Origin: Chloroflexota bacterium
Lineage (GTDB): Bacteria > Chloroflexota > Dehalococcoidia > Bin125
Length of the DNA: 64,000 nucleotides
Reading direction: 5' to 3'
Assembly (NCBI GenBank): GCA_028873865.1
Contig: JAPPNI010000030.1
Coordinates: 85,268 to 149,267, forward strand
The first letter of the stretch is position 1. Each line of letters starts with the position of its first letter. The notes beneath the pieces are model-generated. The model had not been told where the DNA came from and made no database searches. It saw only the letters and a program-made list of their open reading frames with translations. Both the position numbers and the translations under genes were made by a program. Positions 1-64,000 of the stretch are shown in pieces.

Positions 1-13
1 CACCTCGGCCGGC

Positions 14-466
14 ATGCTCAGCGACGCGGCCCAACTGGCGCCCGGCCGCCCGGCGCCAGAATTCACGCTGCCGCGGTTGGGCGAGGATCCGGAAACTCTG
101 GTCTCGCTCTTCGACGCGCTCGGCGGTGGCGCCCGGCACACGCTGCTGGTGTTCTGGGCATCCTGGGCTCCGCACGTGGAGGAGACGTTGACGACGCTCA
201 GCGAACTGGCCGTGGAGTCCAGCGAGGTGCGCGTCATTGCGATCAACGTCTACGAACCCAGTCAACGCGCTGCCCAGCAGTTTGCCCGCGACCACGGTGC
301 GCGGATCCTCCACCTCGTCGATGAGTCCGGTTCCGTGGCCCAGCACTATCGGGTCGATGGTTTGCCCGAGATCTACGTCCTCGACCGCTGGGGCGTCTAT
401 TTGTTCACGATCCGTGGACCGGCGCCGTTGACCGACATGCTGTCGTCGAGCGAACCCTCGGAGTGA
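14..466 (+). CDS. TlpA/ResA-like thioredoxin-fold protein, redox-inactive variant (FWASWAPH in place of FWASWCxPC); may be truncated at the window edge
   Basis: The ORF translation has thioredoxin-fold motifs typical of TlpA/ResA (LLVFWASW...LPEIYVLDRWG), but the active-site CxxC is replaced by A-P-H. Confidence 0.55.
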   Translation: MLSDAAQLAPGRPAPEFTLPRLGEDPETLVSLFDALGGGARHTLLVFWASWAPHVEETLTTLSELAVESSEVRVIAINVYEPSQRAAQQFARDHGARILHLVDESGSVAQHYRVDGLPEIYVLDRWGVYLFTIRGPAPLTDMLSSSEPSE

Positions 467-556
467 GCGACCGCACGTTCAGGTCGGTTAATCTGCTGGA
501 GACCGCGGGCACGTCGCCGACGCCCACTGCCCTGAGCACCACCGAGGAGTACCAAG

Positions 557-1444
557 ATGCGCGAGTACGAGGACATTCTGTATGAAACCAAGGGACGGCT
601 GGGGATCGTCACCCTGAACCGCCCCGAGAAGATGAACGCGCTCAGCCACCGACTGCGGGCCGAACTATTCGATGCGCTGAAGGTGGCCGAAGCCGACGAC
701 GGCGTCCACGTCGTCATCATCCGCGGCGCCGGACGCACCTTCTCCGCCGGCTACGACATCACTCCGGTCCCGAACCTGTCCGAGTCCGACTACCTCGACT
801 ACCGATCCGGCCTTCCTTCCGTCGGGCCAATCCATCCCGGACAGGGGCAGTGGCCGCAGCACCTGCTCTCGGGCTACTGGCAGATCTGGGAGCTGGCCAA
901 GCCGGTCATCGCCCAGGTCCACGGCTACGCGCTCGCCGGCGGCTCCGAACTCGCCTCGATGTGCGACCTGATGTACGTCGCCGAGGACGCGATCATCGGC
1001 TATCCGCCGGTCCGCGCGATGACCACCGTCGACATCCTCTATCACCCCTGGCACATGGGCATGCGCAAGGCGCGCGAGCTCTGCTACACCGGCGACTCGG
1101 TGACCGGGCTGGAGGCGGTCGAACTCGGCTGGGCCAACCGCGCTTTCCCCGTCGACCAGCTCTCCGAAGAGACCGAGAAGATGGGCGAGCGGATCGCCAA
1201 CATCGCCCCGGACATGGTGATGATGTCCAAGCGCGGGCTCAACCGCGCCTACGAAGTGATGGGCTTCCGCACCGCCCTCCAGGTCGGCGCGGACATCCAG
1301 GCGCTCTCGACGTTCCGCAAGTCCGCCGGAGAGTTCGGCCGGATCGCCCAGGAGAAAGGCCTCAAGGCCGCCCTCGACTGGCGGGACGGTCCCTTCCAGG
1401 ACTACGGGGCAGCGAACAAACGTCCCTCCGCACCGAAGAGCTAA
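557..1444 (+). CDS. enoyl-CoA hydratase/isomerase (crotonase) family protein
   Basis: N-terminus GRLGIVTLNRPEKMNALS, an oxyanion-hole region, and a length typical of the crotonase superfamily. Confidence 0.8.
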   Translation: MREYEDILYETKGRLGIVTLNRPEKMNALSHRLRAELFDALKVAEADDGVHVVIIRGAGRTFSAGYDITPVPNLSESDYLDYRSGLPSVGPIHPGQGQWPQHLLSGYWQIWELAKPVIAQVHGYALAGGSELASMCDLMYVAEDAIIGYPPVRAMTTVDILYHPWHMGMRKARELCYTGDSVTGLEAVELGWANRAFPVDQLSEETEKMGERIANIAPDMVMMSKRGLNRAYEVMGFRTALQVGADIQALSTFRKSAGEFGRIAQEKGLKAALDWRDGPFQDYGAANKRPSAPKS

Positions 1445-1492
1445 CCGGAAGAACTCCTATCTGGGGAAGCTCTTGCGAGGTGACAGAGGGGA

Positions 1493-1527
1493 GCCGCCGC
1501 CGAACATCCCAGGGTGTTGGCGGCGGC
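1493..1527 (+). terminator. GC-rich hairpin (gccgccgccgaac...gttggcggcggc) downstream of the crotonase gene; putative intrinsic terminator
   Basis: An inverted repeat with an ~11 bp stem, visible directly, starts 49 nt after the stop at 1444. Confidence 0.4.
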
Positions 1528-1665
1528 GATCCACGGAGGGTCGGAACCCGAGCGAGACAATTCCGCCTAACCAGATGCTGGGGTAGGATACGTCGGAGTC
1601 GCGTGCGTGCGTCTTCGCCGCGGAGAACGGGCAGTCATCGAAGCAGCGAGATGAAGTAGAGGTCT

Positions 1666-2268
1666 ATGCCCAGTCGCACCGGGATTCCGCAGTCCTTCGG
1701 CATCATCATGGTTTTCGCCCTGATGGCCGCTGGCATCTTCGCTTTGGTTGGCTTCGCCGTTTACAAGGGCGCCGACCGAAACGTGGTGGAGGCCAAGGCG
1801 ATCTCCGAGGTCGCCGGCGCCGAGGGCTGGGAGACCGGACTGTTCTGCATCGAAGACGGCAAGGAAGACCACCCCTCGCTCTCGCTGACCGAGCGGCCGC
1901 CCGAAACCTGCGCCGAGGCTGCCCCGCTGCCGATTGAGATCATCGACGAGGAAGCGGTGCGGGCCGGTGGAAATGCCCTGCGCGGGGCCGAGCTCTACGT
2001 CGCCAACGGCTGCCAGGTCTGCCACGGCGAGATGGGCGAGGGCATCGTGGGACCAACGATCGCCCGCACGGGCCTCGACATCCAGGGCGTGATCTCCCAG
2101 TACCGCCAGCCTCGGGGGATTATGCAGGAGTTCTCGGCTGAGGACGTGTCGGTCGAGGACATCGCTGACATCTGGACCTGGTTGCAGACCTTGCCCGCGG
2201 TCGATCCACTGATCGACCCGAACAACGACGCGCTGGGCCACGAGAACTACGGCCAGTGGGCTGAGTAG
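1666..2268 (+). CDS. membrane-anchored c-type cytochrome
   Basis: N-terminal TM helix followed by a single heme-binding CQVCHG (CxxCH) motif. Confidence 0.75.
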   Translation: MPSRTGIPQSFGIIMVFALMAAGIFALVGFAVYKGADRNVVEAKAISEVAGAEGWETGLFCIEDGKEDHPSLSLTERPPETCAEAAPLPIEIIDEEAVRAGGNALRGAELYVANGCQVCHGEMGEGIVGPTIARTGLDIQGVISQYRQPRGIMQEFSAEDVSVEDIADIWTWLQTLPAVDPLIDPNNDALGHENYGQWAE

Positions 2269-2384
2269 CTCGAGCCCCCTACCCTTCGCTTGGCCAGATC
2301 TCCTCACTCTCACGTTCCCCATTGCATGGGGTGCTGCTGAAGTTTGAGGGGATCCCTCGGCAAAGCCGCAGAGGATCGTGACTC

Positions 2385-3176
2385 ATGGGTGCACACGCCA
2401 CTCCCACCGCCGCCTACTGGGCGTTCTTCGAGAACTTCAACGCCAAAGATCCCGTCGGCTGGGCCGGCGCGATGTCGTACCCGCATGTGCGGGTCTCCGC
2501 CAGGCAACAGCCGAGCCGCGGTGACGGTCCCAGCCCGCGTACCGCCTCAGGCATCTATCCAACCGCCGATGACTACGCTTCGATGGCCGGGCAAGCCGGC
2601 TGGGAGCGGTTCGAGGTCACCGGCTGGGTACGAACGCAGGGCGTCACGCCGCGAGTCGTGGCGTCTTCCGAGTCGAAGATGCACCTGTCCGGCGGCTGGA
2701 CCCGGCACCGAACCGACGACTCCGAGATCGTCACCAACCGCGTGCTGTACGTCCTCAGCCGAATAGAGCAGGGTTGGGGCATCCAGGCGCGCTTCGGCGT
2801 CGACGGTTGGTCGCGCAACGACGCCCGGGAGGCGGAATCCCAGGCGGCGCTCGCCGCGCTCGGACGCCTCATGACCACGCTCGAAGCCGGAGACGTCGAG
2901 CCCTGGCTCAACTGCTTTCACTATCCCCTCACCCTGGTCGGCGGACCGGGCGCCGTCGACACCATGGACGACGCCGGAGCCATGCGTGACGCCTTCGGAG
3001 ACTGGGCCGGCGAAGCCTTGCCGATCAACTACACGGCCGACGTGATCGCCGCCGGCGGGAATGGCGTCACGCTTTCCCAATCGATCACCCGCGGCGAGAA
3101 CTCATTCCACCAGTCCTTCCTCGTCGCCGAGCGTGACGGCGAATGGAAGATCCTCGCGGTCTCCGCCATCACGTAA
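2385..3176 (+). CDS. NTF2/SnoaL-like double-domain hypothetical protein (paralogue 1)
   Basis: Two NTF2-like halves with motifs GWAG, TGWVR, GGWTR and GWGIQA; paralogous to the next gene. Confidence 0.6.
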   Translation: MGAHATPTAAYWAFFENFNAKDPVGWAGAMSYPHVRVSARQQPSRGDGPSPRTASGIYPTADDYASMAGQAGWERFEVTGWVRTQGVTPRVVASSESKMHLSGGWTRHRTDDSEIVTNRVLYVLSRIEQGWGIQARFGVDGWSRNDAREAESQAALAALGRLMTTLEAGDVEPWLNCFHYPLTLVGGPGAVDTMDDAGAMRDAFGDWAGEALPINYTADVIAAGGNGVTLSQSITRGENSFHQSFLVAERDGEWKILAVSAIT

Positions 3177-3185
3177 GCACATCAG

Positions 3186-3971
3186 GTGGTCAGACACATG
3201 GCCGCGTACGAATCCCCCGAGGCTGCCTACTTCGCATTCCTCGAGACGTTCAACGCACGCGACGCCGACGGTTGGGCGGGCGTGAACTCGTGGCCACATG
3301 CGAGAATCTCAGCCGCCGCTCCTAACAGCTCAGTCCACTGGCGTCCGCCGACCCGCATCTTCGCCGATGCCGGGCAGTACCTCTCGGCCCCGCTCTGGGA
3401 CGAGCTTGAGGCGACCGGCTGGGTCCGATCCGAGTCGACAGCGCCGAAGATCGTCCAATCCTCTGAGGTCAAGGCCCACATCGCCGGCGGCTGGACCCGC
3501 TACGACGCGGACGGGAACGCGATGGCGGCGAACCGAGTCGTTTACGTCGCGACCAGAACCGACGAGGGCTGGGGACTGCAGGCGCAACTCAAGACTGACA
3601 GCTTTGTCGACGGGCAGGACTACGAACGAGAACAGGCTGCGGTTCTGGAAGCTGTTGAGTCCACCTTGGCGTTGCTCGGCGCCCGTGACGTGGATGCCTA
3701 TTGCAACGCCCTGGCCTACCCGTTCGCCCTGGTCGGGCCGCCCGGCGTGGTGATGCAGATCGCCTCCGCACCCGAGATGGCGGCCGCAATGCGCAGCGTC
3801 GGCGATGACCGGCTCGACGTTCCCCCAGGATCCGCGGAGGTCGTGAACTGCGGCAGCAGCGGAGCCAATCTGACGTTCCGCGTCCAGCGAGACGACGCCA
3901 TCCAGGAAGCGCTGGCACTCGTCGGCCTTCGCGACGGTGTCTGGCGGATGCTGGCGATCTCCGGGATCTGA
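3186..3971 (+). CDS. NTF2/SnoaL-like double-domain hypothetical protein (paralogue 2); start is GTG at 3186 or ATG at 3198
   Basis: Collinear similarity to 2385..3176 (AAYFAFLETFNARDADGWAG, ATGWVR, GGWTR, GWGLQA, YPFALVGPPG). Confidence 0.6.
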   Translation: MVRHMAAYESPEAAYFAFLETFNARDADGWAGVNSWPHARISAAAPNSSVHWRPPTRIFADAGQYLSAPLWDELEATGWVRSESTAPKIVQSSEVKAHIAGGWTRYDADGNAMAANRVVYVATRTDEGWGLQAQLKTDSFVDGQDYEREQAAVLEAVESTLALLGARDVDAYCNALAYPFALVGPPGVVMQIASAPEMAAAMRSVGDDRLDVPPGSAEVVNCGSSGANLTFRVQRDDAIQEALALVGLRDGVWRMLAISGI

Positions 3972-3976
3972 AGCGG

Positions 3977-4918
3977 TCAGTCGCCTTCGAGCGCGCCTCG
4001 AAGGCGCGGGTCGAGCACGTCGCGTAAACCGTCGCCGATGATGTTCAGGCTCCAGACGAGCAGGGCGATACAGGCGCCGGGGAAGACCCAGAGCCACCAA
4101 CCGTTGCCGGTGATGATCACCTGACGCCCCTCGGAGACCAGCCCGCCCCAAGTCGGATCGGGCGGGCGGATGCCGAGTCCGAGGAATGACAGTCCCGCCT
4201 CGGCGATGATCGCGAATCCGGCCCCCAGCGAAACCTGCACGATCACCGGCTGGAAGCTGTTGGGCAACACGTAGCGCATCATGATCCGCAGGTTGTTGGC
4301 GCCGATCGTCTGTCCGGCGAGCACGTAATCCTGTTCACGCACCGACAGCGCCATCGACCGCGCAATCCGCGCCACCCAGGGGATGTTCGCGATCCCGACG
4401 GCAACGATGATGTTGATGATGTCGCGCCCCAGCACCGACACGAGCGCCAGCGCCAGGATCAGTCCGGGGAAGGCGAGCACGGCGTCCATCAGCCGCATCA
4501 GCGCCTCGTCGACGATGCCCCGCGAGTAACCGGCCGCGATGCCGATCGGCAGGCCGAAAATCGCTCCGAAGAGCGACGCCCCGAACCCGACCGCAAGCGC
4601 GGCCCGAGTCGCATTCAGCACCCGCGAGAAGGTATCGCGGCCGATCTTGTCCGTGCCGAAGGGATGGTCGGCGTTGGGCGACTGCCAGGAGACGTAGAGC
4701 CCATTCTCGTCGGTCGCCTGCTCCTCGAATCCGGGAATCGGGAACAGGTCGACGAAGATCGCGATCAACACGAACGCGACCAGGATGACGACCGCCGGCT
4801 TGACCAAGCGCACGCGCAGGAACCGGCGCATGAAGAAACGCAGCGGCTCAAACCGGCTGGCGTTCTCGGGAATCGGGTAGCCGCCCGGCGTCGTCTCGGC
4901 TGTCGCCTGCTCAGCCAT
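3977..4918 (-). CDS. ABC transporter permease, DppC/OppC-like
   Basis: Multi-TM protein with the binding-protein-dependent-transport EAA-like region (AAGYSRGIVDEALMRLMDAVLAFP); overlaps the upstream permease by 8 nt. Confidence 0.85.
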   Translation of the reverse strand: MAEQATAETTPGGYPIPENASRFEPLRFFMRRFLRVRLVKPAVVILVAFVLIAIFVDLFPIPGFEEQATDENGLYVSWQSPNADHPFGTDKIGRDTFSRVLNATRAALAVGFGASLFGAIFGLPIGIAAGYSRGIVDEALMRLMDAVLAFPGLILALALVSVLGRDIINIIVAVGIANIPWVARIARSMALSVREQDYVLAGQTIGANNLRIMMRYVLPNSFQPVIVQVSLGAGFAIIAEAGLSFLGLGIRPPDPTWGGLVSEGRQVIITGNGWWLWVFPGACIALLVWSLNIIGDGLRDVLDPRLRGALEGD

Positions 4919-5864
4919 AGCGGATCCTCGGATCCAGCACGCCGTACGAGATATCGGTCAGCAGGTTGGCCACCACGATCGCAATCGCAATCACGAGGAT
5001 CATCGCCTGCACGATCAGCAGGTCGCGTTGCAGCGCCGCCTGGACCAGCCAGCGTCCCATGCCGGGGATGTTGAAGATCTGCTCAACGATCACGGCGCCA
5101 GCGAAGACGCGCGCCAGGAGCAGACCGACGATCGTCACGACCGGGAGCAGGCCGTTGCGCAAGGCGTGCAGCGCAATCACGCGACGCTCGCGCAGCCCCT
5201 TGGCCCGCGCCGTGCGGACATAATCCTGACGCATCACTTCGAGCATGGAGGATCGCGTCTGGCGAGCAACGATTGCAGAGAGTACCCAGCCAACGACGAT
5301 GGTGGGCATGATCAGCGACTTGATCGACGCCACAGGATCCACCCAGACCCGTTCAAAGCCGGCAGCCGGGAGCACGTCCCAGGTCACGACGAGCAGCAGG
5401 ATCAGGATCAGGCCGGTCAGATAGTCGGGGATCGCGACGCCGCCTACCGAGAGCATCGTCACCAGCCGATCGGCGATCGAGTTGGGCTTGATCGCGGAGA
5501 GCACGCCGGCAGGAATACCGATCAGCATGCCAACGACGATCGTCGCGACGCCCACGTGCAACGTGTTCTGCAACCGCTGCAGCAGTTCAGGACCGATGTC
5601 CCGGTTGGTCAGCGTCGACTGGCCAAAGTCGCCCGAGGTGATGATGTCGCCAAACCAGTCGATCATCTGCTCGGGCACGGACTTATTCAGCCCCAGCCGC
5701 TCCTCGATCTGCTGGCGTCGCTCTTCCGAGATCGCCTCGCCCTCACCCGACAATGCGGCGACCGGGTCGCCGGGCAGGATCCGGAAAATAGCGAACGACG
5801 CGATCGCGACCAGGATGATCACGGCGATCGACTGGAGCACACGGACCGAGATGTATGTCCACAT
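4911..5864 (-). CDS. ABC transporter permease, DppB/OppB-like
   Basis: N-terminus MWTYISVRVLQSIAVIILVAIASFAIFRILPGDP and six TM segments typical of DppB/OppB. Confidence 0.85.
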   Translation of the reverse strand: MWTYISVRVLQSIAVIILVAIASFAIFRILPGDPVAALSGEGEAISEERRQQIEERLGLNKSVPEQMIDWFGDIITSGDFGQSTLTNRDIGPELLQRLQNTLHVGVATIVVGMLIGIPAGVLSAIKPNSIADRLVTMLSVGGVAIPDYLTGLILILLLVVTWDVLPAAGFERVWVDPVASIKSLIMPTIVVGWVLSAIVARQTRSSMLEVMRQDYVRTARAKGLRERRVIALHALRNGLLPVVTIVGLLLARVFAGAVIVEQIFNIPGMGRWLVQAALQRDLLIVQAMILVIAIAIVVANLLTDISYGVLDPRIRYG

Positions 5865-6010
5865 CGCAGTGTCTTAGACCTCCTCCTCTGGAGGAGGCAT
5901 CACGGAGTGACGGAGGGGGCTCCGGCCGAGTACAGACACTGGCGTCGTCTCGGACAGGCCCCCTCAGTCGTTCCGCGGCAGCTCCCCCAGGAGGGGGAGC
6001 GCTGCTGTCG

Positions 6011-7846
6011 TTAGACCTCGTCGCTCCACAGCCAGCGGCTCTGCCACTTGCCTTCGCCGTTGAACAACGTCTCTTCGGCGTTCTGAATGGCGTTGCGCAC
6101 ACCGGTGAAGTTGACGCCGTAGAGCATCGTGTAGAAGTGGCCTTCGCCAACGATGATGTCGTTGATTCGCGCGTAGTACGCTCGCCGCTCTTCGACATCG
6201 AAGGTCGCCCGTGCGTCTGCCACAAGCTGATCGAGTTCCGGGTGAATCGGACTGGCCGTGTCCTGGGCGGCGGTCGGGTTGTAGACGCCCGACTCGGTGT
6301 AGGCCAGCGACGCGATCCAGTCGGGCTCCGGGTAGCGGCTCCAGCCGGTCAAGGTCATGTGGTACTCGCCGTTCTCGAAGAAGGCGGGAATGAACTGGAC
6401 CAGCTCCAGCGGTTCAAAGACCACGTCAATGCCGAGCACTTCCTTGATCTGCTGGACGTACGTCTGGCAGGCGTCGATCTTGACCTGGTTGACGTAGGTG
6501 GTCAGCGAGAGTCCGCCCTCGGCGTTCAGCGCCTCGACGTCGACACCGGACATGGCGAGCAGTTCCTTGGCCCGCTCACGCCGTGCGGCGATGTCCGGGT
6601 AGGCGACCTGCGGGTTGCCCGGCACCTCGCTGTAGGCCAGCGTGCCGTTCGGCCACTGGCCGCCCAGCGCCTGAATCATCAGGTTGTTGTGCACGGCCTG
6701 GTTGACGGCCTCGGGGTGCACCGCATGCATGATCGCCAGCCGCAGGTTCATGTCCTCCAGCGGCGACTTCTTCGAGTTGAAGACCAGAATCTCCGAGACG
6801 AACGCTCCCTGCATCTCCACGATGCGCCAGTCGGGGTGCTCCTCCACCTGCGGGTTGAACTGCGGCTCGGGAATGAACATCGTGTCCAGATCGCCCGACA
6901 GACCGGTCGCGATCAGGGTCGAGTTCTCGGTGATGATGTCGTACCGCATCTCCTCGAAGTACGGCACCTGGCTGCCGGTCGCCGAGCCGGGCTCGGGGCC
7001 GCGCATCCAGTGGTTGGGGTTGCGCTTGCCCAGCACGTGCGATTGGTCGACCCACTCGACGAAGCTGTACGGCCCCGTGCCGACCGGATTGAGACCATAC
7101 TCGTCACCCAGCTCGTCCGCCGTCGGCACGTGGATCATCGCGCCGGCGCGGTCACCCAGGAGGTGCATGACGGCGGCTGAGGGCTCGGACAGCAGATACG
7201 TGGCGGTTGTGGCATCGGGCGTCTCGACCGTGTGCACCACCTCGAAGTTGGCCTTCGGCGTCGAGGCCGGGTGTGACGTCACGCGCTCGAGGTTCAGGCG
7301 AACGTCCTCGGAGCTGAACGGCTCCCCGTTGTGGTAGCTCACGCCGTCGCGCAGCGAGAAGATGATCGTCGTGTTGTCGGGGAACTCCCAGGACTCGGCC
7401 AACGAGATGTCGCCGCGCTGGTTGTTCTCCGTGTCGTGCATGACCAGGTAGTCATGGAACGGCTGGAAGAAGTAGGCGTCCGTCCCCGAGGTACCGGTGT
7501 GCGGGTCGAGGGACGTGGTATTGAGATGGACACCGGCGTTCCACATCGGCGCGATGCCCGGTCCGGCCGATGCCTGGGCGACCGCCGCCTGCTGCTCCTG
7601 CTGTTGCTGTTCGGCCGGAGCGGCCTGCTGCTCTTGCTGCTGAGCCTGCTGCTCGGCCATCGCCTGCTGCTGCTCTTGCTCCTGCTGCACCTGGGCGGCT
7701 GCCGGCTGAGCGTCGTCGTCATCGTCGCCGCAGCCAACCAGGGCGAGGCCCGCCGCGCCAACCCCGGCGCGGGCCGAGGCTCGCAACAGCGACCGCCTCG
7801 ACATCTTGCCGCGCCGCATGCGTTGCCAGTAATTGCGGGTCGTCAT
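6011..7846 (-). CDS. ABC transporter substrate-binding protein, family 5 (peptide/nickel); Tat signal and lipobox (start uncertain, ORF extends to 7945)
   Basis: SRRSLLRASARAGVGAAGLALVGC is a Tat motif plus lipobox Cys, followed by a Q/E/A-rich linker and an SBP_bac_5-like body. Confidence 0.8.
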   Translation of the reverse strand: MTTRNYWQRMRRGKMSRRSLLRASARAGVGAAGLALVGCGDDDDDAQPAAAQVQQEQEQQQAMAEQQAQQQEQQAAPAEQQQQEQQAAVAQASAGPGIAPMWNAGVHLNTTSLDPHTGTSGTDAYFFQPFHDYLVMHDTENNQRGDISLAESWEFPDNTTIIFSLRDGVSYHNGEPFSSEDVRLNLERVTSHPASTPKANFEVVHTVETPDATTATYLLSEPSAAVMHLLGDRAGAMIHVPTADELGDEYGLNPVGTGPYSFVEWVDQSHVLGKRNPNHWMRGPEPGSATGSQVPYFEEMRYDIITENSTLIATGLSGDLDTMFIPEPQFNPQVEEHPDWRIVEMQGAFVSEILVFNSKKSPLEDMNLRLAIMHAVHPEAVNQAVHNNLMIQALGGQWPNGTLAYSEVPGNPQVAYPDIAARRERAKELLAMSGVDVEALNAEGGLSLTTYVNQVKIDACQTYVQQIKEVLGIDVVFEPLELVQFIPAFFENGEYHMTLTGWSRYPEPDWIASLAYTESGVYNPTAAQDTASPIHPELDQLVADARATFDVEERRAYYARINDIIVGEGHFYTMLYGVNFTGVRNAIQNAEETLFNGEGKWQSRWLWSDEV

Positions 7847-7978
7847 GGGGATCCTTTCTGTCGGCGCGCCTGCCGGCCAGCTTCGGACAGGCCGAGCGTC
7901 GCTCTGCGCACGCCGGGATAGTGTGATGCAGGCTAACACCACCAACCGCTGTTGGCGGGGCGAGTCTCGGCTCTCGCG

Positions 7979-9772
7979 TTACTCCGTCGGCCGGGAGAAC
8001 TCGATCGGCCCATCGCTGACCAGATGGAGGTTGGCCACCAGGTCGACACGTCCGGCGCTGGTCTGGAACTCCGCCGTGGTCACCTGGCTGGCCAATCTGC
8101 CATCATCCCCGGACATCGTCAGGATCGTGGAATAGTGCTCGATCGATTCAATTGTCACGCTCTCGGCGAGAAGTTCGGTGGTGTCTGCCTTGAGAATCTC
8201 GACAACCTGGGCAAAGTGAGCGTCATCGCCAGCCAGCGGACCGCTCTCGATGACCAGTTCATACACCGGAGGTCCGCTCCCCTCGATCGTTCGTGTCACC
8301 CACGAGATGTCGAGCAGGGCCCTGAGCGGGTCCAGGTTGAATCGATCCGGATTGGCCAGGAACTCGTCGACTGTCATCCCGGCAAAGCCCAGCAGGGCCG
8401 GATTCGACGGCGCCCAGATCGGTCCGCCGTTCTCTTCGACATCGCTCGTCCAGATCCCGTCCCGGTTCCAGAGCAGCCGGAAAGTGCTGGCCCCGTCAAT
8501 GTTGACCGTCGTCTCGAACGCCCCCGCGATGCGGGAACTCTGCACAATGACCGAGGCGAGGCGCGCCTCGCCGTCAATCACGGCCTGGGCTATGAACTCG
8601 ACGTGTAGCTCATCCGCGTTCGCGACCCAATCTGAAGCCAGCTCCAACAACTGATCCGGCGTCAGCAGCTCAGCCGGCGCCCGCCCGGCGCCCGGGTCCT
8701 CCGCGCTCGATTCTCCGAAGTCCTGCAACAGGGACCCATCGACCAGCGGCTCGGGCGTCGGAAACTCGACCGGTTCGTTCCACGAAATCAGATTCACCAC
8801 CGTCAGGACGTAGAACCCGGGATCCTCATCCGAGTCCTCCGCCTCTCCCACCGACAGGCCGAACGCGTCGCGCAGCCTGGCTTCTGTCTCGAGCAGCAGC
8901 GGTGCGCCGGAGGTCTGGCTGATCGCCAGGCGCAACACCGCCGATTCGATGCCGGCGTCGGTGACATCGATACCCTCGGCGGTCAACCGCTGTGCAGCCG
9001 CGGAGTTGAGCGCATCGACATCGACTGTGCACTCGACAAACCAGACTGGCTGATCGGCGTGCCGCCCCTCGGAGATCGATCCGCCAATGGCGTCGACGCA
9101 GTCCAGGGCCTGGCCCAGTTGATCGGGGTCGGACACATCCTCAGGGTTCGTGCCCAACATCGCCGTGAGACCGGCCAATGTTTCTTCGAATTGGTCGCTC
9201 AGGTCAATCCACCCTCCGATCTGAGGCATGGAGAGGTAGGCGGCGTCCTCAGAGAACAGCACCTGCATCAAGAGGGGCTGATCGAGACCGGCTTGCTCAT
9301 CGTCGGCGAGTTCGCCTGCCACCTCGAGCAGCGAGCTGGCATCGATCGTCGTCAGCGCCATAAACGGTTCGAGCTGCACTACGACCGCCGTCGTGACCTG
9401 CGCCGACAGACCGCCCAGGTTCAGGTCAACGTCAATCGCCATTTCAAACGACTCGAGGTCGGCCGACCACGCGTCGAACGCCGCCTGCGCCGCCGCGAAC
9501 AGAGGATCCGCCTCCGGGTCATCGAGAGCCTGGGTCGGCTGCGCCTCGTCCTCTCGGTCCCCCGCTTGCGGATCCGCCTCCTGCTCGGCCTCCGAAGCTT
9601 CCTCCTCCGACTGCCTCCCGTCAGCGCTCGTGGTCGCGCGCTGTGCGGTCTGCTCCGATTGTTGCTGCTCCGGCTGAGCCTGCTGCTGCGCTTGCTCATC
9701 GCCCCCGCAACCGGCCAGCAACGCAGCCACGGCGAGCATCGCGGCAATCAGGAACAAACGCAGCACGCGCAT
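7979..9772 (-). CDS. secreted lipoprotein of unknown function with two copies of a C-terminal repeat ending ...NEPVEFPTP / ...GPIEFSRPTE
   Basis: Signal peptide MRVLRLFLIAAMLAVAALLAGC with lipobox, an acidic Q/E-rich linker, no recognisable catalytic motif; paralogous to 10894..11814. Confidence 0.6.
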   Translation of the reverse strand: MRVLRLFLIAAMLAVAALLAGCGGDEQAQQQAQPEQQQSEQTAQRATTSADGRQSEEEASEAEQEADPQAGDREDEAQPTQALDDPEADPLFAAAQAAFDAWSADLESFEMAIDVDLNLGGLSAQVTTAVVVQLEPFMALTTIDASSLLEVAGELADDEQAGLDQPLLMQVLFSEDAAYLSMPQIGGWIDLSDQFEETLAGLTAMLGTNPEDVSDPDQLGQALDCVDAIGGSISEGRHADQPVWFVECTVDVDALNSAAAQRLTAEGIDVTDAGIESAVLRLAISQTSGAPLLLETEARLRDAFGLSVGEAEDSDEDPGFYVLTVVNLISWNEPVEFPTPEPLVDGSLLQDFGESSAEDPGAGRAPAELLTPDQLLELASDWVANADELHVEFIAQAVIDGEARLASVIVQSSRIAGAFETTVNIDGASTFRLLWNRDGIWTSDVEENGGPIWAPSNPALLGFAGMTVDEFLANPDRFNLDPLRALLDISWVTRTIEGSGPPVYELVIESGPLAGDDAHFAQVVEILKADTTELLAESVTIESIEHYSTILTMSGDDGRLASQVTTAEFQTSAGRVDLVANLHLVSDGPIEFSRPTE

Positions 9773-9858
9773 CGGCCCACCCTCCCCGTGGCGAATCAAG
9801 TTCGATTCACTGTATCGCGGGATCAGGCCCCGAACGCCGCGAGCGGAGCGGGAGGGGG

Positions 9859-10839
9859 TCAGGCGGTCGACAGCGCCAAGGCGCGGATTTCGCCGAACTC
9901 CCGCTCCAGCTTGCGCCACGAATCGCCGCCGTCCTCGCTCAGGTAGACGTAGCCGTACAGCGTGGCCGCGGCAATCGTGTCAGGCGCCTTGGGGTGGCTG
10001 GCCAACCAGTAAACGACAGACTTCGGCGCGACGGGCAGAGCGCACGGCGCCCAGGTCTGCCCGCCGTCGGTGGTGCGCTGGATCGCGCCGGTCGTGCCGG
10101 GAATGCCGTCACCGCTGGCGACGAACATGGTGTCGGGGTCGTCGTGCTTGACAATCATGGCGCGGCAATAGGCACGGGGCGTCCGCTCGGTCAGCGGCGG
10201 AAACTCGTGCTGCAGCCAGGACTCGCCCTCGTCGTCCGATCGCGCGATGCCGAATGGGCTCGTCGCGAACGTCGCCGCTCCCGCGGGCGCCGTCGCCCGA
10301 CCCATGCAGTGGATGTCGGCCTGGAACGTTTCGGGGCCCAGCGGATTCCCGCGCACCCAGGTGTCGCCGCCGTCGAGTGACTTGTGCACCCCGTCGACCT
10401 CGACGCCGGCGTAGATCCGCTGTGAGTTCAGCGGATCGATCACGACCACAGTCGTGCGTGGAGTGCCAATCGGGCACTCCTCAACGATGTCGACCGGCAG
10501 GTCGTCCCAGGAATGCCCTCCGTCACGCGATCGTCGAACACCCGGCCGCCCTCCCGCGAAAATCGTGTTTGCATCCGACGGGTCGACCGCCAGCGACCAG
10601 GTCTGCCGGTCGGGTTCGTAGCTGTCGACCACGCTCCAGCTGGAGCCGTTGTCGTCCGACAACAGCAGCGCATCGTCCGCCCCGGCCATCAGCCGGTTGG
10701 GATCGTCGGGGAACACCACCAGCGAGCGCACGGACTGCTCGCCGACCCCGCGCCCCTTCTGCCAGACGCCCCCGCCATCAGGCGAGCGCCAGACCCCCTG
10801 TCCAATCGTGCCCACGTGAATCATGATTTGGTCCGACAT
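9859..10839 (-). CDS. BNR/Asp-box repeat protein (Ycf48-like / sialidase-like beta-propeller)
   Basis: Repeated S-x-D-G-G-x-(T/S)-W motifs (SDDNGSSW, SRDGGHSW, SLDGGDTW, TDGGQTW, SEDGGDSW). Confidence 0.7.
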   Translation of the reverse strand: MSDQIMIHVGTIGQGVWRSPDGGGVWQKGRGVGEQSVRSLVVFPDDPNRLMAGADDALLLSDDNGSSWSVVDSYEPDRQTWSLAVDPSDANTIFAGGRPGVRRSRDGGHSWDDLPVDIVEECPIGTPRTTVVVIDPLNSQRIYAGVEVDGVHKSLDGGDTWVRGNPLGPETFQADIHCMGRATAPAGAATFATSPFGIARSDDEGESWLQHEFPPLTERTPRAYCRAMIVKHDDPDTMFVASGDGIPGTTGAIQRTTDGGQTWAPCALPVAPKSVVYWLASHPKAPDTIAAATLYGYVYLSEDGGDSWRKLEREFGEIRALALSTA

Positions 10840-10893
10840 ATCGCGCCTCTTCTCAATCGTCGCTGCGCTCAAGGTAGGCGTTTGGCAGCGCGG

Positions 10894-11814
10894 TCAGTTA
10901 CGGAGAACACTCCTGGGGTCTGGAAACTCCATCGGTTCGTTATAGCTGATCAGCACCGCTGAATAATCGATGTAGATATCCGGCTGCTGCTGATACCGAT
11001 TCCCCATTCGCAACTCCAAACGAAGCAAGGCGCCGGACTCCCGATCGACGATCAGACGCAGATGCGCATAGGACGAAACTGGCTGTTCCGAATGCTCTTC
11101 AAGTTCGCCCTCTTCTTCATCCCCATCCTTGGGTCGGTTGGGATCACGGAACTGAGTTGCAATCACATTGACGAGAGCAGAGAGCTCGCTGTCCGACTCG
11201 GGTGTTCCTGTGTCGCCAGCGCACAGTAAGTCCCATGCGGGCCGACCTTCCCAATTCAGCTCCGAGACCGACCCGATCGTTGAATCGAGGCAATCCAGAA
11301 GCGGCGCGGCTCGCTCCGGGCCGGCCAACTCTTCCAGCTGCAGTAGCCGCTCGAGGTTGGTCACCCAGCCCTGCTCCTGCGCAGCAACCTGTTCCCACTC
11401 GATTCCATCCAACGAGAGATGTACATCTTCATTTGTGACCAGCAGCTGGAATGCGAGAGCCGATCCAGTCGCCTCAAGGGTCGCGAAGTCGATCCAGTCA
11501 CGCCCGGACAGCAGATCCCGATGCGCTCGAGCGCTGATCTTCGCAGTTTCTTCCACGGTGCGGACATCCAACTCCAACTGCAAGACCACTCCGCGCAGAC
11601 TGCCCTGCCATCGGGACAGCGCTGCCACTGCCTGATCTCGTGCGCGTCTGGGGGTCGTCTCGGTTCCCGTCGCTCCGCGACTCTGGGTTCGGCCAACCCC
11701 AGACTGATCAGATGTCTCCGACGAAGCAGGAGCTACAGGAATGCGATCATCACACGCTACCGCCGAACCGGCGAGCAGAATGACCAGAACCGCAATGGTC
11801 AGGCCGCGGACCAT
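10894..11814 (-). CDS. secreted lipoprotein of unknown function, single-repeat paralogue of 7979..9772 (ends ...ISYNEPMEFPDP)
   Basis: Signal peptide MVRGLTIAVLVILLAGSAVAC and a shared C-terminal motif with the larger lipoprotein. Confidence 0.55.
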   Translation of the reverse strand: MVRGLTIAVLVILLAGSAVACDDRIPVAPASSETSDQSGVGRTQSRGATGTETTPRRARDQAVAALSRWQGSLRGVVLQLELDVRTVEETAKISARAHRDLLSGRDWIDFATLEATGSALAFQLLVTNEDVHLSLDGIEWEQVAAQEQGWVTNLERLLQLEELAGPERAAPLLDCLDSTIGSVSELNWEGRPAWDLLCAGDTGTPESDSELSALVNVIATQFRDPNRPKDGDEEEGELEEHSEQPVSSYAHLRLIVDRESGALLRLELRMGNRYQQQPDIYIDYSAVLISYNEPMEFPDPRSVLRN

Positions 11815-11816
11815 GC

Positions 11817-13379
11817 TCACGGCATGTACGGATACGGACACGAACCCAACTGGGTCTTCAGGATCGCCTGCGCATCCTCCACGAACTCGCACAACAGCGG
11901 ACGCGTGTCCGCCGGATCGATGATGTCCTGACCCGTCGCCTCCGCCGTTCGGAAGGGCGACGCGAGGTCCTGCAGACGCTGCTCAATCTCCGCCTGCTTG
12001 GCCTCTGGATCGTCGGCCGTGTCGATTTCGCGCCGATACGCCGCCATCGCCCCGCCTTCGATGTGCATCGAACCCCAGCGGCCCGAGGGCCAGGCCCAGC
12101 GCTGGAACATCCCCGTCGGGCGGTGTTGGCACTGTCCCGCGACGCCGAAGATGCGGCCCATCACGACCGTCGCCCAGGGCATTTGCGACTGGCAGGTCGC
12201 CATCACCAGCCGCGCGCCGGCTCGCTCGATGCCCAGCTTCTCCGACTCGATCCCGACCATGAAGCCGGGCTCGTCGGCGAACGAGATCATCGGCAGATGG
12301 AACATGTCGCAGAGCTGGATCAGGCGGATCACCTTGCTCCCGCCCTTGACGTCGGTCGAGCCGCCCTCGTGCATCGGGTTGTTGGCCATCACCCCGACCG
12401 GATAGCCGTTGATCCGCGCCAGACCCGTGATCCGCGAACGACCGTAGAACGGCGCGATCTCGAAGAACGAGCCCTGGTCCACGCACCAGTTGATCGCACG
12501 ATGGCCGTCGTAGGCGCGTCGCCGGTCACGCGGCACGAGGCGACGCAGGCGCTCTTCGCGCCGGTTCGGGTCGTCGGTTGGCTCGATCCGCTGGGGCATC
12601 TCGTAGACGCTCTGCGGCAGGTAGCTGAGGAACTGCCGAATCTGGCGGAAGGCGTCCTCCTCGTCTTCGGCCAGGTTGTCGACCGAGCCCGACTGGTAGA
12701 CGTGGATCCGCTCGTCGCCGAGGTCCTCTTTGGTCACGTCGTAGCCCAGCGCCGCCTTGACCACCGGAGGGCCGCCGGGAAAGAGCTGCGAGATGCCCTT
12801 GACCATGATCGTGAAATGGGCCATGCAGGCGTTGACCGCCGGCAGGCCGGCGACTGAGCCCATCACTGCCGAGACGACCGGCACCACCCGCAACAGGTCA
12901 GTGTCGAAGGTCGACCACATGTTGCCGTCGGGCAGATAGGTGCGGCCCAGCGTCTCGAATCCGCGCACCGAGCCGCCTGCTGCGTCGAGCATCCGCACGT
13001 AGGGCACGCGCCACTCGAGCGCCCGCTGGTTCGAGCGCTTCTCCGAGCCCAGACCGTCCGACCCGTCGCCGCCGCCCGATCCGCCGCGCACCGTGAAATC
13101 GCCGGCCGAGACCACGACCTTGCGCCCATTGACCTTGCCGAATCCCTCGATCGCGCCCTTCGGCGTGAACCCGACCAGCTCCCCCGCCTCGTCGTAGGAC
13201 GGCCGCCCGACCAGCGACATGAACTCCGTCAACGACCCCGGATCCAGCAGCCCATCAATCCGCTCATTGACCAGCAGCTTGCCCCGCCGCCGCTGCCGAG
13301 CCACCCCTTCTGGCCCACCGCGACCCTTGGCCAACTCCTTGCGCTTGGCGATCTCCGCGATCTCACGTTCCCACGTCAT
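11817..13379 (-). CDS. pccB: acyl-CoA carboxylase carboxyltransferase subunit (propionyl-CoA carboxylase beta chain-like)
   Basis: Carboxyl transferase domain across the full length (MTWEREIAEIAKRKELAKGRGGPEG..., GGSVRGFETLG..., MVGIESEKLGIERAGARLV). Confidence 0.85.
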   Translation of the reverse strand: MTWEREIAEIAKRKELAKGRGGPEGVARQRRRGKLLVNERIDGLLDPGSLTEFMSLVGRPSYDEAGELVGFTPKGAIEGFGKVNGRKVVVSAGDFTVRGGSGGGDGSDGLGSEKRSNQRALEWRVPYVRMLDAAGGSVRGFETLGRTYLPDGNMWSTFDTDLLRVVPVVSAVMGSVAGLPAVNACMAHFTIMVKGISQLFPGGPPVVKAALGYDVTKEDLGDERIHVYQSGSVDNLAEDEEDAFRQIRQFLSYLPQSVYEMPQRIEPTDDPNRREERLRRLVPRDRRRAYDGHRAINWCVDQGSFFEIAPFYGRSRITGLARINGYPVGVMANNPMHEGGSTDVKGGSKVIRLIQLCDMFHLPMISFADEPGFMVGIESEKLGIERAGARLVMATCQSQMPWATVVMGRIFGVAGQCQHRPTGMFQRWAWPSGRWGSMHIEGGAMAAYRREIDTADDPEAKQAEIEQRLQDLASPFRTAEATGQDIIDPADTRPLLCEFVEDAQAILKTQLGSCPYPYMP

Positions 13380-13485
13380 CGGGCTGCTCCGTCCTTGGTG
13401 ATCTTGCAGCAGGTTACGAGGCCCGTGTTCCGGGGACGAACAGCGGATGACAAGTAGGCGTATCGAATCGGGCGGCACTTCTGGC

Positions 13486-13980
13486 TCAGCGCGCTGCTGC
13501 GATCGCTGACTGGGCGCGCTCCTGCAGGTCGAGTTGCGGCGACCATTCGGTGTCGATCCGCGTGCGAATCATAGTCGCCTTGACTGCCGAGGCGAACTCC
13601 TGCATGGCCAGTTGCTGCAGAGACTCGGTGAGAGTCTGCCCAGGGTCCTGGGCCAGTCTCTTGGCCCGCGTCCACCAGGCCTGCTGCATGGTGTCGTCCG
13701 TAGCTCGCATCAGGATTTCTTCCGTCACCGCACGATGACGGACGAGGGTGTAGAGGACTTGCACGGGGGTCTGCGGCGGATCCAGTTGGGCCGGCAGCAG
13801 GCCCTCGGGCCAGATCAGGTTGGCTTCGGCCGTGCAGGCCTCGGATGCGCAATCGGCCAGCGACCCTAATGGCGTGGACTCATGCAACTGGTCTTCGGAC
13901 GCGCCGGCAAGCGCCGTCGTCAGCACTCGCCGCGTGAGCAGCAGCGCATAGCCCCAGGCCTCGGCGGAGTCGGACTTCAT
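13486..13980 (-). CDS. hypothetical protein (DinB/MDMPI-like helical bundle?)
   Basis: The ORF fits the intergenic space but has no strong motif; coding status is moderately likely. Confidence 0.35.
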   Translation of the reverse strand: MKSDSAEAWGYALLLTRRVLTTALAGASEDQLHESTPLGSLADCASEACTAEANLIWPEGLLPAQLDPPQTPVQVLYTLVRHRAVTEEILMRATDDTMQQAWWTRAKRLAQDPGQTLTESLQQLAMQEFASAVKATMIRTRIDTEWSPQLDLQERAQSAIAAAR

Positions 13981-13996
13981 CAGATCGCGGACCCGG

Positions 13997-14914
13997 CTAG
14001 ATCAGGTCCTGGCCGCCTGCGACTTCGAGCGCGGAGCGAATCGTGGCCTGGATGCCCTCGTCGGGGTCGACCAGCGGTGCGCGCAACGGCCCGGCGTTGA
14101 AGCCGATATCGTTGAGCGCCCACTTGACCGGCGCAGGACTGCCGATTAGGAAGAGGGCCTTGACCAGCGGCGCCATCTTCACCTGCAGCCGGCCCGCCTC
14201 AGCCGTGTCGCCGCGCTCCCAGGCGTCGTACATCGCCTTGATCTGCCCACCGACGAGGTGAGACAGCACGGAAACTGCACCGTAACCGCCCATCGCCAGG
14301 ATGGCCAGGTTGTCGCCGTCGTTGCCGCTCCAGATGCGGAACTGGCGCGGAGCGGTGCGGATGATCTCGGCGATCTGCTCGAGGTCGCCCGAGGCTTCCT
14401 TGACTCCGGCGATGTTGGGGCAGTCCTCGGCCAGCCGCACGGTCGTCTGCGCCGACATGTTCAGTCCGGTCCGTCCCGGCACGTTGTAGAGCATGATCGG
14501 CGTCTCGGGCACCGCGTCGGCGACGGCCTTGAAGTGCTGGTAGAGGCCTTCCTGCGACGGCTTGTTGTAGTACGGCACCACCTGGAGCAGGCCGTCGATG
14601 TCGAGCTTGGCCGCCTGCTCGGAAGCCTCGGCCGCGGTCTCGGTCGAGTTCGACCCGGTCCCCGCGATCAACGTCCCGCCTGCATCGTGCACGACTGGAG
14701 CCAGTTCGCGGAAGAGGACCCGCTCCTCATCGTGTGTCAGCGTCGGCGACTCCCCGGTCGTGCCGGCCACAACGACGCCGTCGGAGCCCGACTTGAGCAG
14801 CGCCGATGCCAGATGTTGCGCCTGCTCAACATCGATGCCACCGGCTTCGGTCATCGGCGTCACCATCGCGGTGTAGAGGCGTCCCCAGTCTGGGGCGTCG
14901 TTTGCTTCAGTCAT
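13997..14914 (-). CDS. dapA: 4-hydroxy-tetrahydrodipicolinate synthase
   Basis: LYTAMVTPMTEAGGIDVEQAQHLASALLKSGSDGVVVAGTTGESPTLTHDEE matches the DapA family over the full length. Confidence 0.9.
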   Translation of the reverse strand: MTEANDAPDWGRLYTAMVTPMTEAGGIDVEQAQHLASALLKSGSDGVVVAGTTGESPTLTHDEERVLFRELAPVVHDAGGTLIAGTGSNSTETAAEASEQAAKLDIDGLLQVVPYYNKPSQEGLYQHFKAVADAVPETPIMLYNVPGRTGLNMSAQTTVRLAEDCPNIAGVKEASGDLEQIAEIIRTAPRQFRIWSGNDGDNLAILAMGGYGAVSVLSHLVGGQIKAMYDAWERGDTAEAGRLQVKMAPLVKALFLIGSPAPVKWALNDIGFNAGPLRAPLVDPDEGIQATIRSALEVAGGQDLI

Positions 14915-15016
14915 GATTCGGGCTTTCCGTCTGTCACAGTCTGGCGATCAAGGCTACAAGGTCAGAGACGCGATATCGCAGGCATGGCGCCCTCACCCAC
15001 TGCCGATCGCGGTGCG

Positions 15017-16042
15017 CTAGAGGCAACCGTCATCAAGCATCCACTCAACCATCTGGATGATGTTCAGCGCCGCGCCCTTGCGCAGGTTGTCGGCGACGAC
15101 CCACCAGGCGAGACCGTTGGGGTTGGTCACGTCAACGCGTGCGCGACCGACCAGCGTGTCGTCGATCCCGTCGGCGTCAAGCGGCGTCGGCCATTCACCC
15201 GCGGCGCGGCCGTCGATCACAGTGAGACCCGGTTGAGCTGCCCAGCGTTCGTGCGCCTCCTCGGGCGCGATCGGACGGTCGAAGTCAGCGTGGACGGCAA
15301 TGGCGTGCGCGCGCTCGGTCGGAATGCGGACACAGGTTGCGGAGAGCGGCAGCTCCGGCTGGTGCAGGATCTTGCGCGATTCGACCAGCATCTTCCACTC
15401 TTCCCTGGTGTAGCCGTCCTCGAGAAAGACATCGACCTGAGGCAGCGCATTATTGGCGATCTGCTTCGGATACTCCGAGATCTGCTCGTCAGAGATTGAG
15501 CCACCGCCGGCGAGCGAGGCGTTCTGCTGCTTGAGCTCGACCACTGCGGCGCCGCCTGAGCCGGAGGTGGCCTGGTAGGTGTCGGCGATTACGCGTGTCA
15601 CTGCGCGGTCGCGGATCAACGGATGCAGGGAGAGCACCAGGGGCACGGTGGTGCAGTTGGGGGTGGAGACGATCCCGTTGTGGTGGCGCAGGTCCTCCGG
15701 GTTGACCTCGGGCACCACGAGCGGCACGCCCTCCTGCTGGCGGAAGGCGGAGGAGTCGTCAAAGGCGACCGCGCCCTTTTGCGCGGCCACCGGGCAAAGC
15801 TCCTTCGAGGCCGCCGTCGAGGCAGAGATGAAGGCCACGTCGGCGCCGTCAAAGGCGTCGTGGGTGGTCTCGTGGACGATGTGCGTTTCACCTCGAAAAC
15901 TGAGTTCGCGTCCCTCGGAGCGCTTCGTCGCGAGTAGTCGGAGTTCCTTGACCGGGAAGTTGCGTTCCTCCATGCATTTGAGGAATTCGGCCCCCACGAC
16001 GCCGGTGGCTCCAACGAGGGCAACGGTCAGTTCACGTCCCAC
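15017..16042 (-). CDS. asd: aspartate-semialdehyde dehydrogenase
   Basis: N-terminal LTVALVGATGVVGAEF Rossmann motif and an Asd catalytic domain; lies in a dap cluster. Confidence 0.9.
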   Translation of the reverse strand: MGRELTVALVGATGVVGAEFLKCMEERNFPVKELRLLATKRSEGRELSFRGETHIVHETTHDAFDGADVAFISASTAASKELCPVAAQKGAVAFDDSSAFRQQEGVPLVVPEVNPEDLRHHNGIVSTPNCTTVPLVLSLHPLIRDRAVTRVIADTYQATSGSGGAAVVELKQQNASLAGGGSISDEQISEYPKQIANNALPQVDVFLEDGYTREEWKMLVESRKILHQPELPLSATCVRIPTERAHAIAVHADFDRPIAPEEAHERWAAQPGLTVIDGRAAGEWPTPLDADGIDDTLVGRARVDVTNPNGLAWWVVADNLRKGAALNIIQMVEWMLDDGCL

Positions 16043-16084
16043 GGTCTTACTCCTTGTTTGTGCGTGGTGCGCTGTTTGCTCGGG

Positions 16085-16891
16085 TCAGTCAGTTCGCAGT
16101 CCGAGCAGGCGGTCGAGTCCGATCACGAGATGATCGAGCGCGGGCGCGGCGCGAACGGCGCGAAGAATCTCGGGAATGAAGGATGCGCGGCTCATCGAGT
16201 CGTGGCGAATCGTCAACGTCTCATCGTTACCGCCGAAGACAATCACCTGGTGGGCTACCAGTCCGGGCAGGCGGACGGAGTGCAGTGACGCTCCACCGAG
16301 TTCGGCGCCGCGCGAGTCATAGCCGTCAAGGTTGTGGCGCTCGGCCTCCTTGCGGCTGAAGTCGCTGTCGCGGGCGGCACGCATCGATTGCGCTGTTGCA
16401 ACGGCGGTGCCGGACGGCGCGTCGACCTTGCCGTCGTGATGCTGCTCGATGATCTCGACCGAATCGAAGAGCGGCGCCGCGACGTTGGCCAGGTGCATCA
16501 TCAGCACCGCGCCGAGCGCAAAATTGGCTGCGATTACACCGCCCAGATTCGCCTCGTTGACGCGTCGCGCGGCATCGGCGACGACCTCGTCCGGGAGTCC
16601 ACTGGTACCAATGACCGGGCGAATGCCCGCCTCGACTGCAGCCGGAATGAGTTTGACGGTCCACTCTGCGTTGGAGAAGTCGACCACGACATCGGGCGAC
16701 CACGCGGCCAGCGAGTCAAGCGAGTTGCTCAGGGGCACAGCCCGGTCGCCAATCTCAACCGACGGTTCAGTGGACAAGCCGTCCAGCGCACCGATCAGTT
16801 CAAGATCGTCTGCGGCCTCGATCGCGGTCATGATTTGCCGGCCCATGTTGCCGGCGCCGCTCATCACCACTCGGATGCCGGGGCTGGCCAT
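16085..16891 (-). CDS. dapB: 4-hydroxy-tetrahydrodipicolinate reductase
   Basis: N-terminus IRVVMSGAGNMGRQIMTAIEAADDLELIGALD and the DapB C-terminal domain. Confidence 0.85.
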   Translation of the reverse strand: MASPGIRVVMSGAGNMGRQIMTAIEAADDLELIGALDGLSTEPSVEIGDRAVPLSNSLDSLAAWSPDVVVDFSNAEWTVKLIPAAVEAGIRPVIGTSGLPDEVVADAARRVNEANLGGVIAANFALGAVLMMHLANVAAPLFDSVEIIEQHHDGKVDAPSGTAVATAQSMRAARDSDFSRKEAERHNLDGYDSRGAELGGASLHSVRLPGLVAHQVIVFGGNDETLTIRHDSMSRASFIPEILRAVRAAPALDHLVIGLDRLLGLRTD

Positions 16892-16918
16892 GACTCACCT
16901 ACTCAACTACCGATTCGC

Positions 16919-19579
16919 TCACCGGCTGGGAGCGCCGAAGTCGCTGCGCGGCGGAGGGGGCGGGGGCGGGGGGCCATCGCCATCTGTCTCTTGACTCCGG
17001 CGAATGTTGACCCGTGAGAGGATGCCGCCACGGCGTCGTGGTGCGATATTCGTGTCGGGCTGGCGTTCTTCCTGTTCGCCGGCTTCGCCGCGCGGCGAGC
17101 GCTCGCCGCGTTGTCCGGAGCCCGGTTGGCCCGATCCGTCGCCTGACTGTTGGTTCGACTCCCCACTCTGCTGCGCAGCGCCGCGCCGTCGCCGTCGCCT
17201 CCGGCGGCGCGGTTGACCCTCCCGGGGCGGAGCAACGGCGGCTGAGCCGTCGTCGGCAGCGGCTGTGGCGAGCGGTGCCGGAGGTGCAGGCTCTGCCGCT
17301 TCCGGTTCGGGCGTCTCGACGGTTTCGGGCGGCTGTTCGGCGAGAGCTGCCTCCTCCACGTCGGGTTGCTCTGGTTCGTGCTGGACGCGAGGTCGGCGTT
17401 GGCGGGTCTCCCGTGCTTCACGGGGTTCTCGCTCGCGTCGCGGAGGACGCTCATCACGTCCGCGGCGCTCGCGCGGTTCTCGGGGACCGGAGTCGGCGTC
17501 GCCGTTGAGCAGCGCTTTGCGCGACGCATTGACGCGGCCGAGGTTGTCCACCTCAATCACGATGATCTGCATCTCGTCGCCGACGCTGACGACGTCCTCG
17601 ACCTTGTCGACTCGGTAGTCGGCCAGTTCGGAGATGTGAACCAGCGCGTCCTTGCCCGGGACCATCTCGACGAAGGCGCCGAAGGGCAGGATGCGGACCA
17701 CTTTGCCGGTGTAGATCTGGCCGGGTTCGATGTCGCGAGTCATTGCCGAGATGCGCTCGTAGGCGGCCTGGCCAGAAGCCTGGTCGACGGCGGTGATGAA
17801 CACCGCGCCGTCATCTTCGACCGAAATCTCCGCACCCGTGTCGTCCTGCAACGCGCGGATGTTGCGGCCGCCCGGGCCGATCAACTGGCCAATCTTGTCC
17901 TGCGGCACGTCGAGGCGCAGAATGCGCGGCGCGTGCGGCGACATCTGCTCACGCGGGGCCTCGATGCACTGGGTCATCACGTCCATGATTTCCAGTCGGG
18001 CGTCGCGAGCCTGGTCGAGTGCGCGGGTCAGGATCTCGAGGTCGATTCCTTTGACCTTCATGTCCATCTGCAGCGCCGTGACTCCGTCGCGTGAGCCGGC
18101 CACCTTGAAGTCCATGTCACCGAGGTGGTCTTCCATGCCGACGATGTCGGTCAGGATGGCGACTTCGTCCTCTTCCTTGATCAGGCCCATGGCTATTCCG
18201 GCGATCGGCGTCTTGATCGGCACACCGGCGTCCATCATCGAGAGCACGGAGGCGCAGACCGAGGCCATCGAGGTGGAGCCGTTGGACGCGAGCACCTCGG
18301 AGACAATTCGGATCGTGTAGGGGAACTCCTCGAACGGCGGCAGGATCGCCGCCATGGCACGCTCGCCGAGCATGCCGTGGCCGATGCTGCGCCGCGACGG
18401 GTTGCCGACCCGGCCGGTCTCGCCCGTGGAGAAGGGCGGGAAGTTGTAGTGATGCATGAAACGCTTCGAGTCCTCGGGCGTGAGGTCATCGAGGCGCTGG
18501 GCCATGCCCGACCCGGCCAGCGTCGTGAAGCTGAGCACCTGGGTTTCGCCGCGCTGGAAGAGCCCAGAGCCGTGGGTGCGCGGGACGAGGTCGACCTCGG
18601 CCGACAGCGGCCGCAGTTCGGCGTGCCCTCGACCATCAGGGCGAACCCCTTCGTCGAGGATGCTGCGGCGAACGATCCGTTTCTCCAGCGCGTCGAAAGC
18701 CTCGGCATGCGCCTCGGTGTCAGCGTCTTCGTCGAGACGGTCAAGCAACGACGCCTTGACAGCGGCGCGGCGGCTGTCGCGGTCCGCCTTGTCCTCGGCG
18801 CCCCGCAGCGCGGAGCGCAGGTCGTCGCCGTACTGTTTCTCGACTGCGGCGAAGATGTCGGCGTCGACGGCCTGCAGCGTGAAATCGCGCTTGGCCGGCG
18901 TCGCCTCGGCGGCGAGCGCCTCCTGCATTTCGCAGATCGTCGTGATCGCTTCCTGACCGATCGCCAGAGCTTCGACGAGCAGCGACTCAGGCACTTCGCC
19001 CGCTTCCGCCTCGACCATCGTGATGGCATCCTTGGTGCCGGCAACGACGAGGTTGAGGTCTGAGGCCTCGAGCTGGGCGAACGTCGGCTGCAGGACCAGT
19101 TCACCCTCGACATGTCCAATGCGCACCGAGGCGACCGGGCCGTCGAAGGGAATATCCGAGACGCAGAGCGCTGCCGATGCGGCAATCGTGCCCAGCGTGT
19201 CGGGAGGATTCTCCATATCGACCGAAAAGATCGTGATGATCAGCTGGGTGTCGTCGTTGTAGCCCTTGGGAAAGAGCGGTCGAATTGGCCGATCTGTCAG
19301 TCGCGCCGAGAGCACGGCGGCAGTCGTCGGGCGGCCTTCGCGCCGGAAAAACGATCCGGGAATCCGGCCGGCGGCGTAGAGCCGTTCCTCAAACTCGACT
19401 GAGAGCGGGAAGAAGTCGATCCCCGGCCTCGGCTTGGAGGCGGTGGCAGTCCCGAGCATCATGGTGTCGCCGTAGCGAACGGTGACCGCGCCACCGGCCT
19501 GATGTGCGAGCTTGCCGGTTTCGATCGTGAGGGTCCGTCCGGCGATTTCCTGCTGAACGGTTTGAGTGGTGATTTCCAT
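16919..19579 (-). CDS. pnp: polyribonucleotide nucleotidyltransferase (PNPase) with a ~210 aa C-terminal low-complexity R/E/P-rich tail ending PPPPPPPP
   Basis: RNase PH domains, KH and S1 domains are recognisable; the tail follows the S1 domain ([11 protein letters not shown]...); sits immediately downstream of rpsO. Confidence 0.92.
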
Positions 19580-19750
19580 GGGCTGTTGCGTTCCTGTGCT
19601 TCCTTCTGCCGGTCGGGCCCGGCGCCGTTTCCTTAACGACAGGCCCTCATTGATCTGCGACGCCCGGCCCCCTTCAAGGGCTACCGGGGCGCGTCGCCGG
19701 TGTTCGTCCGAGACCGGTTGCAGCGCTGGTTCGGATCTGCGCGGGTGGCG
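19580..19750 (-). promoter_or_regulatory. rpsO-pnp intergenic leader (171 nt) with GC-rich inverted repeats; likely rpsO terminator and pnp processing/autoregulatory hairpins
   Basis: Position between rpsO and pnp, and imperfect palindromes (gggcccggcgcc ... gcccggccc, cccttcaaggg). Confidence 0.35.
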
Positions 19751-20017
19751 CTAGCGCCGCAGACCCAGTTCGCTGACCAGCGTGGTGTAGCGGTTGACAT
19801 CCTCGCGGTTGAGGTAGCGAAGCTGCCGTCGCCGTTGACCGACGAGCTTCATCAGCGCACGACGGGTGTGGTAGTCGTGCCGATGCTCGCGCAAGTGGTC
19901 GGTCAGCCGCGAGATTCGCTGGGTCAGCTGCGCGATCTGGACCTCGGGGGAGCCAGTGTCGTTCTCGTGCTGACCGAACTTCGCCGCGATGGCGGCCTTC
20001 TCATCCTTGCTCAGCAT
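19751..20017 (-). CDS. rpsO: 30S ribosomal protein S15
   Basis: [69 protein letters not shown] is a full-length S15. Confidence 0.92.
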
Positions 20018-20228
20018 GTGTGCACCTGTCCACATGGGCCATCAGGCGATGTTGCGCGGCGGGGCTGCCCTGTCCCTGGCGAGTACCTGGTTCTTTCGAG
20101 TCTGCCGGCGGCTCTCCAAGCCGCCAACTCCCCACCGCTGCGCTGCGTGGTCGTCTCGTTGCCTAGACGTTACCAGACCGTGCCGCGTTGCAGATGTCAG
20201 TTCGGTCGCATATGCGACACTGGGCGGC

Positions 20229-20573
20229 ATGACCGTGCTGATGACTCATCCGATCATGATCGTCCGGGCGCGTCTGGACCCGACGGTGCTGCAAGAGTTC
20301 GAGGACTGGCATCGGCAGACCCATTTGCCACATGTGCTCGAAATCCCGGGCATCGTCTCGGCCTTTCGCGTGCGCGGGTCCGACCCAATCGCCGGAGCGC
20401 ATTTGATGGGTTACACATTTGAGGACGAGTCAGTCGTCCAGGCCGCCCTGTCTTCCGAGCAGGCTCAGGTGGCCCGGCGGGACTGGGACTTCTGGGCCGA
20501 CCAGGTCTACGAGCTATCGGTCGAGATCTATGCCCCGTTGGCGCCGCTGCCGATTTTTCAGCACCACAACTAG
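20229..20573 (+). CDS. hypothetical small protein (114 aa)
   Basis: The ORF fills a ~600 nt gap between rpsO and the FTR-like gene and is followed by a perfect hairpin; no recognisable domain. Confidence 0.4.
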   Translation: MTVLMTHPIMIVRARLDPTVLQEFEDWHRQTHLPHVLEIPGIVSAFRVRGSDPIAGAHLMGYTFEDESVVQAALSSEQAQVARRDWDFWADQVYELSVEIYAPLAPLPIFQHHN

Positions 20574-20599
20574 CGTCTCGGGGAGTCTCGCCCCCTTCA

Positions 20600-20623
20600 A
20601 AGGCTTCCCCTAGGGGAAGCCTT
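20600..20623. terminator. perfect 11-bp inverted repeat AAGGCTTCCCC-TA-GGGGAAGCCTT between convergent genes; putative bidirectional terminator
   Basis: Seen directly; lies between the stop at 20573 (+) and the stop at 20632 (-). Confidence 0.55.
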
Positions 20624-20631
20624 GCTCCGCT

Positions 20632-20973
20632 TTACAGGTCCAGCGCGACTTCGTCCTTGATCGCCGTCTTGCCCTCGGGCAAGGTGAAGAAGTTGCAGAA
20701 GCAGGTGCCTTCGAAGTCGACCAGGCCGTTGAGTACCGGCTCACAGACGCAGATCGTGTCGTCGTTGTTGGCCGGCTGGCAGGGACAGTAGAACTTGCCG
20801 AAGCGCATGCGCATATTGACGAAGTCTTCGATCGTCTGGTCAGCGTTCATCAGGATGTAGCCGCGCTCTTCGCAGAACTTGTCAGCGAGCTCGGTCATCT
20901 CGGCCCGGTACTGGTCGCGCAGGGCGCGTTCTTCCTCTTCCGGCAGATCAGTCAGGCGTTCGAACTCGGCCAT
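20632..20973 (-). CDS. ferredoxin-thioredoxin reductase catalytic-subunit-like protein (CPC...CVC...CFC variant)
   Basis: KFYCPCQPANNDDTICVCEPV...EGTCFCNFF matches FtrC cysteine spacing (CPC-x16-CPC-x8-CHC), with P to V and H to F substitutions. Confidence 0.6.
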   Translation of the reverse strand: MAEFERLTDLPEEEERALRDQYRAEMTELADKFCEERGYILMNADQTIEDFVNMRMRFGKFYCPCQPANNDDTICVCEPVLNGLVDFEGTCFCNFFTLPEGKTAIKDEVALDL

Positions 20974-21010
20974 GACGCGCCCTCTTCCTACGTGCTGAGC
21001 TTTCTCAAGT

Positions 21011-22507
21011 TTAGGCGGACGCCTCGGCGCGGGCGGCTGCGAAGCGCACCAGCGAGCGGACGGGCACCCCACTCGCGCCCTTGACCTGCGTGCCGCGCGT
21101 CTTGGAGGCGTCGTCGGTGCCGGCCATATCGAGATGCGCCCAGGGCGTGTCGCCGGCGAAGCGAGCGAGGAACTTGGCCGCCGTGATCGCGCCGGCCAGC
21201 CGACCGCCGGTGTTCTTCACGTCGGCGACCTGGCTGCGAATCTGCTCGTCGTACTCGGGGAACATCGGCAGTTGCCAGAACTTCTCGCCGGCGCGTTTGC
21301 CGGCTTCGATCACTTCGGCCGCGAGCTCGTCGTCGTTGGCCATCACGGCCGTGGCGACATCGCCCAGCGCCACTGCAGCCGCGCCGGTCAGTGTGGCGAC
21401 GTCGATCAGCGGGGAGAGGCCCAGGTGGTTGGCGTAGGAGAGCGCGTCCGCCAGGACCAGCCGGCCCTCTGCGTCCGTGTTGATCACTTCGATCGTCGCG
21501 CCGTTCATCGCAGTCAGCAGGTCGCCGGGTTTGATCGCATTGCCGCCCGGCATGTTCTCTGTGCACGGCGCCAGCGCGGTGACGTTGATCGGCAACTCGA
21601 GATCGGCGATCGCGCCCATGGCGGCGACGACCGCCGCCGCCCCCGACATGTCCTGCTTCATCGCCTCCATGTTGGCGGCCGGCTTGATCGAGATGCCACC
21701 GGTGTCAAAGGTGATGCCTTTGCCGCAGTAACCGAGGCCCGGCTCGTCGGCACCTCCACGGTGTCGCAGGATCAAGAATTTGGCCGGTTGGTGGGAACCC
21801 TTGGCCACGCCGAGGAACGATCCCATGCCGAGCTCAGCAGCGGCCGCCTCGTCCATGATCTCGATATCGATATCGTGCTCGCCGGCCCAGGCTTCGGCCC
21901 GGTGCGCGAGCTCAGTCGGCGTGAGCAGGTTGGACGGCTCGTTTGCCAGATCGCGGGCGAAGTTGGCCGCGCCGGCCAGCGAGCGACCGTGTGCGATCCC
22001 GGCCTCGACACCAGCTGTGTTGTCCGAGTGCAGCGAAACCCTTTCAAGCACATTCGGTGTCTTCTTCGGCGACTGATGTCTATCGAAGCGATAGAGCCCG
22101 AGATCGAGCCCCTCGCAGATCGCACCTGCGATCTCTGTCGTGGTGAAGCCGCACTCTTCTCCGTCGACGGCGACCGCGAGGCTGCCAGTGGAGAGCGAGC
22201 GAGCCTTGCGGGCGCCATTTGCGGCGGCATTGCGGATCTCGTCGAGGCCCATTTGTTCAGCCGGACCTAGCCCGGCGATCACGATCCGCGGCGCCTCGGT
22301 TCGGCCGAATGTGTGCACCACGACGGTCTCGTTGACAGCGCCTGACAGCTCACCCGATGCGACCAGCGGCGCGAGACCGCCGTCCAGCGCGTCGTTGAGC
22401 CGGCGCAAGGCGCCGCCGTCAAGGATGTCGTCTTCCTTGGTCGCGAAAATCAGCAGATGGTCGGCGGCGGCTTCGAGCGCGGGCAGGCCGTTGGCGGTGA
22501 TGTCCAT
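21011..22507 (-). CDS. pepA: leucyl aminopeptidase (M17 family)
   Basis: NTDAEGRLVLADAL signature and the M17 catalytic domain. Confidence 0.9.
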   Translation of the reverse strand: MDITANGLPALEAAADHLLIFATKEDDILDGGALRRLNDALDGGLAPLVASGELSGAVNETVVVHTFGRTEAPRIVIAGLGPAEQMGLDEIRNAAANGARKARSLSTGSLAVAVDGEECGFTTTEIAGAICEGLDLGLYRFDRHQSPKKTPNVLERVSLHSDNTAGVEAGIAHGRSLAGAANFARDLANEPSNLLTPTELAHRAEAWAGEHDIDIEIMDEAAAAELGMGSFLGVAKGSHQPAKFLILRHRGGADEPGLGYCGKGITFDTGGISIKPAANMEAMKQDMSGAAAVVAAMGAIADLELPINVTALAPCTENMPGGNAIKPGDLLTAMNGATIEVINTDAEGRLVLADALSYANHLGLSPLIDVATLTGAAAVALGDVATAVMANDDELAAEVIEAGKRAGEKFWQLPMFPEYDEQIRSQVADVKNTGGRLAGAITAAKFLARFAGDTPWAHLDMAGTDDASKTRGTQVKGASGVPVRSLVRFAAARAEASA

Positions 22508-22612
22508 GAGGTTCTCTCGGTAGGTCTCTAGAGGGGTGAGCCTGAACGGATCGGAACAATGCAGATCATCCTAGCGATCACTGCCACAGACAACCGGGAA
22601 TAACGTTACCGA

Positions 22613-23326
22613 ATGCGAGAGTTTCTGCGAGAACTGGCGGCCGTGGCGGTCGCCGCCTTGGTCTACTACCTGGTCCGCGGCGCCGTTTCGGACCGCGCCG
22701 ACGAGGCGTTCCAGCGCGCTCGCGACATTCTCGACCTCGAACAACGCATCTGGCTCGACTGGGAAACCCCGATCCATGAGGCGATCCTCGGTACCAATGC
22801 CCTGATCGATTTCGCCAACGGCACATATTTCTGGGGCCACATGCCACTGCTGATCGTGCTGGCGGTCTGGCTCTGGCGATCGCATCGTTCGGTCTGGCGC
22901 ACCTTCCGCAACGCGCTGCTGATCTCCGCCGCAGCCGGCATGGTCTCCTACTATCTCTTCCCCACAGCGCCACCACGCCTGATGCCGGACCTGGGCTTTG
23001 TCGACACGCTCACTGTCCGCGCAGCGCCCGCCTATCAGGCGCAGGAGGTAGGTCTGTTCGTCAATCCCTACGCGGCGCTGCCCTCGCTGCACGTCGGCTG
23101 GGCGCTGCTGGCGGGACTGGCCGTTTGGCAAACTTCGCGCCATCCGCTCATGCGGGTATTCGCGGTCGCCATTCCGCTCTCACAGAGCTGGGCGGTCGTC
23201 GCCACGGCCAACCACTGGACCCTCGATGTCTTCGCCGGAATGGCGGTCTGCGCGGTCGCGTGGATGCTCGTCGTCCTGCGCAATAGGCTCAGCTTGAGCA
23301 TGCCGGTCCATTTCAACGGGAGCTGA
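22613..23326 (+). CDS. PAP2-superfamily membrane protein (PAP2_3-like)
   Basis: Multi-TM protein with motifs PSLHVGWA and HWTLDV. Confidence 0.65.
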   Translation: MREFLRELAAVAVAALVYYLVRGAVSDRADEAFQRARDILDLEQRIWLDWETPIHEAILGTNALIDFANGTYFWGHMPLLIVLAVWLWRSHRSVWRTFRNALLISAAAGMVSYYLFPTAPPRLMPDLGFVDTLTVRAAPAYQAQEVGLFVNPYAALPSLHVGWALLAGLAVWQTSRHPLMRVFAVAIPLSQSWAVVATANHWTLDVFAGMAVCAVAWMLVVLRNRLSLSMPVHFNGS

Positions 23327-23328
23327 CC

Positions 23329-23643
23329 ATGCAGATCGTGACGACCGACTCCGTCCCCAATCGAGACGTTGCCGAAGTGCTGGGGCTGGTCAGCGCAAAC
23401 AGCGTGCGCTCGCGCAACGTCGGACGAGACATTCTGGCCGGGGTCAAGAGTCTCTTCGGCGGAGAGATTCACGCGTACACCAAGCTGATGAGCGACACCA
23501 GGGTGCAGGTGATTGAGAAACTCGAGGCCTCAGCCAACGCAATGGGCGCCGACGCCATCGTCGGTACACGGATGATGACCTCCGACATCGGTCAGAACAT
23601 GGCCGAGGTCTACATGTACGGCACAGCAGTGAAGTTGAAGTAA
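23329..23643 (+). CDS. ybjQ: YbjQ/UPF0145 family protein
   Basis: MQIVTTDSVPNRDV...GGEIHAYTKL...ANAMGADAIVGTRM is the typical DUF74 family. Confidence 0.8.
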   Translation: MQIVTTDSVPNRDVAEVLGLVSANSVRSRNVGRDILAGVKSLFGGEIHAYTKLMSDTRVQVIEKLEASANAMGADAIVGTRMMTSDIGQNMAEVYMYGTAVKLK

Positions 23644-23673
23644 CAGCCAGGAGAGAACTCCTCTGGGGGATCT

Positions 23674-24918
23674 CTATCCAGCCCGAGCTGGCCACTTCGG
23701 ATGCGACTTCAGCCGCTCCAGAATCGCCACGCCGACGTCGTACTTGTGCAGCAACGGCAGACGCTCGGGCTCTCCCGACGCGTCGAGCAAAACGACTCGG
23801 TTGGTGTCCACTCGGAATCCGGCGTCGGACTGGCTGACATCGTTGGCTGCGATGAATACCAGACCTTTCTTCTCGATCTTCGCCTTGGCGTTCTCGATCA
23901 AGTCGTCTGTCTCAGCGGCGAATCCCACCTTGAGCAGGTGCGGCACATCAACTGAGGCAATCACGTCGGGGTTCTCGACCATCTCCAGGGTCATGCCCTC
24001 TTGCTCAGCGTCCTGCTTCTTGAGTTTCGACTCCGCAGCTTCTGCCGGCCGATAGTCGGCGACCGCAGCCGCCATGACCAAGGCGTTCGCCCCTCGGGCC
24101 GCCTTCTGGATTTCTTCCTGCATCTCGATCGCTGTGCCGACGGATCGCACCACGATTCCGTACCGACCCTCGGGAGGCGGCTGGGTCGTGATCAGGGTCA
24201 CCGCCGCGCCCTGGTCTCGGGCCGCCTCGGCCACCGCGACGCCCATTTTGCCGCTGGAATGGTTGCCAACGAAGCGAACCGGATCGATCGGCTCCCGCGT
24301 GCCGCCAGCCGTGACGATGATGTGGCGTCCACGCAGGTCGCCCACCGTGCGGCCGATCGCCGAGCGCACCGCGGCGGCCAGCTCGATCGGTTCGATCAGA
24401 CGTCCCAGCCCCTTACTCCCGGATGCCAGCCGACCGGTCGCGGGCCCCGCGATGAACACACCGCGCGCCTTGAGCAGCTCGAGGTTGGCTTGCACGGAGG
24501 GCTGGCCGTACATCACCGAATCCATCGCCGGCGCCACGATCAATGGCGCGCTCGTCGCGAGCGCGGTCAGAGTGACCGGATTGTCGCCGATGCCCTGAGC
24601 CAGCTTTGCGATCGTGGTGGCGGAGGCCGGCGCGACCAGCATCGCGTCGGCGCGTCGGCCCATGGCAACGTGCTGCTCCGCCGGCGCCGACGAATCCCAG
24701 AGATCGGCCGCGACCTCCCCCTGGACCAGCGAGCGGAAGGTCAAAGGTGGAACGAAGCGCACTGCTGATGGAGTCAGCGCAACATCGACGACCGCCCCGG
24801 CATCCTCCAGCCGACGCGCCGCCTCAATGCTCTTGTACGCGGATATGGAGCCGGTGACGCCCAGGGTGACTCGGCGGCCGCCGAGCGGCCGCGGCGGCGG
24901 GACGTCGCTGCTGCTCAT
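23674..24918 (-). CDS. coaBC: bifunctional phosphopantothenoylcysteine decarboxylase / phosphopantothenate-cysteine ligase
   Basis: N-terminal flavoprotein domain (RVTLGVTGSISAYKS) and C-terminal DFP domain. Confidence 0.9.
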   Translation of the reverse strand: MSSSDVPPPRPLGGRRVTLGVTGSISAYKSIEAARRLEDAGAVVDVALTPSAVRFVPPLTFRSLVQGEVAADLWDSSAPAEQHVAMGRRADAMLVAPASATTIAKLAQGIGDNPVTLTALATSAPLIVAPAMDSVMYGQPSVQANLELLKARGVFIAGPATGRLASGSKGLGRLIEPIELAAAVRSAIGRTVGDLRGRHIIVTAGGTREPIDPVRFVGNHSSGKMGVAVAEAARDQGAAVTLITTQPPPEGRYGIVVRSVGTAIEMQEEIQKAARGANALVMAAAVADYRPAEAAESKLKKQDAEQEGMTLEMVENPDVIASVDVPHLLKVGFAAETDDLIENAKAKIEKKGLVFIAANDVSQSDAGFRVDTNRVVLLDASGEPERLPLLHKYDVGVAILERLKSHPKWPARAG

Positions 24919-25691
24919 GGAGTGCCTTCGGCGTTGTGGTAGTAGAGCTCACGCAGACCCCAGAGAATCAGATCCTCATCGACGATGTCGAGGATTTCCG
25001 TCTCTTCTGCGATTCGCGGCGCCCAGCCGCCGGTAGCCACCACCTGCGCTTGACCGAGCTCCTGGCGGAAGCGGGCGATGATTCCCTCCACGAGGCCGAC
25101 GTAACCAAACAGGATGCCGCTTTGCAGCGCAGTCTCCGTGCGCGTACCAATCGCCGCGGGCGGACGGTCGAGGTCGATCCGAGCCAGCCGGCTGGCACGG
25201 TCGAACAGCGCCTCCGTCGAAATGCCGATGCCGGGCGAGATAGCGCCGCCGATGTAAACGCCGTGCTCATTGATGGCGTCGAAGACCGTCGCGGTGCCGA
25301 AGTCGACGACGATCAGCGGCGGCGGCCCATAGCGAGAGACGGCAGCCACCGCGTCAACGATGCGATCGGCGCCGATCTCCTCGGTATGTTCGATCCCGAT
25401 TCGGACCGGTTTCTTCATGTGGGGCGAAACCAGAAGAGGTTCGGTGCGCAGGAACTTGCGGCAAACGTCCTGAAACACAGGCGCCAGCGCAGGCACGACT
25501 GAGGAAATGATCGCTCCGTCGATCTGTGCAATTTGGATGCCCTCATAGCGCAACAGCGATGCGACGAAGATGCCGTATTCGTCCGACAGCCGGTCATGCT
25601 GGGTGGCCAGTCGCCAGGTGTGGACAATTTTACGGTCGTTAAACACACCGATCTGGAGGGTCGTATTGCCGATGTCGATTGCGATCAACAT
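24915..25691 (-). CDS. coaX: type III pantothenate kinase
   Basis: MLIAIDIGNTTLQIGVF N-terminus and a Bvg accessory factor-like fold; 4-nt overlap with coaBC. Confidence 0.85.
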   Translation of the reverse strand: MLIAIDIGNTTLQIGVFNDRKIVHTWRLATQHDRLSDEYGIFVASLLRYEGIQIAQIDGAIISSVVPALAPVFQDVCRKFLRTEPLLVSPHMKKPVRIGIEHTEEIGADRIVDAVAAVSRYGPPPLIVVDFGTATVFDAINEHGVYIGGAISPGIGISTEALFDRASRLARIDLDRPPAAIGTRTETALQSGILFGYVGLVEGIIARFRQELGQAQVVATGGWAPRIAEETEILDIVDEDLILWGLRELYYHNAEGTP

Positions 25692-25884
25692 GGCGGGTCG
25701 TCCTTCCCGACGCGTTCGTGAATCGCTCAACCGACACAGGCCAGGTCGAGCGATCTCTGCGCAGCCTCACTATCTCGCGCATTCTACGCAAGATCGGCAT
25801 CGGCCCTCCCGGCCACTCGCCGAGGGGGTCCCGATGGGCAAGAGAAGACTGCGCGATGCCTGTCAAGTTCGCCGATCAGCGGAC

Positions 25885-25950
25885 GTGGATAGTCCGGGGA
25901 AGATGTGGAAGAGATATCTGGTTGAGTCACCCATCAACCAGTTCCACAGC
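25885..25950. promoter_or_regulatory. cluster of three DnaA-box-like 9-mers (cGTGGATAg, TGTGGAAGA, gTTCCACAg) 135-200 bp upstream of dnaA
   Basis: Seen in sequence; near-matches to TTATCCACA / TGTGGATAA in the dnaA upstream region. Confidence 0.5.
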
Positions 25951-26083
25951 ACGCTGTTGTGTGCGCAGATGCTGGTTAGTATGTTCCCCCAAGCAGCCCC
26001 TCTGATGAGCGGCGAACTTGGTCAGCCCTGCAGGGCGCCCGTATCGCTTGCAACGGTCTTTGCCATAAGGAGGCGACAGCGGC

Positions 26084-27493
26084 ATGGTCACCCGATCCGC
26101 CCGCTCTTTCGGCGACCCTCACTCGGATCACCGAGCCATCTGGCAGCGCACTTTGCAAATCCTCGGCGACTCGCTTGATCGCGAGACCTTCGAGACCTGG
26201 TTTGCCGACACGCACGCGATCGAGGTTCGTGGCGGCGTGCTGCATGTCGGTGTGCCGACCGTGATCAAGCTGGAAACGCTGCGCGGCAGCTACTACCCGC
26301 AGCTCGCCTCGGCGGTCCGTCAAGCCTCGGGCCGATCCATGGAGATTGAACTGCGCGTTGCCTCGCCGCCGGAACCGGTCACGCAAGCTCTCGATCTCCC
26401 CTCAGGCGACGAATCTCAGCCGTCCGCCGAGCGCGGCCAGCCAATCCAGCCGGCGCGCAGCCGTCCGTCCGTCCTCAATCAGGCAACGTTCGAGCGCTTT
26501 GTCGAAGGCACATCCAACCAGATCGCCGTCACCGCATCTCGCCGAGTCGCGTTCCATCCCGGCGAAGACACGAACCCACTGTTCATCTACTCCAACTCCG
26601 GCCTGGGCAAGACCCACCTGCTGCATGCCATCGCACACGTGACCATGCAGTCGCACTACACAGTGCTGGTCGACACGGAGTCTTATGTCCGCCAGTTCGT
26701 CAACAGCGTCGGCGCCGGCGAGCGCGCCGCCTTCCAGGAAAAGTATGAGTCCGCTGAAGTCCTGATCGTCGATGACGTGCAGAAGCTGGGCGGCAAAGTC
26801 CAGACCCAGGACGAGTTCTACAACGTCTTCAACGCGCTGCACCAGCGCGGCCGGCAGATTGTGATCGCCTCCGACCTGCCGCCCAGGTTGTTGACCGGCC
26901 TCAGCGAACGTCTCGTCACGAGATTCGAGGGCGGCTTGGTGGTGGAAATCAACCAGCCCGATGTCGAATTGCGAATGGCAATCCTGCAGCGCAAGATTCG
27001 CGACTGGGGCATGGTTGTTGACGAGCCGACGATTCAGATGATCGCTGAGCGCGGCGGGACGAACATCCGCTCCCTGCTCGGCGGCCTGCAGCGAGTGCGC
27101 GTCTTCGCCGAAAGCGAGCGATCGCTCGTTACGCCAGGCATCGTGATGCGGGCCTTGGCCGGGCATGCGCAGGAAGAAACGCGCAAGGCCAAACCCACCG
27201 TGGCAGAACTGATCGCAGCGGCCTCCGACATCACCGGCGTCGCACCCGAGTTGTTCACTGCCACTCGCAAGGATCGGCGAACGGCCAGGGCTCGCCAGTT
27301 GGTCATGTACCTGGCCTGCCAACACACCGACCTCTCACTCAACTCGATTGGCGAGGCACTGGGCGGACGCGACCACTCGACCGTTCTGCACGGACGCGAC
27401 AAGGTCGAGCGGCTGCTCGCCGACTCTAGCGACGCAGAAGCCCACTGGTGGATCCAGCAGATCTCTGAGATTCGCTCCCGCCTCCACCTCTAG
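26084..27493 (+). CDS. dnaA: chromosomal replication initiator protein DnaA
   Basis: AAA+ Walker A LFIYSNSGLGKTHLLHAIAH and a C-terminal domain IV (LVMYLACQHTDLSLNSIGEALGGRDHSTVLHGRDKVERL). Confidence 0.9.
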   Translation: MVTRSARSFGDPHSDHRAIWQRTLQILGDSLDRETFETWFADTHAIEVRGGVLHVGVPTVIKLETLRGSYYPQLASAVRQASGRSMEIELRVASPPEPVTQALDLPSGDESQPSAERGQPIQPARSRPSVLNQATFERFVEGTSNQIAVTASRRVAFHPGEDTNPLFIYSNSGLGKTHLLHAIAHVTMQSHYTVLVDTESYVRQFVNSVGAGERAAFQEKYESAEVLIVDDVQKLGGKVQTQDEFYNVFNALHQRGRQIVIASDLPPRLLTGLSERLVTRFEGGLVVEINQPDVELRMAILQRKIRDWGMVVDEPTIQMIAERGGTNIRSLLGGLQRVRVFAESERSLVTPGIVMRALAGHAQEETRKAKPTVAELIAAASDITGVAPELFTATRKDRRTARARQLVMYLACQHTDLSLNSIGEALGGRDHSTVLHGRDKVERLLADSSDAEAHWWIQQISEIRSRLHL

Positions 27494-27727
27494 GTCGACG
27501 CGCTCCGGCATCCACGCCACGTCAACGAGTCTTCCAGCTTGAGAAACGGGTGCTCCACGGCACTCCCACACCCCTGCACATCCCGCGCACAGCTTTGGGG
27601 GTAGTTTCCGGTCGTCATCCCCAGTGCCCCCAACCACAGAAACAACGACAGCGAATTATTTCCTCTCCTGAGTTTTCATAGATCCCTGATCCGGAGCGTG
27701 CGTCGGCACTGTGGATAAACTCAACTC
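27494..27727. promoter_or_regulatory. candidate oriC: perfect DnaA box TGTGGATAA at 27710-27718, degenerate boxes, and an AT-rich patch at 27637-27690
   Basis: Seen in sequence immediately downstream of dnaA; the AT-rich stretch (aacaacgacagcgaattatttcctctcctgagttttcatagat) stands out in a 67% GC background. Confidence 0.5.
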
Positions 27728-29002
27728 ATGATCGATTCCGTCGAGATCGAGATCGAGGGCGGGGCCGGTGGCCGCGGAGCAGTGTCGTTTCGCCGCGAGA
27801 AATTCGTGCCTCGCGGCGGCCCTGACGGCGGCCGCGGCGGCCGCGGCGGAGACGTGGTCGTCCAAGCCAACAGCCAGCTGAACACCCTGCGGCGATACCG
27901 GCGGCAACGACGCTTCCGCGCCGAGCCAGGAACCAACGGTGGAACCAACCAGAAGCGCGGCAGGGCCGGCGCGACCATGGTCCTCGAGCTTCCCGTGGGC
28001 ACGATGGTTTCGCGGCTCCGTGGGCAGGAAGCCGAGCAACTGGTCGACCTGGAAGAGGACAAACAGTCGCTGGTTGTGGCCTGGGGTGGGCGTGGCGGCC
28101 AGGGCAACATGTACTTCCGCAGCGCCACTAACCAGACGCCTCGCGTTGCGCAGAGGGGCGAACCGGGCGAACGCTGCCGCCTGCGCTTCGAACTGCGGGT
28201 GCTGGCCGATGTCGGCATCGTGGGACTGCCGAACGCAGGCAAGTCATCGCTGCTCCGCCACCTGAGCGCCGCCCGCCCGAGAGTCGCCGACTACCCCTTC
28301 ACGACTCTGGAGCCGCATCTCGGCGTCGTCTCCGTCGGCTGGGGCGAGTTCGTAATGGCCGACCTGCCGGGCCTGATCGAGGGCGCCGCCGGCGGAGCGG
28401 GGCTCGGGCACGAGTTCCTCCGCCACACCTCCCGAACCAGACTGCTGGTCCACCTGATCGACGGCTCGCAGGACAATCCACGAGCCGCAAAAGCCCTGGT
28501 CGACCGCGAACTCGCCGGGTACTCGGCCGATTTGGCCGGGCGGCCACAGATCGTCGTCGTCAACAAGGTCGATCTCGAAGAAGTCGACGTCTTTCGCGAC
28601 GAGATCACTGCGCAATTCGGCGACCTGGAGTCGCCGCCGCTCTTCTGCTCCGCCGCGACCGGCGAAGGCGCCCAAACCTTGGTCGATGCATGCGCGTCGA
28701 TGCTGGAAGAACTTCGGCAGCAGGAGCCTCCGCGGACGACGGAGGTGCCCGTCGTCCGGCCCAGGCAGGACGGCCGGCGATTCGAAGTCGACGAGTTGGC
28801 CTCGGGGCTCTACCAGGTCCGGGGGGCATCGGTCGAGCGGTTTGTCTCGATGATGGATCTGGGCGAAGACGAGGCCCTGGCCGAGACCTACCGCTGGCTG
28901 GATCGTCGAGGCGTGGCCTCGGCCCTGCACCGCGCCGGCTGTCAGCCAGGCGACGTGGTCAGGATCGGTCGGTCGCGCATTACTTGGGAATGGGAGCGCT
29001 GA
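27728..29002 (+). CDS. obg: GTPase Obg
   Basis: Glycine-rich N-terminal Obg fold (GGRGGDV, GGAGGRG), a G domain (GLPNAGKSSLL) and a C-terminal OCT domain. Confidence 0.9.
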   Translation: MIDSVEIEIEGGAGGRGAVSFRREKFVPRGGPDGGRGGRGGDVVVQANSQLNTLRRYRRQRRFRAEPGTNGGTNQKRGRAGATMVLELPVGTMVSRLRGQEAEQLVDLEEDKQSLVVAWGGRGGQGNMYFRSATNQTPRVAQRGEPGERCRLRFELRVLADVGIVGLPNAGKSSLLRHLSAARPRVADYPFTTLEPHLGVVSVGWGEFVMADLPGLIEGAAGGAGLGHEFLRHTSRTRLLVHLIDGSQDNPRAAKALVDRELAGYSADLAGRPQIVVVNKVDLEEVDVFRDEITAQFGDLESPPLFCSAATGEGAQTLVDACASMLEELRQQEPPRTTEVPVVRPRQDGRRFEVDELASGLYQVRGASVERFVSMMDLGEDEALAETYRWLDRRGVASALHRAGCQPGDVVRIGRSRITWEWER

Positions 29003-29637
29003 CGTCTGTGGTTGAGAGCAGCGAGATTCGCTTTGAGCCGCACGAACGGGTCGGGGCCTTGGGCGGCACCTTTGATCCGCTTCATCGCGCCCATCTCCAT
29101 CTCGCCGACGCTGCCGCGCAGGCGCTCGAGCTGGATCGACTAATCCTGATTCCCGCGGGCGACCCCTGGCGCAAGCGAGGTCGCGACGTGACCCCGGCCG
29201 AGCACCGCCTCGCCATGACCGCCGCAGCGGTTGACGAGCGCCGGGGAGGTCTCGAGGTGTCGGATCTGGAGGTGGCTCGCGAAGGGCCTACGTACACCCT
29301 CGACACCGTGCGTGAACTCCGCGATCGGGGAGCACAGCAACTCTGGTGGATCATGGGCGCCGACGCGGTGCTCGACCTCCCTAAGTGGCACCAGCCCAAC
29401 GAGATCCTGGCCTGCGCCCGTATCGCAGCAGCGGTCAGGCCGGGCGCGGAGCTTGATCGTCGGCAGCTCGACAAGATCGTCTACGGCCTCGGCCGCTGGC
29501 TTGACTGGGTGCCGATGGAGCCGATTGACCTTTCGGCCTCCGGACTCAGGGAGCGAATCGCCCGGGGCGAGGACGTCTCGGATGACGTGCCGGCCGCCGT
29601 GCTGGACTATGCCCGGGCCCATCGGCTCTACGAATAA
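28990..29637 (+). CDS. nadD: nicotinate-nucleotide adenylyltransferase
   Basis: LGGTFDPLHRAHL (the HxGH-type nucleotidyltransferase motif); 13-nt overlap with the obg stop. Confidence 0.85.
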   Translation: MGALTSVVESSEIRFEPHERVGALGGTFDPLHRAHLHLADAAAQALELDRLILIPAGDPWRKRGRDVTPAEHRLAMTAAAVDERRGGLEVSDLEVAREGPTYTLDTVRELRDRGAQQLWWIMGADAVLDLPKWHQPNEILACARIAAAVRPGAELDRRQLDKIVYGLGRWLDWVPMEPIDLSASGLRERIARGEDVSDDVPAAVLDYARAHRLYE

Positions 29638-29702
29638 CCCAGCGGCTGAACACCAGCTCGGCTCGCGTGGACCGACGCGACACCTGGTGCAGGCGGAGGC
29701 TC

Positions 29703-33089
<3,387 letters not shown>

Positions 33090-33095
33090 CACGAG

Positions 33096-33587
33096 GTGCC
33101 CCGGCTGCGCAGCAACATCATCGCCGTCTACGTCGTGCGTCCGTCGGAGAACGGCATCGAACTGCTGATGCTCCAGCGACCGGAGGGCCACCGCTTCGCG
33201 GGCGCCTGGCAGACTGTGGGCGGTCATATCGAGGAGAAGCAGGGCGAAACCGCCTGGCAGGCCGCGATCCGCGAAACGAACGAGGAAACCGGCCTCGATG
33301 TCGAGCACTGGTTCCGCATCGACCGCCCTGAGACCTTCTACAACCCCGAAAACGACACGATCTACTTCGTCCCCGCCTTCGCCGCCCTGGTCGCGGCAGG
33401 ATCGGAACCAACGATCTCAGACGAACACCAGGCCTGGCGCTGGCTGACTCCCAATGAAGCAGCCGAAACCGTCGATTGGGCGGCAATGCGGGACTCGATT
33501 CTGATGGTCGGTGAAGCGTTGGCGAATCCTGATTGCCCCGGGCTGGGGGTCACCGAGATGTACCCAGCCGAACTAGCCGCCGATTGA
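33096..33587 (+). CDS. NUDIX hydrolase
   Basis: NUDIX box GGHIEEKQGETAWQAAIRETNEETGL. Confidence 0.8.
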   Translation: MPRLRSNIIAVYVVRPSENGIELLMLQRPEGHRFAGAWQTVGGHIEEKQGETAWQAAIRETNEETGLDVEHWFRIDRPETFYNPENDTIYFVPAFAALVAAGSEPTISDEHQAWRWLTPNEAAETVDWAAMRDSILMVGEALANPDCPGLGVTEMYPAELAAD

Positions 33588-33672
33588 GATCGGGTCCGAC
33601 ACCCGCCCGTCGGGGGTCTGCAATGGGCACCACGAGACTGACCATCACCTCCGACCGTGCAACGATGACTAC

Positions 33673-34758
33673 ATGACCTCCATTGGACTGATCGGTTTCG
33701 AACGCTCCGGCAAAACGACCCTGTTCAACGCCCTGACCGGTGCCGGACGGGCGACCGGATTCACCACCCACACGGAGCCAAACGAAGGCGTCGTCCCGGC
33801 CGCTGATGAGCGGCTCAGCCGACTCTCTGACCTCTATCAACCGAAGAAAACCACCCCGGCCGTACTCGATGTGGTCGATTTCCCCGGCGCCGGATTCGCC
33901 GGAGCATTGGGCGGCGGCAACGAGCCGCCGTCGAGCAAACTGCTCGACCAGCTTTCTCAGCTCGATGCGCTGGCCCACGTCGTCCGCGCCTTCGACAACG
34001 ACGCCGTGCCGCATCCCGCCGAGCGCATCGATCCCGAGGCCGACATCGAAGCAATGCAACTGGAGCTCACCTTCGCCGACCTCGCCCTGATCGAGAAGCG
34101 CCTCCAGCGCATCGCCGACGAAACCAAGTCAATGAAGGCCGCGGAACGGGTCGCCGTCGACCGGGAACGGGACTTGCTGAGCCGCCTACAGAGTCACCTC
34201 GGCGACGGCGGCACCTTGCTGGACGCTCCGCTCTCGGAGCTTGAACGCGCCGACATCCGCCACTACCGATTCCTCACAGAACGACCGATGCTGACCATCT
34301 TCAACGTCGATGAGGACACGGCTGCAGGGGGAACGATCGAAGGCATCGCACTTTCTGCCCGGTTGGAGGAAGAACTGCGCGACTTCGACGAAGAGGAAGC
34401 CGCCGCATACCGGGAAGAGCTCGGCGTCGGTGCGGGCGCGGTCGAGACGGCGCTGCAGGAGACGTTCCGGCTGCTCGGTCTGCGCACCTTCTTCACGGTC
34501 GGCCCGGACGAGTGTCGGGCCTGGACCGTTCGAGCCGGCGGCACCGCCCCACAGGCCGCCGGCAGGATTCACACCGACTTCGAGCGCGGCTTCATCCGCG
34601 CCGAGGTGGTGCGCTGGGACCATCTGCTCGACTGCGGCGCCGCGGTAGGAGCGTCGGGAGCCGAGGCGGAGGCCAAGAAGCGGGCCCAACTCAGCACGCA
34701 GGGCAAGGAGTACGAGGTCCAGGACGGCGACGTCCTGCACATCCTCTTCAACATCTGA
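33673..34758 (+). CDS. ychF: ribosome-binding ATPase YchF (Obg-family GTPase)
   Basis: IGLIGFERSGKTTLFNALTG P-loop and a C-terminal TGS domain (EYEVQDGDVLHILFNI). Confidence 0.85.
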   Translation: MTSIGLIGFERSGKTTLFNALTGAGRATGFTTHTEPNEGVVPAADERLSRLSDLYQPKKTTPAVLDVVDFPGAGFAGALGGGNEPPSSKLLDQLSQLDALAHVVRAFDNDAVPHPAERIDPEADIEAMQLELTFADLALIEKRLQRIADETKSMKAAERVAVDRERDLLSRLQSHLGDGGTLLDAPLSELERADIRHYRFLTERPMLTIFNVDEDTAAGGTIEGIALSARLEEELRDFDEEEAAAYREELGVGAGAVETALQETFRLLGLRTFFTVGPDECRAWTVRAGGTAPQAAGRIHTDFERGFIRAEVVRWDHLLDCGAAVGASGAEAEAKKRAQLSTQGKEYEVQDGDVLHILFNI

Positions 34759-34788
34759 CGAGTCCAATCCGGGACGTATCCTCTATCC

Positions 34789-35625
34789 ATGGCCAGTTCC
34801 GCCGAGATCGCCCGCGCCCTGCTAATCGCCGCCCGCGAGGGCCCTGCCGTTGCCTCGTGCACGGTGATGGGCGCGACCGACGGCGTCAATGCCGCGCTCG
34901 GCGCCAAAATGCTGGTCTATGAGGGCCGGAACCTGGGCGAGATCGGCGGCGGCCCGCTGGAAGAGGCCGTCGCTGAATTTGGTCGCCGAGCGATCCCCAA
35001 GCACCTGGTGCAGACCTGCGCCTTCACGCCGGATGGCCAACTGGTCGAAGGCCGCCGCGCGATCGAATCCGCCGACGCGATCGTCGAAATTCTCGTCGAA
35101 GTAGTCGAGCCGGCCTCGACCCTGCTCGTGGTCGGCGGCGGACATGTCGGCCTCGCCGTGGGACAGCTCGGCGCGATGCTGGGCATGGAGGTCGTCATCA
35201 TCGATGACCGCGAAGATTACGCCAACGAAGAGCGCTTCCCCTACGAGGCCAACGTGATCTGCGGCGACTTCGGCGAAGAGCTCGAGCAGTTCCCGATTAC
35301 AGCCAACACCTACATCGTCCTGGTCTCGCGCGGACACAAGGTCGACGAGCTCGCTCTGCGCACCGTCGCCGAGCGCGGCGCTGGCTATGTCGGCATGATC
35401 GGCTCCAAACGACGAACCCGCACCGTGCTCCAGCACCTGGCCGAGGAAGGCGTCGACTCTGAGGCGCTGGACAGGGTCTTCACGCCGATCGGCCTCGATA
35501 TCGGCGCTGAAACTCCGGAAGAGATCGCCGTATCCGTGTTGGGCGAAATCATCCTCGTCCGCAGGGGCGGCGGCGCACAGCCGATGTCAGAGCACGGCCG
35601 CTTGCTCGCGGGCAAGCAACGCTAA
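34789..35625 (+). CDS. xdhC: XdhC/CoxI family molybdoenzyme maturation protein (N-domain plus Rossmann domain)
   Basis: N-terminal XdhC_CoxI-like segment (GAKMLVYEGRNLGEIGGG) and a Rossmann domain (LLVVGGGHVGLAVG...GMIGSKRR). Confidence 0.75.
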   Translation: MASSAEIARALLIAAREGPAVASCTVMGATDGVNAALGAKMLVYEGRNLGEIGGGPLEEAVAEFGRRAIPKHLVQTCAFTPDGQLVEGRRAIESADAIVEILVEVVEPASTLLVVGGGHVGLAVGQLGAMLGMEVVIIDDREDYANEERFPYEANVICGDFGEELEQFPITANTYIVLVSRGHKVDELALRTVAERGAGYVGMIGSKRRTRTVLQHLAEEGVDSEALDRVFTPIGLDIGAETPEEIAVSVLGEIILVRRGGGAQPMSEHGRLLAGKQR

Positions 35626-35656
35626 ACTGTTCGCCAGGAGACGCAGAGGAACAACG

Positions 35657-35974
35657 ATGCCCCAGGACGAGGTCTACGAAGCCATGTCGAGCGCCTTTGA
35701 ACAGGGCGCCCCGGTCGCTCTGGCGACGGTCGCCCAGACGCTCGGATCGACGCCGCGCAAGACCGGCGCCAAGATGTTGGTCCGCGAGGACGGCTCGTTC
35801 GTCGGGACGATCGGCGGCGGCTGCGGCGAGGCGGAGGTCTGGCAAGAGGCGATGGACGCGCTCGACGACGGCGACGCCCGCATGGTCACGGTCGACCTGA
35901 CCGAGCCGGTCGACGGCGAAGACAAGATCTGCGGTGGGATTATGCGCATCTTCGTCGAGAAGCTGGAAGCATAA
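35657..35974 (+). CDS. stand-alone XdhC/CoxI N-terminal domain protein
   Basis: VALATVAQTLGSTPRKTGAKMLVREDGSFVGTIGGGCGEAEV is the XdhC_CoxI N-domain signature. Confidence 0.65.
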   Translation: MPQDEVYEAMSSAFEQGAPVALATVAQTLGSTPRKTGAKMLVREDGSFVGTIGGGCGEAEVWQEAMDALDDGDARMVTVDLTEPVDGEDKICGGIMRIFVEKLEA

Positions 35975-36131
35975 CTGAGCCCGCCCAGCCTGGGGAACAC
36001 TGATAAGCTAGGGATCAGCCGCCCGTACCGGGTCTCTCTGACCTAGTGATGTCGGGGAGGAAGACCGAGGCGAGGCGCCGCACCCAGCGAGCGGCGCGCG
36101 CTGAGCGCCGGCGGCACAGCAGGAGTTCGGT

Positions 36132-36380
36132 ATGGCACTGATCGGGTTTGGTCCTGTCGAAGCGATTGTCGTTGTGATCGTGGTGTTGGTCGTCTTCGGC
36201 GCGGGTCGTTTGGCCGGCGTCGGCAAGGCGCTCGGTACCGGCCTGCGTGAGTTCCGCGAGGAAGCGCGGACGCCAAATTCGGAGGAAGAGGGCGAGGAAG
36301 ACGCGACGGACGAAGTCACTGTCTCGTCCAGCACGTCGGAAGAAGAAGACAAGCCGTCCTCGTCCGGCTCCTCGGGCTGA
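36132..36380 (+). CDS. tatA: twin-arginine translocase subunit TatA/E
   Basis: MALIGFGPVEAIVVVIVVLVVFGAGRLAGVGKALG... with an acidic C-terminal tail. Confidence 0.85.
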   Translation: MALIGFGPVEAIVVVIVVLVVFGAGRLAGVGKALGTGLREFREEARTPNSEEEGEEDATDEVTVSSSTSEEEDKPSSSGSSG

Positions 36381-36404
36381 CGTCCCCACGCCAGTTCATC
36401 ACCC

Positions 36405-37163
36405 TTGACCCGGCTGCGTGCAGTTGCCCTTGACCTGTGGGGCACCCTGATCGTTGACGCACCCGGCGGCGGCCGGCGACGCATGCGCCGCCGTGAAGCA
36501 CGCCTGACCAGGGCCTACGAGCGAGCGGGCGCCGGCAGCGGTGCCGCCGGCGCCGTCCCGAAGGCGATCCGGCACGCAATCGATGAGCTGGTCGTTGCCC
36601 ACCAGTCCAACATCGATCTGTCCGGCGAGGACCGCCTCAATGCCGTGCGTCGCTCGATGCTGGAACAATGCCCCGACACCGTCGAAGATGACGCCCTGCG
36701 GGAAGAGTTGGTCGCGGCAATCTGCGAAAGCCCCAGTTGGGAGCCGCCTGACATCATCGATGGCGTCGAGCGAGAACTCGCTGCGCTGAAGCAGCGTGGA
36801 GTCACCTTGGCGGTGGTCTCCAACACCGGCCTCGCCCCGGGCCGATACGTCGAGGACGCATTGGTCGCCCGTGGCTTCGACCGCTGGATCGACCACTGGA
36901 TCTGGTCCGACGACGTGCTCAGCTGGAAACCAGGCTCGGCCATCTTCGCTGCTGCGCTCGATGCGCTCGGCGCATCCGCCGGGGAAACCGCCTTTGTCGG
37001 CGACACGCCCGAGGCCGACATCCTCGGCTCTCGCCACGCCGGCTTCGCCGTCTCAGTGCTGGTCGGCGACAAATCCGATGAGGCCATAGAGCCCGATCTC
37101 ACCCTGCCGTCGGTCAGGGGACTCACGGCGAGGCTGAAACAACGAGGCTATCTGTCTCACTGA
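36405..37163 (+). CDS. HAD-superfamily hydrolase
   Basis: Motif I AVALDLWGTL (DxD-type) and downstream HAD motifs (VVSNTG, GDTPEADI). Confidence 0.75.
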   Translation: MTRLRAVALDLWGTLIVDAPGGGRRRMRRREARLTRAYERAGAGSGAAGAVPKAIRHAIDELVVAHQSNIDLSGEDRLNAVRRSMLEQCPDTVEDDALREELVAAICESPSWEPPDIIDGVERELAALKQRGVTLAVVSNTGLAPGRYVEDALVARGFDRWIDHWIWSDDVLSWKPGSAIFAAALDALGASAGETAFVGDTPEADILGSRHAGFAVSVLVGDKSDEAIEPDLTLPSVRGLTARLKQRGYLSH

Positions 37164-37235
37164 GCACAATCCTCCACGACCCAGACAGTCCCGACAGATG
37201 CTCCACGCCGATCGAGAGAAACATATGCTGGATAC

Positions 37236-38411
37236 ATGAGGTTCGGCATGTTCGGCGGTCAAGGCATCAAGGTCGGGCGGATCCTGGGGATCCCGATCCG
37301 GCTCGACCTCTCGTTTTTTTTCGTCTTCGCCCTCGTGGTGTTTTTGATCGCGACTCAGATCATGCCGGATTCGATGGACGGCTTGGGTGGCGCGGAGCGC
37401 TGGCTGTACGGCCTGGTCGGCGGAGCCGTCTATTTTCTCTCGCTGCTGATCCATGAGCTGGCCCACTCATTGATGGCTCGCCGCTACGGCATGGAAGTCT
37501 CCTCGATCACATTGTTTTTTTTCGGCGGCGTATCGCTGATCCGTGAGGACTCGCAACGGCCTGGCCAGGAGTTCTGGATCGCCGTCGTTGGACCGCTGGC
37601 ATCGCTCGTCTTGGGCGCAGGCTTCACGTTCGTGGCGCTCTTTGCCCTGTCTGACGGCACCGCGTTACGCAACATCGTCTTCGTTCTCGGCGTCCTCAAC
37701 TGCATCCTCGCCGCGTTCAACATGCTGCCCGGATTCCCGCTTGACGGAGGCCGCGTGATGCGCTCGCTGGTTTGGCGGCTGACCGGATCGCGGCATCGCG
37801 CGACGCGGGCCTCCGCCCGCCTGGGACAACTGCTCGGAGCGGCGATGATCGTCTACGGCATCGGCGGATTGCTGACGGAAATCGCGTTCTTCGACATGGG
37901 CTTCAACTCGCTCTGGCTGGCGCTGATCGGTTTCCTGCTCATGACCCAGGCAGCTCAGGGAGTCAAGGCGGCCGAGCTGGAACGTGATCTCGCCTCCCTC
38001 CGCGTGGGGGAATTGATGCTGGAGCCGCCCGTGGCGCGCACGGCAGAGGCGGACCTGTTGGTCCGGGTGCTGGCCCCCTCGCGGGCTCAGCTCGACCAGC
38101 AGGATGTATTCATCGTCGCGGAGGGCGGCATCGCGGTCGGGATCGCCTCGGCGGTGCAGATCCTGTTGCTCGATGAAGAGCGCTATCAGAGCGACCGATT
38201 GCGCGACATCATGCTCGCTGCCGACCAGGTGCAACCGCTGCAACCCGACTCGGGCGCCGACGAGGCGCTGCAGCGCCTGCAGAAGGAGCGCACGTTCGTC
38301 CTGCCGGTCGTCGAGCGTGGGCGTTTACTGGGCGTCGTCGGCCTGGAACAGATTCTCAAGGCTCTGGGACAGGGACCGCCGCCGCGACTCGATCCGTCGG
38401 CCGGAGCCTGA
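37236..38411 (+). CDS. site-2 protease family (M50) zinc metallopeptidase with a C-terminal CBS pair
   Basis: HELAHSL (HExxH) in a TM helix, multi-TM, and a C-terminal tandem CBS-like region. Confidence 0.8.
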   Translation: MRFGMFGGQGIKVGRILGIPIRLDLSFFFVFALVVFLIATQIMPDSMDGLGGAERWLYGLVGGAVYFLSLLIHELAHSLMARRYGMEVSSITLFFFGGVSLIREDSQRPGQEFWIAVVGPLASLVLGAGFTFVALFALSDGTALRNIVFVLGVLNCILAAFNMLPGFPLDGGRVMRSLVWRLTGSRHRATRASARLGQLLGAAMIVYGIGGLLTEIAFFDMGFNSLWLALIGFLLMTQAAQGVKAAELERDLASLRVGELMLEPPVARTAEADLLVRVLAPSRAQLDQQDVFIVAEGGIAVGIASAVQILLLDEERYQSDRLRDIMLAADQVQPLQPDSGADEALQRLQKERTFVLPVVERGRLLGVVGLEQILKALGQGPPPRLDPSAGA

Positions 38412-38467
38412 ACCTCCTGGTGCATGGCGATACAGTCGATGACGTGAGGCCGCGCCGACCGAGACCC

Positions 38468-39850
38468 ATGTCATCGCCCCGACTCAGCGCAGCCGTCATG
38501 GCCGGGAAGGCAGCCCGATTCGGTATGCGGGCGCTGGGTTCCGGCGGTACAGCGTTACCCGGCCTGATCGCAGAGCGAATGCAACCCAATGCCCTTGGGC
38601 AGCTTGCGGCAGGGCTCTCTTCGGTCGCACTGATCACCGGCACCAATGGCAAAACCACAACCGCGGCGATGTTGGCCCGCATCCTCCGTACCGACGGCCG
38701 GGCCGTCGTGCACAATCGCGCCGGCTCAAATCTGATGCGCGGGGTCACGGCCGCCATGATCGATGCGGCCTCTCCCATAGGCCGCCTGCCCAACGAGACC
38801 AACGCCGTGCTCGAAGCCGACGAAGCTGCGCTGCCTGCCATAGCGGCCGCCGCACCGCCCAGCGTCGCTGTGTTCACAAATCTGATGCGCGATCAACTCG
38901 ACCGCTACGGGGAAATCGAGTCGATCGCTCTGCGCTGGGCCGACGCATTGTCGAAGTTTCCGCCGCACACAACCATCGCACTCAATGTGGACGACCCGTT
39001 GATCGCATCTCTGTCCCGTCACTGGCCCGGTCAGAGCCTGAGCTTCGGCATCGAGGACCCGGACATTCCACCCGCCCCGCCGGGAGAAATTGTGGATGCT
39101 GTCTGGGATCCGCAGACGGACGAGGACTTCCGTTACTCACGCCGGTATTTTGCCCAGCTCGGTCGCTGGCACACCGCCGGCGGTACACAACGGCCGCGCC
39201 CGGACATCGCGGCAGAACACATAGCGGCGAGCTCGGAAGGAACCTCGTTCACCCTGCGAACGCCTCAGACGTCCGCCGACATCGCGCTGCCGGCCGAAGG
39301 CCTGTACAGCGTCTACAACGCGCTGGCCGCTGCAGCGTCGGCGACAGCGCTGGGTGTTTCGCTCGAGACGATCCGGGCCGGCTTGGGATCACATCAGGCA
39401 GCCTTCGGTCGACAGGAAGAAGTGCTCGTCCAGGGCCGGCGAGTCCGAGTGCTGCTGGGTAAGAATCCGTCGGGCATGAATCAGGCGTTGCGCACGCTGC
39501 AACACCCGGGCGAGCGCCACCATCTGCTGGTCCTGCTCAACGACGGCATCGCTGACGGAACCGATGTCTCTTGGATCTGGGACGTGGACTGGGAATCTCA
39601 GGCCGAGCACTGCGAGTCGCTCACAGTCGGTGGCCGCCGGGCCGCCGACATGGCCCTGCGACTGGAGTACGCCGGACTTCCGGCGCCGTGCCAACCAATC
39701 GCGAATGACATTGGAACCGCGCTGCGCACAGCCCTGGATGCCGTTCCCGACGCCGGGCAACTGGTCGTTCTGCCAACCTATACAGCGATGCTTGACGTCC
39801 GCCAACGGCTCGGACATCTGGGCGCCTCGCGCCTCTGGGATGTGGCCTGA
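38468..39850 (+). CDS. murT: lipid II isoglutaminyl synthase, Mur-ligase-like subunit MurT (start uncertain; ORF opens at 38420)
   Basis: Mur ligase central domain (ITGTNGKTTTAAMLARIL) and a C-terminal DUF1727-like region; followed by gatD. Confidence 0.8.
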   Translation: MSSPRLSAAVMAGKAARFGMRALGSGGTALPGLIAERMQPNALGQLAAGLSSVALITGTNGKTTTAAMLARILRTDGRAVVHNRAGSNLMRGVTAAMIDAASPIGRLPNETNAVLEADEAALPAIAAAAPPSVAVFTNLMRDQLDRYGEIESIALRWADALSKFPPHTTIALNVDDPLIASLSRHWPGQSLSFGIEDPDIPPAPPGEIVDAVWDPQTDEDFRYSRRYFAQLGRWHTAGGTQRPRPDIAAEHIAASSEGTSFTLRTPQTSADIALPAEGLYSVYNALAAAASATALGVSLETIRAGLGSHQAAFGRQEEVLVQGRRVRVLLGKNPSGMNQALRTLQHPGERHHLLVLLNDGIADGTDVSWIWDVDWESQAEHCESLTVGGRRAADMALRLEYAGLPAPCQPIANDIGTALRTALDAVPDAGQLVVLPTYTAMLDVRQRLGHLGASRLWDVA

Positions 39851-40632
39851 TGAGCAGCGCGGACCGACCCTCTCTCAACGTTGCAGTGCTCTATCCGGAC
39901 CTGCTCAATCTCTACGGTGACCGTGGCAACGCACGCACGCTTGAGCAGCGCTGTGCCGCACGCAGCATCGAGGCGAACGTGATTGGTGTCGGCATCGGCG
40001 ACGACTGGTCGTCCGAAGAGGCGGACATTGTCCTCGTCGGCGGCGGACAGGACCGCGAGCAGCGCCGAGTCCAGGCAGACCTCCAGCAGCGAGGCGAAGA
40101 CCTACGCAAGTACGTCGATAATGATGGCGTGGTGCTCGCCGTGTGCGGGGGGTTTCAGCTCTTCGGCCATCACTATCGCGGCTGGGACGGCGAGATCATG
40201 GAGGGCATCGGCGTCTTCGACGCTGTAGCCACTCACCCTGGACCCAGGATCGCCCGTTGCGTTGGCAATGTCATCGCGCTCTGGGAGGGCGAGACGGTCG
40301 TCGGATTTGAGAACCACGGCGGACGAACCTACCTCAACGAGGGTCAGCAAGCTCTCGCCGACGTGGTCAGTGGGTTCGGCAACAACGGTGGAGACGGACT
40401 CGAAGGCGCGAAGGTCAAGAACGCCTACGGCACATATCTGCACGGCGCGGTGCTGCCCAAGAATCCGCGCCTCGCCGACCGCCTGATCTCGTTGGCGATG
40501 GTGCGCCGTTACGGTCCCGAGGAAGCGAATCTGGCACCGCTCGACGACAGCGCTGCCCTGCGAGCCCATGCCGAGGCCCTCCACGCCGCTCTGTCGGCCG
40601 GGGAATCGTCACTCGGGCGCCGCTTCGCATAA
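39850..40632 (+). CDS. gatD: lipid II isoglutaminyl synthase, glutaminase subunit GatD (CobQ/CobB-type GATase)
   Basis: GATase-3 features (VLAVCGGFQLFG; H/E near YGTYLHGAVLPKNP); 1-nt overlap with murT. Confidence 0.8.
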   Translation: MSSADRPSLNVAVLYPDLLNLYGDRGNARTLEQRCAARSIEANVIGVGIGDDWSSEEADIVLVGGGQDREQRRVQADLQQRGEDLRKYVDNDGVVLAVCGGFQLFGHHYRGWDGEIMEGIGVFDAVATHPGPRIARCVGNVIALWEGETVVGFENHGGRTYLNEGQQALADVVSGFGNNGGDGLEGAKVKNAYGTYLHGAVLPKNPRLADRLISLAMVRRYGPEEANLAPLDDSAALRAHAEALHAALSAGESSLGRRFA

Positions 40633-40667
40633 CGTAAAGTCACGACATCAGCTCAAGAGGAATCGCC

Positions 40668-40886
40668 ATGGCCGCCACATCAACCCTGACTCGCACCGCG
40701 CCGGACATCTCCTGCGAACACTGCGCCAACGCGATCGCCGGAGCGCTGGGCGCCATCGATGGCGTCGCTACCGTCGCGGTCGACATCGACGAAAAGCGCG
40801 TCGACGTGGAATACGACGCGGCTACGGCGTCGGTTGAGCAGATCGACGCCGCCCTGGAGGAGGAAGGCTATCCGCCGCTCCGATAG
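40668..40886 (+). CDS. heavy-metal-associated (HMA) domain protein, CopZ-like
   Basis: HMA ferredoxin-like fold with a metal-binding SCEHC (CxxC). Confidence 0.65.
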   Translation: MAATSTLTRTAPDISCEHCANAIAGALGAIDGVATVAVDIDEKRVDVEYDAATASVEQIDAALEEEGYPPLR

Positions 40887-40985
40887 CCCTTGGGGACAAC
40901 AGCCGTCGCGCGGAGGACTCCCCGGCGGCCGCCGTGGCGCTCGTAGCCCATATTCCAACGAGAGCGGCAGCTGGCTGATCGGCCC

Positions 40986-41862
40986 GAGCTGGTTGTACGT
41001 GCTGGCGGCGATCGTCATCTTCGCCGCGGCTGCGGCGGTCGCCGTGGTCCAGGCGACCGGCTCCGATGACTCCGGTGAACCGAACGCCCTCCAGGCGACG
41101 AGTGTCGGACCGGCTGACGAGATCGGGGAATCTCAGCAGGCTGCCTCAGCAGAGCCCAACGGGACCGAGACGGCGCAGCCGATCCAACAAACCCAGTCCG
41201 TGGAGCAGTCCACAGAACCGCAGCAGCCGGTCTCGGAGGCTGAGGCGCAGGCCGAGCAGGCCGACGAAGAAGAGATTGCGCCGGAGCCGGAGGCAGACAA
41301 TCCACTACGCGGCTTCGTCATCCCGATCGCCGGCGCCTGCATCACCGAGTTTCCAGGCCACCTGCCAGGCTCGACCCGCCATTACCGCAATGACGGCGTC
41401 CACGAGGGCCTCGACTTCTACGAGTGGGCTTCCTGCACGGCCGTTCGCTACAGCACCGAGATCCTCGCCGCCAAGGCCGGGGTTGTGATTCGCGCTGATC
41501 TCAACTACATCGACATCACGCCAGCCGATTGGGATCGGTTCATCGCCGCTAACTGGGAGGGCGAGGAGATCCTCGACGAACTCCGCGGCCGCCAGGTCTG
41601 GATCGATCACGGCCGAGGGATCGTCTCCCGCTACGCCCACCTCTCGGCCATCGCCGAAGGCATCGCTGCCGGGACCGAGGTGAGGCGAGGGCAGGTGATC
41701 GGCTATCCGGGTGAATCCGGGCAGCAAGAGGTCTACGCCAATCCCGGCACCGACGTCCACTTGCACTTTGAAATCCGCGTCGGTGACGGCTGGCTCGGCC
41801 AAGGTGAGACATTGGAGGCGGCGAGGCGACTGTATCTGCAAGCCTTCGGCTTGGCGGATTGA
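40986..41862 (+). CDS. M23 family (LytM-like) metallopeptidase with an N-terminal TM anchor and a Q/E-rich linker; start uncertain (no in-frame ATG after the copZ stop; ORF opens at 40759)
   Basis: HEGLDFY ... VWIDHGRGIVSRYAHL ... DVHLHFEIRV are M23 motifs (HxxxD, HxH). Confidence 0.7.
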
Positions 41863-41869
41863 TAGCTGG

Positions 41870-44203
41870 TCAGCGCGGACTGATCGGCTGTGGAGGCGGC
41901 TCGCCAGCTGACTGCCTCGCTGTTAACCCCGCCACGATGCCGCTCTCGATCAACTCCTCGATCGCCGAGTCATCGAGGCACAACACCTCGTTGAGAATCT
42001 CGACCGTGTGCTCGCCCATCCGAGGCGCCGGTCGCAGACATGATGCGGGCCGCCGGCGCAGCCGCCAGGGGAATCCCTGATATTGACGAGTACCGCTATC
42101 GGGATGCGTCAGATACAGCCACCAATCCCGAGCCGCCAGGTGCGGATCCCGTAGATGGGTCAGGGTCGAATGGACAGCCGCCGCCGGCACACCGACCGCC
42201 TGCAGGCGGTGCTGCAGCGTCAGCGCGTTCCAGCTGCGAGTCCACTCGCTCAGGGCAGACTCCAACGCAACCTCATCGGCTTTGCGACCCCTCGCCGTCC
42301 GCCACTCGGGACGATCGATCCCGGCAACCTCTGCAAGCCGCAGCCAGGTTTCGTCGCCTCGAACCGAAATCGCGATCCACTCGTCGTTACCGTCGACGCC
42401 ATCGGCGCAGCGGAAGCACTCGTGTGGCGCCGCGTCTGGTATCCGATTCCCATCACGCGCCGGCATCTCCTGCCCCGCCGAGGCGGCCAGAAGATATTCG
42501 TCGATGTATGCGACCGCGGACTCAAACATCGAACCTTCGACATGTACGGCCGCGCGTCCCCGCTGCGCCTGCCACGCCGCCGCCAGGGCCGAGGCCGCCA
42601 TCTGCGCGCCGACGATCGGGTCGGCCTGCATCGTGCCCAGCATCACCGGCTTGTCGCCCCGGTAGCCAAGTAACAGATCCCAGCCCGCGTTGCCCTCGGT
42701 CGTGCCGCCGTTGGCGCGGAAGTTGTCGTATGGACCGCCGGTGCCGAAACCGGAGAAGGAGACCAGTGCGATATGCGGATTGACCTCGCGCATGTGCTCG
42801 TGGGTCAGCCGCAGGTTTTGCAGCACGCGCGGACGAAAGTTCTCCAGCACCACGTCAGCGCGAGCGATCAAATCGAGCGCCAACTTGCGTCCCTTGTCCG
42901 TATCGAGGGCAATCGAGATCGTTCGCTTGCCCCGATTGGCCATGTTGAAGTTGGGCCGCACATTCAGGGGATGCGCATCCGGTGAAGCGACCCGCATCGG
43001 ACCGCTCGCCTCGTAGCGCCAGAGATCAGGGCGCTTCGGCCCCTCCACCTTGATCACCTCTGCGCCCAGATCGCTGAGAAGTCCCGACGCGTACGGTCCC
43101 AGCCATGCATGGGTGAAGTCGACCACGCGCAAACCATCGAGCGGTCCCGTCGAACGTTCAGGTTGCCGCCGCTGCGCGAATCGGTCCGTGCGCTCCGCCT
43201 GCCCCTCAACTTCCGTGACACGCATCGCTCGGCCGGCTCCGGTGAGACCGTTGTTGTCGCGAAAGAAATCAATCGCCTTGAGCTGCGGATCCTCTAGCAG
43301 TTGCTGCGCCGAGCGGTGCATCGCCATCACCGAGCCCAGCTCCGACAGCTTCGCCCAGATCGTCGCCGCATCCAGCGACTCGACGATTGGCCGCACATAC
43401 TCCAGCGACGGTTCTCGTTCGGCAAAGCGTCCTTCACCTTCCAGCAGTTCACTTGGAGGTGGATCACAGCCGAAGGCGATCGGCGCATTGCGAAGCGTCT
43501 CCCTCGACCAGGGCGAGAGCGTGATGTAGCCGTCGGCCGTCTCCATCACCTCAGCCCAGCCTGGCGTCCCTCCGACTCGTAGCAGCGCCTCGCCCGAGAA
43601 CTCCGAACGCAGCGACATGATCAGGGTTGAGACAGCCTCGTGCGACGACAGCTCAATCCACTCGCCCCGGCCTGAGTGCAGACGCTCGAGCAGCGCCGCA
43701 AACGCCGCCACGGCGCCCAGGATGCCAATCGCCCGAGGAATGATCGCCGCTGGAGCGGCCAGCGGCTCCTGCGGCGCGACGCCATTCGTCCCGGCAAAGC
43801 CCGACAACGCCTGGATGATCAGGTCGTCGGACAAGTAGTCGGAGTACGGACCGTCGGTCCCAAACGGCGACGAGTGGACGACAATCAACTCCGGGAACTC
43901 GCCAGCGATGCCGTTCAGTTCCGCAAGCGGCGCGTCCGTCACGAACACATCCGCAGCGGAGAGCTTGGCGCGCCAGTCGCCCGATCCAGGTGACTTGCCG
44001 ACCATCAGCGACTCACGCAGCAACGAAACAGTCTCGCCGTCTCGTTCGATCGTCGGCGCGGCAACCTTCAAGCGCGAATCTTCGGCTTCGAAGACCGAGA
44101 CCCGCGCTCCCCAGCGCGCGAACTCAAGCGCGCATGCCGCCGCAGGTACGTCACGGCTGTACTCGACGACGCGGATGCCGCTCAGCAGATTGCCGTCCGA
44201 CAC
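41870..44203 (-). CDS. family III CoA-transferase (CaiB/BaiF), single-chain tandem fusion of two CoA-transferase domains
   Basis: Two consecutive CoA_transf_3 N-termini (GIRVVEYSRDVPAAACALEFARWGARV and LDGLRVVDFTHAWLGPYASGLLSDLGAEVIKVE); 777 aa against ~400 for a single domain. Confidence 0.8.
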   Translation of the reverse strand: MSDGNLLSGIRVVEYSRDVPAAACALEFARWGARVSVFEAEDSRLKVAAPTIERDGETVSLLRESLMVGKSPGSGDWRAKLSAADVFVTDAPLAELNGIAGEFPELIVVHSSPFGTDGPYSDYLSDDLIIQALSGFAGTNGVAPQEPLAAPAAIIPRAIGILGAVAAFAALLERLHSGRGEWIELSSHEAVSTLIMSLRSEFSGEALLRVGGTPGWAEVMETADGYITLSPWSRETLRNAPIAFGCDPPPSELLEGEGRFAEREPSLEYVRPIVESLDAATIWAKLSELGSVMAMHRSAQQLLEDPQLKAIDFFRDNNGLTGAGRAMRVTEVEGQAERTDRFAQRRQPERSTGPLDGLRVVDFTHAWLGPYASGLLSDLGAEVIKVEGPKRPDLWRYEASGPMRVASPDAHPLNVRPNFNMANRGKRTISIALDTDKGRKLALDLIARADVVLENFRPRVLQNLRLTHEHMREVNPHIALVSFSGFGTGGPYDNFRANGGTTEGNAGWDLLLGYRGDKPVMLGTMQADPIVGAQMAASALAAAWQAQRGRAAVHVEGSMFESAVAYIDEYLLAASAGQEMPARDGNRIPDAAPHECFRCADGVDGNDEWIAISVRGDETWLRLAEVAGIDRPEWRTARGRKADEVALESALSEWTRSWNALTLQHRLQAVGVPAAAVHSTLTHLRDPHLAARDWWLYLTHPDSGTRQYQGFPWRLRRRPASCLRPAPRMGEHTVEILNEVLCLDDSAIEELIESGIVAGLTARQSAGEPPPQPISPR

Positions 44204-44216
44204 AGGACGAATCCCT

Positions 44217-45029
44217 CTAGGAGTTGCCCGGCTTCTGCAACTTCGCCAGCGCCTGTGCGACAGGCGAGAGCTGGCGTTTGCCCTGCATCATGCGCGGGTC
44301 GGGCAGGCCGAACCGAGCGCCGGTGGCGTAGGTCATAAAGCTGGCGTTGATGTGCGTGGTGAACCCTTGAGCGTCCTGCATGTTGTTGATCGAGTGCTTG
44401 ATCTGGCGCAGCGACATCGGCGTCCGCTGGGCGACCTCGCCCGCATAGGCCAGCGTCTTCCGCTCCAGCGCCTCGGCCGGATAGACCTGGTTGACGAATC
44501 CCAGTTCCTGAGCTTCACGAGCCGGGATGAACCGGTTCTGGAACAAGATCTCCTTCGCCTTGCGCACGCCCAGGTCCCACGGCGCCGAGAAGTACTGCGT
44601 GTGCGAGGGCAGGAACAGCGCGTCGTCGGAGGCGAAGATGAGATCCATCGAGGCGGCCACCATCCAGCCGCCGAAGATGCATTTGCCATGCACCATCGCG
44701 ATTGTCGGCTTGGGATTGTTGCGCCAGCGCATCGTGTTCGCAATGCGGGTGTCCCGCTGACGGTCGAACACGCCGACGAAATCCTCTGCCCAGCCGCGAA
44801 TCTCGCGATCGGCGATCTCAGATGGCGAGCCGAGATCGTGCCCGGCGGAGAAGTCGGGGCCATTGCCCGAGAGCACGATGACCAACACCTCGGGGTCGTC
44901 CGCCGCCTCTTGGAAGGCTCGGTCGATTTCCTCCAGTAGCACGCGCGACTGCGCGTTCCGGTACTCAGGCCGATTCATGATCACGCGAGCCACCGGTCCC
45001 GGCTCGTAGACCACCTCGTGATACGTCAT
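44217..45029 (-). CDS. enoyl-CoA hydratase/isomerase family protein
   Basis: VARVIMNRPEYRNAQS ... GPDFSAGHDLG are crotonase-fold motifs. Confidence 0.8.
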   Translation of the reverse strand: MTYHEVVYEPGPVARVIMNRPEYRNAQSRVLLEEIDRAFQEAADDPEVLVIVLSGNGPDFSAGHDLGSPSEIADREIRGWAEDFVGVFDRQRDTRIANTMRWRNNPKPTIAMVHGKCIFGGWMVAASMDLIFASDDALFLPSHTQYFSAPWDLGVRKAKEILFQNRFIPAREAQELGFVNQVYPAEALERKTLAYAGEVAQRTPMSLRQIKHSINNMQDAQGFTTHINASFMTYATGARFGLPDPRMMQGKRQLSPVAQALAKLQKPGNS

Positions 45030-45093
45030 GGCATCCTCCGCTCAGCGGGTCTGGACAGATAACAGTGCGAGGCTATCAGCGAACATTGGGTGA

Positions 45094-45894
45094 TCAGACG
45101 AACGCTTCCAGGAGGAGCACTTCGACGACTTGATTGAATTCGTCCGGCAGCTCCCAGTAGACGCTGTGCCCCGCCTCCGGCACTTGGATGTACTGCGCGC
45201 CCGGCACCATCTGGGCGGCGCGTTCGATCAGTTCGGCTGGAATGATCGCGTCTTCCGCGCCGGCCAGGAAGATTGTCGGCATCGTCAGGGCCGACAGTTC
45301 ATCCTTGGACACCGCCCCGTCTTCTTGTCCGAACGCCAGCGGTTGATTCGGATCGAGCGGTGGATTCAGCCCTCGGATCTGGTTGTACAGAAACACTCCA
45401 TTCGGTTCGCGCTCGAGGTACGCGGGACCGACCATCCGCGTCAACCCGCCCTGGTCTTGGTTCACCTGCGCCGACTCGACCGCCTTGCGCATCTCCTGGA
45501 CCAGCTCCGGCGCATCGATTCCGAGGAAGGTGTCGGCCATCAACAGTCCCTTGACCCGCTGCGGATTGCGCACGGCAAACGGCAGGATTGTGAAGCCGCC
45601 CATCGACTGACCGACCAGCACCGCCTCGGGAATATCAAGCGCATCCATCAACTCGCCCAGGTCGCGCGAGAACGCTTTGCGCCCTTCGCCCGAGTCGTCG
45701 CGGCTGCGTCCCCAGCCACGCACCTCGTACGTCACGCAGCGGTAGCGGTCGCGGAAGACCGGAATCTGCTGCCACCAGCTCAGATGATTCCCGCCTGCGC
45801 CATGCACGAAGACGATGGTCCCCGGACCGTCACCGAACTCGTCATAGATCAATTGTCCACCGGTCACATCCAGCGTCTGTGCCATGTCGTCCAC
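45094..45894 (-). CDS. alpha/beta hydrolase
   Basis: HGAGGN ... GQSMGG nucleophile elbow (GxSxG). Confidence 0.8.
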   Translation of the reverse strand: MDDMAQTLDVTGGQLIYDEFGDGPGTIVFVHGAGGNHLSWWQQIPVFRDRYRCVTYEVRGWGRSRDDSGEGRKAFSRDLGELMDALDIPEAVLVGQSMGGFTILPFAVRNPQRVKGLLMADTFLGIDAPELVQEMRKAVESAQVNQDQGGLTRMVGPAYLEREPNGVFLYNQIRGLNPPLDPNQPLAFGQEDGAVSKDELSALTMPTIFLAGAEDAIIPAELIERAAQMVPGAQYIQVPEAGHSVYWELPDEFNQVVEVLLLEAFV

Positions 45895-45973
45895 TCCTTG
45901 CCGCTGAACTCAGTACCCATCAGGCGCGCATCGGACTAAACGCTACTCTCTTGTCAGGTTGAGAGGTGCGGGA

Positions 45974-47032
45974 ATGGCCTTTGAGTACACCGGCGTCGAT
46001 TTGCCGATTCGGGAGAAGACGATCGCCTCCCAACGCATGAGCTGGGAGATGATCGCCAATCCCGGCCGCTGGTGGACCGGCGCGGAACGCGTCGAGATCG
46101 CGAGAATCGGACGTGCGGCGCGAGACTTCGAGGCAGTCGGTAGCGAGATCCTGCCCGAGGCCGCCGTCTACTCAATCCAGAAGCTGGTCGTTGACAACGC
46201 CAACCTCAACCGCGAGTGGTACGACGAGATCATGGCGTCCGAAGGCATAACCGAGGACCGGTACGTCGAGCTGGTCGCGGTGGTCGTCCACTCGTTCTCG
46301 ATCGACGAGTTCCATCGCGCCCTCGGCCTCGCCCTCGAACCACTGCCCGACCCCGTGAGTGGCGAACCCACGCGACAACGACCGGCTCAGGCCGAGCAGC
46401 GCTACTCCTGGCCGCCGATCGTCCCCAAGGCTGGACTCAACCCCGGCGACGAGATGCTCTATGGACCAATGGAGTGGGGCGCCAACGTCATCTCTGCGCT
46501 CTCCCTGATTCCCGAGAACGTGCGCTGGCTGCACGATCTCTCTGAGGGCCACTACCTCTCCTTCGCCGAAATGCGCCAGCCCGACCCGCTGCGGGCCATC
46601 TCTCGCTCGCAGATCGAGCTGATCGCGGCCCGAGTCTCGGCGCTCAACGAATGCTTCTATTGAACCGCCTCCCACGTGCGCATGCTCCGTGAGAGCAGCC
46701 AACGCAGCGGAACCATCGACAATCTCAACCTCCAGGGCACGGTCAATCCCGACGCCGACAGCGGCGTCCCCCAGGGCAGCCTGCTGACCGCCTTCGCCGA
46801 GGCCGCCGTTCGCCAGACCGACGCTCTGCCCGGCCTGCGCGATCAGATCGTCTCGGAGCTCGGCGTACAAGAGCTCGTTGACGCCGCCGGCGTCGTGGCC
46901 AACTTCCAGCGCATGGTTCGGATCGCCGATGGCTGCGGCATCCCGCTCGACGAATTCACCAAAGACGCAACCGACGATGTCCGCGACGAACTTGGTATCC
47001 ACGAGTACGCGTCGGCCGCCAATACGGCATAG
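45974..47032 (+). CDS. AhpD/CMD-family putative selenoprotein (copy 1): ORFs 45959..46663 and 46676..47032 are in one frame, joined by UGA 46661-46663 read as selenocysteine (NECFY-U-TASH)
   Basis: Both ORFs are in the same frame. A single TGA sits exactly where the second Cys of the CMD/AhpD motif N-x-C-x-Y-C-x-x-x-H belongs. A paralogue shows the identical arrangement, and a hairpin follows 19 nt downstream. Confidence 0.55.
46683..46697 (+). other. SECIS-like hairpin (UGCUC-CGUGA-GAGCA) 19 nt after the UGA of copy 1
   Basis: Folded by eye; the GU-containing apical loop matches the bacterial SECIS pattern. Confidence 0.3.
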
Positions 47033-47047
47033 AGCTCGGAGTTCGCC

Positions 47048-48142
47048 ATGACTACGACGACTGCCTCGTTCGCGTACACCAGCACCACTTGGCCTGTGCT
47101 CGATCGAATGGCCGCAGCGCACCGGCGCAGTTGGAAGATGCTGGCCGCGCCCGGAGAGTGGTGGACCGGCGCCGAGCGGATCAGTATCGCTGCCGAATGC
47201 CGACGCGCCTCGGCGCGGGTGGATGGCCTGCCCGATCCCGGACCTGGACCGGCCGAACTGCCCGAGGCCGCCGTGTTCGCCATCCACAAGCTGATCGGCG
47301 ACCTACCCAACGTCACCCGCGACTGGTACGACGAGACCATCAGCGCCGAGGGCATGTCCGACGCGCACTACATCGAGTTGCTGGGCGTCGTCGTGCACAT
47401 CTGGTCGGTCGACGAATTTCATCGAGCGCTGGACATCGACCTGGAACCGCTCCCTGAGCCGCTCGCGGGTGAACCGACGCAGATTCGTCCCACAGGGGCA
47501 AAGGCGCACGGCAGTTGGCCGCCGACGGTCTGGCCGGACGACCTGGATGAACGGGACGCGGACATCTACGGCGGCGCCGATCGCGCTGCCAACGTCCGCG
47601 CCGCGATGAGTCTGCATCCCGACAGCGTCCGTTGGCTCACCGATCTGTTCGACGCGCACTATCTGAGCTGGATCGAGATCCAGGCGGTGCAGGAGCCGTT
47701 CCGCGTCCTCACCCGCCCCCAACGCGAGCTGGTCGCGGCCCGCGTGTCGGCGCTCAACGAGTGCTTCTATTGAACGATCTCCCACGTGATGCTGCTCGGT
47801 CGGAGCAGCGAAGGCAACGACGCGCTGAACCTCAACGGAACGGTGCGCAATGAAGTCGACAGTGGAGTCGAGCACGGAGAAATCCTGTTGCGCTACTCCG
47901 ACGCGGCAGTCGGCCGAACTCCGGATCTCAGGGCCGCGCGTGACGCGCTCGACATCGCCATGGGACCCGACGCCGTCGTCGATTGCGCCGCAACCATCGC
48001 CAACTTCCAGAGAATGGTGAGAATCGCCGACGGCTGCGGCATCCCCCTGGACCCGTTCTCCAGAGAGGAATCCGCGAAGTGGCGAGACGGCCTCGGGATC
48101 GACGATTTCCGCAGCCGAGGGAACACCTTCGACGAGAACTGA
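47048..48142 (+). CDS. AhpD/CMD-family putative selenoprotein (copy 2): ORFs 47048..47773 and 47786..48142 are in one frame, joined by UGA 47771-47773 (NECFY-U-TISH)
   Basis: Same architecture as copy 1 with conserved context around the UGA, followed by a 7-bp-stem hairpin. Confidence 0.55.
47791..47809 (+). other. SECIS-like hairpin (GCUGCUC-GGUCG-GAGCAGC) 17 nt after the UGA of copy 2
   Basis: Perfect 7-bp stem with apical loop GGUCG; the position relative to UGA fits a bacterial SECIS. Confidence 0.4.
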
Positions 48143-48149
48143 GCGAGCG

Positions 48150-48638
48150 TTACTCGATCGTCCGCAGCAACCGCGCGATCTCAATCGCCGCCTGCGCCGC
48201 CTCTTCGCCCTTGTTGCCCGCCGAACCGCCTGCCCGCGCCATCGCCAGGGCGACGGTCTGCGTCGCCAGCACCTCGAAGATCACGGGCACTCCGGTATCA
48301 AGGCCTACCCGCGCGATCCCCTGCGTCGCGCCGTCGACGACCAGTCGGTAGTGGTCTGTTTCCCCCAGGATCACCGCACCCAGGCAGATCACGGCGTCGA
48401 AGCGCCCGGTGCGGGCGCATTTCTGCGCCGCGATCGGGATCTCGAATGCGCCCGGGACCCAGTAGATGTCGATCTCGTCCGTGTCGGCCCCGTTCTCCTC
48501 GAGGTGATCGATGCAGCCATCGAGCAGCTTGCTCGTCACGAAGTCGTTGAACTTGCTCACCACCACGGCAAAGCGCAGACCGCTGGCTGGACCATGCTCG
48601 GGGTCGGGATTCGCGGCGCCGTCGTGGACTCTTGGCAT
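48150..48638 (-). CDS. ribH: 6,7-dimethyl-8-ribityllumazine synthase
   Basis: LRFAVVVSKFNDFVTSKLLDGCIDHLEENG...DIYWVPGAFEIP matches the RibH family. Confidence 0.9.
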   Translation of the reverse strand: MPRVHDGAANPDPEHGPASGLRFAVVVSKFNDFVTSKLLDGCIDHLEENGADTDEIDIYWVPGAFEIPIAAQKCARTGRFDAVICLGAVILGETDHYRLVVDGATQGIARVGLDTGVPVIFEVLATQTVALAMARAGGSAGNKGEEAAQAAIEIARLLRTIE

Positions 48639-48655
48639 GGTCGTCGGCTCGCGAC

Positions 48656-50026
48656 CTAGCCGATGGCCGCTCGGCGCGTGGGCGGATGCCCATCGTCGCC
48701 CGGATCGGTTGCCGCGATGTCGTCGCTGTCGAGCAGATGTCCCATCTTCTCCTGCTTGACCGACAGGTAGCGGACGTTGTGCGGATTCGCTGAGGCGATC
48801 ACCGGCACCCGCTCGACAACTTCCAACCCATAACCGGCCAGACCGTGACGCTTGGCCGGATTGTTGGTCATCAGTCGGATCCGGTGCACTCCGAGGTCGC
48901 GCAGAATCTGCATGCCGATTCCGTAGTCGCGGCGATCGGCCGAGAAGCCCAGCGCGAGGTTGGCCTCCACCGTGTCCATGCCCTGATCCTGCAAGGCATA
49001 GGCGGCGATCTTGTTGTGCAGACCGATCCCGCGGCCCTCCTGCGCCATGTAGACGATGACCCCCCGTCGTTCCTCGGCGACGCGGCGCATGGCGAGCTCA
49101 AGCTGTTCTCCGCAATCGCAGCGCTGCGAGGAAAAAACGTCGCCGGTCAAACACTGGGAGTGGACCCGGACCAGCGTGGGCTCACCGCCGTCGACATGCC
49201 CCATCACCAACGCCACGTGCTCCTCGGAGTGGTCTCGCGTGCGATAGCCGAGCAGCCGCCAGGTACCCATCGGGGTCGGTAGCTTCGCCTCCGAGACCCG
49301 CTCGACGAGCTGCTCCGTGCGTAGTCGGTACTGAATGATCTGTTCGACCGAGACGATCTTGATCTTGTGTCGCCGAGCGAAGCGCACCAACTCGGGCAAG
49401 CGCGCCATGTCGCCGTTGCGCTTCATGATCTCGCAGATCACCGCCCCCGGCTGCAGACCGGCCAATCGGCACAGGTCAACCGACGCCTCCGTCTGACCGG
49501 CCCGAACCAGGACCCCGCCCTCGCGCGCCCTGAGCGGGAACATGTGCCCCGGACGCACCAGGTCCTCTGGCGTGGAATTCGGATCCATGAGCACCTGAAC
49601 CGTCCGCGCCCGGTCCGGCGCCGAAATCCCCGTCGTTACGCCCGAACGCGCCTCGACCGAGACCGTAAAGGCCGTTCCCAGCGGAGCGGTATTGGAGTCG
49701 TGCTCAACCATCAGGCGCAGGCCCAGTCGGTCGAGAATGTTCCCGTCCATCGCTACGCAGATCAGGCCGCGCCCGTGAGTAGCCATGAAATTGATCGTGT
49801 CCGAGGTCACGAACTGCGCCGGCAGCGCCAGGTCGCCTTCGTTCTCCCGGTCCTCGTCGTCCGTGATGATTAGCGGCTCACCCTGGGCGAACGCCTCGAT
49901 CGCTTCCTCGACCGTGCAGAATGGCGATTTCCGTCGGCCGCTGCTGGCTCGGCGCGCGCGCCGTGGTTTCTTCGCTTCGCTGTTGGTCGAAGAATCGGTT
50001 GCCGGGGAAGTCTCGGCGTCGGTCAT
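48656..50026 (-). CDS. ribBA: bifunctional 3,4-dihydroxy-2-butanone-4-phosphate synthase / GTP cyclohydrolase II with a basic N-terminal extension
   Basis: DHBP synthase domain (DDEDRENEGDL) and GCH-II domain (C-x2-C-x-C zinc site CLTGDVFSSQRCDCG). Confidence 0.9.
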   Translation of the reverse strand: MTDAETSPATDSSTNSEAKKPRRARRASSGRRKSPFCTVEEAIEAFAQGEPLIITDDEDRENEGDLALPAQFVTSDTINFMATHGRGLICVAMDGNILDRLGLRLMVEHDSNTAPLGTAFTVSVEARSGVTTGISAPDRARTVQVLMDPNSTPEDLVRPGHMFPLRAREGGVLVRAGQTEASVDLCRLAGLQPGAVICEIMKRNGDMARLPELVRFARRHKIKIVSVEQIIQYRLRTEQLVERVSEAKLPTPMGTWRLLGYRTRDHSEEHVALVMGHVDGGEPTLVRVHSQCLTGDVFSSQRCDCGEQLELAMRRVAEERRGVIVYMAQEGRGIGLHNKIAAYALQDQGMDTVEANLALGFSADRRDYGIGMQILRDLGVHRIRLMTNNPAKRHGLAGYGLEVVERVPVIASANPHNVRYLSVKQEKMGHLLDSDDIAATDPGDDGHPPTRRAAIG

Positions 50027-50661
50027 TGCGCTTCGCCTCCAGGGGTCTGGCGTGCGCCAAGCCGCTCGTCGAGAAGCTGCTCGATCTTCGTCTCAAGCAG
50101 CTCGTCAACGTAGCGCGCCAGGATGTCCGTCTCGAGATTCACTGCGTCACCCGGTTGTTTGTCGAGGAGATTCGTGTGTTCCTGAGTGTACTGAACCAGT
50201 GACACAGCGAATCCAGCGTCATCCTTGTCAATGATCGTCAGCGAGACGCCGTCGATGCACACCGGTCCTTTGACGATCATGTGGCGAAGCAGGTCGGACG
50301 GCGCGTCATAGGTCACCACGATCGCGTCGGACTCGGGTCGGGTGTCTCTCAGAGCGCCGCGTCCCTCAACCACCCCGCGCACGAGGTGGCCGGATAACCG
50401 GTCCATGGGCCGCACCGATCGCTCCAGGTTCACCCGGTCGCCGACCTTGAGTTCGCCAAGATTGGATCGGCGATAGGTTTCCGGCATCAGGTTGGCGAGA
50501 AACTGGCCGGACTCGATATGGGTCACGGTCAGATCGACGCCATTGATCGCGATGCTGTCGCCCAGGTTGGCGTCTTCGAGGATCATCGGCGCGGAGATCC
50601 GCAGCAGCCCCTCGGCGGCTTCAGTGATCCCCCCGACCTCTTCGATGATGCCCGTGAACAT
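50023..50661 (-). CDS. ribE: riboflavin synthase
   Basis: MFTGIIEEVG N-terminus and two lumazine-binding repeats; 4-nt overlap with ribBA. Confidence 0.9.
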   Translation of the reverse strand: MFTGIIEEVGGITEAAEGLLRISAPMILEDANLGDSIAINGVDLTVTHIESGQFLANLMPETYRRSNLGELKVGDRVNLERSVRPMDRLSGHLVRGVVEGRGALRDTRPESDAIVVTYDAPSDLLRHMIVKGPVCIDGVSLTIIDKDDAGFAVSLVQYTQEHTNLLDKQPGDAVNLETDILARYVDELLETKIEQLLDERLGARQTPGGEAQ

Positions 50662-50802
50662 TCGCGCTGCCTCCCGGGTGAGCCTCCGTCGCGCTCAATG
50701 CTAACCCGGACACGCGCCCACAAACACATAACGGGCCGCAGCCGGCCAACCGCAGCGCCTCGGACTGTGGAACAAATGCTACGGATGAAGAGTCCGACGA
50801 TA

Positions 50803-52458
50803 CTAATGCAACCGCTTGATCAACACGTCAGATCCACTGGCATCTCGCCGATAGTAGCGATACCCCGCCGATTTGTACTGTTCTTCGCTCAGCCCCGAGA
50901 CAGTCTGAACAGTTAAGCACAACCAGCGAATCTCGCGCCCGCCCGCCGAAGCTTCGCACGAGTCGCGCAACCGCTCGGCGACACTGCCCGGCGCATCCGG
51001 TCGGGCAGCAAGGCAGCGAATCATTGCTCGTCCGTCGTCGCCGAACTCCACGGCCGCAACACCGAGGATGTCCTCCTGCTCCTGTCTGCCATTGCCATCC
51101 TCGACTCGTGGTGTCTGGACGGAAGCCAGCCAGACGACTGCGTCGCCTGCCAGTGCCTGAGCCAACAACTCGTCACATGTCGGCGCGAGGCCGGCGACCT
51201 GCGCAGCCAGTAGTTGGTCCACGGCGTCGGCGTCCGCCTGCCCGGCGGGACGTATCCGGACATCCAGTTCTCGCTCGGGATCGCTGGGATAGCCGCTGAT
51301 CAGCAAGTCGGCGCCAAGCCGCTCAACGGTCATGTGGTTCAGGCGCAACACATCACGCATCCGTTTGGCGCCCTGTCCGCGTACGGCGGCCTGTGCATCC
51401 CCGCCGATGATCATCGGCGCCACCACTGCCGTCACCTTGTTGACCAGACGCTGGTCAAAAAAAGAACCCAGCACGTCGCCCCCACCCTCGACCAGCAGAC
51501 CGACCACCCCGCGCTCCTGGCCCAGCAGATCGAGGAGCGCCGGCAGTGACACTCGTCCGTTCTCGTCGGCCGGCAGCACAGCCACATCGATCTTTCGGGA
51601 GGCCATCGCCTCACGCCACTCCGCGCTCGCGGACACGGTGGCGATCAGCGTCGGCGATGACGAAACGTCCTCAAGCACTCTGCTGTCAAGCGGCGTCCGG
51701 CCACGACTGTCGACCACCACGCGCAAGGGCTGCGGCACCGGACCGTTCCAGCGCTCCGGACGAGCGGTCAGCTGCGGATCGTCAACGATGATCGTCTCCA
51801 CCCCGACCAGCATGGCGTCGAACAGTGGCCGGTTCTGGTGCGCCCACTGGAGCGTCTGCGGCCCCGAGATCCAGCGCGAGTCGCCGCTCGTCGAGGCGAT
51901 CCGGCCGTCCAGCGACGCGGCGAACTTCGCCGTCACAAACGGCCGCCCGGTTCGCCGGTGATGCGCGTAGGCTTCGTAGTGGGCTGCCCCTTCGGCGGCC
52001 CCATCGCCGAGGTTGACCTCGATGCCCGCCTCGCGAAGCTGCGCCAGCCCGCGACCGGAGACTCGAGGATCGGGGTCGCCAACGGCGACGACCACGCGCG
52101 CCACCCCCGCCTTGATGATCGCCTCCGTACAGGGCGGCGTCCGCCCGAAGTGAGCGCACGGTTCAAGGGTGACGTACATCGTCGAGCCCCGAGCGAGGTC
52201 GCCTGCCTGCCGCAGAGCCATCACCTCCGCATGCGGACCGCCCGAGCGCTTGTCGGACCCCGATTGGTGCGGGCGGCCGTGTCGCGAGGACGGATCGGAA
52301 CTCCCCGGAGGCTGCGTCGCACCCTCGCCCACGACTCGCGAACCGCGGGCGACGACCGCGCCCACAGCGGGATTGGGGCTCGTCGTACCGCGCACGGCGC
52401 GGGCCAGCTCGAATGCCCGCAACATCAGGCGTGAGCTGCCGGCCGAGCGCGCGCTCAT
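50803..52458 (-). CDS. ribD: riboflavin biosynthesis deaminase/reductase RibD fused to a C-terminal GNAT-like domain (likely start at MLRAFELA, 52425)
   Basis: CDA zinc motif HAEV...PCAHFGRTPPC, a RibD_C reductase domain, and ~150 extra C-terminal residues with an acetyltransferase-like LSEEQYKSAGYRYYRRD. Confidence 0.8.
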   Translation of the reverse strand: MSARSAGSSRLMLRAFELARAVRGTTSPNPAVGAVVARGSRVVGEGATQPPGSSDPSSRHGRPHQSGSDKRSGGPHAEVMALRQAGDLARGSTMYVTLEPCAHFGRTPPCTEAIIKAGVARVVVAVGDPDPRVSGRGLAQLREAGIEVNLGDGAAEGAAHYEAYAHHRRTGRPFVTAKFAASLDGRIASTSGDSRWISGPQTLQWAHQNRPLFDAMLVGVETIIVDDPQLTARPERWNGPVPQPLRVVVDSRGRTPLDSRVLEDVSSSPTLIATVSASAEWREAMASRKIDVAVLPADENGRVSLPALLDLLGQERGVVGLLVEGGGDVLGSFFDQRLVNKVTAVVAPMIIGGDAQAAVRGQGAKRMRDVLRLNHMTVERLGADLLISGYPSDPERELDVRIRPAGQADADAVDQLLAAQVAGLAPTCDELLAQALAGDAVVWLASVQTPRVEDGNGRQEQEDILGVAAVEFGDDGRAMIRCLAARPDAPGSVAERLRDSCEASAGGREIRWLCLTVQTVSGLSEEQYKSAGYRYYRRDASGSDVLIKRLH

Positions 52459-53620
52459 GCTCGTCGGCGGCGATCGACAATCGTGAGCACCAGCCAGAAC
52501 ACGGCGGAGCTGATCGCAATGGCGGCGAGCACGATCTGGACGGGCAGTTCCCAGGACGGATCCCTGGCCAGCTGAACCGTCGATGAGCGGGGCCGCTGCT
52601 CCAGCGGCCAGTCGGACTCGCCCCGCGCCACCGAGGTCGCGACGGAACGCGTCTCCGTGTCTTCAGCCAGCGCCCGGTCGTCGTCCGAGGATCTTCCCGC
52701 CTGCGCTTCGACCGCGCTCGATCGACTCCCGGAGTCCTGCGCCACCGTCGCATCGGCTGCCTGCTCTTGCGCGTCGTCTTCCCGGCTCGCGGCAGCGGCT
52801 ACAGCCTCTTCCGCCTCTTCCTCCTGTGCAACGACATCCTCCACATTGACGCTCTTGGATTCGCCGGTCCCGCTGCTGCGACCAGCGGTCAAGGCCCGGC
52901 GCGATGGGTCTGCCGCAGACTCGTCAACTACCGCCTCTTCAACCTCTTGCTGCGCCTGTTCCTCCTGGTATGCCTCAGCCTGCTGTTCGGCCTGTTCCTG
53001 TTCGATCGCCTCCTCAGCGGCCTCTTCCTCGTCCTCTACGGACGCCACTGCCGCGACCGCGACCTGTTCGTCGTCCTGCTGCGCCTCGTCCGCCAGGGCG
53101 GCGACGGTCTCAGACTCACCCGACGCCGGCGAAGCAGCCTCATCAGCCGCCTCCCGAGCCTGCGTCTGCACCTCGACCGCCTGGGTCACGACCGACGCCG
53201 TCGGAACCAGGGTCGCCTGCGCATCAGCCGATGTCGTCGTGAAGTTAACCGTTGGGGAATCGACCGCGTCGAAAACCATCACCGCGGCGAACGTCGCGAC
53301 GCCGACCGCCGCAGTGGACATCGATAGTCGCAGGGCCCGAGTCGTGCTCGCCGGTTGTACCGATATCTGCGTGGTGTCGTTGAGCATCTCAGTCGTGAGC
53401 TGGAATGGAACCTCGCCTGGCGCTGCCTCGAAGCTGCGCAGCACCGAGCGCATACGCTGCAGGTCGGCCAGGTACTCCTGCATCTCGACCGACTCGGCCA
53501 GCCTCGACTCCACCCGCGCTCGATCTCGAGGCGAAAGTTCCCCATCCATGTACGCCGAGATGTCCTCGCGCCAGTCGACGCGGTGCGGCAACAGCGAGGA
53601 GATCAATCGCCACGTCATCT
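52455..53620 (-). CDS. putative anti-sigma factor (N-terminal anti-sigma domain, TM helix, long acidic Ala/Glu/Gln-rich extracytoplasmic tail, C-terminal hydrophobic helix)
   Basis: ISAYMDGELSPRDRARVESRL anti-sigma N-domain signature; lies directly downstream of the ECF sigma gene. Start set at MTWRLISS; the ORF extends to 53774. Confidence 0.6.
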
Positions 53621-53830
53621 CACACCGACCCCGGAATCCACCTCTACGCCGACAACGGCCAGCTGCTGGGTACGTCCCTCGTCTACAAATGTAGACGCTC
53701 CTCCGGGCGAAATAGTTCCACAACTGGCCTCGGTCATCGACAGTGGACCGGTGTCGCCGGCAACATAACGACACGGATCACCGCGCCGGCGACAAAGCCC
53801 GCACCCCCTCGGCCCTCAACGCCCCAACCG

Positions 53831-54559
53831 CTAACCATCGGCATCGGACAACTCCTTCGACTGCCGCTCGTTGAGGAAATCCCTCATCGCCGAGCGTCCG
53901 CGGCTGATACGTGATTTCACCGTGCCCATCGACCAGCCGGTGGCATCCACAATCTCGCGATACTCCATGTCGGCGACGTCCCGGTAGAAGACCGCGCGTC
54001 GCTGCTCTTCCGGCAGGGACTCCAACGCCTCTCGCAGCGTTCCGCTCAGTTCGATGTTGAGCAGGTGCTCGTCCAGGGAACGCTCGCCCGACTCCGGCGC
54101 AAACTGGTCGCCAAGCGAATCGGTCAGTCGGTCGAGCGACGTCGTCGGTCGCCGCTGCCGCTGGCGCAGATGGTCGAAGCACGTGCGCCGCGCGATCACT
54201 CCCAGCCAGGCCGGGAACTTACCCCGCTGCTTGTACGTGTTCAGCCGGTCCCACGCCTTGATGAACGACTCCTGCATCAGGTCGTCGGCGTCGGCCATCC
54301 CAACGATCCCGCGGCAGGTCGCGCGCACGCGCGTTTGATGACGCAGCACCAGAATGTTGAACGCGTCGAGCCGCCCGTCCAGCGAGACGGCGACCAACTG
54401 GTCGTCATCCAGGACATCGAGATCCGGTTGACCGCCCGGACGGTTCACCAAAGCGCTCCCCTGCTGTCGCCCGCTCGCCGGAAACCTCCGGCCGCGTCCG
54501 AGCGGGCGGAGCCTGTGGGACACTGCGTCCATGCCGCTCGTCGATCCAGGCCCAATCAT
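53831..54559 (-). CDS. ECF (sigma-70 family group IV) RNA polymerase sigma factor; real start probably internal (GTG near 54448 or ATG 54532)
   Basis: Region 2 (DDQLVAVSLDGRLDAFNILVLRHQTRV; FIKAWDRLNTY) and region 4 (YREIVDATGWSMGTVKSRISRGRSAM). Confidence 0.8.
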   Translation of the reverse strand: MIGPGSTSGMDAVSHRLRPLGRGRRFPASGRQQGSALVNRPGGQPDLDVLDDDQLVAVSLDGRLDAFNILVLRHQTRVRATCRGIVGMADADDLMQESFIKAWDRLNTYKQRGKFPAWLGVIARRTCFDHLRQRQRRPTTSLDRLTDSLGDQFAPESGERSLDEHLLNIELSGTLREALESLPEEQRRAVFYRDVADMEYREIVDATGWSMGTVKSRISRGRSAMRDFLNERQSKELSDADG

Positions 54560-55364
54560 CGCACAAGCTCATCAGAGCGGTCGCGCAGTCATCGGCGCAA
54601 ACGTGTCCACCATCCAGATGGTCCGCGCCGTGGTGCAAGCCGCCGAGACCGCGCAACGACCGGTCCTGATCCAGTTCAATCGATCAGGCCTTGGCCTGAT
54701 CGGCGGAGTCGATGTCGCCGCCCTCATGGTCAAATCGATCGCGGACGAGTCGGATGCGCAGATCGCGTTGCACCTCGATCACGCCGATACGCTTGACGAG
54801 CTCACAGCCGCGATCAACGCCGGATTCGGCTCCGTCATGATCGACGGGTCCACTCTTCCCTTTGAACAACACCTGACCCTGGCCCAGTCGGCAAAGGGCC
54901 TGACGACCTGGTCCCGGTTGCCGTTGGAGGCAGAGCTGGGACACGTCGCCGGAGACGAGGCCGGCGTCACGATCGGCGAGGCGTCCTGGACCGACCCCGA
55001 TCAGGCAGCCCGCTTCGTTGACGCCACCGGTGTCGATTGGCTGGCCGTCGCCGTCGGCAACACCCACGGAGGCTCCGCCATCGGGGGACTACAGGCCGAA
55101 CGCCTCCAGGCGATCCGCGACGCCGTGTCTGTGCCCCTGGTGCTGCACGGCGCGAGCGGGCTGACCGACGATGAGTTGGCAACGGCGGTCGAGTTGGGTG
55201 TCGCCAAGATCAATGTCGGCACCGCCCTCCACCAGGCCGCAGCGCAAGGTATGGCCGATTGGCTGGAAGACCGCCCGCAAGACCTGCGTGGAGCGCTCGC
55301 TGCCGCCGAGGAGCGAGTCGCCGAATCCGCGCAATCGTTGCTCACTGCGGCGTGGGCGCTGTAG
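54531..55364 (+). CDS. class II fructose-bisphosphate / tagatose-bisphosphate aldolase family protein
   Basis: MPLV N-terminus, AVIGANVST..., LHLDHA and metal-binding His residues of class II aldolases. Confidence 0.8.
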   Translation: MPLVDPGPIIAQAHQSGRAVIGANVSTIQMVRAVVQAAETAQRPVLIQFNRSGLGLIGGVDVAALMVKSIADESDAQIALHLDHADTLDELTAAINAGFGSVMIDGSTLPFEQHLTLAQSAKGLTTWSRLPLEAELGHVAGDEAGVTIGEASWTDPDQAARFVDATGVDWLAVAVGNTHGGSAIGGLQAERLQAIRDAVSVPLVLHGASGLTDDELATAVELGVAKINVGTALHQAAAQGMADWLEDRPQDLRGALAAAEERVAESAQSLLTAAWAL

Positions 55365-55439
55365 GACCGGGCGCACCGCCAACTTCGCTACGATCCGCCA
55401 CACGAGGCCCCGAGCGGGGACACGCGGAGGATACGAGCC

Positions 55440-57824
55440 ATGCTCAGCGATTATCGAATTCTCGATCTGACGGACGATCGCGGCCTGATCGGCGGAATGA
55501 TCCTGGCCGACCTCGGCGCCGATGTGATCGCGATCGAGCCTCCCGGCGGCAATGCCGCCCGCCAACGCGGCCCCTTCGCCGACGGCTCCAACCAGGGCGG
55601 TATCGAAGACTCCCTGACCTGGCAGTCCTACGCCCGAGGCAAGCGCTCGGTCGTCCTGGATCTGGAGTCCGACGACGGTCGCGCACAGTTCATTGAGCTC
55701 GCGCGCTCGGCCGACGCGGTCATCGAGTCGGCCGACGTCGGCGGCATGGATTCTCTCGGCCTCGGCTATGAGACGCTCTCTTCCGTCAACCCTGGCCTGG
55801 TCTACGTCGCCATCACCCCCTTTGGCTCCACCGGACCCAAGGCCGGCTGGGCCGCGACCGACATCACCGTCGCCGCCGCAGCCGGACCGATGATCCAGAG
55901 CGGCGACAAAGACCGACCGCCGCTCCGAGTCGGATTGCCGCAGACCGCCCTACACGCCGGCGCGGAGGCGGCGCTGGCCGTCCTCATGGCCCTGCACGAG
56001 CGCCAGCGTTCCGGACGTGGACAGTTCGTCGATGTCTCCGCCCAGGCCGCCTACGCCCAGGCGACGCAGTCCGGAATCGTTGCCGCTGCCAACAACTCCG
56101 GCCAGTTCACACGCTCAGCCGTCGGCGCAGCCCTCGGCCCACTTGAGATCCGGCTCTTCTGGCCCTGCAAGGATGGCCACGTCGCGATCACATATCTGTT
56201 TGGCGCGGCGATCGGCCCCTTCACCGACCGACTCATGCAGTACGCCCTCGAGGAGGGCTACTGCGACCAGGCCACCCGCGACAAGGACTGGCTCAACTAC
56301 ACCAACCTCATCCTCAGCGGACAGGAACCGATCAGCGAGTACCTCCGCTGCTGTGACGTGATCGGCGCGCTCTGCGCCGACAAGACCAAGGCCGAGCTGT
56401 TCCAGGTCGCGCAGGAGCGTCGCCTCCTCCTGGTCCCGGTTTCAACGATGGACGACCTCGATGAAAACGAGCACCTCGCCGCCCGCTCCTACTGGCGCGC
56501 AGTCGAGCGCGACGGTCAGACGGTTAAGTTTCCAGGACCGTTCGCCCGTCTCTCCGAGACGCCGATCCAGTACGGCCGCTCCGCGCCGATGCTCGGCGAA
56601 CACACCGATGAAGTCCTCGCCGAAACGCGTCCCGCAGCGAGTCTGCACGCCGCCAACGGCTCCGGCGACTCGGCGCCGACCGCCCCACCCCTCTCCGACC
56701 TCAACATGCTTGACCTGATGTGGGTCATGGCCGGACCGGCTGGGACGCGAGCGCTCTGCGACTTCGGCGTCAACACGGTGCGAATCGAATCCAGCACCCG
56801 GATCGACACCGCCCGCACCCTGCAGCCGTTCATCGACGACGAAGCCACCCAACCCGAGGGCTCGTCGATGTTCCACAACATGAACGCCGGCAAACGCATG
56901 ATCACCGTCGACCCGGCCAACCCCGAAGGCCGCAAACTGATCCTCGACCTCGTCCGCTGGGCCGACATCGTGACCGAGTCCTTCACGCCCCGCGCCATGC
57001 GCGGCTGGGATCTGACCTGGGACACCATCCACGAGGTCAACCCGCGCGCGATCATGATGTCCTCCTGCCTCATGGGACAGGATGGCCCCCTGGCCGAGTT
57101 CGCGGGCTTCGGTAATCTCGCCGCCGCCTTCGCCGGCTTCACCCCGCTCTGCGGCTGGCCCGACCGCTCGCCTGCCGGACCCTTCGGCGCATACACCGAC
57201 TACGTCGCCCCGCGCTTCGCCTCCGCCGCCCTCTTGGCCGCCCTCGACGAGCGCGACCGCACCGGACAAGGCCAGTACATCGACATCTCGCAGATGGAAG
57301 CCGCCATCCACTTCCTCACCCCAGCCTTCCTCCAGTACCGCCTCACCGGCGAGAAGTGGCTCGCCGACGGCAACAACGACCCCGACATGTCCCCCCACGG
57401 CGTCTTCCCCTCCCAGGGCGAAGATCAATGGGTCGCCATCGCCTGCCGAGACGACGCCGACCGCGCCGCCCTGGAATCCGTGCTCAACGGCCAGTCGTTG
57501 GAAGAATGGACCGCCGCCCGCTCGAACGAGGAAGCCATGAACGCGCTCCAGGCCGTCGGCGTGCCCGCCCACGCCGTCCAGGACTCCGCCGCCTGCTTCG
57601 CCGACCCCCAGCTCCAGCACCGCAACCACTTCGTCCAGCTCGCCCATCCGACGCAAGGACAGTCGGTCGTCGAGGGAGCCAGGATCGTCTTCGGCCGTAC
57701 CCCCGCCGGCCGACCCCAGGTCGCCCCGACCATGGGCGCCGACAACGACACCGTCCTCCGTGACCTCCTCGGCTACACCGACGAGCAGGTCATCGAGCTG
57801 GTAGCGTCTGGCGCGTTGCAGTAA
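55440..57824 (+). CDS. family III CoA-transferase (CaiB/BaiF), single-chain tandem fusion of two domains; paralogue of 41870..44203
   Basis: MLSDYRILDLTDDRGLIGGMILADLGADVIAIE and a second LNMLDLMWVMAGPAGTRALCDFGVNTVRIE CoA_transf_3 start; 794 aa. Confidence 0.8.
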   Translation: MLSDYRILDLTDDRGLIGGMILADLGADVIAIEPPGGNAARQRGPFADGSNQGGIEDSLTWQSYARGKRSVVLDLESDDGRAQFIELARSADAVIESADVGGMDSLGLGYETLSSVNPGLVYVAITPFGSTGPKAGWAATDITVAAAAGPMIQSGDKDRPPLRVGLPQTALHAGAEAALAVLMALHERQRSGRGQFVDVSAQAAYAQATQSGIVAAANNSGQFTRSAVGAALGPLEIRLFWPCKDGHVAITYLFGAAIGPFTDRLMQYALEEGYCDQATRDKDWLNYTNLILSGQEPISEYLRCCDVIGALCADKTKAELFQVAQERRLLLVPVSTMDDLDENEHLAARSYWRAVERDGQTVKFPGPFARLSETPIQYGRSAPMLGEHTDEVLAETRPAASLHAANGSGDSAPTAPPLSDLNMLDLMWVMAGPAGTRALCDFGVNTVRIESSTRIDTARTLQPFIDDEATQPEGSSMFHNMNAGKRMITVDPANPEGRKLILDLVRWADIVTESFTPRAMRGWDLTWDTIHEVNPRAIMMSSCLMGQDGPLAEFAGFGNLAAAFAGFTPLCGWPDRSPAGPFGAYTDYVAPRFASAALLAALDERDRTGQGQYIDISQMEAAIHFLTPAFLQYRLTGEKWLADGNNDPDMSPHGVFPSQGEDQWVAIACRDDADRAALESVLNGQSLEEWTAARSNEEAMNALQAVGVPAHAVQDSAACFADPQLQHRNHFVQLAHPTQGQSVVEGARIVFGRTPAGRPQVAPTMGADNDTVLRDLLGYTDEQVIELVASGALQ

Positions 57825-57849
57825 ATCCGGTACCCACAGGAACAGCGAC

Positions 57850-58749
57850 ATGGCAACCCACCACCCCGAGCGAATCATCGAAGGCAACGGCATCTAAATC
57901 TGCACCGACGCCTTCGGCGATCCCGACGACCCCTGCATCCTCCTCGTCATGGGCGCCGGCGCATCCATGCTCCGCTGGGAAGTCGACCTCTGCAGCCAGC
58001 TCGCCGACGGCGGACGCTTCGTCATCCGCTACGACAACCGCGACACCGGCAAGACCACCAGCTGCCCGCTCGGCGAGCCCAACTACACCCTCGCCGACAT
58101 GGCCGCCGACGGCGTCGCCGTCCTCGACGCCTACGGCATCGAGAAAGCGCACATCGTCGGCGCATCGATGGGCGGCATGATCACCCAGATGATCGGCCTC
58201 AATCACCCCGACCGCGCCCTCACCCTCACCCCGATCATGTCAACCCCCGACCCCGGCGCGACCCTCGAAGCCTCCGACGCCTTCGACTCCGGTGGCCACC
58301 GCGAAACCCTCTCCCCGCCGACATCCGAAATCCTCGAGGCCATCGGCGCCATGGCCGGCCTCGACTGGACCGACCGCGACACCGTCATCGGCGTCCAGAT
58401 GCAGATGGTCCGCGCCCTCGCCGGCTCGAAGTACCCCGACGACGGCTCGCTCGGCGAGGACTTCTTCGCCGCCGACTTCGACCGCGCCATCAACTACGCC
58501 AGCAGCTTCAACCACGGACCCGCCATCGCCGGCTCCGAGCCCTGGTCGCACCGCCTCAAGGACCTCGACATCCCCACCCTCGTCATCCACGGCAACGACG
58601 ACCCCATCCTCCCCTACGACCACGGACAGGCCCTCCACGCCGCCATCCCCGGCTCGAAAATGCTCACCATGGACGGCGTCGGCCACGAACTCCCCCGACC
58701 CGTCTGGGACACCGTCATCCCCGCCATCCTCGATCACACCAGCAGCTAG
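57850..58749 (+). pseudogene. alpha/beta hydrolase interrupted by an in-frame TAA at 57895-57897 (MATHHPERIIEGNGI*ICTDAFGDPDDPCILLVMGAG...)
   Basis: ORFs 57850..57897 and 57949..58749 share a frame. The conserved hydrolase N-terminus (ERIIEGNGI-x-ICTDAFGDP) spans the stop codon. Confidence 0.5.
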
Positions 58750-59336
58750 GACGACCGCCGATACACCGACATCACCACCCCGTTCCCCGTCGACCCCGTT
58801 CGCAACAGCTCCAGACTCCCCGGCACAACCCCATCCGCAAACAACCGCTTCCCATCTCCGACCACGACCGGAAACACCCACAGCCGAAACTCATCGATCA
58901 GCTCATGCGCCAGTAGCGTCTGGATCAACTCCGCGCTCCCATGCACCTGGATCAACGGACCATCCCCCGACTTCAGCCGCCCGACCTCCCCGACCAGATC
59001 ATCGCCAATCCGAGTCGCCGGCCCCCACGCCAACGGATGCGACGCCGTCCGCGCCGCCACATACTTGTGACCCCCATTCAGCCGCGCCGCCACCGGATCC
59101 TCTTCGGGATCCACGTTGGGCCAGTGCGAGGCAAACACGTCGTACGTCCGCCGACCGAACAGCAAATCGTACGGCGCCGACATCGCCTCCGCATACACCT
59201 GCGGCATCACCTGCTCCCAGTACGGAGCGCCCCAGCCGCCAGCCGCAAACCCGCCCGACGCGTCCTCCTCCGGACTCGTCGGACTCTGCATCACCCCGTC
59301 CAGGGTCACAAAACTCAGAATCGCCAGCTCACGCAT
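58746..59336 (-). CDS. dihydrofolate reductase-like / RibD C-terminal domain family protein (YwjB-like)
   Basis: MRELAILSFVTLDGVMQSP ... LLFGRRTY ... FRLWVFPVVVGDGKRLF. Confidence 0.75.
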   Translation of the reverse strand: MRELAILSFVTLDGVMQSPTSPEEDASGGFAAGGWGAPYWEQVMPQVYAEAMSAPYDLLFGRRTYDVFASHWPNVDPEEDPVAARLNGGHKYVAARTASHPLAWGPATRIGDDLVGEVGRLKSGDGPLIQVHGSAELIQTLLAHELIDEFRLWVFPVVVGDGKRLFADGVVPGSLELLRTGSTGNGVVMSVYRRSS

Positions 59337-59380
59337 CACGAGCCCCAGCCTACCCGCCCCATCCACGGACCGTCCGCCTA

Positions 59381-59457
59381 AACTGGCTGTGGGTCCTTAG
59401 CTCAGTTGGCCAGAGCAGCGGACTTTTAATCCGAAGGTCCTGGGTTCGAGTCCCAGA
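59381..59457 (+). tRNA. tRNA-Lys (anticodon UUU), genome-encoded CCA
   Basis: Folded by hand: 7-bp acceptor stem GGGTCCT/AGGACCC, D arm GCTC/GAGC, anticodon loop CTTTTAA, T arm CTGGG-TTCGAGT-CCCAG, discriminator A then CCA. Confidence 0.85.
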
Positions 59458-59543
59458 GGACCCACCACGTTCACCCAGGCCCAGACGATTCGGCGCGGTT
59501 AGGGCAGGGTCGTATGCTTGGCCGTCCGAACGTGAGAATCTAG

Positions 59544-60539
59544 GTGCGCGCTCAAGGACGAAGGGGATTTGTCGTGGACGAGGAGACATTCATAAGGGGC
59601 CTTAGGCAACACGGCGTGCGAGCTGAGTCGTCAATTCCTGCCAAGATGAGGGAGCTCCTTGACTGTGAGCAGATGGAGCTTGAATCCGTTTTCGTGGAGG
59701 CGAAGCCCAATCTCACCATGACTCTTGTACATCGGGTGGAACTCGGGCAGGGAGATATCCAGGAACGCCCGTCCTCCATTGTGAAGTACTCTCCCGCTCG
59801 CTACGCGCCAGCACGCACCGAACGCCTCAAGATTGCGACAGCGCGTCACTACAGGGAGTTCGAGGGCGGTGGGCCTGGCATTCGGGACGAGCACGATGCT
59901 GTCTATCGGCAATCCATCAAGAGTTTCTTCGAGCGCTGGAATCCCGATGCGTTAACGCTGCTGGCTCCATTCTCCACAACATTCACAGCAGACTCGCGAG
60001 ACTATACGGTGGAAGTCGTTCCGAGCGGAACAGTCAACCGTGCCGCCGACGGCGAGTGGATCTATTGCGCGTCCCTTGAGCCTCGGACGAAGGCCGAGCA
60101 GGACATGATGTTCCAAGAGTTTTCCGCCGATAGTATGACTCGATTTCAGCACCCTACCGATTTGGCCCGAGAGTTGGGCAGCGCCTTCTCGCGTTCTGCA
60201 TCGGCGTTTCCTGTGACATTCGATACCGACGTTGACCAGCTTCAAATCTCCGCCATGAGGGAGCAATCCTCGTTGGAGAAGATTGTACATGTCTACCATG
60301 GACCGGTGGCATACACCGATGACCCGGAGCATCTGATTGAGCCGATCCCTAGCCTTCTACAAGGGTCAGCCGTGCCATTCCTGAAGTCGCCGGAGTTCGG
60401 TCATCAGAGGGAGTATCGATTCGTAATCAGCACAATTGGAGCCCCGAACGAGGAGGTCTTGTACGTGCCCATAACTGACGACCTTAGAGACCTAGTTTTG
60501 GGCACGGAGTACCAATCCGTCTCGGTGGCGGACCGATAG
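59544..60539 (+). CDS. hypothetical protein (331 aa) on a lower-GC islet next to tRNA-Lys
   Basis: Long ORF with roughly 53-55% GC against ~67% in the flanks; no recognisable motif. Confidence 0.55.
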   Translation: MRAQGRRGFVVDEETFIRGLRQHGVRAESSIPAKMRELLDCEQMELESVFVEAKPNLTMTLVHRVELGQGDIQERPSSIVKYSPARYAPARTERLKIATARHYREFEGGGPGIRDEHDAVYRQSIKSFFERWNPDALTLLAPFSTTFTADSRDYTVEVVPSGTVNRAADGEWIYCASLEPRTKAEQDMMFQEFSADSMTRFQHPTDLARELGSAFSRSASAFPVTFDTDVDQLQISAMREQSSLEKIVHVYHGPVAYTDDPEHLIEPIPSLLQGSAVPFLKSPEFGHQREYRFVISTIGAPNEEVLYVPITDDLRDLVLGTEYQSVSVADR

Positions 60540-60602
60540 GAGTCAGCGGGTGTTGTCGCCAGCGTTTCGCCGGGTCAACTGCGACCGATAGGGGCCGATC
60601 AA

Positions 60603-64000: not shown

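Follow-up and report, generated by a model that had tools for sequence, protein, structure and literature searches.

A riboflavin biosynthesis cluster of Dehalococcoidia (Chloroflexota) that lacks an FMN riboswitch and is probably transcribed in part with an ECF anti-sigma gene

Riboflavin operons are a textbook example of riboswitch control. The locus described here raises the question of how such an operon may be expressed when it lacks this control and stands behind the genes of an ECF sigma factor and its anti-sigma factor. The whole stretch of Dehalococcoidia DNA that was analyzed (64 kb) is referred to below as the window. Gene identities were assigned using Pfam and NCBIfam models, and both the gene order on the minus strand (ECF sigma, anti-sigma, ribD, ribE, ribBA, ribH) and the coordinates agreed with the preliminary description of this sequence. 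The genes are as follows:

53831–54448, minus strand: ECF (group IV) sigma gene, 205 aa from GTG 54448 (Pfam Sigma70_r2 and Sigma70_r4_2; TIGR02937)
52455–53618, minus strand: anti-sigma factor gene, 387 aa (Pfam zf-HC2; tblastn; hydropathy)
50803–52458, minus strand: ribD, 551 aa (deaminase, approximately aa 9–151; reductase, aa 173–386; GNAT-fold domain, aa 393–551)
50023–50661, minus strand: ribE, riboflavin synthase with two lumazine-binding repeats (Pfam Lum_binding, 140 bits)
48656–50026, minus strand: ribBA, DHBP synthase/GTP cyclohydrolase II (Pfam DHBP_synthase and GTP_cyclohydro2)
48150–48638, minus strand: ribH, lumazine synthase, the final gene of the unit (ORF; orthologues in relatives)

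The ribBA and ribE genes overlap by 4 nt. The ribH ORF is 94–98% identical to its counterparts in six close relatives (loci L001–L006), its orthologue in the loci L086–L088 matches Pfam DMRL_synthase, and the genes beyond ribH have a convergent orientation.

A search with the Rfam model of the FMN riboswitch (RF00050) gave no match at the gathering score in the entire window and no match even at E ≤ 10 in positions 47000–56000, which confirmed the earlier claim that the operon has no RFN element. The riboswitch was likewise absent from 14 related loci. In the positive controls L008 and L010 (Dehalococcoidia/Chloroflexi), which retain it, the same model scored 86 and 94 bits immediately before ribD. 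Chloroflexi normally regulate ribDEBA through FMN, and rib operons without the riboswitch have been described before in Mycobacteriaceae, Cyanobacteria and Bacteroidaceae (PMC3766115). Apart from the missing RFN element, the cluster resembles the RFN-controlled ribDE(BA)H operons of Chloroflexi and Firmicutes, which contain the same four biosynthetic genes in the same order (PMC3766115).

The first enzyme of the cluster was compared with known RibD proteins. It matched Pfam dCMP_cyt_deam_1 and RibD_C as well as TIGR00326 (318 bits; cut-off 156), and aligned with Bacillus subtilis RibG (2b3z) over residues 12–392 with the HAE and PC...PPC (PCx8PPC) zinc ligands kept. The equivalog match, the zinc ligands and the reductase domain of a bifunctional RibD are all present, and neither the deaminase nor the reductase domain appears impaired. 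Two further regions of the protein need to be considered:

52240–52302, minus strand: RibD insertion of 21 aa (S53–G73) between TQPPG and GPHAEV
50806–51282, minus strand: C-terminal GNAT-fold domain of RibD with degenerate motif A (AF2 model and Foldseek)

The preliminary description had correctly noted an insertion before HAEV, but the alignment reduced its length from about 30 to 21 aa. About one quarter of 120 homologues carry 14–28 residues at this site, with the core DPxSxFGRP, against 3 residues in the others; the insertion is missing from close relatives such as P0011. The stated 551 aa with about 150 extra C-terminal residues also held, since about 160 residues lie beyond the RibG alignment.

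Modeling of the C-terminal domain with AF2 gave a pLDDT of 89 and a pTM of 0.85. A Foldseek search of the PDB with this model gave 265 matches at E ≤ 1e-3; all 50 matches listed were GNATs, with TM-scores mostly 0.57–0.70. RibD would thus be a three-domain protein consisting of a deaminase, a reductase and a GNAT fold. The earlier suggestion of an N-acetyltransferase-like C-terminus therefore holds for the fold, but the Q/R-x-x-G-x-G/A motif is lost and the isolated domain had no Pfam match at E ≤ 10. A profile of the domain reached the PDB GNATs with E = 3e-4 only. In the pyrophosphate loop of motif A, D-A-P-G-S-V-A with a one-residue deletion stands where eight distant fusions have W-R/Q-x-x-G-L-A, and Pfam GNAT models matched none of 13 proteins of the subclade of the window but all eight of the distant subgroup. 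With the acetyl-CoA loop signature lost, the domain more likely serves in binding or regulation, as a pseudo-enzyme, than as an active acetyltransferase. The loss is suggestive only, because GNATs bind CoA mostly through backbone amides. The domain appears to be a GNAT fold found only as a fusion with RibD. Well over 100 database entries contain this fusion, called simply RibD where named, and no published description of it was found in the literature.

RibT, a GNAT encoded in the B. subtilis rib operon, binds RibH and RibE (PMC9048828), and by analogy the RibD domain may have a similar role. It is possible, if somewhat doubtful, that the domain is a working acetyltransferase whose altered loop still binds acyl-CoA, and that it acts either like RibT on the RibH/RibE complex or in damage control by N-acetylation of the reactive aminopyrimidine intermediate. 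Besides the RibT precedent, the complete and confidently modeled GNAT fold is consistent with such activity, as are the motif B-like Y-K-x-x-G-Y and the blocks RL..xEASAxGR and GYRYYRR, which are kept throughout the fusion family. Moreover, fusions of about 50% identity retain Q/R-x-x-G-x-A and match the Pfam GNAT models, and the closest non-fused relatives look like RimI-type protein acetyltransferases. The subclade evidence given above, namely the replaced R/Q and G of motif A, the deleted residue and the missing Pfam matches, argues against activity, and no clear specific similarity to RibT was found: the profile matched the RibT structure 5xxr with E = 0.2 over 43 residues, and RibT was absent from the best 50 of the 265 structural matches. 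Both RibT, which is encoded at the operon end, and the domain described here are GNAT-fold proteins genetically tied to riboflavin genes. However, RibT is a separate CoA-binding protein of 124 aa, whereas this domain forms part of RibD itself and no longer shows the motif A signature.

In plants and bacteria, RibD also occurs as a fusion with the COG3236 N-glycosidase. In those fusions the accessory domain is also C-terminal to the deaminase/reductase part, but its fold differs from the GNAT fold found here.

Upstream of ribD, the sigma factor contains sigma-70 regions 2 and 4 only within its 205 aa, as is typical for ECF group IV factors (about 200 aa), and scored 87 bits against TIGR02937 (NCBIfam; cut-off 43). 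The solved structures closest to it are E. coli RpoE, Mtb SigH/SigE and SigW. Translation probably starts at GTG 54448 rather than at the ATG 54559 of the ORF listing, since a GGGGAG ribosome-binding site and the N-termini of relatives support the former; the latter would make the ORF overlap the divergent aldolase gene.

The adjoining gene encodes a cognate anti-sigma factor with an N-terminal anti-sigma domain, as expected for an ECF module (Pfam zf-HC2, 28 bits, cut-off 22), and tblastn matches among relatives start at the same ATG. The domain is followed by a first predicted membrane helix (residues 98–120), an acidic low-complexity loop (121–345), a DWPLEQRP block, a second helix (358–382) and the terminal DRRRRA; the C-terminal block around DWPLEQRP is kept among relatives. 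By composition, the Ala/Glu/Gln region 121–345 has a net charge of −42. It had been taken for a tail, but this proved incorrect, as the region is a loop flanked by the two helices. At the zinc-ligand motif HxxxCxxC the protein reads H-x3-W-x2-D, so assignment to the zinc-binding (ZAS) type is unsupported.

RpoE/SigW/SigH-like sigma factors recognize promoters of the AAC/CGT type. Such a sequence was found beside the module, and a second element marks its junction with ribD:

53693–53719, minus strand: ECF-type promoter motif GGAAC-N17-CGTCT (−35 GGAAC, 53719–53715; 17-nt spacer; −10 CGTCT, 53697–53693)
52455–52458, minus strand: ATGA shared by the anti-sigma stop (52455–52457) and the ribD start (ATG, 52456–52458)

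The motif lies in the 212 nt that separate the sigma gene from the anti-sigma gene and is the sole match in the window; the same-strand background is about 1 match per 100 kb of these loci. In L001–L006 both promoter blocks are unchanged, with exactly 17 nt separating them. The distant relatives L007, L009, L086, L087 and L088 have GGAAC-N17-CGTC directly before the anti-sigma start, inside the 3′ end of the sigma gene. Thus, the window and 11 related loci carry GGAAC-N17-CGTC(T), every time just upstream of the anti-sigma gene. No conserved ECF-type motif was found upstream of the sigma gene across seven loci. Since the conserved promoter precedes the anti-sigma and not the sigma gene, positive autoregulation, which is typical though not strictly defining of ECF sigma factors, is not visible, and we infer that the sigma gene is transcribed from a separate promoter. 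All promoters are predictions from motif conservation.

The overlap between the anti-sigma gene and ribD, already pointed out in the preliminary description, is present in 7/7 loci (the window and each of L001–L006), at a RibD identity of 70–80%. No sigma-70-like promoter was found in the stretch from the ECF motif to ribD, and it contains none of the five terminator-like hairpins reported for positions 47800–54800, so a transcript from the ECF motif must extend into ribD. In the final 200 nt of the anti-sigma gene there is no promoter-like block, and the conservation is of the coding type only. From this, we infer that the ECF-type promoter drives transcription of the anti-sigma gene and ribD together. 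The reading that we favor, and consider fairly probable, is that this riboflavin cluster lost its FMN riboswitch and was joined to the 3′ end of the ECF sigma/anti-sigma module, with the sigma factor driving an anti-sigma–ribD mRNA.

Under this reading, free sigma factor would transcribe the anti-sigma gene and ribD as a single mRNA, and ribD translation would be coupled to that of the anti-sigma gene. With the anti-sigma but not the sigma gene under sigma control, the loop would provide negative feedback only; its activity would level off above zero, so that ribD stays expressed at a basal level, and would climb once an extracytoplasmic signal inactivates the membrane anti-sigma factor. The genes ribE-ribBA-ribH would receive read-through and would probably have a promoter of their own in a clade-specific spacer. 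The elements that bear on this are the following:

50662–50802, minus strand: ribD–ribE spacer, 141 nt (second GTTATGT copy, 50726–50732; −10-like box GTTAGCAT, 50698–50705, pattern GnTAnnAT)
53763–53769, minus strand: first (c)GTTATGT copy, about 45 nt upstream of the −35 box (same site in 5 of 6 close relatives, L001–L005)

Alignment of the spacer revealed an invariant TTATG followed, after 22–23 nt, by G.TA..AT. A spacer of 104–141 nt occurs in this clade only; its length is 0–49 nt in L007, L009 and L086–L088. Boxes like GnTAnnAT, namely GGTAGAAT and GGTACGAT, are found upstream of dcd-ribD in L087 and L007, respectively. The conserved −10-like box suggests that ribE-ribBA-ribH probably have their own housekeeping-type promoter, and, if so, the ECF input would be confined to ribD. 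The ribD step does not control flux, which counts against ECF control if it is limited to ribD. The earlier proposal that the operon is read through from an ECF sigma-dependent promoter is thus retained in part: there is a conserved ECF-type promoter from which ribD is likely co-transcribed, but it is located downstream of the sigma gene, and the three genes after ribD need not rely on read-through.

In the distant relatives, the sigma/anti-sigma genes are merely neighbors of the rib operon, and one to three genes (SIMPL, HD-domain and dcd genes) or an opposite-strand gene (1199 aa) intervene before ribD. The direct joining of the anti-sigma gene and ribD therefore looks like a clade-specific deletion, and the link between the sigma factor and the rib genes may be neutral, with no adaptive value. 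The rib operon of L086 clearly functions unlinked to the anti-sigma gene. This brings up the alternative that a deletion simply put ribD beside the anti-sigma gene, that housekeeping promoters serve ribD (from upstream of the ECF motif or within the anti-sigma gene) and ribE-ribBA-ribH (from the spacer), and that the ECF sigma factor has no physiological role in riboflavin supply. The GnTAnnAT boxes described above are in line with it, the conserved GTTATGT(T) upstream of the ECF motif is a possible −10-like element, and dependence of the essential riboflavin synthesis on a stress sigma factor would presumably be risky. On the other hand, all seven genomes preserve the ATGA overlap, the 3′ region of the anti-sigma gene offers no candidate promoter, and the missing terminator lets the transcript from the ECF motif enter ribD. 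We regard this alternative as unlikely, and retain the sigma-driven anti-sigma–ribD mRNA as the preferred reading.

A stronger version of the preferred reading is that a protein circuit replaced the lost FMN riboswitch. The membrane anti-sigma factor with its acidic extracytoplasmic loop would serve as the sensor of an envelope, redox, metal or flavin-related signal, the negative-feedback ECF loop would set transcription of ribD and, by read-through, of the whole pathway, and the degenerate GNAT domain and the GTTATGT sites would contribute further feedback, both post-translational and transcriptional. It would be a dedicated, previously undescribed switch from stress to vitamin B2 supply; we consider it rather improbable.

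The GTTATGT motif occurs at just two places in the window, both in this operon and on the coding strand. Both sites are kept in 5 of 6 close relatives, always on the coding strand, and L006 has the spacer copy alone. The element precedes both sub-units and could belong to a different regulator. That a new cis-regulatory RNA in the sigma/anti-sigma gap or the ribD–ribE spacer, including these two sites, substitutes for the FMN riboswitch is a very improbable explanation: both sites do lie in transcribed or near-transcribed leaders, but RNAalifold detected no shared fold in the gap and, in the spacer, just a weak stem of 7 pairs (−2 kcal/mol) that showed hardly any covariation, conservation is confined to about 8 nt, and the gap copy is upstream of the predicted ECF promoter and so may not be transcribed from it.

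A comparison with the RpoE-RseA, SigW-RsiW and SigE/SigH modules indicated a similar organization, namely a two-domain sigma factor (regions 2 and 4) followed by a single-pass-like anti-sigma factor with an N-terminal anti-sigma domain, and a promoter with AAC at −35 and CGT at −10. Unlike in those modules, the conserved promoter here precedes the anti-sigma and not the sigma gene, the anti-sigma factor has two membrane helices around a 225-aa acidic low-complexity loop and no HxxxCxxC, and its translation is probably coupled with that of a vitamin-biosynthesis gene. In Corynebacterium glutamicum, the ECF factor SigH raises the expression of ribH, ribA and ribC (PMC4510997). Both cases combine an ECF sigma factor with a rib operon devoid of an FMN riboswitch, the effect on rib genes being shown there and predicted here. 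However, the rib genes of C. glutamicum are distant regulon members in def2-fmt-fmu-rpe-ribGACH, whereas here ribD is physically part of the predicted anti-sigma transcription unit. In addition, the C. glutamicum anti-sigma factor is a cytoplasmic zinc (ZAS) protein and the one described here is predicted to be membrane-bound, and the sigma factor may not be an orthologue of SigH.

Thus, the lineage dropped the riboswitch and has a conserved alternative wiring, in which an ECF-type promoter stands before an anti-sigma gene coupled to ribD. It offers a testable example of an essential cofactor pathway that may have been captured by a stress-sigma module, and of an ECF loop that would place the anti-sigma gene, but not the sigma gene, under sigma control. 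With the RibD-GNAT fusion, a GNAT is genetically tied to riboflavin biosynthesis for a second time, independently of Bacillus RibT, and this could help reveal the role of such GNATs. The current understanding is not overturned, and the physiological importance is unproven.

One more sequence was found at the ECF-type promoter:

53680–53697, minus strand: perfect 8-2-8 palindrome CGTCTACAttTGTAGACG overlapping the −10 box (read from the sequence)

Its right arm TAGAC is exact in 4 of 7 loci, differs by one base in L001 and is decayed in L005 and L006. The palindrome may function as an operator, or it may extend the −10 box by chance.

All genes of the unit are located on the minus strand of the window and are arranged as follows.

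Genes and intergenic regions of the sigma/anti-sigma–rib unit
53831–54448 (-): ECF sigma factor, 205 aa
212 nt: gap between the sigma and anti-sigma genes
52455–53618 (-): anti-sigma factor, 387 aa (Pfam zf-HC2, 28 bits, cut-off 22)
50803–52458 (-): ribD, 551 aa
141 nt: ribD–ribE spacer, after ribD
50023–50661 (-): ribE
48656–50026 (-): ribBA
48150–48638 (-): ribH

The sigma factor was attributed to the ECF superfamily (NCBIfam TIGR02937, 87 bits, cut-off 43), and the solved sigma factors nearest to it are E. coli RpoE, M. tuberculosis SigH/SigE and B. subtilis SigW. Its ORF as listed reaches position 54559; a start at GTG 54448, giving 205 aa, is favoured by a GGGGAG ribosome-binding site and by the N-termini of the relatives. 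RibD belongs to the bacterial RibD equivalog (NCBIfam TIGR00326, 318 bits, cut-off 156) and is identical to MDE2967859.1; the window itself is from an uncultured member of the Dehalococcoidia (Chloroflexota), and the nearest loci are from Dehalococcoidia MAGs. The overlap between the anti-sigma stop and the ribD start was confirmed: ATGA is common to both genes in the window and also in all six close relatives (L001–L006, RibD identity 70–80%). A class II aldolase gene is divergent from the sigma gene. In the 82-nt intergenic region between these two genes, a 13–14-nt block, CTGTGGGACACTG (plus strand, ~54512–54527 (+)), immediately precedes the aldolase start (54531). This block is almost invariant in the window and L001–L006, the rest of the region varies (alignment A5), and the block may combine a ribosome-binding site with a regulatory site.

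The preliminary description stated that the rib operon lacks an FMN riboswitch and suggested that it is read through from an ECF sigma-dependent promoter. The observation as a whole proved to be real, and the interpretation was supported in part. The RFN element is absent: Rfam did not find an FMN riboswitch at the gathering score within the 64-kb window, and a hidden or divergent one was rejected after a permissive cmscan (E ≤ 10) over the 9 kb of 47000–56000 returned nothing relevant. The same search detected RF00050 immediately before ribD in the positive controls L008 and L010 (other Dehalococcoidia/Chloroflexi loci; 86 and 94 bits); therefore, the absence in the window is real and lineage-specific. 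RF00050 is also missing from 14 related loci (L001–L007, L009, L081–L088). In Chloroflexi, ribDEBA is normally under FMN control, and Mycobacteriaceae, Cyanobacteria and Bacteroidaceae have no FMN riboswitches at all (PMC3766115), so the loss of the riboswitch is unusual within the phylum, though not among bacteria as a whole. Only one Rfam match in the window reached the gathering score, a tRNA gene (59391–59464 (+), RF00005, 72 bits).

A -35 AAC combined with a -10 CGT is the hallmark of RpoE/SigW-type ECF promoters. The sequence GGAAC-N17-CGTCT was found at 53693–53719, inside the sigma/anti-sigma gap, as the sole match in the window. Since one match is close to the chance expectation (0.7), the case for a promoter rests on conservation. 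The blocks GGAAC and CGTCT(A)AATTTG do not vary among L001–L006 and their spacer is exactly 17 nt, while the flanking sequence varies freely. In five more distant loci (L007, L009, L086, L087 and L088; RibD identity 54–67%), the sigma and anti-sigma genes abut or overlap, and GGAAC-N17-CGTC is located immediately before the anti-sigma start, within the last sigma codons; elsewhere in these loci, this strand carries about one copy of the motif per 100 kb. We conclude from this conservation that the lineage has an ECF-type promoter, which would drive the anti-sigma gene and whatever comes after it. No conserved ECF motif was found upstream of the sigma gene, a relaxed pattern included, and this gene is apparently expressed independently. 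In the window, the -10 box also belongs to a perfect palindrome, CGTCTACAttTGTAGACG (53680–53697 (-)). Its right arm is fully kept in four of seven loci, differs by one base in L001 and has degenerated in L005 and L006; the palindrome could be an operator.

In a consensus scan, the interval from the ECF motif to ribD contained no sigma-70-like promoter, and the five terminator-like hairpins reported in 47800–54800 all lie outside it. The 3′-terminal 200 nt of the anti-sigma gene, encoding the conserved DWPLEQRP block, the second membrane helix and DRRRR, show conservation of the codon type only. Given the lack of an intervening promoter or terminator and this purely coding-type conservation, the straightforward reading is that ribD would be co-transcribed with the anti-sigma gene and translationally coupled to it through ATGA.

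ribE-ribBA-ribH probably do not depend on the ECF promoter alone. The ribD–ribE spacer is 104–141 nt long in the window and L001–L006 and 0–49 nt long in the five distant loci. It contains an invariant TTATG, followed after 22–23 nt by G.TA..AT (GTTAGCAT, 50698–50705). GnTAnnAT has the form of the extended -10 boxes known from high-GC bacteria. In the distant relatives, GGTAGAAT (L087) and GGTACGAT (L007) lie in the gap that precedes dcd-ribD, where the ancestral rib promoter should be expected. The conserved spacer box and the similar boxes before dcd-ribD make it probable that, besides read-through, ribE-ribBA-ribH have their own promoter in this clade, which weakens the idea of the whole pathway hanging on the ECF promoter. 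A reverse-strand GGAAC in the spacer was discarded, since no locus other than the window and L001 has it and no CGTC lies 17 nt on. What looks like a short tandem duplication spans the ribD 3′ end and the beginning of the spacer (window 50760–50815 (-); L001 7642–7700): (T)CAT.(C)GTAGC occurs twice, ~25 nt apart, with the real stop codon in the first copy (alignment A3).

Within the 64-kb window, the heptamer GTTATGT has only two copies, each on the coding strand of the rib unit.

Copies of GTTATGT
53763–53769 (-): copy 1, ~45 nt upstream of the -35 box
50726–50732 (-): copy 2, in the ribD–ribE spacer

L001–L005 have the two sites and no further copy within ~13 kb; L006 has the spacer copy only, and the distant relatives lack the motif. 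Conservation at the sites ends at ~8 nt. A conserved RNA structure was rejected: RNAalifold predicted no base pairs for the gap and, for the spacer, a single weak 7-pair stem lacking real covariation. TTATG as the U-tract of intrinsic terminators was also rejected: the scan flagged two weak hairpins in the window, but in the relatives hairpins do not regularly adjoin the motif. The rarity of the heptamer is at odds with a general housekeeping -10 box, and the spacer copy is without the final T of TAnnnT. Leader peptides starting from the ATG of TTATG were dismissed, as the frames are not conserved and those of L003 and L006 stop immediately. GTTATGT could be a putative binding site of a regulator.

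The gene order in L007, L009, L087 and L088 is a divergent aldolase, then sigma, anti-sigma, (SIMPL/DUF541), (HD-domain protein), dcd, ribD, ribE, ribBA and ribH; in L086 a 1199-aa gene on the opposite strand is located between the anti-sigma gene and ribD. Since the sigma/anti-sigma pair is found near the rib cluster in distant relatives too, it is an old neighbour of this cluster. The direct joining of ribD to the anti-sigma gene looks like a clade-specific deletion of the intervening genes together with the old rib promoter, and may be a neutral consequence of that deletion. A new spacer promoter before ribE would fit this history. No relocated SIMPL or dcd genes were found in the window or L001–L006. 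A second GGAAC-N17-CGTC is present in L009 (2471–2497 (+)), ~150 nt upstream of the SIMPL/DUF541 gene that follows the anti-sigma gene, which suggests that SIMPL was once part of the ancestral regulon of this sigma factor.

The analysis establishes the gene identities, the ATGA overlap, the ECF-type motif with its conservation, the absence of RFN and the fold of the RibD C-terminus; for transcription and activity, we infer the following scheme. Free sigma factor would transcribe anti-sigma–ribD from GGAAC-N17-CGTCT. As the sigma gene appears to lie outside the control of this promoter and the anti-sigma gene would be under it, the loop would be purely negative. Such a loop would leave a non-zero basal activity, keeping the essential ribD expressed, and activity would rise once the anti-sigma factor is inactivated. 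ribE-ribBA-ribH would be transcribed by read-through and from their own promoter. In C. glutamicum, the ECF factor SigH raises ribH/ribA/ribC expression (PMC4510997).

In the N-terminal domain of the anti-sigma factor, the would-be zinc ligands are H-x3-W-x2-D. The first membrane helix (residues 98–120) is followed by a 225-aa segment (22% Ala, 16% Glu, 11% Ser, 9% Gln, 8% Asp; net charge -42), a conserved block, a second helix (358–382) and a basic end. The acidic Ala/Glu/Gln stretch, previously taken for a tail, lies between the two helices and is instead a loop, predicted to be extracytoplasmic.

Residues 12–392 of RibD align with the entire B. subtilis RibG (2b3z), and HAE and PC...PPC are intact. 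The insertion before HAEV, initially estimated at ~30 aa, is actually 21 aa long (S53–G73). About a quarter of 120 homologues have 14–28 residues at this site with the core DPxSxFGRP, and close relatives such as the RibD homologue P0011 have none; the insertion is a variable surface loop.

Residues 393–551 gave no Pfam match even at E ≤ 10. They are kept in a family of more than 100 RibD proteins of 510–590 aa, and members with ~50% identity carry recognised GNAT domains (PF00583, PF13508, PF13673). The AlphaFold model of this C-terminal domain (21-sequence alignment) had a pLDDT of 89 and a pTM of 0.85, and a Foldseek search against the PDB gave 265 matches at E ≤ 1e-3, the 50 listed being all GNATs with TM-scores mostly of 0.57–0.70. 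The confident model and the GNAT matches make the assignment of the GNAT fold sound, in agreement with the reported acetyltransferase-like character of these residues, though motif A is degenerate. The alignment revealed that its signature W-R/Q-x-x-G-L-A is retained in a distant fusion subgroup, and P0080 is an example of a fusion with motif A kept; the subgroup of the window, which includes the L086 protein, has D-A-P-x-x-x-A with a one-residue deletion, so that the R/Q and G are both lost. Pfam GNAT models matched none of 13 sampled members of this subgroup versus all 8 of the other. The blocks RL..xEASAxGR, Y-K-x-x-G-Y (motif B-like) and GYRYYRR remain conserved, which indicates that the domain is under selection. 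Its role in this subclade is probably one of binding or regulation, not of catalysis.

Among 1.84 billion representative proteins, a profile search revealed no clear stand-alone orthologue of the fused domain. Seven matches had E ≤ 1e-20: one was a full-length RibD fusion and, of three scanned, two were RibD fragments. Below these, the scores dropped sharply to generic RimI-like GNATs. A metagenome scan with the C-terminal profile found only five loci, of which two duplicate L003. RibT, a GNAT encoded in the Bacillus rib operon, binds both RibH and RibE and acetylates the former (PMC9048828); the domain showed no specific similarity to RibT (E = 0.2) and was not accepted as its orthologue. No description of a RibD–GNAT fusion was found in a full-text literature search. 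ECF modules, rib operons without a riboswitch and GNATs with a link to riboflavin genes are each known in kind; the combination is new, as are its details, namely the putative promoter before the anti-sigma gene only, the probable ATGA coupling to ribD and the fusion of RibD with a degenerate GNAT.

Two tandem paralogous genes (45959–47032 (+) and 47048–48142 (+)) are located convergently with ribH. Each is split by an in-frame TGA (46661–46663 and 47771–47773, respectively) in the context N-E-C-F-Y-[TGA]-T-x-S-H. When joined with Cys at the TGA, the first paralogue matched NCBIfam NF041238 ("AhpD_rel_CFYUT alkylhydroperoxidase-related (seleno)protein", 355 bits, cut-off 175). Both genes probably encode selenocysteine-containing AhpD-like proteins, and the stem-loops 17–20 nt after each TGA could be SECIS elements. 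In addition, proteins of 777 and 794 aa (41870–44203 (-) and 55440–57824 (+)) are each made up of two CoA-transferase family III repeats, and their genes sit amid those for enoyl-CoA hydratase-like proteins and alpha/beta-hydrolases.
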